A stretch of DNA of 46,423 nucleotides from Chthonomonadaceae bacterium. Lineage in GTDB: Bacteria > Armatimonadota > Chthonomonadetes > Chthonomonadales > Chthonomonadaceae. Location: the NCBI GenBank assembly GCA_035650735.1, contig DASRGZ010000031.1:1-46423 (forward strand), read 5' to 3'. The position numbers and the translations under genes were made by a program. The notes under the pieces are model-generated. The model was not told the DNA's origin. It did no database searches and worked only from the letters and a program-made list of their open reading frames with translations. The stretch's first letter is position 1. Each line of letters starts with the position of its first letter. Positions 1 through 46,423 of the stretch are shown piece by piece.

Positions 1-2
1 CA

Positions 3-142
3 CGCCGGGGGGTGAAAACCCCCGTCTGGAGGGCCTACGGCCAGGCGTCCTGGCGGACGCAAAGCCAAGCCGGGTGGTTTCCGTCCGGCAGGACGGTTGG
101 CGGCAGAGCCGCCCTCCAGCCGGGTACTTTCCGTGCCCGGCG
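3..142. repeat. REP-like inverted pair of palindromic units
   Basis: 3-34 CGCCGGGGGGTGAAAACCCCCGTCTGGAGGGC is an imperfect reverse complement of 111-142 GCCCTCCAGCCGGGTACTTTCCGTGCCCGGCG; internal small hairpins. Confidence 0.7.
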
Positions 143-201
143 AGGACCGGGAGGGCAACCCTTACTGAGGCAGATTAGACCTCAGAAGGACAACGCGAGT
201 A

Positions 202-716
202 TTAAGGACGGATGCCGGGTATGTCGGGTATGTTAAGTCGTATCCGGTAAAGGCCGGTACGCGCCGTCAGGTAGAGCGTCTTGCCGTCCGCATCGCCCCA
301 GGCCATATTGGCGGGCAGTTGGGGCGCCCTGATCGTGCCGGGAGGCTTTCCCTCGGCGAAGAGAATCCAGACTCCGCCCGGCCCGGAGACATAGAGGTTG
401 CCCTGCCGATCTACCTTCATGCCGTCGAGCGCCTCTTTCTCCGGCGCGCGGCCCATATCGAAGAACACCTTCCCATTTTTCAGGCTTCCATCCGGGGCCA
501 CCTCATACCGCATGACGATCTTCTTCTTGTCGGCTATGCTCTCGTTCGACCGGAGCCTTTCGTCCCAATTGGTGACGTAGAGGTACTTCTCATCGGGAGA
601 GAAGGCCAGCCCGTTCGGGCCGCCCAGGTCTTTGGTCAGCAGCGTGAGCTTGCCGTCCTTGAGCCTGTAGACGCCGCGAGTGTCGTCATGGTAAAGAAAA
701 GCATTCTGGCGATCAT
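202..716 (-). pseudogene. SMP-30/gluconolactonase family, internally deleted
   Basis: RBS plus ATG(716) gives signal-like MIARMLFFTMTTLAA, joined out of frame near 672-678 to GVYRLKDGKL..PNGLAFSPDEKYLYV..DGMKVDRQGNLYV..NMAWG; the N-terminal propeller half is missing. Confidence 0.8.
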
Positions 717-734
717 CGCTATCCCTCCCTCGTG

Positions 735-1614
735 CTACCGCACCTTGACGACGTAGTAAGCGACAGGCGCATTGACCTCCTGAAACCAGTGAGGCACGTC
801 CGCAGGGACGATGATGACGTCGCCTTTGACCAGGTGGCGGCTCTCGCCGTTGCGGATGGAGGCCCCTCGAATCTCGTCGGGTGCAATGTTCTTGCCATCT
901 ACCATGGTCCCGCCCGTGACGAAGGTACCGGAGCCTTCCATCACGTAGATGAGATCAGTATCGAGAGTATGGACCTCCGCCATTCCGGCTTTGTCGCGGC
1001 GGCTGGCATGGATCATATAGTTCCGGCTACCGCCCCGTCGAACAGGACCGCTCCCTTCGCAAAGGCTGCCGCCACCGTATCTTTATCAAAGTAGGTGACC
1101 GGCAGAGAGGAAGATTCGGTGCTGCTCGCCGACGCGCTGGAGAAGGCGCTGGCGCCTGCCTCGGCGATCTCCTCGTCTTGATCGGCACTGGCCGCGCCGC
1201 TAACGCCGATGGCGCCGACAATCTGCCCGTCTATCAGAATGGGGACGCCGCCCTGGAGGGGCGTGAAGTCGTTCAGGGCGACCATGGCCGTGCGTCCCTT
1301 CTTGATGACCTCCTCCAAGAATTTGGTCGGACGCTTGAACAGCGCTGCCGTGCGCGCCTTGCCAATGGAGATGTTGGCGCCGGCGGCGAATGTGTTATCC
1401 AGCCGCTCCAGGTGCATCAGGTTGCCGCCATCGTCTACGATAGCGATGACGCCGGTGGTATGGTACTTCTTTGCCAGGGCCGTAGCCGTAGCCATAACCT
1501 TCTTCGCGCCGTCCAGCGTCAACCTTTTTTCTCGGTAATCGGAGATTGGGCCAGCGCCGAGCCAGCCAGAGCCGAAAACGCCAGGGCAGTTATCCAATAG
1601 CGGATGGGTTTCAT
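735..1614 (-). pseudogene. Secreted GlcG/HbpS heme-binding protein fused to a cupin domain, with two frameshifts
   Basis: AAAGGAGG RBS, ATG 1614, signal peptide MKPIRYWITALAFSALAGSALAQ; -1 shift at T6 run 1525-1530 into the GlcG body (IAIVDDGG..KARTA..GGVP..GAIGVSG..DEEIA); -1 shift at C4 run 1033-1036 into the cupin (RNYMIHASRR..EVH..TD..YV.EG.G..GD..IVPADVPHWF). Confidence 0.8.
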
Positions 1615-1730
1615 TTGCGATTCCTCCTTTGAATGCGGAGCGCTGGCAAGCAGCGTTGCTTTGTCGGGCCGCCTTCAGGAACGCTTGCCGGTATCGGCGC
1701 GGCCAGCCAGCGCCCTTCCGAAAGACCGGT

Positions 1731-2141
1731 CTACTTTATCGGGTGATCGAACGATGCCTTGCCGAGAAGCGCCTCCGCCCAGGCGCACCATATCTGCACT
1801 TTGGCAATATCGTGGATGTAGGTCGGCAGCGTGATCTGCCGATGTACCTTGTCGCCTTTGATTTTGAGGCTTTCGAGCAGGTAGGTGTTGCCCAGAGAAT
1901 CCATGATCTGCCAGTGGGGAGCGGGCGCATCCGGCACCTGAAAATCATCGCTGAGTGTCAGGATGTGCTGGTTGCCCTGCTGCGAGTGGGTCACGGTTCC
2001 GGTGTTGGCTTTGACGCCCATAAAGGGCTTGCTCGTGTGCTCGTTGCCCGCAAAGCTGGGAGCGCCTGTCGCAAGCAAGATCACGGCGAGCAGGCCAAGC
2101 AACCGGGACATACGTACGCCGAGGGGACTTTGCCGATGCAT
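1731..2141 (-). CDS. Secreted protein, DM13-like domain
   Basis: AAAGGAGG RBS; signal peptide; LTLSDDFQVPDAP and VQIWCAWAEALLG resemble DM13 motifs. Confidence 0.65.
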   Translation of the reverse strand: MHRQSPLGVRMSRLLGLLAVILLATGAPSFAGNEHTSKPFMGVKANTGTVTHSQQGNQHILTLSDDFQVPDAPAPHWQIMDSLGNTYLLESLKIKGDKVHRQITLPTYIHDIAKVQIWCAWAEALLGKASFDHPIK

Positions 2142-2332
2142 GGGTATTTCCTCCTTTGAACGCGAATGTTGGGCTGCGATACTGTTTTGCCCTCGGTCTC
2201 TTGTAATGCCGGTTTCGCGGAAACGGTTCCCACTTGTTTCTTTTCACAAGGAGAGGGGCAGGGGGTGAGAGCAGTCGCCGCAGGGCATTGCAAGGGGGAG
2301 TCGGAGGTCGGCAGAGGAGGAAGGAATGCGAG

Positions 2333-3547
2333 CTATGGCTGGGCTGTGAGGCTTGCCTGCCCTGCTCCCAACGCACTATCAGGGGCGGCAGAGGAGGGGC
2401 TCTCTGTTTCTATGGAGGGTATGGCGAGGCGCTTTTCCGCCTGTGCCAGCGCCGCCTGCACGCGAGGGTCCTGCGGCGCGCGCTGGGCGGCATAACGCAG
2501 ATACCGCGCCGCCATCTCTGGCTCGTCCCGCGCCAGCAGGGTTTGCCCGAGAGCCAGAAGGGTAGGAATATTCTCTCGGTCCGTCTGGAACTGCTTTAGC
2601 AGCGTCTCCTGGCGTGCCGCCAGCTCGCTCTCCCGCTGGAACTCCTGCTGAAAGTGGGCTGACTGGGCGCGAAGGCCGAGGGCGGCATAGAGCCGGGCCA
2701 GCAGGTAGAGTGCGCGCGGATAGTGCTTGCGTCCTGTGGCCTTTCTGGCAAAGGGGAGGGCCTGTTGCAAGCGGCGTTGGTTGAAGTAAAGCTGCGCTAA
2801 CTCGTAATTGGCCTCCGGGTAGTCCGGCCTGAGCGTCAGGGCGCGCCGGAGGTTCTGTTCCGCAAGCCGCGCGTTTTCCGGGGAGGGGGCAAGGCGCGCA
2901 TAGGCAGAACCCAACCAGCGAAAGAGCTCGGGGCGTGCCGGGTCCTTATCTACGATGGCGCGCAGCACCTGTACTGCCTGGCCGGGGTTGCCGCTCAGGA
3001 CCAGCACGCGTCCATAAGCCAGTTGCACGCGCGGCCTGTCGGGATAGGCCCGGGCCGCCCACGCCAGATGCTCCAGCGCCGCCTTTGCCGCAGATTTACG
3101 CTCGTAGAGCAGCCCTGCCAGCAGATGGGCGCGTGCGCAGTTCGGGTTGAGCTTCAGCTCCTGCTCCGCGTCGCGCAGCGCGGAGACCTGCAATCCGGCC
3201 CGCACTTCGGCATCAGCCAGATGGCACCAGGCGTGCTCTGGTTTGGCGGCGCGCGTCAGATAGTCTTTCCAGTACTGGATGGAGGTTTCCAGATCCCCAC
3301 GAGCCTCCGCAAGCTCGGCTCGCGCGCGATAGGGAGGGGCAAATGCAGGATCAAGACGAATGGCCTCGCCATACACGTCCCAGGCATCGGATGTCATCCC
3401 GGCAGCAGCCAACATCTTGCCGCGCGCATACGCGGCAGCGGCGGGCGCAGGCCGCGCTCGCCACCAGAAGATAAGGGCCGCCACGCCCCCGACGACGAGC
3501 GCGCCGAGGACAAGGCGGCCTGAAAAACGACGCAGAAACCGTATCAT
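2333..3547 (-). CDS. Membrane-anchored tetratricopeptide repeat protein
   Basis: N-terminal TM helix; repeated TPR motifs (AIRLDPAFAPPY, LKLNPNCARAH, ALTLRPDYPEANYELA). Confidence 0.85.
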   Translation of the reverse strand: MIRFLRRFSGRLVLGALVVGGVAALIFWWRARPAPAAAAYARGKMLAAAGMTSDAWDVYGEAIRLDPAFAPPYRARAELAEARGDLETSIQYWKDYLTRAAKPEHAWCHLADAEVRAGLQVSALRDAEQELKLNPNCARAHLLAGLLYERKSAAKAALEHLAWAARAYPDRPRVQLAYGRVLVLSGNPGQAVQVLRAIVDKDPARPELFRWLGSAYARLAPSPENARLAEQNLRRALTLRPDYPEANYELAQLYFNQRRLQQALPFARKATGRKHYPRALYLLARLYAALGLRAQSAHFQQEFQRESELAARQETLLKQFQTDRENIPTLLALGQTLLARDEPEMAARYLRYAAQRAPQDPRVQAALAQAEKRLAIPSIETESPSSAAPDSALGAGQASLTAQP

Positions 3548-3645
3548 TACCTGTTTGCTTGCTTAACTCCGCGTCCGGGCTTCGAGCCGGACGCTCGATC
3601 AGGGGGCCAATGGTTCGGACGGTGTCTCATCGATCCCCTGACCCG

Positions 3646-4532
3646 TCACTTGTAGAAGTCGCAGATGTTATCGGAGTTGTCGTCCTCATCCATCCACCAA
3701 CTCCAGTTCCAGGCGTTCGCGTCGGGCTGGCTGCCATCTTCGACAATGCCGATATTGTTGTAGGTGCCGGCGGTGTACCGGGGTCCCTTGCGCGCGCTGA
3801 TGGTCCTGGATGCTTTCGAGCGGGCCATGAACCGCCGGCGGTGTACCGGGGTCCCTTGCGCGCCAGAATGGGCACCAGCTTGGACGCCTTGGCGTGGCCG
3901 TCGAAGAACGCCCAGTTCATCAGACCGCCCTTGCCGCGGTGCAGGTTCAGGGCCTGCTGCCCGCACGAGCCGACGTTCTTCCACACGGACCAGTCCGCCT
4001 GGTCGTTGCAGGCTGCCGTAGACTCCATCAGCATGACATCTTCCGCCGGGTGGTGCAGCGCCGCCAGGTCAATGCCGCGATTGGGTACGGGGGCTTGCAG
4101 GAACCACTCAATCGTGCCGTTGACCGAATAGGAGACTTTGAAGTTCTTGTCCGCCTCTTCGGTCGAGAGGTCGCGGTTCGGATTGGAGGGGCACTGCCAG
4201 ATCTGGTAGTTCTTGATATAGGGATAGGTGGCCGAGCGCCAGCCGGTAATGGGCGGATCGCTGGCGTTATCCGATTTGCAACAGCCGGGGCACTCTCCGG
4301 TCGTCGGGTTGAAGCCGGTCATGCGGGTCGGCGCATACTTCTCATCGGCGTCCTGAGCGTACATTGCCATGGCCGTACCTAGCTGCCGCATGTTGCTCAG
4401 GCAGGCTGCCGCGCGGGCCGACTCACGCGCTTGGGCAAAGACCGGGAAGAGGATGGCGGCCAGAATCGCGATAATAGCGATGACGACGAGCAACTCGATC
4501 AGGGTAAAGCCCTGGGGCTTACCGCGTTGCAT
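3646..4532 (-). pseudogene. Prepilin-type N-terminal methylation / H-X9-DG (DUF1559-like) protein, frameshifted by a 68-bp insertion
   Basis: RBS plus ATG 4532; [47 protein letters not shown]. Removing 68 bp restores a 272-aa ORF ending ..DNICDFYK at stop 3646. Confidence 0.85.
3766..3863. repeat. Perfect 30-bp direct repeat flanking a 38-bp unique insert
   Basis: GCCGGCGGTGTACCGGGGTCCCTTGCGCGC at 3766-3795 and 3834-3863; insert at 3796-3833. Confidence 0.95.
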
Positions 4533-4649
4533 GGACAGTTCCTCCTTACAGGAATAGGGTATCAACGGCTACAGATAAGACACAAAGGCAACGCACGGCG
4601 GGCGCGCTGCCGGAAAAGCCAGGCGCACGAGCCGCCGCGGTGCGCGCGG

Positions 4650-4904
4650 CTAGGGACCGCCCGCACCGCCTCCCTGCGCGCCGGAGGGCGGGGCCATCCC
4701 ACGCATCCGCATGGCGGCGGGGGGCATATTGGTCGGCGGGGGGCCTTGCATCTTCCCGGTTGTCGGCGGCAGCGGAGTTGCCGGAGTTGGCACGCCGGTA
4801 TCGGTACGCATACTCCGGGCAATGCTGAAAATAAGGATCGCGATAGCCACGATCACCACGCCGACGATGACAGGGACAGGAATATTCTTCACGAGTCGCT
4901 TCAT
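4650..4904 (-). CDS. Small single-TM protein with Pro/Gly-rich tail
   Basis: GAGGAG RBS; hydrophobic IPVPVIVGVVIVAIAILIF; located in the prepilin operon. Confidence 0.75.
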   Translation of the reverse strand: MKRLVKNIPVPVIVGVVIVAIAILIFSIARSMRTDTGVPTPATPLPPTTGKMQGPPPTNMPPAAMRMRGMAPPSGAQGGGAGGP

Positions 4905-5035
4905 CTCCTCACCCGGCTAGCCCTCCGCAGGCGGGGACCGGAAACCGAGTGCTTTCTATTCAGGCGCTCGCCGAGAGGGCGCAGGTCGTGCAGGCTGCTG
5001 CCCGCACGCGGAGGCCGGAACTCAGGCTCTCTATT

Positions 5036-5305
5036 CTATTTATGGGCGTCCTTGTCCCCGGCTTCCGAGGTTTTAGCCTTCTCGGTAGCATGAGCGCCTT
5101 CGGAGGTAGGACTCTGCCTGGAGGACGGCTTCGGCTTTACTGCCGGGGTCTTTTTGGCTGCCGCCGTTGGGATACGCATGGGCATCACCTCGGGAAGGCG
5201 GTTCCATTTCGGCGCCTCGGACTGATACCACATCACGGCAAAGATCGCGCCAACGGCTGCCAGAACGACCAGGACACTCCAGATGGGGCTGATCTTCTTG
5301 TTCAC
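5036..5305 (-). CDS. Small single-TM protein
   Basis: GGAGGAAGGAG RBS before GTG 5305; NKKISPIWSVLVVLAAVGAIFAVMW TM followed by a Pro/Lys-rich tail. Confidence 0.7.
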   Translation of the reverse strand: MNKKISPIWSVLVVLAAVGAIFAVMWYQSEAPKWNRLPEVMPMRIPTAAAKKTPAVKPKPSSRQSPTSEGAHATEKAKTSEAGDKDAHK

Positions 5306-5553
5306 GGTTTCTCCTTCCTCCATTCCAGGCTGAGCGCGACGACAGCCGGAGCGGTACGCCGCTCCGCCTCCTGCGCCTGATCCGTGCGGGCAGAGGCTTC
5401 GGCAAGCTTACACACGTAGCGTTCCGATTGCAGGGCGATTTGGCGGGGAGACTTACGAAGAGGCAGGGCCGGGTCGGGACGCTCCAGGAAATCCAAGTCA
5501 TTCTCTATGCTTATGACGTCGTAGGCGGCGTGAAGTTTCGCACAGGAGGCCAT
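5302..5553 (-). CDS. Candidate leaderless 83-aa hypothetical protein
   Basis: ATG 9 nt downstream of a consensus -10; stop overlaps the next start (GTGA); no recognisable motif. Confidence 0.35.
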   Translation of the reverse strand: MASCAKLHAAYDVISIENDLDFLERPDPALPLRKSPRQIALQSERYVCKLAEASARTDQAQEAERRTAPAVVALSLEWRKEKP

Positions 5554-5561
5554 TTCGTTTC

Positions 5562-5590
5562 ATTATAGGGCAGAACAGGCCGTTTGTCAA
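5562..5590 (-). promoter_or_regulatory. Consensus sigma70 promoter
   Basis: Minus strand TTGACA(5590-5585)-17 nt-TATAAT(5567-5562). Confidence 0.8.
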
Positions 5591-5721
5591 ACGCTTTTGC
5601 AGGCCAAGAACGTATCCAGGGTCCTTTCGTTTTCCGGCACTTCTGCGGACGCCAAAAACGGAATGACCTGAAAGCATTTAGGGGCGGGAGGAAACACGGC
5701 GCTTCCTTGCGAACTTGTCTG

Positions 5722-5756
5722 CGACTATCCTGCATCGAACGACTATCCTGCATCGA
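5722..5756. repeat. Tandem duplication, 17 bp x2
   Basis: CGACTATCCTGCATCGA at 5722-5738 and 5740-5756. Confidence 0.9.
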
Positions 5757-5767
5757 GGTTACGCTGC

Positions 5768-7777
5768 TTGATACCAGGCCTACGGCAGTCCGGAGAGGCG
5801 GCCTCCCCACAACAGGAAGCTTCCGGGCCTCCCATTCCCCAGGCGCGCACGCGCATGGTGACAGCACGCGCTGTCGGTATTGCGCTGGTGCTGATGCCCT
5901 TCAACGCCTACTGGATTATCCAGATGGAGGTGGTGCGCTACTCCGGGCATCCGACCACCATCTCGCTGTTTTTCAACGTCGTCTTTATCCTGGCCGCGCT
6001 GCTGGGGCTCAACGCGCTGATCGGGAAGCTCTGGCCGCGCCTGCGCCTGACGCCGGGCGAGCTGCTGACGGTCTATATACTGCTCTTTCTCTCCTCCGCC
6101 ATTACCGGGCACGACATGATCGAGGTGCTTCTGCCGATTATGGCGCACGCCCACTACTTTGCGCGTCCGGAGAACGGCTGGGCGACCGATATCCTCCCTT
6201 ATATTCCCCCCTGGCTCAGCGTCTCCGATCCGCAGGCGTTGGCCGAGTTCTATACCGGCACCGGCACGTTCTACAGCCTCCATAACCTGCGCGCCTGGGT
6301 CCAGCCCGTTCTCTGGTGGACGCTGCTGCTGACGCTCCTGGGCTTTCTGATGCTGTGCATCAATACCCTCCTGCGGCGGCAGTGGACGGAGAGCGAGAAG
6401 ATGGCCTATCCGCTGGTGGCCCTGCCGCTGGAGATGGTCAACCCGCGCACCCAACTTTTCAAAACGCGGCTGTTCTGGTGGGGCGTGGCCGTCTCCGGCG
6501 CGCTGGAGTTGTGGAACGGGTTGGCCTATCTCTACCCCTCGCTGCCCATGCTGCCCCTGAAACGCTTCGGCCCCATGCAGGACCTCCACACCTACCTGAC
6601 TTCGCCTCCCTGGAACGCCTTAAATGGCCTCTCCATGGCGCTCTATCCCTTCGGCATCGGGCTGGGGATGCTGCTGCCGGTGGACCTGCTGTTTTCCGCG
6701 TGGTTTTTTGCGTGGGTGTGGCAGTTGGAGCGGGTCGTCGGGGCGGCGTTCGGCTACATGGATGTGCCCGGATTCCCCTATACGGAGCCGCAATCGTTCG
6801 GAGCGTACATGGGCCTGGCCGCCTTTGCCCTCTGGGTCAGCCGCCGCCACTTCCTACGCATCTGGCGGGGCCTATGGAACCCACGCGCCGACCTGCACGA
6901 CGCCCATGAGCCGCTGCCCTATCGCTGGGCCGTCTTCGGGCTGGCGGCAGGCAGCCTGGCGATCTTTGTCTTCTGCCGCGCCGCCGGAATGTCGCCCGTG
7001 ATGATCATCGCCTTCTTTGTGATCTACTTCGGGCTGGCGATAGCCATCACCCGGATGCGCGCTGAGCTTGGCCCGCCCGCCCACGATCTGCACGTCTCCG
7101 GCCCCGACAGCATGATTCCTACCGTGATGCCGTCCAACCAGATCGCGCGGCCTGACCTGACGATGTTCTCCATGTTCTATGGCTTCAACCGGGCCTACCG
7201 CTCCCATCCCATGCCCGTGCAGTTGGAGGGCTTTAAGATCGCCGAGCGCGCCGGAGGGCGCTATCGTCCCCTCTTCTGGGCCATGCTGCTGACCATCGTC
7301 GTCGGGGCGCTGTGCGCCTTCTGGGCCGATCTCGACCAGAGCTACCGCTACGGCGCCGCCGAGAAGATCGCCCCGCCGAACGTACAGTTGATCTTCGGCA
7401 GTGAGCCCTGGAACCGGATGACCACCTGGATCAAATCGCCCACCTCGCCGCAAACCCAGTTCAACACGCGGGTCGCCATCGCGGTCGGTTTCTTTATCAC
7501 GCTGCTGCTAAACGCTCTGCGCGTGCGCCTGGCCTGGTTTCCGTTCCATCCGGTCGGCTATGCGGTCTCCAGCTCCTGGTCGCTGGGGCTGCTGTGGCTG
7601 CCGCTGTTTATCGCCTGGATAGTCAAGCTGGTGCTGCTGCGCTATGGGGGCTTGCGCGCCTACCGGCAGGCGCTGCCCTTCTTCCTGGGCCTCATCCTGG
7701 GCGAGTGCATTATCGGCAGCCTGTGGTCGCTGGTCGGCATTCTGCTGCATATCCCGACCTACGCCTTCTGGCCGTGA
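5768..7777 (+). CDS. Polytopic membrane protein, DUF6785/DUF6784-like (OPT-like putative transporter)
   Basis: About 15 TM segments; RRQW..EKMAYPL, ITRMRAELG, PFHPVGY, PFFLGLILGE; start uncertain (TTG 5768 or ATG 5855). Confidence 0.8.
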   Translation: MIPGLRQSGEAASPQQEASGPPIPQARTRMVTARAVGIALVLMPFNAYWIIQMEVVRYSGHPTTISLFFNVVFILAALLGLNALIGKLWPRLRLTPGELLTVYILLFLSSAITGHDMIEVLLPIMAHAHYFARPENGWATDILPYIPPWLSVSDPQALAEFYTGTGTFYSLHNLRAWVQPVLWWTLLLTLLGFLMLCINTLLRRQWTESEKMAYPLVALPLEMVNPRTQLFKTRLFWWGVAVSGALELWNGLAYLYPSLPMLPLKRFGPMQDLHTYLTSPPWNALNGLSMALYPFGIGLGMLLPVDLLFSAWFFAWVWQLERVVGAAFGYMDVPGFPYTEPQSFGAYMGLAAFALWVSRRHFLRIWRGLWNPRADLHDAHEPLPYRWAVFGLAAGSLAIFVFCRAAGMSPVMIIAFFVIYFGLAIAITRMRAELGPPAHDLHVSGPDSMIPTVMPSNQIARPDLTMFSMFYGFNRAYRSHPMPVQLEGFKIAERAGGRYRPLFWAMLLTIVVGALCAFWADLDQSYRYGAAEKIAPPNVQLIFGSEPWNRMTTWIKSPTSPQTQFNTRVAIAVGFFITLLLNALRVRLAWFPFHPVGYAVSSSWSLGLLWLPLFIAWIVKLVLLRYGGLRAYRQALPFFLGLILGECIIGSLWSLVGILLHIPTYAFWP

Positions 7778-7789
7778 TTAGCGTAAGGT

Positions 7790-7824
7790 TGCGCCCGGCC
7801 CTAAAGGAGTAGGCTGCGGACGGC
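7790..7824. repeat. Partial copy of REP family A
   Basis: TGCGCCCGGCCCTAAAGGA..GGCTGCGGACGGC matches the start of 22089-22293. Confidence 0.7.
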
Positions 7825-7966
7825 TAGCGCGCTCAGAAGGCAAAAACCAAGCCCATGCCGATAGCCACGACGGCGTGGCGGAACGAGAGAACGGCTTCGG
7901 TGGGGGCAGCGCGCGGTTGGGTTTCTGTCTGGAGAGGTGGGGCCGAATGGGGGCAGCCGGCATACT

Positions 7967-8971
7967 CTAGCTCCGTTCCCATAGGGAATCGAGAGGCGGC
8001 AGAACCAGCCATTCCAGCGCCGCCATGTCCGGCGGACGGCTCAAGAAAGCGGCGCGCTCCGCAGCCGGCACCTTGAAGGCGCCGTCAATGCGGGCATGGC
8101 ACCAGGTCAGGACCAACTGCGGCAGCAGAGCGGCACATTCCGCTGCCGTCAGCAGCCCCGCTTCCGCCGTGTAGGCGCGCAGGAAGGCGGACACCACATC
8201 AGCCTCCAGATAGGGCGTCTGCGTCAGGGAGCGAATATCGCCGCCATCGAAGGGGTCAGCATGGGACGCGCAGCAGATCAGGATGGCAAAGCACAGGTCA
8301 TAGAGCCGCGCCTGCCAGCCGCACCAATCCAGATCCACAAACGCACGAATGCGGCCCTCCTGCATCACGAGATTGGCGGGCTGGATGTCGCCATGAATGA
8401 GCGTGTGCGGCAGGGCTGCGTAACGCGAATCGGGCAGATCCCCGGCGGCCCATTCCAGTACGGCGCAATAGCCCCGCAATGCTTCCGCTGTATCTGGCGA
8501 CTCCGCAACCAGAGTCTTTGCGCGCTCCCGTAAGCGATTCGGGTCCATCTCGCCGCGTGGGGCCGCTTTCTCATAATGCAGCGGAAACTCCCTCCCCGCC
8601 TGATGCCACTGCGCCAGCGCAGCGCCGAGCGCCGCCACATCCGCCGCCTCCCCATCGCGCAGGTGCCGTCCCTCCACGCAGGGGAAGACCTCCCACACGG
8701 CCCCGTCAAGCTCCGACCACGTCGCGCCCTCGCAGGATTGGCGTGGTGGCAGTACAGGAACCCGGCGATCCGCCAGGTAACTGGCTGCGGCATGATCGTG
8801 CCAGATGCGCTCCGGCTCGCAATAGGCAGGATGGCGCCGGCGCACAAACCACCGACCCCGGTCTGTGGTGAGGACATAGTTGGCGTTGCGCGTTCCGCCG
8901 GCGGTCACTATCGTGCGCGGTTGGCCCAGAGCAAAGTGAGCGCAGAGCGTCTTTGCCAGAGATGGTTCCAT
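7967..8971 (-). CDS. APH / type II homoserine kinase-like phosphotransferase
   Basis: GGTRNANY glycine loop, IHGDIQPAN catalytic loop, FVDLD, RLYDL. Confidence 0.85.
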   Translation of the reverse strand: MEPSLAKTLCAHFALGQPRTIVTAGGTRNANYVLTTDRGRWFVRRRHPAYCEPERIWHDHAAASYLADRRVPVLPPRQSCEGATWSELDGAVWEVFPCVEGRHLRDGEAADVAALGAALAQWHQAGREFPLHYEKAAPRGEMDPNRLRERAKTLVAESPDTAEALRGYCAVLEWAAGDLPDSRYAALPHTLIHGDIQPANLVMQEGRIRAFVDLDWCGWQARLYDLCFAILICCASHADPFDGGDIRSLTQTPYLEADVVSAFLRAYTAEAGLLTAAECAALLPQLVLTWCHARIDGAFKVPAAERAAFLSRPPDMAALEWLVLPPLDSLWERS

Positions 8972-9065
8972 ATGTGCCCCCTTATGGATAAACTAACATA
9001 TCCGCGGCGATATAGCAAGCGTATTTTTGCTTGCCGTGGAACGATATGCCTCCTGAGACAGAGAA

Positions 9066-9150
9066 ACCCTGCCGCGAATGCTCTTTGATTTTCAAGGTAT
9101 GTCGGAATCTGGCTCCGATTTAGATTGGCAAAGAGCATCGGCGGCAGGGT
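9066..9150. repeat. Long inverted repeat related to REP family B
   Basis: ACCCTGCCGC.GAATGCTCTTTG ... CAAAGAGCAT.CG.GCGGCAGGGT. Confidence 0.7.
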
Positions 9151-9162
9151 CGGAAACTCGCG

Positions 9163-9993
9163 CTAGAGCGCAGCAAGAGATATGTCAGGCGGAGGCGGTG
9201 GGGGCGTCTCTCCCGGCCCACCCGGCGGCGGTCCAAACCCTCCAGGCGGTGGTAGTCCGAAGCCCTCGCCCGGTCCTGGCTGCGGATGCGCTTGCAGGTA
9301 GTTCTCGACCAGCGTTTGCTGCCCTTCGGTCAGGACAGCCATCGCCTTTTCATGCGTCTCTTGTCGGGACTGCATGACAATCTCCCGCAGCGCCTCGAAG
9401 TTGCCGCTCTGCCGTGCTTCGTCCATCTTCTCACGCAGCGTCTGCTGCGCTTTCGCGACGAGGGAGGCGATCTGATGCTTCTGATCGGCAGTCAGTTTCA
9501 GGTCGCTCATCAGCGCGGCGGGGATGCCTGCCGCCCGCAGCGTCCCTATATCCTTCAACACTGCCGGGAGCGCGCTTTTCTGTTCTGAAGTCAGAACGGT
9601 TGCGATCTGCTGCGAGGCTTGCCGTTCCAGGCGGAACATCTTTTGGAAGTTGGCCCGCATTGTTTCCGGATCGGGCGGTGGCCCGCCCTGATCCGGGGGC
9701 GGGGGCATCAGGTCGCGTCGGAGCTTTTGGAACTGGGCTTGTATCTGGGCGATTTTATCTTTCTGGGTTGCGGTCAGCTTCAATCCGGCTTCCAGGGCCG
9801 AGAGCGGGGCATGGACTGGCGATAGGCCCCTCCCACCCGGCCCACCGAAGCGGAAACCGGGTCCTGGACCGGGCGGCGGCCCGCCCGGAGGCCCTCCGGG
9901 AGGCTGTGCCAGCGCCAGGGTCGCGACGGCAATCAACGCCAGGGCGATGAGCAAGACTTCAACTAAGCCGGTCAGTCGTATAGGACGTGACAT
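9163..9993 (-). CDS. Secreted Spy/CpxP-like (LTXXQ) helical protein
   Basis: Signal peptide; four LTxxQ motifs (LTATQ, LTSEQ, LTADQ, LTEGQ); Pro/Gly-rich termini. Confidence 0.8.
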   Translation of the reverse strand: MSRPIRLTGLVEVLLIALALIAVATLALAQPPGGPPGGPPPGPGPGFRFGGPGGRGLSPVHAPLSALEAGLKLTATQKDKIAQIQAQFQKLRRDLMPPPPDQGGPPPDPETMRANFQKMFRLERQASQQIATVLTSEQKSALPAVLKDIGTLRAAGIPAALMSDLKLTADQKHQIASLVAKAQQTLREKMDEARQSGNFEALREIVMQSRQETHEKAMAVLTEGQQTLVENYLQAHPQPGPGEGFGLPPPGGFGPPPGGPGETPPPPPPDISLAAL

Positions 9994-10038
9994 CGGTACT
10001 GTCTCCTTCTGTGTAGTAAGCTAGCTCGATTCTATGTA

Positions 10039-10151
10039 AACAGGACGCTCCCTCTGCCAGATGCATCGGTGCTCTATGTTCTTAGCCCCTTAGAACCTTA
10101 GCGCCCTGGGAACAGAACGCTCCCTCTGCTGGATCAATTGGTGCTGAATGT
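10039..10151. repeat. Degenerate 41-bp direct repeat with 31-bp filler
   Basis: 10039-10079 versus 10111-10151, 33/41 identical. Confidence 0.75.
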
Positions 10152-10994
10152 GACGGGATGGGCGGAATCCTCCGTGCCCGCCGCCAGGCCGTTATCCCTA
10201 TCTTGCGGCGCGCTCGAATCCCCGGCGTTGCCTCCGGGCGAGACGGCCTGCGAGCGGAAGAACTTGGCGTGTCCATCGGCCAGGAAGAAGATAGCGCCCT
10301 CCGAATGGCGGCCCTTCTCGCTTTTGAAGAGAGACGGGTAGGGGACTTGCGGCGCTGTAGCCAGATGATAGCCGCCCATCGTTCCCGTATCATACTGGAC
10401 TGGCCCGGCGACCGCAGGCGTGGCCGTGCCCTCTATGGCCGTCAGGATATAGAGCCCATCGCCCGCCGCCGAGTAGAGCGGAGTCGGAGACGAGGGCTGC
10501 TCGCCCGAAACGATCACGTTTGCCAGGTCGCCGGTTCCCTCCGCCAGCACGACCGTGTTGGCGGGCGCGTTGAGGCCGGCAAGGGCGGAGTGGGTCGCGA
10601 CATTGTAGTTGTAGATATAGGAGACGGGATACAGCGTTATGCCATTCCCGGAAACCTGCGACGTGCTATCATCCGGGCATTTGAAGATCTGCGCGTTCTT
10701 CGTATAGGCGTAGACCTGCCCGGCCCACCCCTTGCCATAGTCGGCGGGATTGGGAGCGAATGGATTGAAGCGCCCGGACGGGAACTGCTCGTCGTAGTCC
10801 TCGGCATACATCAGGAGCGCCGTGCCGATCTGCTTGCTGTTGGAGAGGCAGGAAGTCTGGCGCGCTTTTTCGCGGGCCTGTGAAAAGACCGGAAACAAAA
10901 TCGCAGCCAGTATTGCGATGATCGCAATAACGACTAGCAACTCAATGAGCGTGAAGGCGCTCTGCCTGTGAGAAGGTATCCTTTTGGTTTGCAT
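10134..10994 (-). CDS. Prepilin-type / H-X9-DG (DUF1559-like) protein
   Basis: [60 protein letters not shown]. Confidence 0.9.
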
Positions 10995-11147
10995 GTTCCT
11001 ACTCCTTGCTGTACTGCGTACCGCATCGGCAACGCCTGAAAGGGCGTTCTCTCCGACACGGCTTACGTTTTTATACGTACTTCTGTATCCTCAGAGTCTC
11101 GCCTGGCTAGCCGCACACGCATTAACCTCCCTGGGAAGGTAATGGGA

Positions 11148-11918
11148 CTAAGGGCAGACGTCTACATTACTGCCGCCGGTCTGGTATCGGTTGGCAAGAA
11201 TCTGTTCGGAACGGAACCACTTGGCATGGCCGTCCATGAACGCGGCGTTAGAGCCTTGTGTATGCCGGGTGGACAGCAGATTGAGACGATAGAACAGATA
11301 TCCGTCGTCGGTGGAATTGGTGCGCAGGAACGCGCCTGTCGCGGCGTCCTGCCCGCCGGGAACGCTCAGCGCGGCCTCTTCCCCCAAAAGCATCCAGTCC
11401 GAGGCCGAGTCGAAGGCTGCCAGGGACTTTCCAAAGGCCACACCCGGCCCGACGCGGTTGAAGATGCAAGAGTTGGCGGCATACGAGTCGCCGGAAGCGC
11501 TGCCCTGCGAGTCAGAGGGACAGATATATAGCTGCGCGTTCTTAACGTAGGGATAGAGACTGCCCTGCGTGACATCGAAGGCCTGGCCGCCGTTGGTGAC
11601 GTCGTTGGCAGGAAAATGGCGGAAGTAGAGCCAGCCGCCTGGCTGTCCCGCTCCGGCGGGTCCGTCGGTCGAATTGGGCAGTTTCTCATCATAGTCCTGA
11701 GTGTAGAGCGCAAAGGCAAGCCCGAGCTGCTTCTGATTGCTCAGACAGCTTGCTTTGCGCGCGTTTTCTCTGGCCTGGGCGAAGACGGGAAACAGGATCG
11801 CTGCCAGCACCGCAATAATGGCAATGACCACGAGCAATTCGATAAGTGTAAAGCCAGTTTGCGCTCGACTCCGCCGGGAGCGAAGGGACGAAGGCCATTG
11901 TTGTGTTGTCGGCTGCAT
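11148..11918 (-). CDS. Prepilin-type / H-X9-DG (DUF1559-like) protein
   Basis: [50 protein letters not shown]. Confidence 0.9.
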
Positions 11919-12090
11919 AACTATGCTCCTTGTCCTGACCTGTTCTTAACGTGATACGTTAAGAGCTTGAGGCGGCGGGCCGCTCATCATCCCTCCAGGG
12001 GGAGGCAACATCTCACCTGGTCTCGCGTCCGTTGCATCCTAATTCCTCATAGTAAGGTAAAGAGGACCGGTTTCCGGTAACTTCTTATAC

Positions 12091-12122
12091 AGGATACAAA
12101 GCTCCGATGAAAAAGTCATGAA
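12091..12122 (-). promoter_or_regulatory. Putative OmpR-family direct-repeat box with -10 element
   Basis: Minus strand TTCATGACTTTTTCAT, 10 nt, TATCCT. Confidence 0.65.
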
Positions 12123-12158
12123 AACGCAAATTTGGTTCAGAAAATTAAATTCTCTATT

Positions 12159-12383
12159 TTATTGACGGTGGGAGCGTACCATAGTAGCGCGATAGCCACT
12201 CTCGCGGGATGGAACCACGCGGCTCCGTCTTCCCGAACGCTTCAGACGCAGGGCGCCGGCACGCCGCTGAGCGCGCCTGCGCCGGGCGCACCGGTACGCA
12301 CCCGGTTCGGGTTGCGCTTCCGCACTATAGCCGAGTTCCTCAGGCGGCCAGAAGATCCAGCCATAAACGCAAAGGATGTCCAT
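12159..12383 (-). CDS. Candidate small Arg-rich protein (74 aa)
   Basis: Purine-rich RBS (GAGGAAAGGGG); only ORF downstream of the box at 12498; no family recognised. Confidence 0.35.
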   Translation of the reverse strand: MDILCVYGWIFWPPEELGYSAEAQPEPGAYRCARRRRAQRRAGALRLKRSGRRSRVVPSRESGYRATMVRSHRQ

Positions 12384-12481
12384 TGCACCGGTTTTCCCCT
12401 TTCCTCTCTAGCGGTGGCCTTCGCTGTGCGCGTCGGTTTCGCCCTATGTCGGAAATGCGAAGCGGCGGCCTCTGGATAATG

Positions 12482-12513
12482 AGGGTAACAGGGTCAAATG
12501 AAAAAGTCATGAA
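12482..12513 (-). promoter_or_regulatory. Putative OmpR-family direct-repeat box with -10 element
   Basis: Identical 16-mer TTCATGACTTTTTCAT, 10 nt, TACCCT. Confidence 0.65.
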
Positions 12514-12643
12514 TCTCTTCAATAGGTAGACACTCCCAGCCGTGTGGATCAATCTCACGCAGCCTGCTGCTGAGGAGATACGTCAATACCGTTGGGAGGG
12601 ATTACCCTTCAATATAAACCTGAAAGAATCAATCAAGCTGGCA

Positions 12644-12675
12644 TTCATGATTTTTTCATATATTTATGCAATGCT
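12644..12675 (+). promoter_or_regulatory. Putative autoregulatory box of the two-component system
   Basis: TTCATGATTTTTTCAT (15/16 match), 10 nt, weak -10 AATGCT, upstream of the response regulator. Confidence 0.55.
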
Positions 12676-12714
12676 AATGGAAAGGCCGCTTATTGGGATA
12701 AACCGGGGGAAAGC

Positions 12715-13401
12715 GTGAAGATTCTGCTGATCGAGGACGACGTCGCGATTGCCCAGGTGATCCGGCGTGGGCTGGAGAACGCGCGCTATGGCGTGGACGT
12801 CGCTCAGGATGGTCGGTCCGGGCTGGCGATGGCGTCGGAGAACGCCTATGGCCTTATCCTGCTGGACATCATGCTGCCTGGCATGGATGGCTGGGAGGTC
12901 TGCGAGTCGCTTCGGGCGCGGCGGAGCCAGGCGCCTATCCTGATGCTCACCGCCCGGGACGGCCTTCAGGACCGGGTGCGCGGGCTGGACATCGGCGCCG
13001 ACGACTACCTGCCCAAGCCCTTCGAATTTCCGGAACTGCTGGCGCGTATCCGGGCGCTCCTGCGCCGCGATAAGGTCCACCGAACGCGCGTGGTGCGCGT
13101 CGCCGACCTGGAGATAGACACCGGAACGCGCCGCGTCACGCGCGCCGGGCAGGAGATCGCACTGACTGACCGGGAGTACACTCTGCTCGAAGCCCTGGCG
13201 CTGCGGGAAGGGCAGGTGCTGACGCGCGAGATCATTCAAGAGCGGGTCTGGGCCGAAGATTCGGCCTATTCCAACGTCGTAGATGTCTACATCCGTTCGC
13301 TGCGTAAGAAGCTGGACCGGGAACCGCTCCCCAAGCTGATCCACACCGTTCACGGCATGGGCTATGTGCTGCGCGCGCCGCGCCCGGAGGAAGCCGAGTG
13401 A
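12715..13401 (+). CDS. OmpR/PhoB-family response regulator (CusR-like)
   Basis: KILLIEDD, LLDIMLPGMDG, LTARD, GADDYLPKPF, wHTH NVVDVYIRSLRKK..IHTVHGMGY; GTG start after GGGGGA. Confidence 0.95.
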   Translation: MKILLIEDDVAIAQVIRRGLENARYGVDVAQDGRSGLAMASENAYGLILLDIMLPGMDGWEVCESLRARRSQAPILMLTARDGLQDRVRGLDIGADDYLPKPFEFPELLARIRALLRRDKVHRTRVVRVADLEIDTGTRRVTRAGQEIALTDREYTLLEALALREGQVLTREIIQERVWAEDSAYSNVVDVYIRSLRKKLDREPLPKLIHTVHGMGYVLRAPRPEEAE

Positions 13402-13474
13402 AGCCGCCTGGAGCGCGCAACCTATTTCCTCTAACCTGCTCTCTACGGGGGACGCCGTGCCTGGAGGACGCCGC

Positions 13475-14959
13475 ATGAAGCAGTGGCGCTTCCTAACTTC
13501 CGTCCGCGCGCGCCTCACGCTCTGGAATGTGGGCGTGCTGGCGCTGGCGCTCCTGGTAGCGGGCGGCATGCTGCGCCTGAGCCTCGCGCGGAACCTGACG
13601 GCTTCGGTGAACCAGGAGCTTGCCGCCGAGGCACGCTTCCATCAGGTCGTGTGGGCGCGCGGACTGGCCGGGCCCTGGAGAGGCTCCGGCCCGCCGTGGG
13701 AGCGGAGGCCGATGGGATTGACCTTGCCCGGCGTACCCGCGCCGCCTCCCCCGCGTCATCCGCCGGCAGGCCCCGGCCCGCCCTCCCGGCGGATGACAAG
13801 GGTGTTTGATCGGAACGGGCGGTCCCTGTTCCCGTCAGGCGAGGGCGCTCCCTGGGACCGTCGCGCCTTTGCCCTCGCCGCGCAGGGGCAGGAGCTCTAT
13901 TCTACCGTCCGCGTGGAGGGCGAGCCGCTGCGCGTCTTCTCGGCCCCGCTGCGCCAGAACGGGCAGGTGGCTGGCGTCGTGCAGGTCGTCTACTCCCTGG
14001 CGGACGTGGAGCGCGCCCTGACCAACCTGAATCAGACCTTGCTGGCGCTCGCGCCCGTCGCGCTGGCCCTCGCCGCAGCCGGGGGCCTGTTTCTGACAGG
14101 GCGTATGCTCCGGCCTGTCCGTGCCGCCACCCAGGCCGCTGCGCGCATCGGCGCGGGAGAGCTCTCGCGCCGCCTGCCGGTCGTGGGAGGGGACGAGTTC
14201 GCCGAGTTGGCCGCCACGCTGAACGCGATGCTGGGCCGTCTGGAGCAAGCCTTCGAGCAGCAGCGGCGCTTCACCGCCGACGCCTCGCACGAGCTGCGCA
14301 CGCCGCTGACGGTCATTAAGGCCAACACCAGCCTGGCCCTCTCGGACCCGGACCTTCCCGCCGAACACCGCCAAGCCTGGGAGGCCACCGACCGCGCCGC
14401 AAGCCGGATGCGCGCCCTCGTTCAAGACTTGCTCTTGTTGGCCCGCTCCGATGCGGGTGAGTTCAAGTTTGAGTTACGGCCTACCCTGCTCCGCGAGGTC
14501 GTTGAATCCGCCATAGAGGCCGCGCAGGTTCCGGGCAGCGCCCCAGTCGCCAATGAGGTCAGCGGCGAACTGGCCGTCTTCGGGGAACCGGGCCACCTGG
14601 TGCGACTCTTCGTCAATCTGCTGACTAACGCCATCCGTCACACGCCCCCGTGCGGCTGCATCTCGGTCTCTGCCCGTGCAGAAGGGGAGTTTGTCCGCGT
14701 CCTGGTCGAGGATACCGGGACGGGCATCCCGCCGGAGCATCTGCCGCACGTTCTGGATCGCTTCTACCGGGTGGATAGCGCCCGCTCGCGCGAGGAGGGC
14801 GGCACCGGACTGGGGCTTGCCATCAGCAAAAGCATCGCGGAGGCGCATGGCGGAATCCTTCGCATTGACAGCGTTCTTGGACAGGGTACCACCGTCCAGA
14901 TTACCCTGCGGAGGGCGCCCACCGCCGGGGAAGGCAGCCGGCACGAAGAGGGGCGTTAG
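13475..14959 (+). CDS. HAMP sensor histidine kinase
   Basis: Two TM segments, HAMP, H-box DASHELRTPL, NLLTNA, DTGTGI, GTGLGLAI; GGAGG RBS. Confidence 0.95.
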   Translation: MKQWRFLTSVRARLTLWNVGVLALALLVAGGMLRLSLARNLTASVNQELAAEARFHQVVWARGLAGPWRGSGPPWERRPMGLTLPGVPAPPPPRHPPAGPGPPSRRMTRVFDRNGRSLFPSGEGAPWDRRAFALAAQGQELYSTVRVEGEPLRVFSAPLRQNGQVAGVVQVVYSLADVERALTNLNQTLLALAPVALALAAAGGLFLTGRMLRPVRAATQAAARIGAGELSRRLPVVGGDEFAELAATLNAMLGRLEQAFEQQRRFTADASHELRTPLTVIKANTSLALSDPDLPAEHRQAWEATDRAASRMRALVQDLLLLARSDAGEFKFELRPTLLREVVESAIEAAQVPGSAPVANEVSGELAVFGEPGHLVRLFVNLLTNAIRHTPPCGCISVSARAEGEFVRVLVEDTGTGIPPEHLPHVLDRFYRVDSARSREEGGTGLGLAISKSIAEAHGGILRIDSVLGQGTTVQITLRRAPTAGEGSRHEEGR

Positions 14960-15025
14960 CGCATTCTTGCCCCGCCCTTCCGCCTGCCTTCGGCTCAACC
15001 CCGAACCCGATCAGGAAAGGGAAAT

Positions 15026-15712
15026 ATGATGAACGAAGCCAAAACCGCTCTAAGCCGTGCCCATTTATTTTCCAGCCGTCGCGGCTTTCTCGCCCGGCTT
15101 GCCTCCGGCATCTTCCTATGCTCCAGCGGCGCGACGTTCGCGGAGGAGCTCGTGCAGACGCCGCGACAGACCCAGGGGCCGTTCTACCCGGACAGGCTGC
15201 CTCTCGACACAGATAACGACTTGCTCATCATCAACGATAGCATCACGCCTGCCGTCGGCGCGGTCACCTATCTCAGCGGGCGCATTCTGGATGCGCGCGG
15301 CGAGCCAGTGCGGGGCGCGGTCGTCGAAATCTGGCAGGTGGATAACAATGGCGCTTACATTCACAGCGGAGGCGCTAACTTTACGAACCGGGACCCCAAC
15401 TTCCAGGGGTTCGGGCGCTTCCTGACCGGCTCGACCGGGGAGTATCTGTTCCGCACCATCAGGCCGGTGCCTTACCCGGGCCGCACGCCGCATATCCACG
15501 TTGCTGTTAAAGTCAAGGGGCGGAGTAAGTTCACGACCCAGTGCTACATCAAAGGCCATCCTCAGAACGCGGGGGACGGCGTTCTCGGAGGCATCCAGGA
15601 CCCCCGGCAAAGGGCCGTCGTCATGGTCCCCTTCGTTCCCATTCAAGGATCGCGCCTCGGTGAGCTTGCGGCGCATTTTGACATTGTGCTTGGATTCACT
15701 CCTACCGCCTGA
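15026..15712 (+). CDS. Intradiol ring-cleavage (protocatechuate 3,4-dioxygenase-like) protein with Tat signal
   Basis: SRRGFL Tat motif; GPFYP, VEIWQ..GAY, PVPY, RTPHIH (Tyr/Tyr/His/His iron ligands). Confidence 0.85.
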   Translation: MMNEAKTALSRAHLFSSRRGFLARLASGIFLCSSGATFAEELVQTPRQTQGPFYPDRLPLDTDNDLLIINDSITPAVGAVTYLSGRILDARGEPVRGAVVEIWQVDNNGAYIHSGGANFTNRDPNFQGFGRFLTGSTGEYLFRTIRPVPYPGRTPHIHVAVKVKGRSKFTTQCYIKGHPQNAGDGVLGGIQDPRQRAVVMVPFVPIQGSRLGELAAHFDIVLGFTPTA

Positions 15713-15743
15713 CGCCTGGCAGCAACGCCCTCACCCCAGCAGA

Positions 15744-15799
15744 CCTCACCGCCAGCCCCTCTCCCTTCTCCTTCGCAAGGAGAGGGGCTGGCGGTGAGG
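15744..15799. repeat. REP family C hairpin with perfect 21-bp stem
   Basis: CCTCACCGCCAGCCCCTCTCC ... GGAGAGGGGCTGGCGGTGAGG. Confidence 0.85.
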
Positions 15800-15968
15800 G
15801 CCGCCTGGAGGCAGCATTTTCATGCAGGAGTGCAAGCCGCCGTTGATGAAGACTCTGCCGACCTGATTTGAGGTTGGGCGTTCGAGAGGTAACCGCGCTT
15901 ACAGACAAGGCTGTCTGCTGCCTTGATCCTTTTGGAGACAAATCACACAAAGAGAGGAGCCCTTATTG

Positions 15969-16409
15969 ATGTCTTCCGTGAAGAAAGAGACGACCGTTTT
16001 GGTTATGACAAGCCTTGCTCTCCTCGCCTTCCTGCTCGTCCTGGCAGGCTGCTCCAAGAATGAGCAGAACACTTCTGCGGGCGAGCAGAGCGCTCCTGCC
16101 GCGCCAAGAAGTACGCAGAGCGCTCCTGCTTCGGCGCCCACAGGCTCTACCGATCTCGTTTCCGCCGGAAAGGCCGTCTACGATGCCAATGGCTGTGCCC
16201 GATGCCATGCCATCGGCGGCGCGGGCGGGCGCATGGGGCCGGATCTGTCTAAGGTCGGTGCGGAGCCTACACACACTCCCGAATGGCTTGTGCAGCACGT
16301 CAAGAACCCGAAATCGCAGAACCCTGCATCGCGAATGCCGCCCTTCGAGGGCAAGATCAGCGACAAAGACCTGCTTGCTCTCGGCGCTTACCTTGCCAGC
16401 CTGAAATAA
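15969..16409 (+). CDS. Monoheme cytochrome c lipoprotein
   Basis: Lipobox LAGC, CARCH heme motif, GPDL, distal Met in RMPPF. Confidence 0.9.
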   Translation: MSSVKKETTVLVMTSLALLAFLLVLAGCSKNEQNTSAGEQSAPAAPRSTQSAPASAPTGSTDLVSAGKAVYDANGCARCHAIGGAGGRMGPDLSKVGAEPTHTPEWLVQHVKNPKSQNPASRMPPFEGKISDKDLLALGAYLASLK

Positions 16410-16414
16410 GCCCT

Positions 16415-16499
16415 TTTCTAAACGCCATGACCAGCGAACACTCATGTTTCGTGATCCGTGACACGAGCCACCTTTCTAAACACCATGACCAGTGAACAC
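16415..16499. repeat. 27-bp direct repeat (2 mismatches) with 31-bp filler, spanning a start codon
   Basis: TTTCTAAACRCCATGACCAGYGAACAC at 16415-16441 and 16473-16499. Confidence 0.85.
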
Positions 16500-18032
16500 A
16501 CCATTTCGCCGCTCCCGCGCAGCGCCCCGGAGGCGCAGGGAGTCGCCTCCGCCGCCCTTCTGCCCTTTGTCGAAGACGTGGAGGAGAGCCTGCTGGAACT
16601 CCACAGTCTCATTCTCCTGCGCCACGGTCACGTCGTGGCGGAAGGCTGGTGGTCGCCCTACGGGCCGCACTACCCACATATGCTGTACTCGCTGAGCAAG
16701 AGCTTCACCGCCACCGCCGCAGGTCTTACCATTGCGGAAGGGCGTCTCTCCCTTGATGACCCTGTGCTGTCGTTCTTCCCGGACGAGGCGCCAGCGCAGG
16801 TGAGCCAGAACCTGGCCGCCATGCGCATCCGGCATCTTCTCTCGATGTCCACCGGGCATGACCAGGACACGCTAGGGGCCCTGTTCGCGCGGGAGGATGG
16901 CAACTGGGCGCGCGCCTTCCTGGAGCAGCCGGTAGAGCATAAGCCCGGCACCCATTTCCTCTATAACAGCGGCGCGACCTATATGGTGTCGGCGATCGTG
17001 CAGCAAGTGACCGGAATGCGGGTGCTGGACTATTTGCAGCCGCGCCTCTTCGCGCCCTTGGGCATCGTAGGCGCCACCTGGGAGACCTGCCCGCGCGGCA
17101 TCAATACCGGTGGATGGGGACTGAGCGTGAAGACGGAGGATATCGCCCGGTTCGGCCAGCTCTACCTACAGCAAGGCATATGGGAGGGCCAGCGCCTCCT
17201 TCCGGCAGAGTGGGTGAAGGAGGCCACCTCACGCCAGATCGCCAACGGCGACGATGCGAACAGTGATTGGAACCAGGGATACGGCTACCAGTTCTGGCGT
17301 GCACGCCACGGGGCCTATCGCGGCGATGGGGCCTTCGGCCAGTTCTGCGTGGTGATGCCGGAGCAGGACGCGGTGTTGGCGATCACGGCAGGGGTGAGAG
17401 ACATGCAGGCCGTGCTCAACGTGGTCTGGAAGCACCTGCTCCCCGCCCTGGAAGAATCCACGCCGCTTCCCGAAGACACGGCAGCGCAGGAGACCCTGCG
17501 GCGCAGACTCGCCAACCTGACACTGCGCGCGCCGCAGGGGCAGCCTTCCTCTCCGGTGGCGGCCAGAGTATCGGGCCAGACGTATCGCTTCGAGGCCAAT
17601 GAGCAGAAGATCGAATCGGTCACGCTCGACTTCGGTGCAGACGAGTCAGAACTACGTATCCGGGACGGGCGCGGCGAGCACCGGATCGCGTGCGGCAGCA
17701 ACGGGGCCTGGCCCAGGGGCACGACGGCCTTCGACAGCCCGCAGCCCCGCCCGGTCGCTGCCAGCGGCGCGTGGGCAGAAGAGGATGCCTACGTCGTAAA
17801 GCTCTGCTTTTACGAGACCCCGTTCTGCCCAACGCTTACCTGCCGCTTCGTAGAGGACCGTTCCGTTCTGGCCCCCGCCCCTAGCCCACGGCCAGGGTCG
17901 GCGCTCAGCGGTTCGCGCCTCCGCCTAGCGATCCCCAAGAACAGGGGAGGGGACCAACTGCTGCTCGATTACAGCGCCAACGTCTCCTTCGGGCCTACGG
18001 AGCGCCCGCAGTTGGTGGGGTTCAAACGCTGA
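16485..18032 (+). CDS. Serine hydrolase, beta-lactamase class C/AmpC-like family
   Basis: SLSK (SxxK), FLYNS, YGYQFW, RGDGAFGQ; contains a 32-aa repeat-derived insert near the C-terminus. Confidence 0.9.
   Translation: MTSEHTISPLPRSAPEAQGVASAALLPFVEDVEESLLELHSLILLRHGHVVAEGWWSPYGPHYPHMLYSLSKSFTATAAGLTIAEGRLSLDDPVLSFFPDEAPAQVSQNLAAMRIRHLLSMSTGHDQDTLGALFAREDGNWARAFLEQPVEHKPGTHFLYNSGATYMVSAIVQQVTGMRVLDYLQPRLFAPLGIVGATWETCPRGINTGGWGLSVKTEDIARFGQLYLQQGIWEGQRLLPAEWVKEATSRQIANGDDANSDWNQGYGYQFWRARHGAYRGDGAFGQFCVVMPEQDAVLAITAGVRDMQAVLNVVWKHLLPALEESTPLPEDTAAQETLRRRLANLTLRAPQGQPSSPVAARVSGQTYRFEANEQKIESVTLDFGADESELRIRDGRGEHRIACGSNGAWPRGTTAFDSPQPRPVAASGAWAEEDAYVVKLCFYETPFCPTLTCRFVEDRSVLAPAPSPRPGSALSGSRLRLAIPKNRGGDQLLLDYSANVSFGPTERPQLVGFKR
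17855..17955. mobile_element. 96-bp composite REP/MITE inserted in frame, flanked by GGACC direct repeats
   Basis: GGACC at 17855 and 17951; core matches 31729-31770; flanks resemble family C. Confidence 0.75.
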
Positions 18033-19056
18033 CCTCGAAACCGTCGAGAGCGGCCGTTCTCGTGGCGACTGCGCCCAGATTCTCCTCGAACATATCGAAG
18101 TTACGCAGGGCGCTCACGCAGCAGTCGGCAATGCGCCCACCGTTGGCCCCTTTCAATCCGAGCACGTAGCGGAGGCAGGCACGGCCCATCATGCCGGGCG
18201 CTTTCAGCTCCGCCATCTTGGCGGCATCGGAACGCATCTTGCCGCCGCCGTGCATCACCGTCTTCATGGCCGTGATGGCGATCCCGGCGTTGTGGGCCTT
18301 CTCGAAGATAGCGATCTCGTCCGGCGTAGAGGCATAGCTGAACCAGACCTGCATCGAGTCAATCAGGCCCGACTCGATCTGGGCTTCGATCATCGTGGCG
18401 TAGGTTTCGTAGCGCTCACGCGGTGCGGCGTGCTGGCTCACGCCGAAGTAGCGCACCTTGCCCTCGCGCTTCAGCCGCTTGAATGCGCGATAGGAGGCGT
18501 TGTCGCCTTTGTTGAAAGAGGCCAGACTGCGCCAGCCGAAGTGCGCCCGCATGATATCAAAATACCGAAGGCCGGTCTGTTCCAGCTCGTTAACGACCTG
18601 GCGGTAGGCGGCCTCTTCGTCGTTGGGGTCGCCGCCGGGGGATGTATTATCTACGGTGGTATCGCAGTAGAAGGATTCGCGCGGCAGCCTGGCGATCTCG
18701 GGCGGCACGCCGCGGCCAAAGTAACCGGCTTTGTGAATGAAGTTCATTCCCGCGGCCAGACAGGGACCGATCAACTCCGGCGGATCGTCTCTGCAAATGG
18801 CAATGCGCGCAATCTCTATGTTGCCCAGGCGCTTGCTGAGCTTTACCTTCGGAACCTTACCGATCCGATCTAAGATTGCCTCCGCGGCCTCCGCACGCTG
18901 CGCGCTGGTGAGCGCGTAGCCGGCAAAGGCGCCTGCAATCAGCCCGCCGCTCACCGTCGCCTCGCCCAGAACGCGCACAAACTCGCGTCGATTCAAAGTA
19001 CGCAGAGGAGTTGCGTCTCCTTGCGCCACTAAGGGAGTGGGGTCCTGCGTGTGCAT
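18022..19056 (-). CDS. Aldo/keto reductase-like protein with Tat signal
   Basis: NRREFV Tat motif; LKREGKVRYFGVSQH, GIAITAMK, FEENL. Confidence 0.8.
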   Translation of the reverse strand: MHTQDPTPLVAQGDATPLRTLNRREFVRVLGEATVSGGLIAGAFAGYALTSAQRAEAAEAILDRIGKVPKVKLSKRLGNIEIARIAICRDDPPELIGPCLAAGMNFIHKAGYFGRGVPPEIARLPRESFYCDTTVDNTSPGGDPNDEEAAYRQVVNELEQTGLRYFDIMRAHFGWRSLASFNKGDNASYRAFKRLKREGKVRYFGVSQHAAPRERYETYATMIEAQIESGLIDSMQVWFSYASTPDEIAIFEKAHNAGIAITAMKTVMHGGGKMRSDAAKMAELKAPGMMGRACLRYVLGLKGANGGRIADCCVSALRNFDMFEENLGAVATRTAALDGFEVSV

Positions 19057-19071
19057 TGCTCGCTCCTTCTC

Positions 19072-21009
19072 CTATTGGCCCGATCCGGGCATCGTCGCTC
19101 CCGGCCCTTGAATGGCGGCCCGCTTCTCGAACTCCTCCTTGGTGAGCGCGTACGCGGCGTCCTTACCTGCCTCTTTGCGCTTATCCCAGTTCCGGCGGAT
19201 AAAGCCGTCAAGGGGCGTCTCGGCGGGAGCTGTGTAGTCGCGGTCCTCCTGGAACGTATAGACGACGATCGAGTGGTCAGGCAGAACCGGGCAGTGATAT
19301 TCGCAGATGCCGCAGCCCGTGCAGAGCTTTTCGTCCACGGTGGGCACGCGCTTCATGCGTCCTTTGTTGCCGGGATCGGTGATCGGACGGGTTGGGTCTT
19401 TGGGCAGCGAATCGTCCCAGGTATCCCGGAAGACGACCGCCGAATAGGGGCAGACTTCCGCGCAGACTACGCAATCCCGACCGCCGTTCCAGGCGATACA
19501 GGTGGAATGGTTGACGTTTGCCAGCCCCATCTTGATCTTGTAGCGCTTGTCCTGCCAGCTAAAGGGGCGAATGGCATGGGTAGGGCAGACATCGCCGCAC
19601 GCGGTACATTTCTCGGCGCAGGGGCCGACGCTGGGCACCAATACCGGCGTCCAGATACCCTCCGGCCCGGTCTCCAGGAGGGCAGGCTGGAGGGCGTTGG
19701 TCGGACAGACTTTCATGCACTCCGCGCAGCGCGTGCAGGCCGAGAGGAACTCCTTTTCGGGCAGCGCGCCGGGCGGGCGCATCGCCTTGTTATTGCGGGG
19801 ATAGCGGCGCATCACGCCCTGATAGTTATCCGCCGCGCCCCTGGCTGTCGCGCCCCAGATCACCCCGGCGCCCAGCGAGGCGAGTACCCGTCTGCGGCCC
19901 AGATCGATCTCTTCCTGGCGTTCCGGGCGCGGCGCTTCGCCCTTGCGGGCCAGCGCCAGCCGTTCCTTGATGGCCGCAGGCACCTTCGCCTGAATCTGGA
20001 TCACGTCGGTCGGGCAGATCGTCTCGCAGCGGAAGCACTGAATACATTCGGCGATGTTATGCTCCGGCGCGTCCTTAGCTTCCCGGCCCAGGTTCTCATA
20101 GCAGCCCATGCGGCTTTGCAGCTCGCATTTCTTGCAGTGAATGCAGCCCTCCATCTTGATATAGTGGCGCAGCCAGGAGACGCGCGAGATCAAGGCGAGC
20201 AGACCGCCATAGGGACAAAGATTGCGGCACCAGAACCGCTCCTGATAGGCAGACAGGGCGAGGATGCCTATAAAGATGAGCAGGACCGGCACCGCGTTAA
20301 AGTAGACCATGTGGGGAATGTGCCAGTGGTTTGTCTCCCAGCCGAAGGCGCGATAGGCCCCCCGGCTGAGGCCTACCTGGTCTGCCATGTTGAGTAGGCC
20401 GTTCCACACGTAGGCGATGGGGGCGTAGATGCAGAAGGTAAAGGTGCGCGTAATCAGCGAGAGCGGGTCGCCGAAGGTGAGGATATCCACGCCGAAGACA
20501 ATCGCGCCCAGCCCGACCAGCAGATAGATGTACTTCCAGTTGCGGTATCGCCGCGTATCCGAACGCTTCTTGTTATAGAAGAGCCGCCCTTTGCGGTAGA
20601 GCAGCCGATCTCCGATGTCAATGGCCGTTCCGAGCGGGCAGATCCAGCCGCAGAAGATTCGTCCTCCCCAGAGCGTCAGCAGCAGGATAAACAGCCCCGG
20701 TCCGATAGCATAGATCGCCCAGTGATGCGACGCCAGGCCGTTCTTGAGCGTGTTGAGGAAGTCCAGCAGCATGAACAGGTTCTTGGGAACCCAGCCGAGG
20801 TGCTGTGAGCCGACAGTGGTGAGAAAGAAGAAGAGGACGAATAGCCCGAAGGTAATCACCTGCACGGACCGGCGGATACGGACGATACGATGGGCCGCGA
20901 CGTTGCCGGGCGCCTCGACCATTTTGCGCTTCTCTTCGGCGGTAAAGGCGCGCTTTGTCCTATCCGTGATGGCCTGCGGGCGGATCAGGTTTTGTTCATT
21001 GACGGCCAT
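19072..21009 (-). CDS. Membrane polyferredoxin (NapH/MauN-like fused to MauM/NapG-like)
   Basis: GRIFCGWICPLG, RFWCRNLCPYG, several CxxCxxCxxxCP motifs, RPPGA. Confidence 0.9.
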   Translation of the reverse strand: MAVNEQNLIRPQAITDRTKRAFTAEEKRKMVEAPGNVAAHRIVRIRRSVQVITFGLFVLFFFLTTVGSQHLGWVPKNLFMLLDFLNTLKNGLASHHWAIYAIGPGLFILLLTLWGGRIFCGWICPLGTAIDIGDRLLYRKGRLFYNKKRSDTRRYRNWKYIYLLVGLGAIVFGVDILTFGDPLSLITRTFTFCIYAPIAYVWNGLLNMADQVGLSRGAYRAFGWETNHWHIPHMVYFNAVPVLLIFIGILALSAYQERFWCRNLCPYGGLLALISRVSWLRHYIKMEGCIHCKKCELQSRMGCYENLGREAKDAPEHNIAECIQCFRCETICPTDVIQIQAKVPAAIKERLALARKGEAPRPERQEEIDLGRRRVLASLGAGVIWGATARGAADNYQGVMRRYPRNNKAMRPPGALPEKEFLSACTRCAECMKVCPTNALQPALLETGPEGIWTPVLVPSVGPCAEKCTACGDVCPTHAIRPFSWQDKRYKIKMGLANVNHSTCIAWNGGRDCVVCAEVCPYSAVVFRDTWDDSLPKDPTRPITDPGNKGRMKRVPTVDEKLCTGCGICEYHCPVLPDHSIVVYTFQEDRDYTAPAETPLDGFIRRNWDKRKEAGKDAAYALTKEEFEKRAAIQGPGATMPGSGQ

Positions 21010-21031
21010 TTGTTAATTCCTTGCGGTTGGT

Positions 21032-22054
21032 TCAGGCGGCGCGCGGCCCGGCAAGCTCTTTAATCTTCAGCTTATCGCAGTCGAGTTCGCCACGACCGAG
21101 CTGGTTGGCGAGGACGAGATGGCGCACGGCGTCGGGCGTCACGCCCTTGACCGTCAGGAAGCGCGTGCAGTACGAGTCCACGGCCACCGGGTCTATACCG
21201 ACCACGACCTTGTTGGGCACGGTAACCTCGCCGGGGCCTTTGGGGCCGCGCGTCTGCAAAGCGCGGGTAGCATCCGCGATGATCAGCGTGGGCCGCAGCG
21301 CCATGTTTAGCTCGGCAATGCAGTCGTGCAGGCCGTAGCGGTGATAGTCCTTGCGGTTCCAGATGTTGCCCATCAGCTTCTTCATCGAGATCGTGATCGT
21401 CGCGGCCTCGTGGTCCTTGACGATGGGGATGCAGATGAAGGCGTCGCATTCGAGAATCTCGCGGGGCAGCTTCTGGTAGATACGGTTGTTGTCGTGGACG
21501 CCATCGTAGGGGCTGCCGTCGGTGGCGGATTTGGGCACAAAGTCGGGGATATGGACGCTCTGATACATCTCCTCTTCGGTGGGCGAGAGCAGCGTGGCCC
21601 TGGTCCCGCGCACGGCCTCTTTGGCGCCGCAGATGTCAAAGGCGAGCTTCCAGTCGTCGAGGGTATAGTCAATGCAGGTGATCTTGGAGGCGCCGGCCTG
21701 TTCGCAGAGTTGAACGACTTTGCGTAGGACATCCGGGTGCGTTGCCGCGGCCTGCTCCGGGGTGCGCATCCACCCCATGTTGGGGCTGAGCACGACGCGA
21801 TCCCCCTTCTTGACGAACTTTTCGATCCCGCCGAACTCGTTGATGGCGCGCTCCGTGATGGCGGCATAGTCGTGGGGCGTGCCTTCGCAGACCGCCAGAT
21901 CAAGGCCGTTGGGCCTGGTTCCGGGGCGAATGCGCGGCTTTGCCATCGCATTCTCGTCCACATAGGTCAATCCGTAGAGGCCGCCCAGGACGACGGCGCC
22001 AGCGGCTATCTCGAACACCTTGCGCCGCGTGATCTTCTTATTGCTCTCAGCCAT
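21032..22054 (-). CDS. DUF362 family protein with Tat-like anchor
   Basis: ITRRKVF plus TM; FVKKGDRVVLSPN, ATHP, PIVKDH, SMKKLMG, DPVAVDS; GGAGG RBS before ATG 22054. Confidence 0.85.
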   Translation of the reverse strand: MAESNKKITRRKVFEIAAGAVVLGGLYGLTYVDENAMAKPRIRPGTRPNGLDLAVCEGTPHDYAAITERAINEFGGIEKFVKKGDRVVLSPNMGWMRTPEQAAATHPDVLRKVVQLCEQAGASKITCIDYTLDDWKLAFDICGAKEAVRGTRATLLSPTEEEMYQSVHIPDFVPKSATDGSPYDGVHDNNRIYQKLPREILECDAFICIPIVKDHEAATITISMKKLMGNIWNRKDYHRYGLHDCIAELNMALRPTLIIADATRALQTRGPKGPGEVTVPNKVVVGIDPVAVDSYCTRFLTVKGVTPDAVRHLVLANQLGRGELDCDKLKIKELAGPRAA

Positions 22055-22088
22055 CGTTCTCCTCCCAAAAACGGCTGTGCCCTCCAAC

Positions 22089-22293
22089 TGCGCCCGGCCC
22101 TAAAGGACCGGGCTGCGGACGGCAAGCCCCATAAATGGGGCTGCGTCAGGTGGAGCGGTTCCTCTCAAGGGATAAAGGCATCCAATCGCTCTGCCTGGCG
22201 AGAGCTTCCCTTGTAGGAGGCTAACCAACCTCTCGTAGCCCGCTTTAGCGGGCTTGCCGTCCGCAGCCCACTCGTTTACGGGTGGGCTGCCAG
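22089..22293. repeat. REP family A element (REPIN/BIME-like)
   Basis: GGGCTGCGGACGGCAAGCCC ... GGGCTTGCCGTCCGCAGCCC inverted arms; close homolog at 32914-33073. Confidence 0.9.
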
Positions 22294-22297
22294 CTAC

Positions 22298-23200
22298 TTA
22301 GTGCACTTTCGCGAGCGCCTGCTTCACCAGCTTCTGCGCCGCCACGGCATCGCGCGCATGGTGCATGCCAACAAGATATCGGCCCTTTTGCGCTACAACC
22401 ACGTTCTTCGCGTACCGATCTAGGGCGGTGAACGCGGCAGCGCCAAGCCCGCTCAGCGGTCGCAGCCCGGTGCCGCTCTTTTCGTACGCCCGGTACGCCT
22501 CCAGGGCCGCTTTGGCTGCCGTGGGCGAGGGATACTGGGCGATGAAGAGTTGCGCGCCCTGGCCCAGGGACGGATAGCTGGCGACGACGGCGTTGGCGAT
22601 AAACTGATGCCCGGCGACATTGCTGCGGACATAGTTCTCGCTGCGCGGCTGGCGTCCCGGCGGCAGGGCGGCCACCGTGGCCGGGCGGGCGCTGGAACCG
22701 GTAATCCTGGCTGCTGCCGCCTTTGCGAACGCAAGCTGCGCTGCCTGATTGGCGGGCGAGACCTGAACTATAGTTGTACGAACGACGTATCGGCCCTTCC
22801 AAAAGTTCAATCCACTCGGAGCGATTTTGATGCCCTCGGCGCCGATGGCGGTCGAGCTGCCGCTTCGCCGGTCGCTGCCGAAGAGGCCGAACGCATCCAG
22901 GGGGTCGCCCATCTCAAAAACATCAATAGTAAGAACGGGCCGGCTCTGTGGAGCAGGAGCATACTCGGCGTGCGCACAGGAAACGAAGTGATACGCCTTG
23001 ACAGCCTCCGCCTCGCCATCAATGAGGTCAAAGAGGTTGTTCGGGTTGTAGACTCTCGCCTGTCCGACCTGCTTCCATCCCTTCACGGCAGAGGCGGGCG
23101 GCAGCACTTTTCTCGGATCGGCGTGCGCCGCATTGAGCGCTGAGGCGAAAAGCAGGCTTATAGTCAATACCATCCAACGTGCAGTGGCGATCTTGCCCAT
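22298..23200 (-). CDS. Secreted DUF6599-like protein
   Basis: Signal peptide; YNPNNLFDLIDGEAE, IDVFEM..AFGLF, FWKGRYVV. Confidence 0.75.
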   Translation of the reverse strand: MGKIATARWMVLTISLLFASALNAAHADPRKVLPPASAVKGWKQVGQARVYNPNNLFDLIDGEAEAVKAYHFVSCAHAEYAPAPQSRPVLTIDVFEMGDPLDAFGLFGSDRRSGSSTAIGAEGIKIAPSGLNFWKGRYVVRTTIVQVSPANQAAQLAFAKAAAARITGSSARPATVAALPPGRQPRSENYVRSNVAGHQFIANAVVASYPSLGQGAQLFIAQYPSPTAAKAALEAYRAYEKSGTGLRPLSGLGAAAFTALDRYAKNVVVAQKGRYLVGMHHARDAVAAQKLVKQALAKVH

Positions 23201-23394
23201 GACAATACTCCACGCCCTGAGATTCCTTTTTCATTTAGACGGAACAGCCCTGCCTCTTCCTTCGCCGAAATAGGAATCGATCCCTTCCTGGTCGTATTGG
23301 TTATGATAATAATTTGACATAACAGGCGGGCCGAAGTAACGCTCTTTTCGATTTTTTCTATCCGCTGCGCGCTCAGAAAGCCCATCAAAAGCCT

Positions 23395-24057
23395 ATGAAC
23401 CCTCCTTCTCCACTCATGCCCTCCTGGGCCGGCGTCGTGCTTGCCTTCGCCCTGTTGATTCTCCTGGCGTGGGGGCTGTGGCGCTGGGCGATATCCCGCA
23501 AGGTTCGCGCCTGGAAAGCGGTCGCGCAAGATCTGGCGGGCACGCTTGAGCTCGTTCAGGGCAAAATGTGCGTAACGGGGCGGTATCGCGGGCGGGCTGC
23601 CTTCCTTTCTGAGGCTGTCAGCTTTGAAGACGCGGTTGCTTACGCCCACACTTGCGGCGCGCTTGAGGTGACCAACCCTGCCAGGGCCGTACTTGGATTG
23701 AGACGTAAGAGTCTGCTGGAGGAGTACACGCAGCGCAAAGAGCCGGTCGCGATAGACACCGGCGATCCGGAGTTCGGTCGGACCTTCCTGCTGGTGCTGA
23801 CGGTGCCGGAACATGCCGGGACGCTGCTATCTGATGAAGTCCGCAAGAGGCTAAAGAAATTTTCGGACGTTGAGATATATTTACGCGGCACGCGCCTCGA
23901 GTGGCGGCGCGCAGGCACCGTCGGCTCTGCTCGCGAGATGATAACCCTGTTCGACATCATCGCGGACATAGCGGACGTGCTGGAATCCCTTCCGCCGCGC
24001 ACGGTATCTCTATCGGAAGCGCTGGCAGAGGAGGCGCTCATTAAGCAGGGAATATAG
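23395..24057 (+). CDS. Hypothetical protein with N-terminal TM anchor
   Basis: 220-aa ORF; VVLAFALLILLAWGLW TM; coding-like composition. Confidence 0.7.
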   Translation: MNPPSPLMPSWAGVVLAFALLILLAWGLWRWAISRKVRAWKAVAQDLAGTLELVQGKMCVTGRYRGRAAFLSEAVSFEDAVAYAHTCGALEVTNPARAVLGLRRKSLLEEYTQRKEPVAIDTGDPEFGRTFLLVLTVPEHAGTLLSDEVRKRLKKFSDVEIYLRGTRLEWRRAGTVGSAREMITLFDIIADIADVLESLPPRTVSLSEALAEEALIKQGI

Positions 24058-24137
24058 CCATGCCGCCTGCGGGGCTGCCAGGCGCATCCTGGACGCTGGC
24101 ATCGCGCCGCAGCCAGGCAGCAGGCGAGGAGGAGAGC

Positions 24138-24914
24138 ATGAAGATCTACATGATGACCGACCTGGAAGGAGCAGCAGGAGTCAATCGCTGGGTACAGACC
24201 CGCGAGGGGGAGACGCCGGAAAAGGCGGCGGCCATGAAACTGCTCACAGGCGAAGTCAACTCCGCTATCGAGGGTATTCGCGATGCCGCGCCGGACGCCG
24301 AGATCGTCGTGCTGGATGGGCACGGCACGGGAGGGCTGGTGTTTGAGCTATTGCACCCCGCCGCGCAATATATCATGCATGGTCGCGGTCTGCGCGCTCC
24401 CTATGGCCTCGACCGCAGCTTTGACGCCGTGTTCTTCGTCGGCCAGCACGCCATGGCCGGGACGCCCGATGCGCCGCTCTGTCATACCTATTCGTCACGC
24501 CATATCGAGCACTACAAACTCAACGGCTCTCTCATCGGCGAGATTGGCTGCTTCGCTGCAATGGCAGGCGCGCTGGGCGTTCCCACGGTGTTTCTCAGCG
24601 GCGATGACAGAGCCTGCGCCGAAGCCAGAGAGATCATCCCCGAAATAGTTACCGTCCCAACCAAGCAGGGGATGGGTATCGAGCTGGCTCTGCACCTTGC
24701 AATGCAGCGCGCCCGTGTGGCAATCCGCGCCGGCGCCGCCCGCGCCATTCGGCATCTGTCTGGTATTGGTCCCTTCCGGGTAGACCCGCCCTATACGCTG
24801 GAGATCCGCGTGCTGGAAGGCCAGGGCATCGAGACCTATCTACAGAGCGGTGCCGAGAAAGTAGACGACCGCACGATTGTCAAGCGTAGCGAGAGCCTTA
24901 ACGCCCTCTTTTGA
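24138..24914 (+). CDS. M55 family D-aminopeptidase (DppA-like)
   Basis: MKIYMMTDLEG, DGHG, VGQHA, HTY, IGE, SGDD; GAGGAGG RBS. Confidence 0.9.
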   Translation: MKIYMMTDLEGAAGVNRWVQTREGETPEKAAAMKLLTGEVNSAIEGIRDAAPDAEIVVLDGHGTGGLVFELLHPAAQYIMHGRGLRAPYGLDRSFDAVFFVGQHAMAGTPDAPLCHTYSSRHIEHYKLNGSLIGEIGCFAAMAGALGVPTVFLSGDDRACAEAREIIPEIVTVPTKQGMGIELALHLAMQRARVAIRAGAARAIRHLSGIGPFRVDPPYTLEIRVLEGQGIETYLQSGAEKVDDRTIVKRSESLNALF

Positions 24915-24952
24915 CGGCCTGGCGCTCCGTGACTGATTTCACCACCTACGGT

Positions 24953-26776
24953 TCACAGGTTCCGCGCTTGCCCGGCTTGATTGCGTTTGGCTTCCAGCTC
25001 TTCCCAACGCGTGTAGAGCTTTTCGATCCGCTCCCGCGCCGCCTGGAGCGCGCTCCAGCGCTCCTGTAGCCGGGCGGGGTCGGAGGCGACGGCGGGAGCG
25101 TTCATCTCGCGCTCTATGGCTGCCGCTTCCTCTTCCGCCGCCAGGATGGTCGCCTCCATCCGGTTCCACTCGCGCAACTCCTGGCTGGTCAGGCGCACGG
25201 CAGCGGAACGCGGCGCATCCGGCGCGCTTCTGGCCCTGGCAGCTTCGGCAGCCTTTTGCTGCTGCGCCGCGCGCTCCCATTGAACGTAGTCAGCAAAGAA
25301 CTGCGCGCCGCCTTTGCCATCCAGCGCTAACAGCTCCGAGGAGACATTATCCAGCATAAAGCGGTCGTGCGTGACCAGGACCATCGCGCCGGGGAAGTCT
25401 TCCAGGCACTCCTCCAGCACCTCCAGCGCGGGAATGTCCAGGTCGTTGGTGGGTTCATCGAGCAGCAGAATATCGGCGGGCCGCAGCATCAGGTTGGCAA
25501 TCAGAACGCGCGCCTGCTCGCCTCCGGAGAGCGCGCCCACCGGCATATCCAGCTGCTCCGGACGAAAGAGAAACCGCCGTGCCCATCCCGCGACGTGCAT
25601 CGCGCTGCCGCGAAAAATAACGGTATCGCCGTTGGGAGAGAGCGCCCGGCGCAGGGAGGCGTTCGGATTAAGCTGCTCCCGGTGCTGATCGAAGAGGACG
25701 ACGCGTAGCCCCTCGGCACGGCGGAGGACGCCCCGGTCCGGCTCCGTCTCGCCCGCCAGGAGGCGCAGCAGCGAGGTCTTGCCGCTGCCATTAGGCCCTA
25801 GCAGGCCCAATTTATAGCCCGGAGAGAGCGTAAAGCTCAAGTGGGAGAACAGGACGTGCCCGCCCAGGCTCTTCTCGATCCCCTTGGCGACCAGCAATTC
25901 GCGCGTTTTACGCTGCGTAGCCGTGAAATCCACGGAGAGAGCGCGGCCCTCCTGCGCGTTCCGCTCTTTGACTTCCGCCAGGGCATCTATGAGCCGTCCC
26001 GCCTCTTCAATGCGGTAGTTGGCTTTGGTCGCGCGGGCCTGCGGGCCGCGCCGCAGCCATTCGATCTCGCGGCGCACTTTCGTCTCCAGCGCCTTCTCCT
26101 GATGCGCCTGCGCCGCCAGAAACTCCTGCTTCTTGATCAGGAAATCGCTGTAGGTGCCCTCCACGCTCAGATAGCCGTCCGGGTAGGCGCGGCTAAGCTC
26201 CATGACCTGATTGGTCACGTTCTCCAGCAGGTAGCGGTCGTGGCTGACCAGCACAAAGGCGAACGGCGCGTTGGTAAGCAGCCGTTCCAGCCAGAGGACG
26301 CCTTCCAGGTCGAGGTGGTTGGTCGGCTCGTCCAGGAGCAGCAGGTCCGGCTGTTGGATGAGCGCGTGGGCCAGGGCCAGGCGCTTTTTCCAGCCGCCCG
26401 AAAGCGTCTGCACCATTTGATCGCTTCCGGCAAAGCCGCCCTGCGTGAGCGCGATGTTGAGCCGCGCCGCCCGCTCGTACTCCTCCAACGGCTCGTCGCC
26501 AAGCGCCTGGATCAAAATCTCGCCGACGGTTCGGTTGGGCGCAAAGATATCCTCCTGGGCTACGTAGGCCAGCCGCAGGTTACGGCGGCGCGTGATCTCG
26601 CCGCTGTCTGGTTTTTCGAGGCCGGCCAGGATGCGCAGCAGTGTGGATTTCCCGGAGCCGTTTGGGCCGATAAGGCCGAGGCGCTCGCCTTCGGCGATGC
26701 CCATGGTTATATCTTGGAACAGCGGGCGAGAGCCATACGATTTGCTGAGAGATTGGCAGCTAAGCAGAGGGGGCAT
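24953..26776 (-). CDS. ABC-F family ATPase (Uup-like)
   Basis: Two ABC domains (GPNGSGKS/T, LSGG, LLLDEPTN, SHDR/THDR), EIEWLRRGPQARATK linker, C-terminal coiled coil. Confidence 0.93.
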   Translation of the reverse strand: MPPLLSCQSLSKSYGSRPLFQDITMGIAEGERLGLIGPNGSGKSTLLRILAGLEKPDSGEITRRRNLRLAYVAQEDIFAPNRTVGEILIQALGDEPLEEYERAARLNIALTQGGFAGSDQMVQTLSGGWKKRLALAHALIQQPDLLLLDEPTNHLDLEGVLWLERLLTNAPFAFVLVSHDRYLLENVTNQVMELSRAYPDGYLSVEGTYSDFLIKKQEFLAAQAHQEKALETKVRREIEWLRRGPQARATKANYRIEEAGRLIDALAEVKERNAQEGRALSVDFTATQRKTRELLVAKGIEKSLGGHVLFSHLSFTLSPGYKLGLLGPNGSGKTSLLRLLAGETEPDRGVLRRAEGLRVVLFDQHREQLNPNASLRRALSPNGDTVIFRGSAMHVAGWARRFLFRPEQLDMPVGALSGGEQARVLIANLMLRPADILLLDEPTNDLDIPALEVLEECLEDFPGAMVLVTHDRFMLDNVSSELLALDGKGGAQFFADYVQWERAAQQQKAAEAARARSAPDAPRSAAVRLTSQELREWNRMEATILAAEEEAAAIEREMNAPAVASDPARLQERWSALQAARERIEKLYTRWEELEAKRNQAGQARNL

Positions 26777-26879
26777 AACCTTACTTCCACAGGCAAATGG
26801 CCGCAAAGGAACGTAAATAGAGGCAGAAGCATTTTGATCTTCCTTTGCCTTCCCTGCCGGCCAGGTTTCAAGCGGGGCT

Positions 26880-28130
26880 TTACCGGCTGCCGACAATGCT
26901 GGGCTGGGTAGAGAGGGTGAAGGGCCGGCCCTCCTCCTGCGTGAACGCGACCTCACCGAAGGCAGCCAGATATCCGCTCGCCGGCGTCTCGACTTCCCCG
27001 ACCAATGCGGCGGCGTGGCCCTCCGGCGCACTCTCCCGGCGCATGGGTACGGCTTCCCAGCGCGAGGCCCGAAAATCCTTTGTGGCGGCGCGGGCGACCC
27101 AGATCCGGGCTTCCTTCGCTTCCGTATCTGCTGTCACCGTCAGGCGCAGGCTGTCGGCAGACGGCGCAAAGCTCCACTCCAGATGCGGCAGCGCGCGGCC
27201 TGCGGCGACAGCGCGAGTGAACGCGGTGCAGGCATGGAAGACGCGCGTGTAATCTTCCAGGCTATGCCCGGAGTTGGGCACGTAGAGCACCCATTTGGGC
27301 GGGAGCAGCGCGTCCCAGTAGAGGTTGAGCGCATCGGTGGCCCAGTAGCGGTCGTTGGAGCCGTTGATGATCAGCTTAGGCAGGCCCAGGCGGTCGCGAT
27401 AGGTATAGGGATCGATGACCCGCGTCAGGTGGAACCCCCGCTCCGTGTTCATCTTCTCCTGGAGGTTTTGCTCCGTATAGTCCCCGATCTGCTCGCTGTA
27501 TCCACCCCAGACCTCGATCTGGTGGGGCATCTGGGCAAAAAAGTTGAGGTTGTCGAAGACCATGGGAGCGATCCCCACCACGCGCGCATCGGCGGCCGCC
27601 GTCAGCCAGGCGGTCCAGCCGCGCTTGGAGGCGCCCGTGATGAGGAAGCGATCAATCTTCGCCCAGCCTTCCCGATCTGCCAGCGCCTGCACCGCATCCA
27701 TCGCGCGGGTCACGCTCTTGGCCATCGGGAAGAGCAGCGGCCACTCCACGTCGCCCGTGTCCAGGTACTGGACGAGCGTATGGGCGATCAGGGCGTCCTC
27801 GGAGAGGTCATCGAAGAGCGGCTGGTTAGGAACGTGAAAGAGGAACGCGCAGATGGTTCCGGTCGCCTGCGCCAGCAGCGCGCCTATGCCCGTCTCCAAC
27901 TCACCGCCCGCGCCGCCGGTGTTATAGAGCAGCACAGTATCGGGAAATTCCAGGTGATCGGGCAGGAAAACTTGCAGCCGGTGCGTCCAGCGAATCGCCT
28001 GCCATATCTGGGAGACCAGATGCAGGTCATAGACGGTCGCGGTCTCACGGCGGTAGGTTTCCCGCTGCGTCCAGTCATAGGCCGCGTCCGGCTTATGAAC
28101 GTAATTTATCAAGTCTTCGGGTTGAATCAC
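26880..28130 (-). CDS. PhoPQ-activated pathogenicity protein PqaA-family hydrolase
   Basis: SQIW..WTH, VPNQP, EDALIA, GASKRGWT nucleophile elbow, DPY, NDRYW, VPNSGH. Confidence 0.88.
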   Translation of the reverse strand: MIQPEDLINYVHKPDAAYDWTQRETYRRETATVYDLHLVSQIWQAIRWTHRLQVFLPDHLEFPDTVLLYNTGGAGGELETGIGALLAQATGTICAFLFHVPNQPLFDDLSEDALIAHTLVQYLDTGDVEWPLLFPMAKSVTRAMDAVQALADREGWAKIDRFLITGASKRGWTAWLTAAADARVVGIAPMVFDNLNFFAQMPHQIEVWGGYSEQIGDYTEQNLQEKMNTERGFHLTRVIDPYTYRDRLGLPKLIINGSNDRYWATDALNLYWDALLPPKWVLYVPNSGHSLEDYTRVFHACTAFTRAVAAGRALPHLEWSFAPSADSLRLTVTADTEAKEARIWVARAATKDFRASRWEAVPMRRESAPEGHAAALVGEVETPASGYLAAFGEVAFTQEEGRPFTLSTQPSIVGSR

Positions 28131-28252
28131 GCGCGGGGTTCCTCTCTGATGTCTGGATGGTATCCGGGCTGTTCACCATTTCCCGGCTTGTTTCCTGCCT
28201 TTCCATCTCACGAACAGACGACAGGCAACCGAGGCCCTTCTCCCTCATGCTC

Positions 28253-28540
28253 GCGGCAGGCTCAACCCTGCCGCTGTGGAGCGCAGAGCGCCCGTCGCCC
28301 ACCTACGTGGGCGGAACGTCCTGCCTGTGCAGGCAGAGGCAAGCCCTGGCATCTCTCTTCCTCCTCTCCCGCAGCGTGGATCGCAAGGCGGAGGCAAGGG
28401 CCGTAACCTTGCCGACCCTTGCAGTCCGTTGTAGCCCCGACCCTTGCAGTAGGGGGCAGGGGGTGAGGGCGATCCTACCCCCTACACCCTACCCCCTACA
28501 CCCTATCCCCTACACCCTGCGCGAGGGGCCGGGGGTGAGG
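28253..28540. repeat. Nested REP cluster (families B and C, GTAG element, heptamer array)
   Basis: CGGCAGGCTCAACCCTGCCG at 28254; GTAG element 28381-28449; six CCTACMC-like heptamers at 28474-28515. Confidence 0.85.
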
Positions 28541-28707
28541 TCTTATCCCCAGAAGGGGCGTTTATCGGCTTGGGCAGGTCGCTCTCCCTTAACTACGACC
28601 AATGTAGCGGCAACGTTCTCTATGGCGCAGACAAAAAGCAGGCAGACGATGGAAACCGTCTGCCTGCCGCGTGTTTCCGTGCCGCTCCAGGGAGAGCGGC
28701 GAGAGCC

Positions 28708-30588
28708 TTACCGGGCCTGGGCAACGCTGCGCTTCCGCTGCGGAGGCGCGGCGGCCTGGCCGTCGGCGCGGACGCCTAGATGCTGCGCGTCCTCCGTGGC
28801 CAGGAAGAAACCGATGCACATCTCATCGGTGGTCTGCTCTCCCCAGAACACCTCTTTGGGCGGGTGCGAGGGCTGACGCGGATTGCGCTCCGAGTTGTCG
28901 TAAATGGCGGTCAGATCGAGTCGGGTGCCTTTGGGCAGCGCCAGCGGCTCCTTATAGATATAGGTCTCCTGCCAGTTGAAATCCCAATCCTTGACCCAGA
29001 CCATCGGCTTCACGGTGCCGTCCGGCAGTGTGGCCGTCATTTTCATCTGGCGGCCCAGCATGTGCATGTGCGGCGCCACGGCCCAGACATGCACGTCCCT
29101 GTCCAGTACCAGGCTTTGGCGGACGACCTGGTCGGCCAGGCCGGGCTTGAGGTCGAACCGCGCGTTGAGCACAGCCCGCACCCGCATCTCCTTATCCACC
29201 GGGCCTTTCGCGAAATGCAGGCCGACCTGGCTGCGATCTACCTCCGGCTTGCCGTTCTTGTGATAGTGGACCTGAAGCACCAGCTTGGCCCCGGCCGGTA
29301 TCCGGTACGCAACGCCCGGTGGGAGGAAGTGCGGCGTGTTGCCTGGCGCCCAACCGGCCACAAAGATCGCCTTCTCCTGCGGGATGCCAATGCCGATTCC
29401 CGGCACCGTGTAGCCCGGCTCGGCCCCTTTGCCGTCCAGCTTGGCCGTCTCGCCGGTCGGGTCCAGGAAGAGAATGATATGGTGGACGACGGCGCGGTTG
29501 TCGGGTCGGCATTCGACGGCGCTCAGGTACCGGTCCTCCTGGAAGTCCACCGGCAGCACGAACTCGCGGTAGACATCCTTGCCCTCCGGCGCCAGGTGGT
29601 AGGGCCGCACAGATTGCAGGATCAAATCCGGCTTGCCAAGCCTCCATTCACCGGCGGGCGGGAACTTAGGTCGGGGCGGCAGGTCTTTGAGGTTGCCGCG
29701 CGGCGCGCCGGAGTCGGCCCATTGGGCCAGGAGGGCGATCTCTTTATCCGAGAGCGTTTTGGAGTCGTGGAAGTCGCCATAACCGGGAGCGGCTTTCCAG
29801 GGCGGCATCAGGCGGCGGGCCGTATAGTCCTTGATGGCCGTGGCCCAGATGCGCGCCTGCGGATAGGTCTCCAGCGCAAACGGCGCCGTCTCGCCCGTGC
29901 GGTGGCAGGCCAAGCAGTTCTTGTAGAGGATGGGCGCCACGTCCCGCGTGTAGGTGACCGCCGCCAACCGAGTTTCATTGGACTGCGCCCTGCCGCGGAA
30001 AATGACGCAGCCGAAGGCCAGCGTGCGGGGACGCGGCACGGGCTTGCCGGCCAGCAGGGCCGTGAGCGTGTCGCGCACATCCTGGCGAAACACTTTGGAG
30101 CGGTCCTGGTTATCGTCAATGCGGCCCCGGTAGCGGACAGTTCCGGTGGCGTCGAGGATGACCGCCTCCGGCGTCCTATCCGCGCCGAGCCAGTCGGCCA
30201 GCGCCGTGCCGTGATCCTTGACCGCCGGGAAGGGGAACTTGCGCTCGCGGGCATAGCGCCGGACAGCCGCCAGGCTATCTTCGGCGTTGGAGTTCACCAG
30301 GAAGAACCCCACGCCGCGCGGCATGAACTCCTGCGCCAGCGCGATCATACGCGGCGTGTAGAGATTAGAGATCGGGCACTGCGTTGAGGTGAACAGGAAA
30401 ACCGTCGCCTTGCTGCGCCGGACTGCCGTAAGATCGTAGACGCGGCCATTCACGTCTTTCCAGGTCAAGGGCTTTGCCGCCCGCGCAACGCCCGGCCCCA
30501 TCAACCACAGCCCCACTGCCAGCAGCGCCAGAATTATCGCTCGCCTTCTTACCATGCCCAACACCATACCTTTCTGTTGTCGCATCAC
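28708..30588 (-). CDS. Redoxin + cytochrome c-like + copper type II ascorbate-dependent monooxygenase fusion
   Basis: Signal peptide; TQCP and YRGRIDD (redoxin); CLACH; VHH, QVHY, PHMH and DEMC copper ligands. Confidence 0.88.
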   Translation of the reverse strand: MMRQQKGMVLGMVRRRAIILALLAVGLWLMGPGVARAAKPLTWKDVNGRVYDLTAVRRSKATVFLFTSTQCPISNLYTPRMIALAQEFMPRGVGFFLVNSNAEDSLAAVRRYARERKFPFPAVKDHGTALADWLGADRTPEAVILDATGTVRYRGRIDDNQDRSKVFRQDVRDTLTALLAGKPVPRPRTLAFGCVIFRGRAQSNETRLAAVTYTRDVAPILYKNCLACHRTGETAPFALETYPQARIWATAIKDYTARRLMPPWKAAPGYGDFHDSKTLSDKEIALLAQWADSGAPRGNLKDLPPRPKFPPAGEWRLGKPDLILQSVRPYHLAPEGKDVYREFVLPVDFQEDRYLSAVECRPDNRAVVHHIILFLDPTGETAKLDGKGAEPGYTVPGIGIGIPQEKAIFVAGWAPGNTPHFLPPGVAYRIPAGAKLVLQVHYHKNGKPEVDRSQVGLHFAKGPVDKEMRVRAVLNARFDLKPGLADQVVRQSLVLDRDVHVWAVAPHMHMLGRQMKMTATLPDGTVKPMVWVKDWDFNWQETYIYKEPLALPKGTRLDLTAIYDNSERNPRQPSHPPKEVFWGEQTTDEMCIGFFLATEDAQHLGVRADGQAAAPPQRKRSVAQAR

Positions 30589-30799
30589 AGCCCGCCGATG
30601 ATTAACGAAGCGGCCCTTACTCTTTCGTAGTGGGATGTTCTCAGTTTAAGGCGGTCTGGTAAACGTTAGGTAACAACGGCTTGACGCGATGGTTACTTTT
30701 TCGCCGCGTATCTACCGCAGGCAGGACAGAGAGGGCCTACGCTGCGATGGGTTCATTGTAAATCAAAAGGCGCGGGGCATCAAGGGGGTGTGGATAAAA

Positions 30800-31639
30800 T
30801 CACACAGTCAGGTGGCGCTTCCACTCTTCGAGCCGCTGAATGGCGGCGCGGATGTCGCGGGTCTGCTGCTCACCGGAGATCTCGCGCTCGATGGTCAGTG
30901 GCCCGGTGTAGCCGATGTCGCGCAGCTTTTGCAGGAAGCGCGGAAAGCCCACTTTGCCCTCGCCTAGCGGATACTCATGGCCGAGCGTGCCGGGCTTAGC
31001 CGGATAGTCGCCATCCTTGCAGTGAACGCCGATGACGTACTTGCCGACCAGATCGAGGGCGGCGATGGGGTCCCCGGAGCCGTAGAGCATCATGTTGGCC
31101 GGATCAAAGTTGACACCCAGGTTGGGTCGATCCACGTCCTGAATAAACTGGAGCAGGGTCTCTGCCGTCTCCTGCCCGGTCTCCAGGGCGAACTTCTGGC
31201 CGTTGGCGGCGCAGTGGTCGCAGAGCGCCTGAATGGCGGCCAGCGTTCCCCGGTAATCCGCATGATCGCGGTCGTCGGGCACAAACCCGATATGGGCCGC
31301 CAGCACCGGAGCGCCAATCGCCTGTGCTGCGTCGCTGCTTTCTCTAGCGATTTGTAGACGCTCTGCGCGCTTGGATGGGGGAACCAGGCCCACCGTCGCG
31401 CGGATGGTAGGAATATCGGCGTAGCTTTCGCCCGGAAAGCCGCAAAAGACGCAGGTCACGGTAACGGCCTGTTCCGCCAGCGCGCGCCGTACCTGTTCCA
31501 GCTTCTCGCCGCTGCGCCACTGCGGGGCAGGCACGCCCATCTGGCAGTTGTTCAGGCCCAGCGACTTGACTTTGGCGATGCCGGCCAGCGGATCGCCTCC
31601 GCCCACGATCACTCCAATAGCCATCGGTTCCAGCGCCAT
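30800..31639 (-). CDS. Sugar phosphate isomerase/epimerase (xylose isomerase-like TIM barrel)
   Basis: LETG, NFDPAN, HCKD, TIERE metal ligands; GGAGGAG RBS. Confidence 0.88.
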   Translation of the reverse strand: MALEPMAIGVIVGGGDPLAGIAKVKSLGLNNCQMGVPAPQWRSGEKLEQVRRALAEQAVTVTCVFCGFPGESYADIPTIRATVGLVPPSKRAERLQIARESSDAAQAIGAPVLAAHIGFVPDDRDHADYRGTLAAIQALCDHCAANGQKFALETGQETAETLLQFIQDVDRPNLGVNFDPANMMLYGSGDPIAALDLVGKYVIGVHCKDGDYPAKPGTLGHEYPLGEGKVGFPRFLQKLRDIGYTGPLTIEREISGEQQTRDIRAAIQRLEEWKRHLTV

Positions 31640-31670
31640 TTTTCTCCTCCGTTTGCGATGAAGTCCTTTT

Positions 31671-31797
31671 GCGGCAGGCTGAACCCTGCCGTTGTGGGGC
31701 TCTGCTAGGGTCGGGCCTACAACGGACTGCCAGGGTCGGCGCTACAATGGTGCGCGCCTCCGCCTAGCGAGGCCTGCTGCCTGCCTACGCAGGCAGA
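31671..31797. repeat. REP family B with nested GTAG element
   Basis: GCGGCAGGCTGAACCCTGCCG..CTGCCTACGCAGGCAG; GTAG element at 31702-31770. Confidence 0.85.
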
Positions 31798-31846
31798 ATA
31801 CCCAGTTAGAGAGGCAAAGAGCATAATCCTGCTGCCGTGGAGCGGG

Positions 31847-32836
31847 CTAGGGCGCGATCAGGCCCGGCACCTCCTGCCCCTGCCGCTGCCTCCAGGCATC
31901 GCGGATCATCTGCGAGCCGCCGAAGGCAGGCGTGTAGCCCAGAAACTCGGCGGCGCGGTTCAAGGCAAACTCGTAGCGGTAATCTTCGGGGAAGCGGAGC
32001 CGCACCGCTTTCCAGCCGGAGACCTCGGCCAGCGTAGAGGCCACCTCGTCATAGCGGATGGGCACGCTGGCGATATTGTAGGCGCGACCGGGCGCTTCCG
32101 CCGCCTCCAGCGCCAGCAGCACGGCGCGGGCGGCGTCGCGCACGTCGCAAAAGTGGCGTTTCCAGGGCGTCCCGTCGTGGTTTAAGGGAACGACAATGCG
32201 TTGGCCCTGCTCCCATGCCTGCTCTATCGCCGCGCGCCAGGCCGCGCGTTCGGACCGCGTCTCCTGGGCGGCACGCTCGCGCCAGGTCTCCAGCAGAAAT
32301 CCACCTTGCAGCAGCTCCGCGCCCGCCGTCACCATCGGCAGGCGCAGGCTGGCGGCAGGCAGTTGATGCTGGAGGGAGTAGGCGTTGCAGAGGGCTTCGG
32401 CGGCCAGCTTGCAGGCGCCGTAGACGTTGGTGATGATGGGGCCGGCCTCCTCTTCGCGCACCGGGTCGCCGGGCCGGTAGGCGCTGCCCTCGTAGACGGA
32501 GGTGGAGCTGATGAACACAAACCGCGCGCAGCCCTGCCGGCGCGCCGCCTCCAGCAGCGTCGCCGTCGCCTCCAGGCTGCCGGCCACCATCTGCGCCGGG
32601 TCGCTGGTGAAGATCACGCCGTTATGGACGACGGCATCGCACCCGGCGACGGCGCGCGCCAGGGCCGCTCGATCCAGCAGGTCGGCCTCGACGGTCTCGA
32701 CCGCAAACGGCTGAAGCTTTTCTGCGCGCGGCGTGCCGGGGCGCACGGCAGCGCGCACCGTATGGCCTTGCTCTTTCAGCATCGCGACGATGTTAGCGCC
32801 GATGCGTCCGCTGGCTCCGGTGACAAGCACTCTCAT
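31847..32836 (-). CDS. NAD-dependent epimerase/dehydratase (extended SDR)
   Basis: VTGASGRIG, ISSTSVY, YGACK, DVRD. Confidence 0.9.
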   Translation of the reverse strand: MRVLVTGASGRIGANIVAMLKEQGHTVRAAVRPGTPRAEKLQPFAVETVEADLLDRAALARAVAGCDAVVHNGVIFTSDPAQMVAGSLEATATLLEAARRQGCARFVFISSTSVYEGSAYRPGDPVREEEAGPIITNVYGACKLAAEALCNAYSLQHQLPAASLRLPMVTAGAELLQGGFLLETWRERAAQETRSERAAWRAAIEQAWEQGQRIVVPLNHDGTPWKRHFCDVRDAARAVLLALEAAEAPGRAYNIASVPIRYDEVASTLAEVSGWKAVRLRFPEDYRYEFALNRAAEFLGYTPAFGGSQMIRDAWRQRQGQEVPGLIAP

Positions 32837-32913
32837 CTTTACTTCCTCCAGGACATTACATTCGTAGAGGCGCAGGCGTTACTGGTATAATTTTGCAGAA
32901 TGTACGCAACCTT

Positions 32914-33073
32914 CTGGCAGCCCACCCGTAAACGAGTGGGCTGCGGACGGCAAGCCCCATCAATGGGGCTGCGCCGGGTGGATCGGTTCCTCTCAAGGGT
33001 AAAGGCATCCAACCTCTGGTAGCCCGCTTGAGCGGGCTTGCCGTCCGCAGCCCGGTTATCGAGATCCGGGCAG
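32914..33073. repeat. REP family A element
   Basis: Near-identical to 22089-22293 but lacking a 43-bp insert. Confidence 0.9.
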
Positions 33074-33082
33074 AATTTGACG

Positions 33083-33610
33083 ATGAAATCCGCGCCATCC
33101 AGACACTATATCGAGTTAAAGGCGCGCTGTGAAGCGCAGATGCAGCTTGAGGTCTGCGACGGCTGCGATGCCTGCGGACTGCGCTGCGCGGCGGGCGTTC
33201 CGGCTTCGCGAGAGGAGTGGGAGGCGCTGCAAGCCTACCTCGCCGGCCTTTCGAGCGAAGAGCGCGCCTACGTGGAAGCGGTGCTGGTCCAAGACAAATC
33301 CGTTTCCCTCGGCGACGGCGTGACCGTCCGGATGTGCCGCTACCGCGACATGGAACGCGGGCGCTGCACGGTCTATCCGGCCCGGCCCCTGATGTGCCGC
33401 CTGCTCGGCCATGTGGAATGGATGCCCTGTCCCATCGCCCGCGTTTCCCGGCCCATTCCCACCGCCGATGCCCTGGCCCTGATGCGGGCGTATGCCGACT
33501 GCGAACGGCGCACCTTCGAGGAGTGGGAAGCGGACCCGACCGCAACAACTCCAGGAAGTGAGGAGCCTGGAGCGGATCAGATCTCCCCGCGTAAGAACGC
33601 GATGCCCTGA
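33083..33610 (+). CDS. YkgJ family cysteine-cluster protein
   Basis: CDGCDACGLRC ... CRYRD..GRCTVYPARPLMCR. Confidence 0.85.
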   Translation: MKSAPSRHYIELKARCEAQMQLEVCDGCDACGLRCAAGVPASREEWEALQAYLAGLSSEERAYVEAVLVQDKSVSLGDGVTVRMCRYRDMERGRCTVYPARPLMCRLLGHVEWMPCPIARVSRPIPTADALALMRAYADCERRTFEEWEADPTATTPGSEEPGADQISPRKNAMP

Positions 33611-34404
33611 TCGGCTTCCGCCAGCCCGATCTCCAGCAGGGCGGGAAGCGGCGCAAACAGCGGATGGGCGATCAGTCGGCGCAACCCCTCGCCAATGGTT
33701 CCCGTTCCCGGCGTGGCGTGGCGGTCGCGATGGCTGCCGCAGGGGGCGCGGGCGTCGTTCAGGTGCAGCGCGACCAGGTAGGGAATCAGGCCTGCCGTCT
33801 CGATCTGTTCGGCCAGCCGTTCCGGCGCGTCGGGCAAGGAGAGATCAAAGCCGGAGACGTGCAGATGGCAGGTATCCAGCACGACGCCCAGCCGTTCCGG
33901 GCCGCACTGGACGGCATGCACCAGGTCGCCGATCTCGGCCACCGTCTGCCCTAACTCCGTGCCCTCGCAGCCGTTTTCCAGCAGGATGCGCGCGCTCGGC
34001 TCCAGGCGCGAGAGGACATTCTCCAACTTGTAGACGACGGCATCGAGCGCGGCCTGATGGCTCTCATGCCCCTTCTGATACCCGACATGGAAGCAGACGC
34101 CCGCCAGATTCAGCGTGGCCGCCAGGTTCGCATCTGCCGCCAATGTGCCTGCCGAGCCGTTGCGGATACGTGGATCGGGCGAGGCCAGGTTCGTCAGCAG
34201 GGAGGCGTGCGCGATGCCCCACAGGCCGCCCATCGCCTGCGCGCCCGCCAAAAACGCGACCTGATCCTCTGGATCGGGAATGCCCTCTTTGGACAGGCGG
34301 TTCGGATTGCGCAGGGTCGTCTGGAAGGCGGTCAGGCCGCGCACGGCCAGCAGTTCCGGGATGCGGGCCAGCGGCGGATCGATATGGGGGCCGAAGCGGG
34401 GCAT
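33577..34404 (-). CDS. nfo: Endonuclease IV
   Basis: FGPH, AHASLLTNLASP, FHVG, LLEN, LDTCH, LHLND, DRH, LLE: full zinc ligand set. Confidence 0.88.
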   Translation of the reverse strand: MPRFGPHIDPPLARIPELLAVRGLTAFQTTLRNPNRLSKEGIPDPEDQVAFLAGAQAMGGLWGIAHASLLTNLASPDPRIRNGSAGTLAADANLAATLNLAGVCFHVGYQKGHESHQAALDAVVYKLENVLSRLEPSARILLENGCEGTELGQTVAEIGDLVHAVQCGPERLGVVLDTCHLHVSGFDLSLPDAPERLAEQIETAGLIPYLVALHLNDARAPCGSHRDRHATPGTGTIGEGLRRLIAHPLFAPLPALLEIGLAEADQGIAFLRGEI

Positions 34405-34538
34405 CGGTTCTCCTTTACGGCAGTCGCCGGTTGCGGCGTATGCGTCGGTTGGACATTCTCGGCGCCGACTCCTGCCGCTGTCCGCCCGTTTTTCCCTGCG
34501 GCCCTCATCTGGAGAGGAGAGAGGAGAAGCCTAGTTCT

Positions 34539-34636
34539 ACCCTCATCCCCGGCTCTTCTCCCTGCTAGGGAGAAGGGGGAGCAGAAGCCAGGTCTCCCCT
34601 CTCCCGCAGCGTGGGAGAGGGGTTGGGGGTGAGGGC
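34539..34636. repeat. REP family C element
   Basis: CCCTCATCCCCGGCTCTTCTCCC..GGGAGAAGGGG..CCCCTCTCCC..GGGAGAGGGGTTGGGGGTGAGGG. Confidence 0.8.
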
Positions 34637-34725
34637 TATAGAGTCGGGGGTAGGGGCCAGAACGAAATGGCCCGGTAGCGTTTTCGTGCCAGGAGGATGC
34701 GCGCCCCTGCGTCGCGAATTGTCTC

Positions 34726-34739
34726 TTGAAACGTTTCTT
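34726..34739. promoter_or_regulatory. Putative LacI-family operator
   Basis: TTGAAACGTTTCTT with perfect GAAACGTTTC palindrome upstream of a glycoside hydrolase. Confidence 0.45.
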
Positions 34740-34770
34740 CATGAAATACCGTGTGGTGGAGTATAGAAAG

Positions 34771-37254
34771 ATGAGCCGCCCCACTTCCCATGAAATAGCG
34801 CCGCAGGCTGCCCTGCCGCCTGTAGAGATCGGGCCATTGTGTCAAGCTTTGCAAGTGCCCAAATCGGGGGACTTGCGGCCAGCCGTCCTCACGGGCGGAA
34901 CCCCTTGTCTAGGGATCTCTAGAGAGCCTAGGGGTCTTCCCCCGGCCCTTACCATCCTGCTCGGCCTGCTGGCCTTCCTGCTCGCCGGCTGCGGAGGCGG
35001 GCAGGACTTTGGCGGCCTTTCGCGCAACCTCAACGGCGACATCGGCAGCGGCTACGACACGCCGCTTTCCGGCCGATATCGCAGCGAAACTGGCCCGCAG
35101 ACCGGCGGCCTCACGCGCGGGACCTACCCGAAGATCGAAACCTCCTTTCAGTTGCCCAGCATTCCCGGCGACCCCTTTGATTATGAGCAGGTCAACGTTC
35201 AGGTCACGCTGCGCAAGCCGGACGGCGGCACGGTGGATGTTCCGGCCTTCTTTGACGGCGGCACGACCTGGCGCATGCGCTACACACCGACCGCGCCGGG
35301 CCGCTACGCCGTCGCGGCGGTCAAGCTCAATCGCACGGAGGCGCACGAGGAAAAGCTGGAGCCGAAGGAGTGGACGGTGGAGGGCGAGCCCCAGCCCGGC
35401 TTCGTCCGGATTGATCGGGGCGATCACAGCCGGTTCGTCTTTGACAATGGCGCGCGCTACTATCCTCTCGGTCACAACCAGGCATGGCATTCGGATAGCC
35501 TACCCGAAATCCCTGAACTCTTCCAGAAGATGCACGCGGCGGGCGAGAACTGGTCGCGCGTCTGGATGGATCACTGGGACGGCAAGAACCTGGACTGGCC
35601 TGCCAGCGGCAAGCCGGCCAAACTGGGGGACATAGACCTGCAAGCGGCCCACAAATGGGACGCCATCGTGGAGGCTGCCGAGAAGAACGGCATCTACTTC
35701 CAGATGACCCTCCAGCATCACGGCCAGTATTCCAGCCAGAAGGGATATCGCTACTCCAATAACAACAACGCCAACTGGGAAAGCAATCCCTACAACGTCA
35801 AAAACGGCGGATTCCTCCAGGCCCCGGAGGACTTCTTCACGAACCCACAGGCCCGCGCGCTGACCAAGCGCAAGCTCTACTATATCCTGGCGCGCTGGGG
35901 CTACTCTCCCAGCATCTTGGCCTGGGAACTGTTTAATGAGGTGGAAGGCACCGACGCGGGCAACGGCAAGCTCTGGCAGGATATCGCCATGTGGCACCGG
36001 GAGATGTCCCTGTTCCTGCGCCAGTACGACGGCTACCGTCACCTCATCACTACCAGCGCCTACCCCGGCCTGGCCCTGGATAACCCTGTCTGGGAGACAG
36101 TGGACTATATCCAGCAGCACGCCTATCCCACCGACCTGATCACGGCGCTCGGCGCGGCCAATCCCCTGGAAGGCAAGAAGCCGGATAAGCCGCTCTTCGT
36201 CGGCGAGTTCGGCCCGGCGAACCTGGACGACCCGGAGGGCCTCTATCTGCACCAGGGGCTGTGGGCCAGCCTGATGCGCGGGCCGTCAGGCGCGGCGCAG
36301 TACTGGGACTGGGTCACGGTGGAGAAGCATAACCTGTACGGGGAGTTCCAGGCGGTACGGGGCTTCCTGACAGCCTCCGGGCTGGCCAATCACGGTGGGC
36401 TGGTTTCGGCGCTGCCGCCGGTGGAAACTTCCGAGCGGGCCACGCTGCGCTTCGGGCCGGGCGGCGGCTGGGAACAGGCGGAACAGAGCGAGTTTGTGGT
36501 CGGCGCGAACGGCCCGCCTTCGGGCATGAGCCGTTATCCCGCGTTTCTGCAGGGCCGGGCGCACCGCTCCATGACGCCTAAGCCGCTTACCTTCCAGGTA
36601 AGCTATCCGCAGCCCGGCACGTTCACGGTTACGGCGGCGCGGGTCGCCCGTGCGGGAGCGCATCTGCGGGTCGCTGTGGACGGCAAAGTAGCCGAGCGGG
36701 ACTATCCTGCCGGCAATGCTGACTACACGCCGGAGGGGAGCCAGGCGGCTGTGCAGGTAGAGGTGCCTGCCGGCGCGCACACCGTTACGGTGGAGAACAC
36801 GGGCAACGATTGGGTGGTCATTCGCGACTTCGCGCTCTCCGGCTATGCGTCCGCGCTGGCGGCGCAGGCGCGCATCGGCAAGGACTTCGCGGCGGCGTGG
36901 GTCTACCATCGGGATAACATCAACGTGGCTCCGAGCAAAACCAGCGGGCTTAGCGCGGCGAACGGCAGGCTGCGCCTGATCGGGCTTCAGAAGGGCCGTT
37001 ACCGCGCGACCTGGTGGGACACGCAGGCCGGCAAGTCGCTGGACGCCGCCGATGTGACGGTCGCCGACGCCAAAGAGGGCGTCACGCTGGTGACGCCCTC
37101 CATCGTTCGCGACGCCGCGCTCTATGTCGTCAAGGCAGGCGGTCCGTCCTCCGGGTCGGCGGAGCGCAAGAGGCCGCGCCGGGAGAAGGCAGCCGTCAGC
37201 GCCGCCCCAGCCCCGCCTGCGGTCGGCACGTCTGTGTCCCGTCCAGTTCCCTGA
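34771..37254 (+). CDS. DUF5060-domain, GH5-like (clan GH-A) glycoside hydrolase lipoprotein
   Basis: Lipobox LAGC; DPFD..VPAFF..WRMRYTP; WELFNE acid/base; VGEFG nucleophile; start uncertain. Confidence 0.8.
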   Translation: MSRPTSHEIAPQAALPPVEIGPLCQALQVPKSGDLRPAVLTGGTPCLGISREPRGLPPALTILLGLLAFLLAGCGGGQDFGGLSRNLNGDIGSGYDTPLSGRYRSETGPQTGGLTRGTYPKIETSFQLPSIPGDPFDYEQVNVQVTLRKPDGGTVDVPAFFDGGTTWRMRYTPTAPGRYAVAAVKLNRTEAHEEKLEPKEWTVEGEPQPGFVRIDRGDHSRFVFDNGARYYPLGHNQAWHSDSLPEIPELFQKMHAAGENWSRVWMDHWDGKNLDWPASGKPAKLGDIDLQAAHKWDAIVEAAEKNGIYFQMTLQHHGQYSSQKGYRYSNNNNANWESNPYNVKNGGFLQAPEDFFTNPQARALTKRKLYYILARWGYSPSILAWELFNEVEGTDAGNGKLWQDIAMWHREMSLFLRQYDGYRHLITTSAYPGLALDNPVWETVDYIQQHAYPTDLITALGAANPLEGKKPDKPLFVGEFGPANLDDPEGLYLHQGLWASLMRGPSGAAQYWDWVTVEKHNLYGEFQAVRGFLTASGLANHGGLVSALPPVETSERATLRFGPGGGWEQAEQSEFVVGANGPPSGMSRYPAFLQGRAHRSMTPKPLTFQVSYPQPGTFTVTAARVARAGAHLRVAVDGKVAERDYPAGNADYTPEGSQAAVQVEVPAGAHTVTVENTGNDWVVIRDFALSGYASALAAQARIGKDFAAAWVYHRDNINVAPSKTSGLSAANGRLRLIGLQKGRYRATWWDTQAGKSLDAADVTVADAKEGVTLVTPSIVRDAALYVVKAGGPSSGSAERKRPRREKAAVSAAPAPPAVGTSVSRPVP

Positions 37255-37263
37255 TACCCAATT

Positions 37264-38289
37264 TTAGCGCAGCGGCAGGGTTTGGGTCTGGCCGGTGTCG
37301 GCGGCGCGCAGGCCCGCTTCCAGTATCTCCTGGGCGTCCCGGCTGACCCTGGGCGAGCAGAAGCCCTCCACCGGCTTGCCGTTCTCCAGGCAATAGAGAA
37401 GGTATTCCGGCGCGCTGCGGAGGGGATACTGCGTATCCGGCGGGGTAAGCGCCTCTTCCGCTTTTCTGGGCCGCTGGATCAGCACCTTCCCATGATGAAG
37501 GCCGATGGAACCCTCGCTGCCGTAGATGACCGGGTTGGTGCCGGCATAGCCGACGGGCTGGGTCCAGCTCGCCTCGCAGACGCCGAACGCATGGGGGTAC
37601 TTGGCGATGATGATGGCGTTGTCATCGGAGGCGGCATAGAGCGGCTCGTCGCCGAAATAGCCCCGCATCCCGGTGACCGACTGTGGCAGACCGAGCAGCC
37701 TGGCTGCCAGGTCGGCGGCATAGCAGCAGTAATCCATGAGCGCGCCCGCGCCATTGATCTCCGGGGTCGTCAGGTCGCGGATAAAGCTGGGGTGGCAGCC
37801 GATGGCGACCGGTCCCGAATGGGCGCTGCGATAGCGGGTATAGCGTATCTCGCCAATGTCGCCGGCCAGCGCGCGCCGCTCCATCTCCTGCCACGCTGGC
37901 GACCAGGCCGTGGGCCAGTTGATCAGGAGCAGCGTTCCCGCCTTTTCCGCCGCCGCCAGCATCCGCTCCGCCTGCGCCAGCGTGGCCGCCATCGGCTTTT
38001 CGCTGACCACATGCAGGCCCTTTGCCGCTGCCGCCTCCACAATATCCGCGCCCTCGCTGTTGCCGCCCGCCGCCTGGATCAGATCCAGCTCCTCGTTGGC
38101 GATCATCTCCTGCCAGGAGTTATAGAGGCGGGTGACCCCGTATTCCGATCTTAATTTGTCCAGCAGTTCCGGCTCGTCGTCTCCACCGGCCAGGATCTCG
38201 ACGTTGCCGAGCTGCTGCCAGCGTTTCAGTTCTCCCCAGACATGATCGTGCGACATGGCCGCCACGCCTAGCCGATACGTCTTTGCCAA
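37264..38289 (-). CDS. Gfo/Idh/MocA family oxidoreductase
   Basis: GAGGAGG RBS plus TTG 38289; HVVSEKPMA, GAGALMDYCCY, DDNA. Confidence 0.88.
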   Translation of the reverse strand: MAKTYRLGVAAMSHDHVWGELKRWQQLGNVEILAGGDDEPELLDKLRSEYGVTRLYNSWQEMIANEELDLIQAAGGNSEGADIVEAAAAKGLHVVSEKPMAATLAQAERMLAAAEKAGTLLLINWPTAWSPAWQEMERRALAGDIGEIRYTRYRSAHSGPVAIGCHPSFIRDLTTPEINGAGALMDYCCYAADLAARLLGLPQSVTGMRGYFGDEPLYAASDDNAIIIAKYPHAFGVCEASWTQPVGYAGTNPVIYGSEGSIGLHHGKVLIQRPRKAEEALTPPDTQYPLRSAPEYLLYCLENGKPVEGFCSPRVSRDAQEILEAGLRAADTGQTQTLPLR

Positions 38290-38542
38290 TGTGCGCCTCC
38301 TCGGTTCTTTAGTAATAAGGTATCCTCCCAGGAGTTCGGCATCCGGGCAACATTCTCCTGCGCTGGGCGGATGTCCCCTTTGCCTCCGCTTTGCAGGAAT
38401 ATGTCGCGTCCGCACCGAAATAGCGGCTAACCCCATCCTGAAGCCAGTGTAGCGCCGCCTGGGGGCGCAAAGGCAAGCAGGTTTCCCCACCAGGCCGATT
38501 CGTCCGTGTGCGGCGCATTGTCTCCAAAGGAGGATTGATACC

Positions 38543-39664
38543 ATGCCAGCCGTTGAGGGCCGCGCGGCCCTGCTCAATGAACCGGGCACCCCGGTTGCCG
38601 TCGAAGAGATCGTCGTGGACCCGCCGGGGCCAGGCGAAGTGCTGGTGCGTGTGGTGGCCAGCGGCGTCTGCCACACGGATCTGACCATCAAGAACCAGAA
38701 TGGCGGCGGGATGCCGTTCCCCATCGTGCTAGGGCATGAGGGGGCCGGCTATGTGGAGCAAGTTGGGGAGGGAGTCAAGAACCTGGCGCCCGGCGATCCG
38801 GTTGTGATGGCCTATCGCGCTCCCTGTGAGCAGTGCCCCGCCTGTCTCCGGGGCGATCCCCGCCACTGCTATATGGCGCTGCGGCCCCAGCCGCGCATCC
38901 ACCGCAAGCGCGACGGCGCGATCTGCTCCCAGGTGCTCCGCTGCGGCACCTTCAGCACGCACACGGTCGTACACAGCAAGGCCGCCATCAAGATGCCGCA
39001 AGAGATGCCCCTGGATAAAGCGTGCCTCATCGCCTGCGGCGTCATCACCGGCGTGGGCGCGACCTTCAATACCACCCAGGTCTGGCCGGGCGCGCGTGTG
39101 GCCGTCATCGGCTGTGGCGGCGTGGGCCTGAGCGTCATCCAGGGCGCCAGGCTGGCCAACGCCCGCCAGATCATCGCCGTAGACGTCAATCCGGTCAAGC
39201 TTCAATGGGCCAAAGACTACGGCGCGACCCATCTGGTCAACGCCAAGGAGACCGATCCGGTGGCGGAGGTGCGCAAGCTCACCGACGACGGCTGGGATGG
39301 CGGCGTGGAGTTTGCCTATGAGGCGACCGGCATTCCAGCCTGTATTGACCAAGCGGTACGCATGCTCGCCTATAACGGCACGGCGACCACCATCGGGTTC
39401 CCCGCCCCCGACGCCAGCGTCACCCTCAACCTGGGCGACATGGCCACCGGCGTCTATTGGAACAAGGCCGGCCTGCGCGTCTGCCACGCCGGGGACACGC
39501 TGCCCTCGCACGATTTCCCGCTGCTGGCCCAGCTCTATCTGCAAGGCAAGCTCAACCTCGACGGCATGGTTACGCGTGAGATCGGCCTGAACGATGTGGA
39601 AGATGCCTTCCACGAGATGGAGACCGGCAACGTCATCCGCTCGGTCATTCGCCTGCCGCAGTGA
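38543..39664 (+). CDS. Zn-dependent alcohol dehydrogenase (class III / mycothiol-dependent formaldehyde dehydrogenase-like)
   Basis: GVCHTD, LGHEGAG, CEQCPAC..C structural zinc, ACGV.TG, GCGGVG. Confidence 0.92.
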   Translation: MPAVEGRAALLNEPGTPVAVEEIVVDPPGPGEVLVRVVASGVCHTDLTIKNQNGGGMPFPIVLGHEGAGYVEQVGEGVKNLAPGDPVVMAYRAPCEQCPACLRGDPRHCYMALRPQPRIHRKRDGAICSQVLRCGTFSTHTVVHSKAAIKMPQEMPLDKACLIACGVITGVGATFNTTQVWPGARVAVIGCGGVGLSVIQGARLANARQIIAVDVNPVKLQWAKDYGATHLVNAKETDPVAEVRKLTDDGWDGGVEFAYEATGIPACIDQAVRMLAYNGTATTIGFPAPDASVTLNLGDMATGVYWNKAGLRVCHAGDTLPSHDFPLLAQLYLQGKLNLDGMVTREIGLNDVEDAFHEMETGNVIRSVIRLPQ

Positions 39665-39699
39665 CGGCCCGGCCTGGCTTCTCGGTTCCCCCGTAGTTG

Positions 39700-39835
39700 A
39701 CCTAACCCTCCGGCCCCCTTCCCTAAATGCGCTCACTGCGTTCGCAGGGAAGGGGGGACCCGGCTTCCCCGTTCCCCTCTCGCAGCGTGGGAGAGGGGAC
39801 AGGGATGAAGTCTGCTCCTCTCCCCTCTCCTTAAC
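39700..39835. repeat. REP family C element
   Basis: CCTAACCCTCCGGCCCCCTTCCCT..AGGGAAGGGGG..CCCCTCTCGCAGCGTGGGAGAGGGG. Confidence 0.75.
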
Positions 39836-40044
39836 CTGTTTCCGACGGCGGCGCCAGGGCTAAACCTACAGCTTGCTCTATCGGCATGGCTCTGCCTTCC
39901 TATGGATCCCCATCTGATTTTGAGACAGTCCAAGTGTATCCTCGATGTCATCTCGTAATCGCTGGCGGCGCTGGCAATAAGCTCCAAGACGGATTTCGAG
40001 ACTGCCACTCCGTTCTGATTGCCAGACCGATAGAACTCACGCCG

Positions 40045-40326
40045 GGAAGGATGTATGACTTGGGCACGCTGGGCGGTACGCAGAGCGCAGCCTATGGCAT
40101 GAATAACCTCGGCCAAGTGGTCGGTACTGCCGCTGACCGGAATTCCGAGTTGAATTTAGCCTTTCTCTGGCAGGACGGGAAGATGATAGCCCTGAACAGG
40201 AGGCTTATCCAGAAATCCGGCTGGAAACTATGGGAAGCATGGAAGATCAACGATAGCGGGCAGATATTCGGTTCTGGCGAGCTTAACAATAGCCAGCGTC
40301 CCTTCCTGCTCACTCCTGTCCCGTAG
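40045..40326 (+). pseudogene. C-terminal remnant of an extracellular HAF-repeat protein
   Basis: GRMYDLGTLGGTQSAAYGMNNLGQVVG..AFLWQDGKM..INDSGQI..FLLTP; no signal peptide or upstream repeats. Confidence 0.7.
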
Positions 40327-40427
40327 CAGGCAGTTCCTCCAAACCTGCCGACAATCAGAACCTCCTAAACGCAAGGGCGACCCTACATCCTACTCCCTAC
40401 GCGAGAGGCCAGAGGTGAGGGGCTGTC

Positions 40428-42068
40428 CTAATCGGCCAGCCATTGCGCCAACAGTTGGGTAAGAAGGGCATGGTTGGCGCTGGGCCGCAGGCGGAGCGCG
40501 CCGACGCCCGCCGTTCCGAACGGCTGCTGCGGCGTGCTCGCAGGATAGGCGACGATAGGCGGACCCTCTTCCGGCAGGCCCGGAAACAGGCACCAGGCGC
40601 TATCCACGACGGGCCGGCCCTCGCCCACAATCGCATCCCGATACGTATGCATCTTATCCACATCCTCCAGCAGCGCCGTGCTCTGGCGGATAATGGCATC
40701 TTCCGCGCCCGGATGCTTGCCCGGATCTGCCTGGGCGGCAAGGGGCAGAGCATAGGTGCGGAATTTGGCGTCCAGCAGGGAGAGGCGCCCCCGCCAGCGC
40801 AGCGCGATATCGGGCTGCATGGCGTGCGAGAGGGAAGCGAAGCGCGGCTCGATGCCCGTGCGCCGCAGGGAATCGGCTTCCGGGGCTTCCGGGCGGGCGC
40901 GGCGCGCGCTCTGGTTGGCGCTGGGGAAGAGCGGCTGATAGAAGAGCTCCAGCGCTTCCGGCTCGGACGCCGCCCTCGGACCCGTGTCAGAAACGGGGCC
41001 GTTGCGGCGGGCAGCGCCATTGCGCGCGAAGCGCAGGCGGGAGGCGCCTCCGACGGCAAGCGCCAGGCGCAACCCATCTGGCTCCCAGCGCACCACATTC
41101 CCGCCGATAGCGCGCCAGCCGTTTGTCTGCAGGGCTGCCGCCACGCGCAGGTAGCACCAGATCTCGTAGAGGCGCCAGGGCTCCAGGGAGGGCAGGCAGA
41201 GCAACGGGCTGCCCGCCCAATCGAAGCGGAGCGGCAGATTCAGTTGACGCCACAGGCCGAAGAGAGCGCGATAGGGAGGCGCGCTGCGGATCGCGTGCGC
41301 GGCCAGAAGACGGAGAGGCCGCTCCCGTGGGGCGAGCGGCGGCAAGTTACAAAGGCAGGCGTTGGCCCGCCAGCGGGCAGCCGCCTCGGCGATGCGCCGC
41401 ATACGCGCGGCCTCCTCCGCCTCGCCGCAGAAGGCTGCCAACGCGGCGAGCGCTGCCGCCTCCCAGACCAGCCCGTCCAGCAGGGTCACAGCCAAACGGT
41501 TGGCGTAGGTCTCGGTTGTGGGGTGGGGACGCATTTCCGACAGGCAGCGCGGCTGCCGGCGCCGGGCGCTATCGTTCGGGAGAGGCTTGGCAACCATCGC
41601 CCAGGCGGCAAGCCCGGCGGGCGTGGTTGCAAGGCGTGTGGCGACCGCAGGCCCACCGCGCGATTGGGCCAGCGGAACGGACTGTGCGGTGACGCACAGG
41701 GCGCTATCGGGCCGACGGGTGAGCGCACCCAGCGCCGCCTGAATCTGCGGCCAGAGGGCCTCCAGGAGTCGCAAGCGCTCCAGAGGCGATGTGATTTCCG
41801 GCGTGAGGCTGCCGAGGCTGAGGGACAGGGAATAGGGGGGAGCAGAAGCGATCTCCCGACCGAGCGCCAGGCCGATAAGGGCAATATCCTCCAGCAGCGC
41901 GCGCCGCTCGGCAGGAGACAGGTGCGCTGCGCCGTCGGAAGTGTCGGATAGGGGTCCGGCAGGCGCAGACGTAGCGGCGTGTTTCGGCAGCGTCTCCGCC
42001 GTCGGTGCGTGCCGCAGCGAGGCGGGCCATGACGCCTGGGTTAAGGTATGTGGCGGAGGGAAGCGCAT
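40428..42068 (-). CDS. DUF2357 / PD-(D/E)XK McrC-like nuclease
   Basis: TYANR, PPYR, RLYEIWC, QPDI..LLDAKFR, DVDKMHTYRDAI. Confidence 0.8.
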   Translation of the reverse strand: MRFPPPHTLTQASWPASLRHAPTAETLPKHAATSAPAGPLSDTSDGAAHLSPAERRALLEDIALIGLALGREIASAPPYSLSLSLGSLTPEITSPLERLRLLEALWPQIQAALGALTRRPDSALCVTAQSVPLAQSRGGPAVATRLATTPAGLAAWAMVAKPLPNDSARRRQPRCLSEMRPHPTTETYANRLAVTLLDGLVWEAAALAALAAFCGEAEEAARMRRIAEAAARWRANACLCNLPPLAPRERPLRLLAAHAIRSAPPYRALFGLWRQLNLPLRFDWAGSPLLCLPSLEPWRLYEIWCYLRVAAALQTNGWRAIGGNVVRWEPDGLRLALAVGGASRLRFARNGAARRNGPVSDTGPRAASEPEALELFYQPLFPSANQSARRARPEAPEADSLRRTGIEPRFASLSHAMQPDIALRWRGRLSLLDAKFRTYALPLAAQADPGKHPGAEDAIIRQSTALLEDVDKMHTYRDAIVGEGRPVVDSAWCLFPGLPEEGPPIVAYPASTPQQPFGTAGVGALRLRPSANHALLTQLLAQWLAD

Positions 42069-42178
42069 CCGACAGACTCCCTGCGATAGGTCAGACCGCT
42101 ATTCCACGTTCGCGCCTGGAACTCCTCCCCTTCTCCTGAACAGGCAGCACTGTCTGCCAAAAAAACGGTCATACCCCG

Positions 42179-42207
42179 TTGACTTTTTTGCGGATATGAA
42201 GTACACT
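42179..42207 (+). promoter_or_regulatory. sigma70 promoter of the str operon
   Basis: TTGACT-17 nt-TACACT. Confidence 0.8.
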
Positions 42208-42362
42208 ATCAAGGTTTTGCGATAAGGATCCTTGTGTGTGCCGGAACCTACCGGCCCGACAGGCGAATGCTAACACGTACGAGGAGGCGGCCACGAAAGG
42301 CAGTTGACCTTTCACCAGGTTTTGCTGAGGGAACCTTTCCACTTCTGACCCATTACCTGCCC

Positions 42363-42392
42363 GCCCCTTCGCCGTGTCCGAGGGGCTTTTTT
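42363..42392 (+). terminator. Intrinsic terminator within the rpsL leader
   Basis: GCCCC(T)TCG-loop-CGAGGGGC followed by TTTTTT. Confidence 0.65.
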
Positions 42393-42631
42393 GATGCCTC
42401 TTTCTGTCGCCCTGTCTTGGGCGATAGGGTTCTGGCCAGGGGTTCTGCCGCATACAGAAGCGCCCGCGTCGCTGCCGCGATGGGGCCTGCTCCTGTGTAC
42501 GCTTTCTATTTTGGGGTGTCGGAGGGCCTGGCTCTGTCCAGGCAAAATCGGTTGTTTTCCAGGGCGTCGGCCTCAGGGCGGCGCCTGCCGCGCGCTAAGA
42601 CGCGGCCATCCTCAGGAGGAGTCGGCAAAGT

Positions 42632-43003
<372 letters not shown>

Positions 43004-43046
43004 TTTGCTGCTTAGAGTCCCTAACACAACTTGGCTGTAAGGCCCA

Positions 43047-43086
43047 ACCCTCACCCCCGGCCCTCTCCCTGCTAGGGAGAGGGAGA
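43047..43086. repeat. REP family C unit in the rpsL-rpsG spacer
   Basis: CCCTCACCCCCGGCCCTCTCCCTGCTAGGGAGAGGG. Confidence 0.8.
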
Positions 43087-43217
43087 ACGGTTGTGTGAGA
43101 CGCTCTTAGCGCGCCCGCCCAGAAGGGCAGGCTCAGATCGAAATAAAGGCCGAAACCAGCCCCGCAGGCGGCTGCCCGGTTCGGGTGGCCTGGAGGCTGG
43201 TTAGGAGAGGACCGAAT

Positions 43218-43688
43218 ATGCCGAGAAAAGGCCCCGTTCGTCCGCGACCGATTGCGCCGGATCCCGTATATAACAGCATCCTGGCCCAACGGTTCATCAA
43301 TCGCCTGATGGTAGATGGAAAGAAAGGCGTCGCCGAACGTATCTTTTATACGGCGATGGAGCAGATGGAGAACCGCGCCAAGCGGCCCGCCCTGGAAATC
43401 TTCGAGCAGGCGGTGCGGAATGTGATGCCGGTCATCGAAGTGCGCCCGCGCCGCGTCGGCGGTTCCACCTACCAGGTGCCGGTGGAAGTGCGCCCTGACC
43501 GCAAAGTGTCTCTGGCGCTGCGCTGGATTATCACCAACTCCCGCAAGCGCGCCGGACGCTCTATGGCCGACAAATTGAGCGGCGAGCTTCTGGATGCTTC
43601 CAATAATACGGGCGCATCCGTCAAACGCAAAGAAGAGGTCCACCGCATGGCCGACGCCAACAAGGCGTTCGCCCATTATCGGTGGTAA
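43218..43688 (+). CDS. rpsG: 30S ribosomal protein S7
   Basis: MPRKG..RRVGGSTYQVP..HRMADANKAFAHYRW. Confidence 0.99.
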   Translation: MPRKGPVRPRPIAPDPVYNSILAQRFINRLMVDGKKGVAERIFYTAMEQMENRAKRPALEIFEQAVRNVMPVIEVRPRRVGGSTYQVPVEVRPDRKVSLALRWIITNSRKRAGRSMADKLSGELLDASNNTGASVKRKEEVHRMADANKAFAHYRW

Positions 43689-43880
43689 GGCAGTCGCCGG
43701 AAGGTGAACACCCACGATTGGGGTGGGTCGTCACGGCGACCGCCCCCATCGTAACAGCAAGGAAGCGGGAAGGGGCAGCAGACAGCAGCGCGCAGGGAGT
43801 GGGCAAAAGCCCATTTCCTATGGTCTGCTGCCGCTCCTCTTCCCTGAACTCATCCCTTTCCGGAGGCATATAAGAGCACG

Positions 43881-45974
43881 ATGGCACGAGAATATCCTTT
43901 AGAAAAAACACGCAATATTGGCATTGCCGCGCACATTGATGCCGGCAAGACGACCTGTACCGAACGTATCCTCTTCTATACGGGGCGCACGCACAAGCTC
44001 GGCGAAGTCCATGAAGGGGCCGCGACGATGGACTGGATGGTTCAGGAGCAGGAGCGCGGTATCACCATTACCTCTGCGGCGACCACCTGCTTCTGGAAGG
44101 GCCATCGCATCAACATCATTGACACGCCCGGCCACGTAGACTTTACCGTTGAGGTCGAGCGCTCTATGCGCGTCCTGGACGGCGTTATCGCCATCTTCTG
44201 CGCCGTCGGCGGCGTGCAGCCGCAGTCGGAGACGGTCTGGCGGCAGGCCAACAAGTACAAAGTGCCGCGCATCGCCTTCGTCAACAAGATGGACCGCATG
44301 GGCGCCAACTTCTACAGCGTCGTCGAGAAGATCCGCGAGCGCCTGGGCGCCAATGCCGTTCCCATCCAGCTGCCGATTGGCGCGGAGGCCAACTTCGTCG
44401 GCGTCGTGGACCTGATTAATATGAACGCCACCCGCTATCTGGACGACCTGGGCCAGAAGCAGGAGACCATCGAGATCCCCGCCGATATGCTGGAGATGGC
44501 CAACGAGTACCACACCAAGCTGGTGGAGGCCGTCGCCGAAATAGATGAGGCGCTGATCGAGAAGTATCTGGAAGGCGAGCCCATCTCGGTTGAGGAGATC
44601 AAGGCGGCGCTGCGCAAGGGCACGGTAGAGGGCACCATCGTTCCGGTGCTTTGCGGCTCGGCCTATAAGAACAAGGGCGTGCAGCTGCTGCTGGATGCCG
44701 TCGTGGACTACCTGCCCGCGCCCAACGACGTGGAGGCCATTCCCGGCGTCAACCCGAACAAGGGCGAGCCGGAGGTGCGTCATCCCTCCGATAGCGAGCC
44801 GTTCAGCGCGCTGGCCTTTAAGATCGCCACGGACAAGTACGGCCTGCTGACCTTCTTCCGCGTCTACTCCGGCACGCTGTCCACCGGGCAGACCGTGCTG
44901 AACGCGACCAAGGGCCGGAAGGAGCGCGTGGGCCGCATCGTGCGTATGCACGCCAACAGCCGTGAGGATGTGGATCAGGTCTTTGCCGGCGACATCGCCG
45001 CTATTGTCGGCCTCAAGGACACCCAGACCGGCGACACGCTCTGCGATGAGAAGCATCCGATCCTGCTGGAGAGCATCACGTTCCCCGAGCCGGTCATCTC
45101 CATCGCCATCGAGCCCAAGACCAAGGCCGACCAGGATAAGCTAGCGACCGCGCTGCAAAAGCTGGCGACCGAGGACCCAACCTTCCGCGTCCATACCGAC
45201 CCGGAGACGGCGCAGACCATCCTCAGCGGCATGGGCGAGCTTCAGCTAGACATCAAGATTGACATCCTGAAGCGCGAGTACAACGTCGAGGCGAACTACG
45301 GCGCGCCGCAGGTGGCCTATCGCGAGAGCATCCACCAGAAGGCGGTCGCGCGTGTGCCGTTCAAGCGTCAGACGGGCGGCTCCGGCCAGTACGGCGACTG
45401 CGAGCTTGAGATCGAGCCGCTGGAGAGCGGACAGGGCTTTGAGTTCGTCAACAAGATCGTCGGCGGCTCCATTCCGAAAGAGTACATTCCCGCCATTGAG
45501 AAGGGCGTCAGGGAAGCGATGGAGAGCGGCGTCGTGGCTGGGTATCCGGTCGTGGATGTGCGCGTCTCCGTGGTGGACGGCTCGTACCATGAGGTCGACT
45601 CGTCGGAAATCGCCTTCAAGGTGGCCGCCAACCAGACGATGCGGGAAGCCATGCGCAAGGGGCGCGCCTATCTCAAAGAGCCGATCATGGCCGTCGAGGT
45701 GGTGACGCCGGAGAACTTCATGGGCGACGTCATCGGCGACATCAACCGCCGCCGGGGCCGCGTCGAAGGCATGGAGCCAGGTCCGGGAGGCACGCAGACT
45801 ATCCGCGCCCAGGTGCCGCTGGCCGAAATGTTCGGCTACGCCACCGAACTGCGCGGTATGACGCAGGGCCGCGCGTCGTTTAGCATGGAGCCCTCGCACT
45901 ACGAGGAGGTTCCCCGCAACGTCGCCGAGGAGCTGCTGGCCAAAGTACAGGGCAAGCAACTGGCCAAGGCGTAG
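43881..45974 (+). CDS. fusA: Elongation factor G
   Basis: [35 protein letters not shown]. Confidence 0.99.
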
Positions 45975-45975
45975 T

Positions 45976-46130
45976 ACCTAACCCCCCATCCGGCAGGCTA
46001 AACCCTGCCGCTGTGTGACCTACGGCCCTCTGCCCGCCTACGCGGGCAGAAAGCGTCGTCCACGCAGGTGGGCGGTGGGCGCAAAGCGCCCCCGAGCGAC
46101 AGGGTTTAGCCTGCCGGAAGGGGGTGAGGT
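45976..46130. repeat. REP family B element flanked by family C arms
   Basis: CCGGCAGGCTAAACCCTG ... CAGGGTTTAGCCTGCCGG inverted arms. Confidence 0.85.
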
Positions 46131-46282
46131 CGGTTAGGGGTGCATTCTAAAAATTCGGGAACGATGGCGCGTCAGAGAGGCGCAATCTCTGACGCGCCAT
46201 TCGTCGCCCCTTATGAAAAGGCCATTTCCCGTAGCGCCCAACAGGAATGGGCGCGGATCAAACCAGGAGAGGATCAACTATA

Positions 46283-46423
46283 ATGGGAAAGCAGCGTTTT
46301 GAGCGGACCAAGCCCCATGTCAACATCGGCACCATCGGCCATGTCGACCACGGCAAGACCAGCCTCACCTCCGCCATCACTCGCGTCCTGGCCGACGCCG
46401 GCAAGGCCAAGGCCCTCAAGTAC
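46283..46423 (+). CDS. tuf: Elongation factor Tu (5' partial)
   Basis: [26 protein letters not shown]; runs off the window. Confidence 0.98.

Follow-up and report, generated by a model that had tools for sequence, protein, structure and literature searches.

The spacer-writing enzymes of this bacterium have very probably inserted DNA outside CRISPR arrays: the short insertion in a prepilin-type gene studied here, together with the main class of similar scars elsewhere in the genome, is best explained by off-target Cas1-Cas2 integration. Taken singly, the focal site is a modest observation and the result lies in the genome-wide pattern. The genome holds 122 curated units in which two copies of a host sequence flank a spacer-sized insert, 70 of them exact, and these scars outnumber the 79 spacers of the resident array. 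They avoid genes, and the main class shares a target motif that can be mapped onto the leader end and the repeat of type I-B arrays. The scan for further units proposed in the earlier note thus revealed many more.

Within the window, by which we mean the whole stretch of 46,423 nucleotides that was analysed, the focal unit consists of two identical 30-bp copies of host coding sequence (3766..3795 and 3834..3863, forward strand) on either side of a 38-bp insert (3796..3833, forward strand). Direct sequence comparison confirmed the perfect duplication and its coordinates as first described, and the duplication cannot be extended either way. In the first copy, position 12 (3777) is A and position 19 (3784) is T, which is the motif of its class, and GG precedes the target at -3/-2 (3763..3764, forward strand), as in most class A scar flanks and in five of seven related type I-B leader ends. 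No further copy of the 30-mer occurs in the 6.52-Mb genome, searched at up to six substitutions, and it is identical to a related 30-bp CRISPR repeat at 9 of 30 positions. A functional array would have a conserved, Cas6-processable repeat, a leader and several units; here the repeat is unique host coding sequence present in two copies only. Judged by its testable features, the unit thus reads as an off-target Cas1-Cas2 integration and not as a functional array.

The earlier note had also taken the insert for a captured piece of another gene, and this was borne out: all of its bases but the last (37/38) match a histidine kinase gene of the same genome (G000:C15:17136), where they encode a 12-residue piece of a 759-aa GAF/PAS hybrid histidine kinase. 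GCC lies directly upstream of the source and its first base is G, which places CCG across the upstream edge. A source was thus found in the host genome, with the CCG one base out of register for a protospacer adjacent motif (PAM). Slippage at the PAM end is described for type I-B in the available part of PMC5416893. In the proposed sequence of events, a prespacer would have been cut from the cell’s own kinase gene beside a CCG-type PAM, type I-B Cas1-Cas2 (with Cas4) would have linked it to the two strands of the prepilin gene at points separated by 30 bp, and repair of this full-site integration would then have duplicated the 30-bp non-CRISPR target. Template switching or microhomology repair, in which a distant 38-mer is copied and 30 bp of the target are copied again, could likewise yield a host-derived insert, and one source base does match the repeat end. 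The end homology to be expected of such an event, named in advance as evidence against integration, amounts to this one base at one end and none at the other. The sources of placed inserts lie on other contigs, most inserts do not occur in the genome, and neither the narrow sizes nor the positional motif would be expected from this process, which we regard as highly improbable.

The interrupted prepilin-type N-methyl/DUF1559 gene (3627..4532, minus strand) now encodes 301 aa, i.e. 233 original residues followed by 68 read in the altered frame; the stop codon used before the insertion is at 3646-3648. As claimed before, the additional 68 bp shift the frame and their removal restores a minus-strand open reading frame of 272 codons that begins with the ATG at 4532, so that the final 39 residues of the original product have been replaced by 68 others. 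The further claim that a surface pilin was disrupted holds for the frameshift but is unsupported for the loss of a pilin: the N-terminal methylation motif and DUF1559, both Pfam domains, are retained upstream of the break, and 42 genes of the prepilin-type/DUF1559 kind were found in the genome by motif search. Since both domains lie upstream of the break and so many such genes exist, the cost of the hit to the cell may be small. The gene content points to Armatimonadota. The ortholog in a relative of the same genus (G001) has a single copy of the target without an insert and has kept a tryptophan-rich tail, which provides the uninterrupted allele that a comparison with sister strains was meant to reveal.

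An assembly or library artefact is next to inconceivable as the origin of the unit. The assembly is of metagenome type, and the comparison with other sequencing runs used contigs, which drop rare variants, rather than raw reads, from runs some of which may be the source of the assembly itself. Sequence words of positions 2500-6000 of the window are present to 98–99% in six runs from three studies. Four of eight listed runs (X3, X4, X5 and X7) were compared at the focal site, the only one of the 122 units so compared, and X7 does not cover it. In X3, X4 and X5, which come from three studies of 2017 and 2024, both junctions are covered without any difference at the site, and the X4 contig carries a base change of its own at 3616. 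In each of these runs, one contig spans copy 1 and ends at 3824, and a second, beginning at 3795 or 3803, spans copy 2; no contig joint in the three runs skips the 68 bases. The breaks bracket 3795-3832, the stretch common to the source gene, as a branch in the assembly graph would. An empty allele of the same species was found neither in the contigs of X3–X5 nor in the metagenome contigs scanned with the focal repeat; that scan returned one record (L102) with the filled allele and almost as long as the window, which is possibly where this DNA comes from and was hence not counted. An artefact is also at odds with the genome-wide observations that the copies have diverged by transitions, that the units avoid genes and that they have a motif in common. 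The contigs of other runs thus carry the insertion, for which the earlier note had proposed confirmation with reads. Of the original idea of a fresh ectopic acquisition, the ectopic integration stands while the fresh single event does not, given that the filled form is the only one in runs of 2017 and 2024 and is one of about 122.

The population was delimited in two ways. Among isolated exact repeats of 27–45 bp genome-wide, the gap measures 32–40 bp in 73 of 81 cases and takes any other value in only eight, which chance would not produce. A search allowing mismatches gave 148 candidates. Of these, 25 were set aside because they were multi-copy units or I-E-like mini-arrays, and C59:26536 because it is a tandem protein repeat, which left 122; a few of the imperfect units may be chance. 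By period, the units fall into class A (63–70 bp, n=83, repeat about 30 bp), class B (58–62 bp, n=10) and class C (71–78 bp, n=29, repeat 35–40 bp). The 24 exact 30-bp scars have inserts of 37.0 bp on average. An uninterrupted paralog of the target is present in the genome for 20/122 units, and mismatches between scar copies are mostly transitions (59/76). At G000:C224:43547-43709, three copies of a unique 29–30-bp target enclose two different inserts, and this locus appears to be an off-target site into which a second spacer was integrated. Insertion of an IS element, a transposon or a casposon was considered and rejected: the inserts share neither ends nor a passenger, with one overlapping pair among 123, both members of which derive from one simple repeat. 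Target duplications of such elements are short.

Several further observations were made alongside these counts. Possibly a second, older unit exists in the window at 16415..16499 (forward strand), where 27-bp copies with two mismatches enclose a 31-bp gap; its sizes are atypical and its status is uncertain, and the imperfect repeat pair sits at a probable gene start. The window also contains members of a dispersed palindromic intergenic repeat family (7790-7828, 22083-22293 and 32914-33080), and scars in other parts of the genome often have repeats of such families as their targets. A 34 + 39 bp repeat-insert-repeat unit, excluded from the count, recurs in about 14 copies, among them G000:C131:39088 and C40:5616. 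Most copies are at contig ends. The breaks fall within a dispersed repeat, and the unit may mark one terminus of a mobile element that was not assembled, or a scar that such an element carried along as it spread.

Relatives carry far fewer such units. In samples, not whole genomes, of 13 relatives, 12 of them with cas1, we found one exact non-array unit in 1.84 Mb, where about 20 would be expected at the density of the focal genome. This unit, of class A-like size, lies between cas1 and cas2 of G020 (L150:3342), and a second class A-like unit with one mismatch lies inside the cas operon of G025 (L148:17439). G001 has two class C-sized units with one mismatch each, one of which ends like a true CRISPR repeat, and the relatives also gave two tandem or low-complexity hits.

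The targets of class A share a motif. With both ends of each target pooled, 97 of 166 ends have T 12 bases in (random 30.2, sd 4.9, maximum 42 in 300 draws), 58 of 166 have CC at +2/+3 on the outside (random 15.0, maximum 25), and 43 combine the two (random 2.9). Written on a 30-mer, the motif is GGN|A12, T19|NCC, and the focal site has the GG, A12 and T19. We infer that the enzyme reads a symmetric site, GGN|N11-A-N6-T-N11|NCC, made up of two half-sites that each combine a leader end with a mid-repeat anchor 12 bases in. This motif matches the mid-repeat anchors of type I-B and the leader ends of relatives, while the identity of whole targets to the repeat is low (11.6/29; random 10.1). Class C is without it and instead has, at -7 to -5, TG in 26 (random 10.4) and TTG in 11 (random 2.1) of its 58 ends. 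In class B, several targets resemble type I-E repeats by eye, and the hairpin strength of the targets does not differ significantly from random.

The genome encodes one candidate for the enzyme. Contig C93 carries cas6, cas7, cas5, cas3 and cas4 of type I-B, type III-A csm genes, and one cas1b and one cas2, which are the only cas1 and the only cas2 of the genome. Its array has 80 identical 29-bp repeats and 79 spacers of 36–38 bp (mean 36.7 bp). The host features anticipated in the earlier note were thus found, with one correction: cas1, cas2, cas4 and spacers of the right length are present, and the native repeat measures 29 bp and not 30. The locus as a whole (G000:C93:7723-21337) is a hybrid in which the I-B genes, the III-A csm genes and a putative ring nuclease share cas1-cas2 and the array, and a WYL/WCX regulator lies upstream of cas6. 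Its Cas1 (G000:C93:8250-9428, L003) is of type I-B with an acidic, variable insertion of about 50–95 residues between the domains that is common to relatives. This acidic insertion (about 60 residues) was considered as a cause of the high scar load and rejected, as relatives with few scars have it too. Single, slightly degenerate type I-B repeats also lie off the array (G000:C19:48195, C89:7861, C152:3579, C162:11576, C166:40669).

We infer that the resident Cas1-Cas2 of C93 made the main class, which comprises 83 of the 122 units when assigned by period. That this class instead stems from another type I-B module with a 30-bp repeat, either an older one or one missing from the assembly, is unlikely but deserves weight. 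Scars peak at 30 bp against 29 bp in all 80 native repeat copies, and their period is about 1.5 bp longer. Arrays beside orthologous Cas1 genes in relatives have 30-bp repeats in six of seven cases and 31 bp in one, and leader ends of GGN in five of seven, with AGG and CGC in the others, so that the scars are 30 bp long and GG-flanked like the relatives’ arrays whereas the resident array has 29 bp and a GTC leader end. The assembly, at 97.6% completeness in 224 contigs, could also lack such a module. Against it stand the single cas1 and single cas2 found, and the two class A inserts that overlap resident spacers 38 and 54. In addition, the available text on the Haloarcula hispanica I-B system (PMC4872114) describes a one-base deletion upstream of the anchor that gives a 29-bp duplication with the same enzyme. 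A module of this kind would alter the address of the enzyme and not the mechanism.

Classes B and C may have had other makers. It is about an even chance that the period-58–62 class (10 units) was made by a type I-E system and the period-71–78 class (29 units) by a system with 36–38-bp repeats, the cas1 genes of both now being absent from the assembly. No cas1 matching either class was found in the assembly, and no remnant of the 37-bp repeat of G001 occurs in the genome at up to nine substitutions. Type I-E-like mini-arrays (period 61–64) and single repeats are present at G000:C109:6231, C126:9900, C19:53148, C42:25176 and C127:3615 with no I-E cas1, and one of their spacers matches G000:C91:1275. 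The three size classes set against one cas1, and targets that overall are little like the repeat, could also point to a CRISPR-independent integrase or repair pathway that captures 35–39-bp DNA with a 30-bp stagger. We consider this very unlikely: the sizes, the anchor positions, the leader-like flanks, the CCG context and the sequence shared with array spacers all point to CRISPR adaptation, and both class A-like units of the relatives sit inside cas operons.

The inserts themselves also bear on the proposed Cas1-Cas2 integration. Stretches of 16–17 bases are shared with native spacers by three of 123 inserts, compared with one of 3000 random genomic 37-mers; the spacers concerned are numbers 2, 38 and 54 from the leader. 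One of the three units is a 35-bp duplication, which blurs the class split. Among 122 inserts, nine have a unique source in the genome, always on a contig other than that of the scar, two match a simple repeat and 111 could not be placed. Directly upstream of the seven self-derived class A inserts, CCG was found in four cases, CCG shifted by one base in one (the focal insert), CTG in one and neither in one, and two of the overlaps with native spacers give differing contexts, CCT and CGG. The CCG-type PAM rests on few cases: no source was found in the genome for 111 of the 122 inserts, and two array spacers and one insert, searched for as exact matches in viral contigs, had no counterpart there. 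At the seven sites we also judged by eye how the PAM is oriented with respect to the GG side: two sites were consistent, one was contrary and four gave no information. None of the 79 native spacers has a match in the genome outside the array, so that self-derived sequences make up 9/122 scar inserts against 0/79 array spacers (p 0.013), which is what an escape of the scars from autoimmune selection would produce. The 43.5-kb contig C15, an ordinary piece of the chromosome, supplies four of the nine sources (p ~1e-4), and two scars 350 bp apart on C135 both hold C15 sequence. Native spacers gave no match that would suggest priming of the source contigs (best 26 of 36–41 bases), and contig ends revealed no link among these contigs.

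Selection appears to have shaped what remains. A simple codon model called 4806 genes, probably fewer than exist. Of 123 units, 12 fell inside these genes, 28 at gene edges and 83 between genes; after one unit was later dropped, 11 of 122 lie inside called genes, compared with 2003 of 3000 random sites matched for A12/T19. All six frameshifting units within genes are still exact, while three of five in-frame ones have decayed. Class C is older on average than class A (exact 12/29 vs 54/83, p 0.03). These figures suggest that the events were spread over a long time and that most of those inside genes were purged. Scaling up from the gene-free share (111 non-genic units) would give about 330 events originally, though part of the deficit in genes could reflect targeting and not purging.

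As for the high load, one tentative explanation, which we prefer as an added cause but regard as a candidate only, is that GG and one base of the repeat have disappeared from the native junction, in a lineage in which HU/IHF was not found. The apparent degeneracy of the leader-repeat junction is specific to the focal genome among the eight arrays compared. A search for HU/IHF genes (PF00216), whose control was positive in 9/14, found none in the focal genome (97.6% complete) and a single one among the 41 genomes examined from the order, the focal one included; the focal genome also gave no archaeal-type histone. Since relatives share the absence of HU/IHF and have about tenfold fewer scars, this absence is at most permissive.

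Several known systems bear on these findings, as far as the available parts of the respective reports go. Over-expressed Cas1-Cas2 of E. coli type I-E produces off-target “neo-CRISPR” integration (Nivala, Shipman and Church 2018, via 10.1101/148544, PMC7054753 and PMC11788318). Like there, spacer-sized DNA is found outside arrays, a repeat-length host target is duplicated and a site may seed a new array, as one site here has two inserts. However, the E. coli work as described in these sources concerns rare events under laboratory over-expression, with circumstantial evidence in two other species, whereas we describe a wild genome with a type I-B system and about 122 retained units of different ages in three size classes. 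In Haloarcula hispanica I-B, according to the available text of Wang et al. (PMC4872114), mid-repeat motifs at positions 11–15 and 18–22 set the length of the duplication, and loss of one upstream base leads to a 29-bp duplication, which parallels the resident 29-bp repeats beside the 30-bp repeats of relatives. A12 and T19 fall in these two motifs, and the systems are alike in having anchors about 10 bp from each cut. The Haloarcula experiments mutated the array itself, whereas the anchor described here, A12/T19 with symmetric GG/CC flanks, comes from off-target sites found in nature. HU in Thermotoga profunda III-A and IHF in E. coli I-E control the fidelity of integration, and HU suppresses III-A off-target integration in vitro (PMC13769266, available part). 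In vitro, the integrase yields extensive off-target products if the DNABII protein is missing, and no DNABII gene was found here; but the CRISPR type differs, and the absence here is common to relatives with about tenfold fewer scars. Ectopic acquisition in Streptococcus thermophilus (PMC7999890, available part) likewise takes place away from the leader end, but uses true in-array repeats where the scars described here use unrelated host sequence. The literature searched, with most subscription papers and supplements outside its scope, contained no paper on natural genome-wide scars. What is new is how many scars there are, that they form three classes whose motifs differ, that the motif can be mapped to the leader and the repeat, that invader sequence occurs in scars and array alike, and that a candidate cause can be named.

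Put together, the data may describe a layered fossil record, a reading that we hold at slightly less than even confidence. Three integrases, two of them lost, would each have left scars of their own size and motif; off-target events (about 330, two thirds of them purged) would exceed the spacers of the array; the resident I-B system would misfire chronically via a drifted junction in the absence of HU/IHF; and the scars would keep self and invader prespacers that the array cannot, with at least one growing into a new array.

Off-target spacer integration has so far been known mainly from over-expression and test-tube work. The findings presented here suggest that the spacer-writing enzymes have long acted as a mutator in this bacterium. 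A wild genome with more than 100 retained events, a deficit in genes and a readable motif makes three open questions testable from sequence alone: the mutagenic cost of adaptation to the host, how Cas1-Cas2 chooses and measures its target without host factors, and the birth of new arrays. In addition, the scars keep a record of prespacers free of autoimmune selection and may serve to date CRISPR systems that the lineage has lost.
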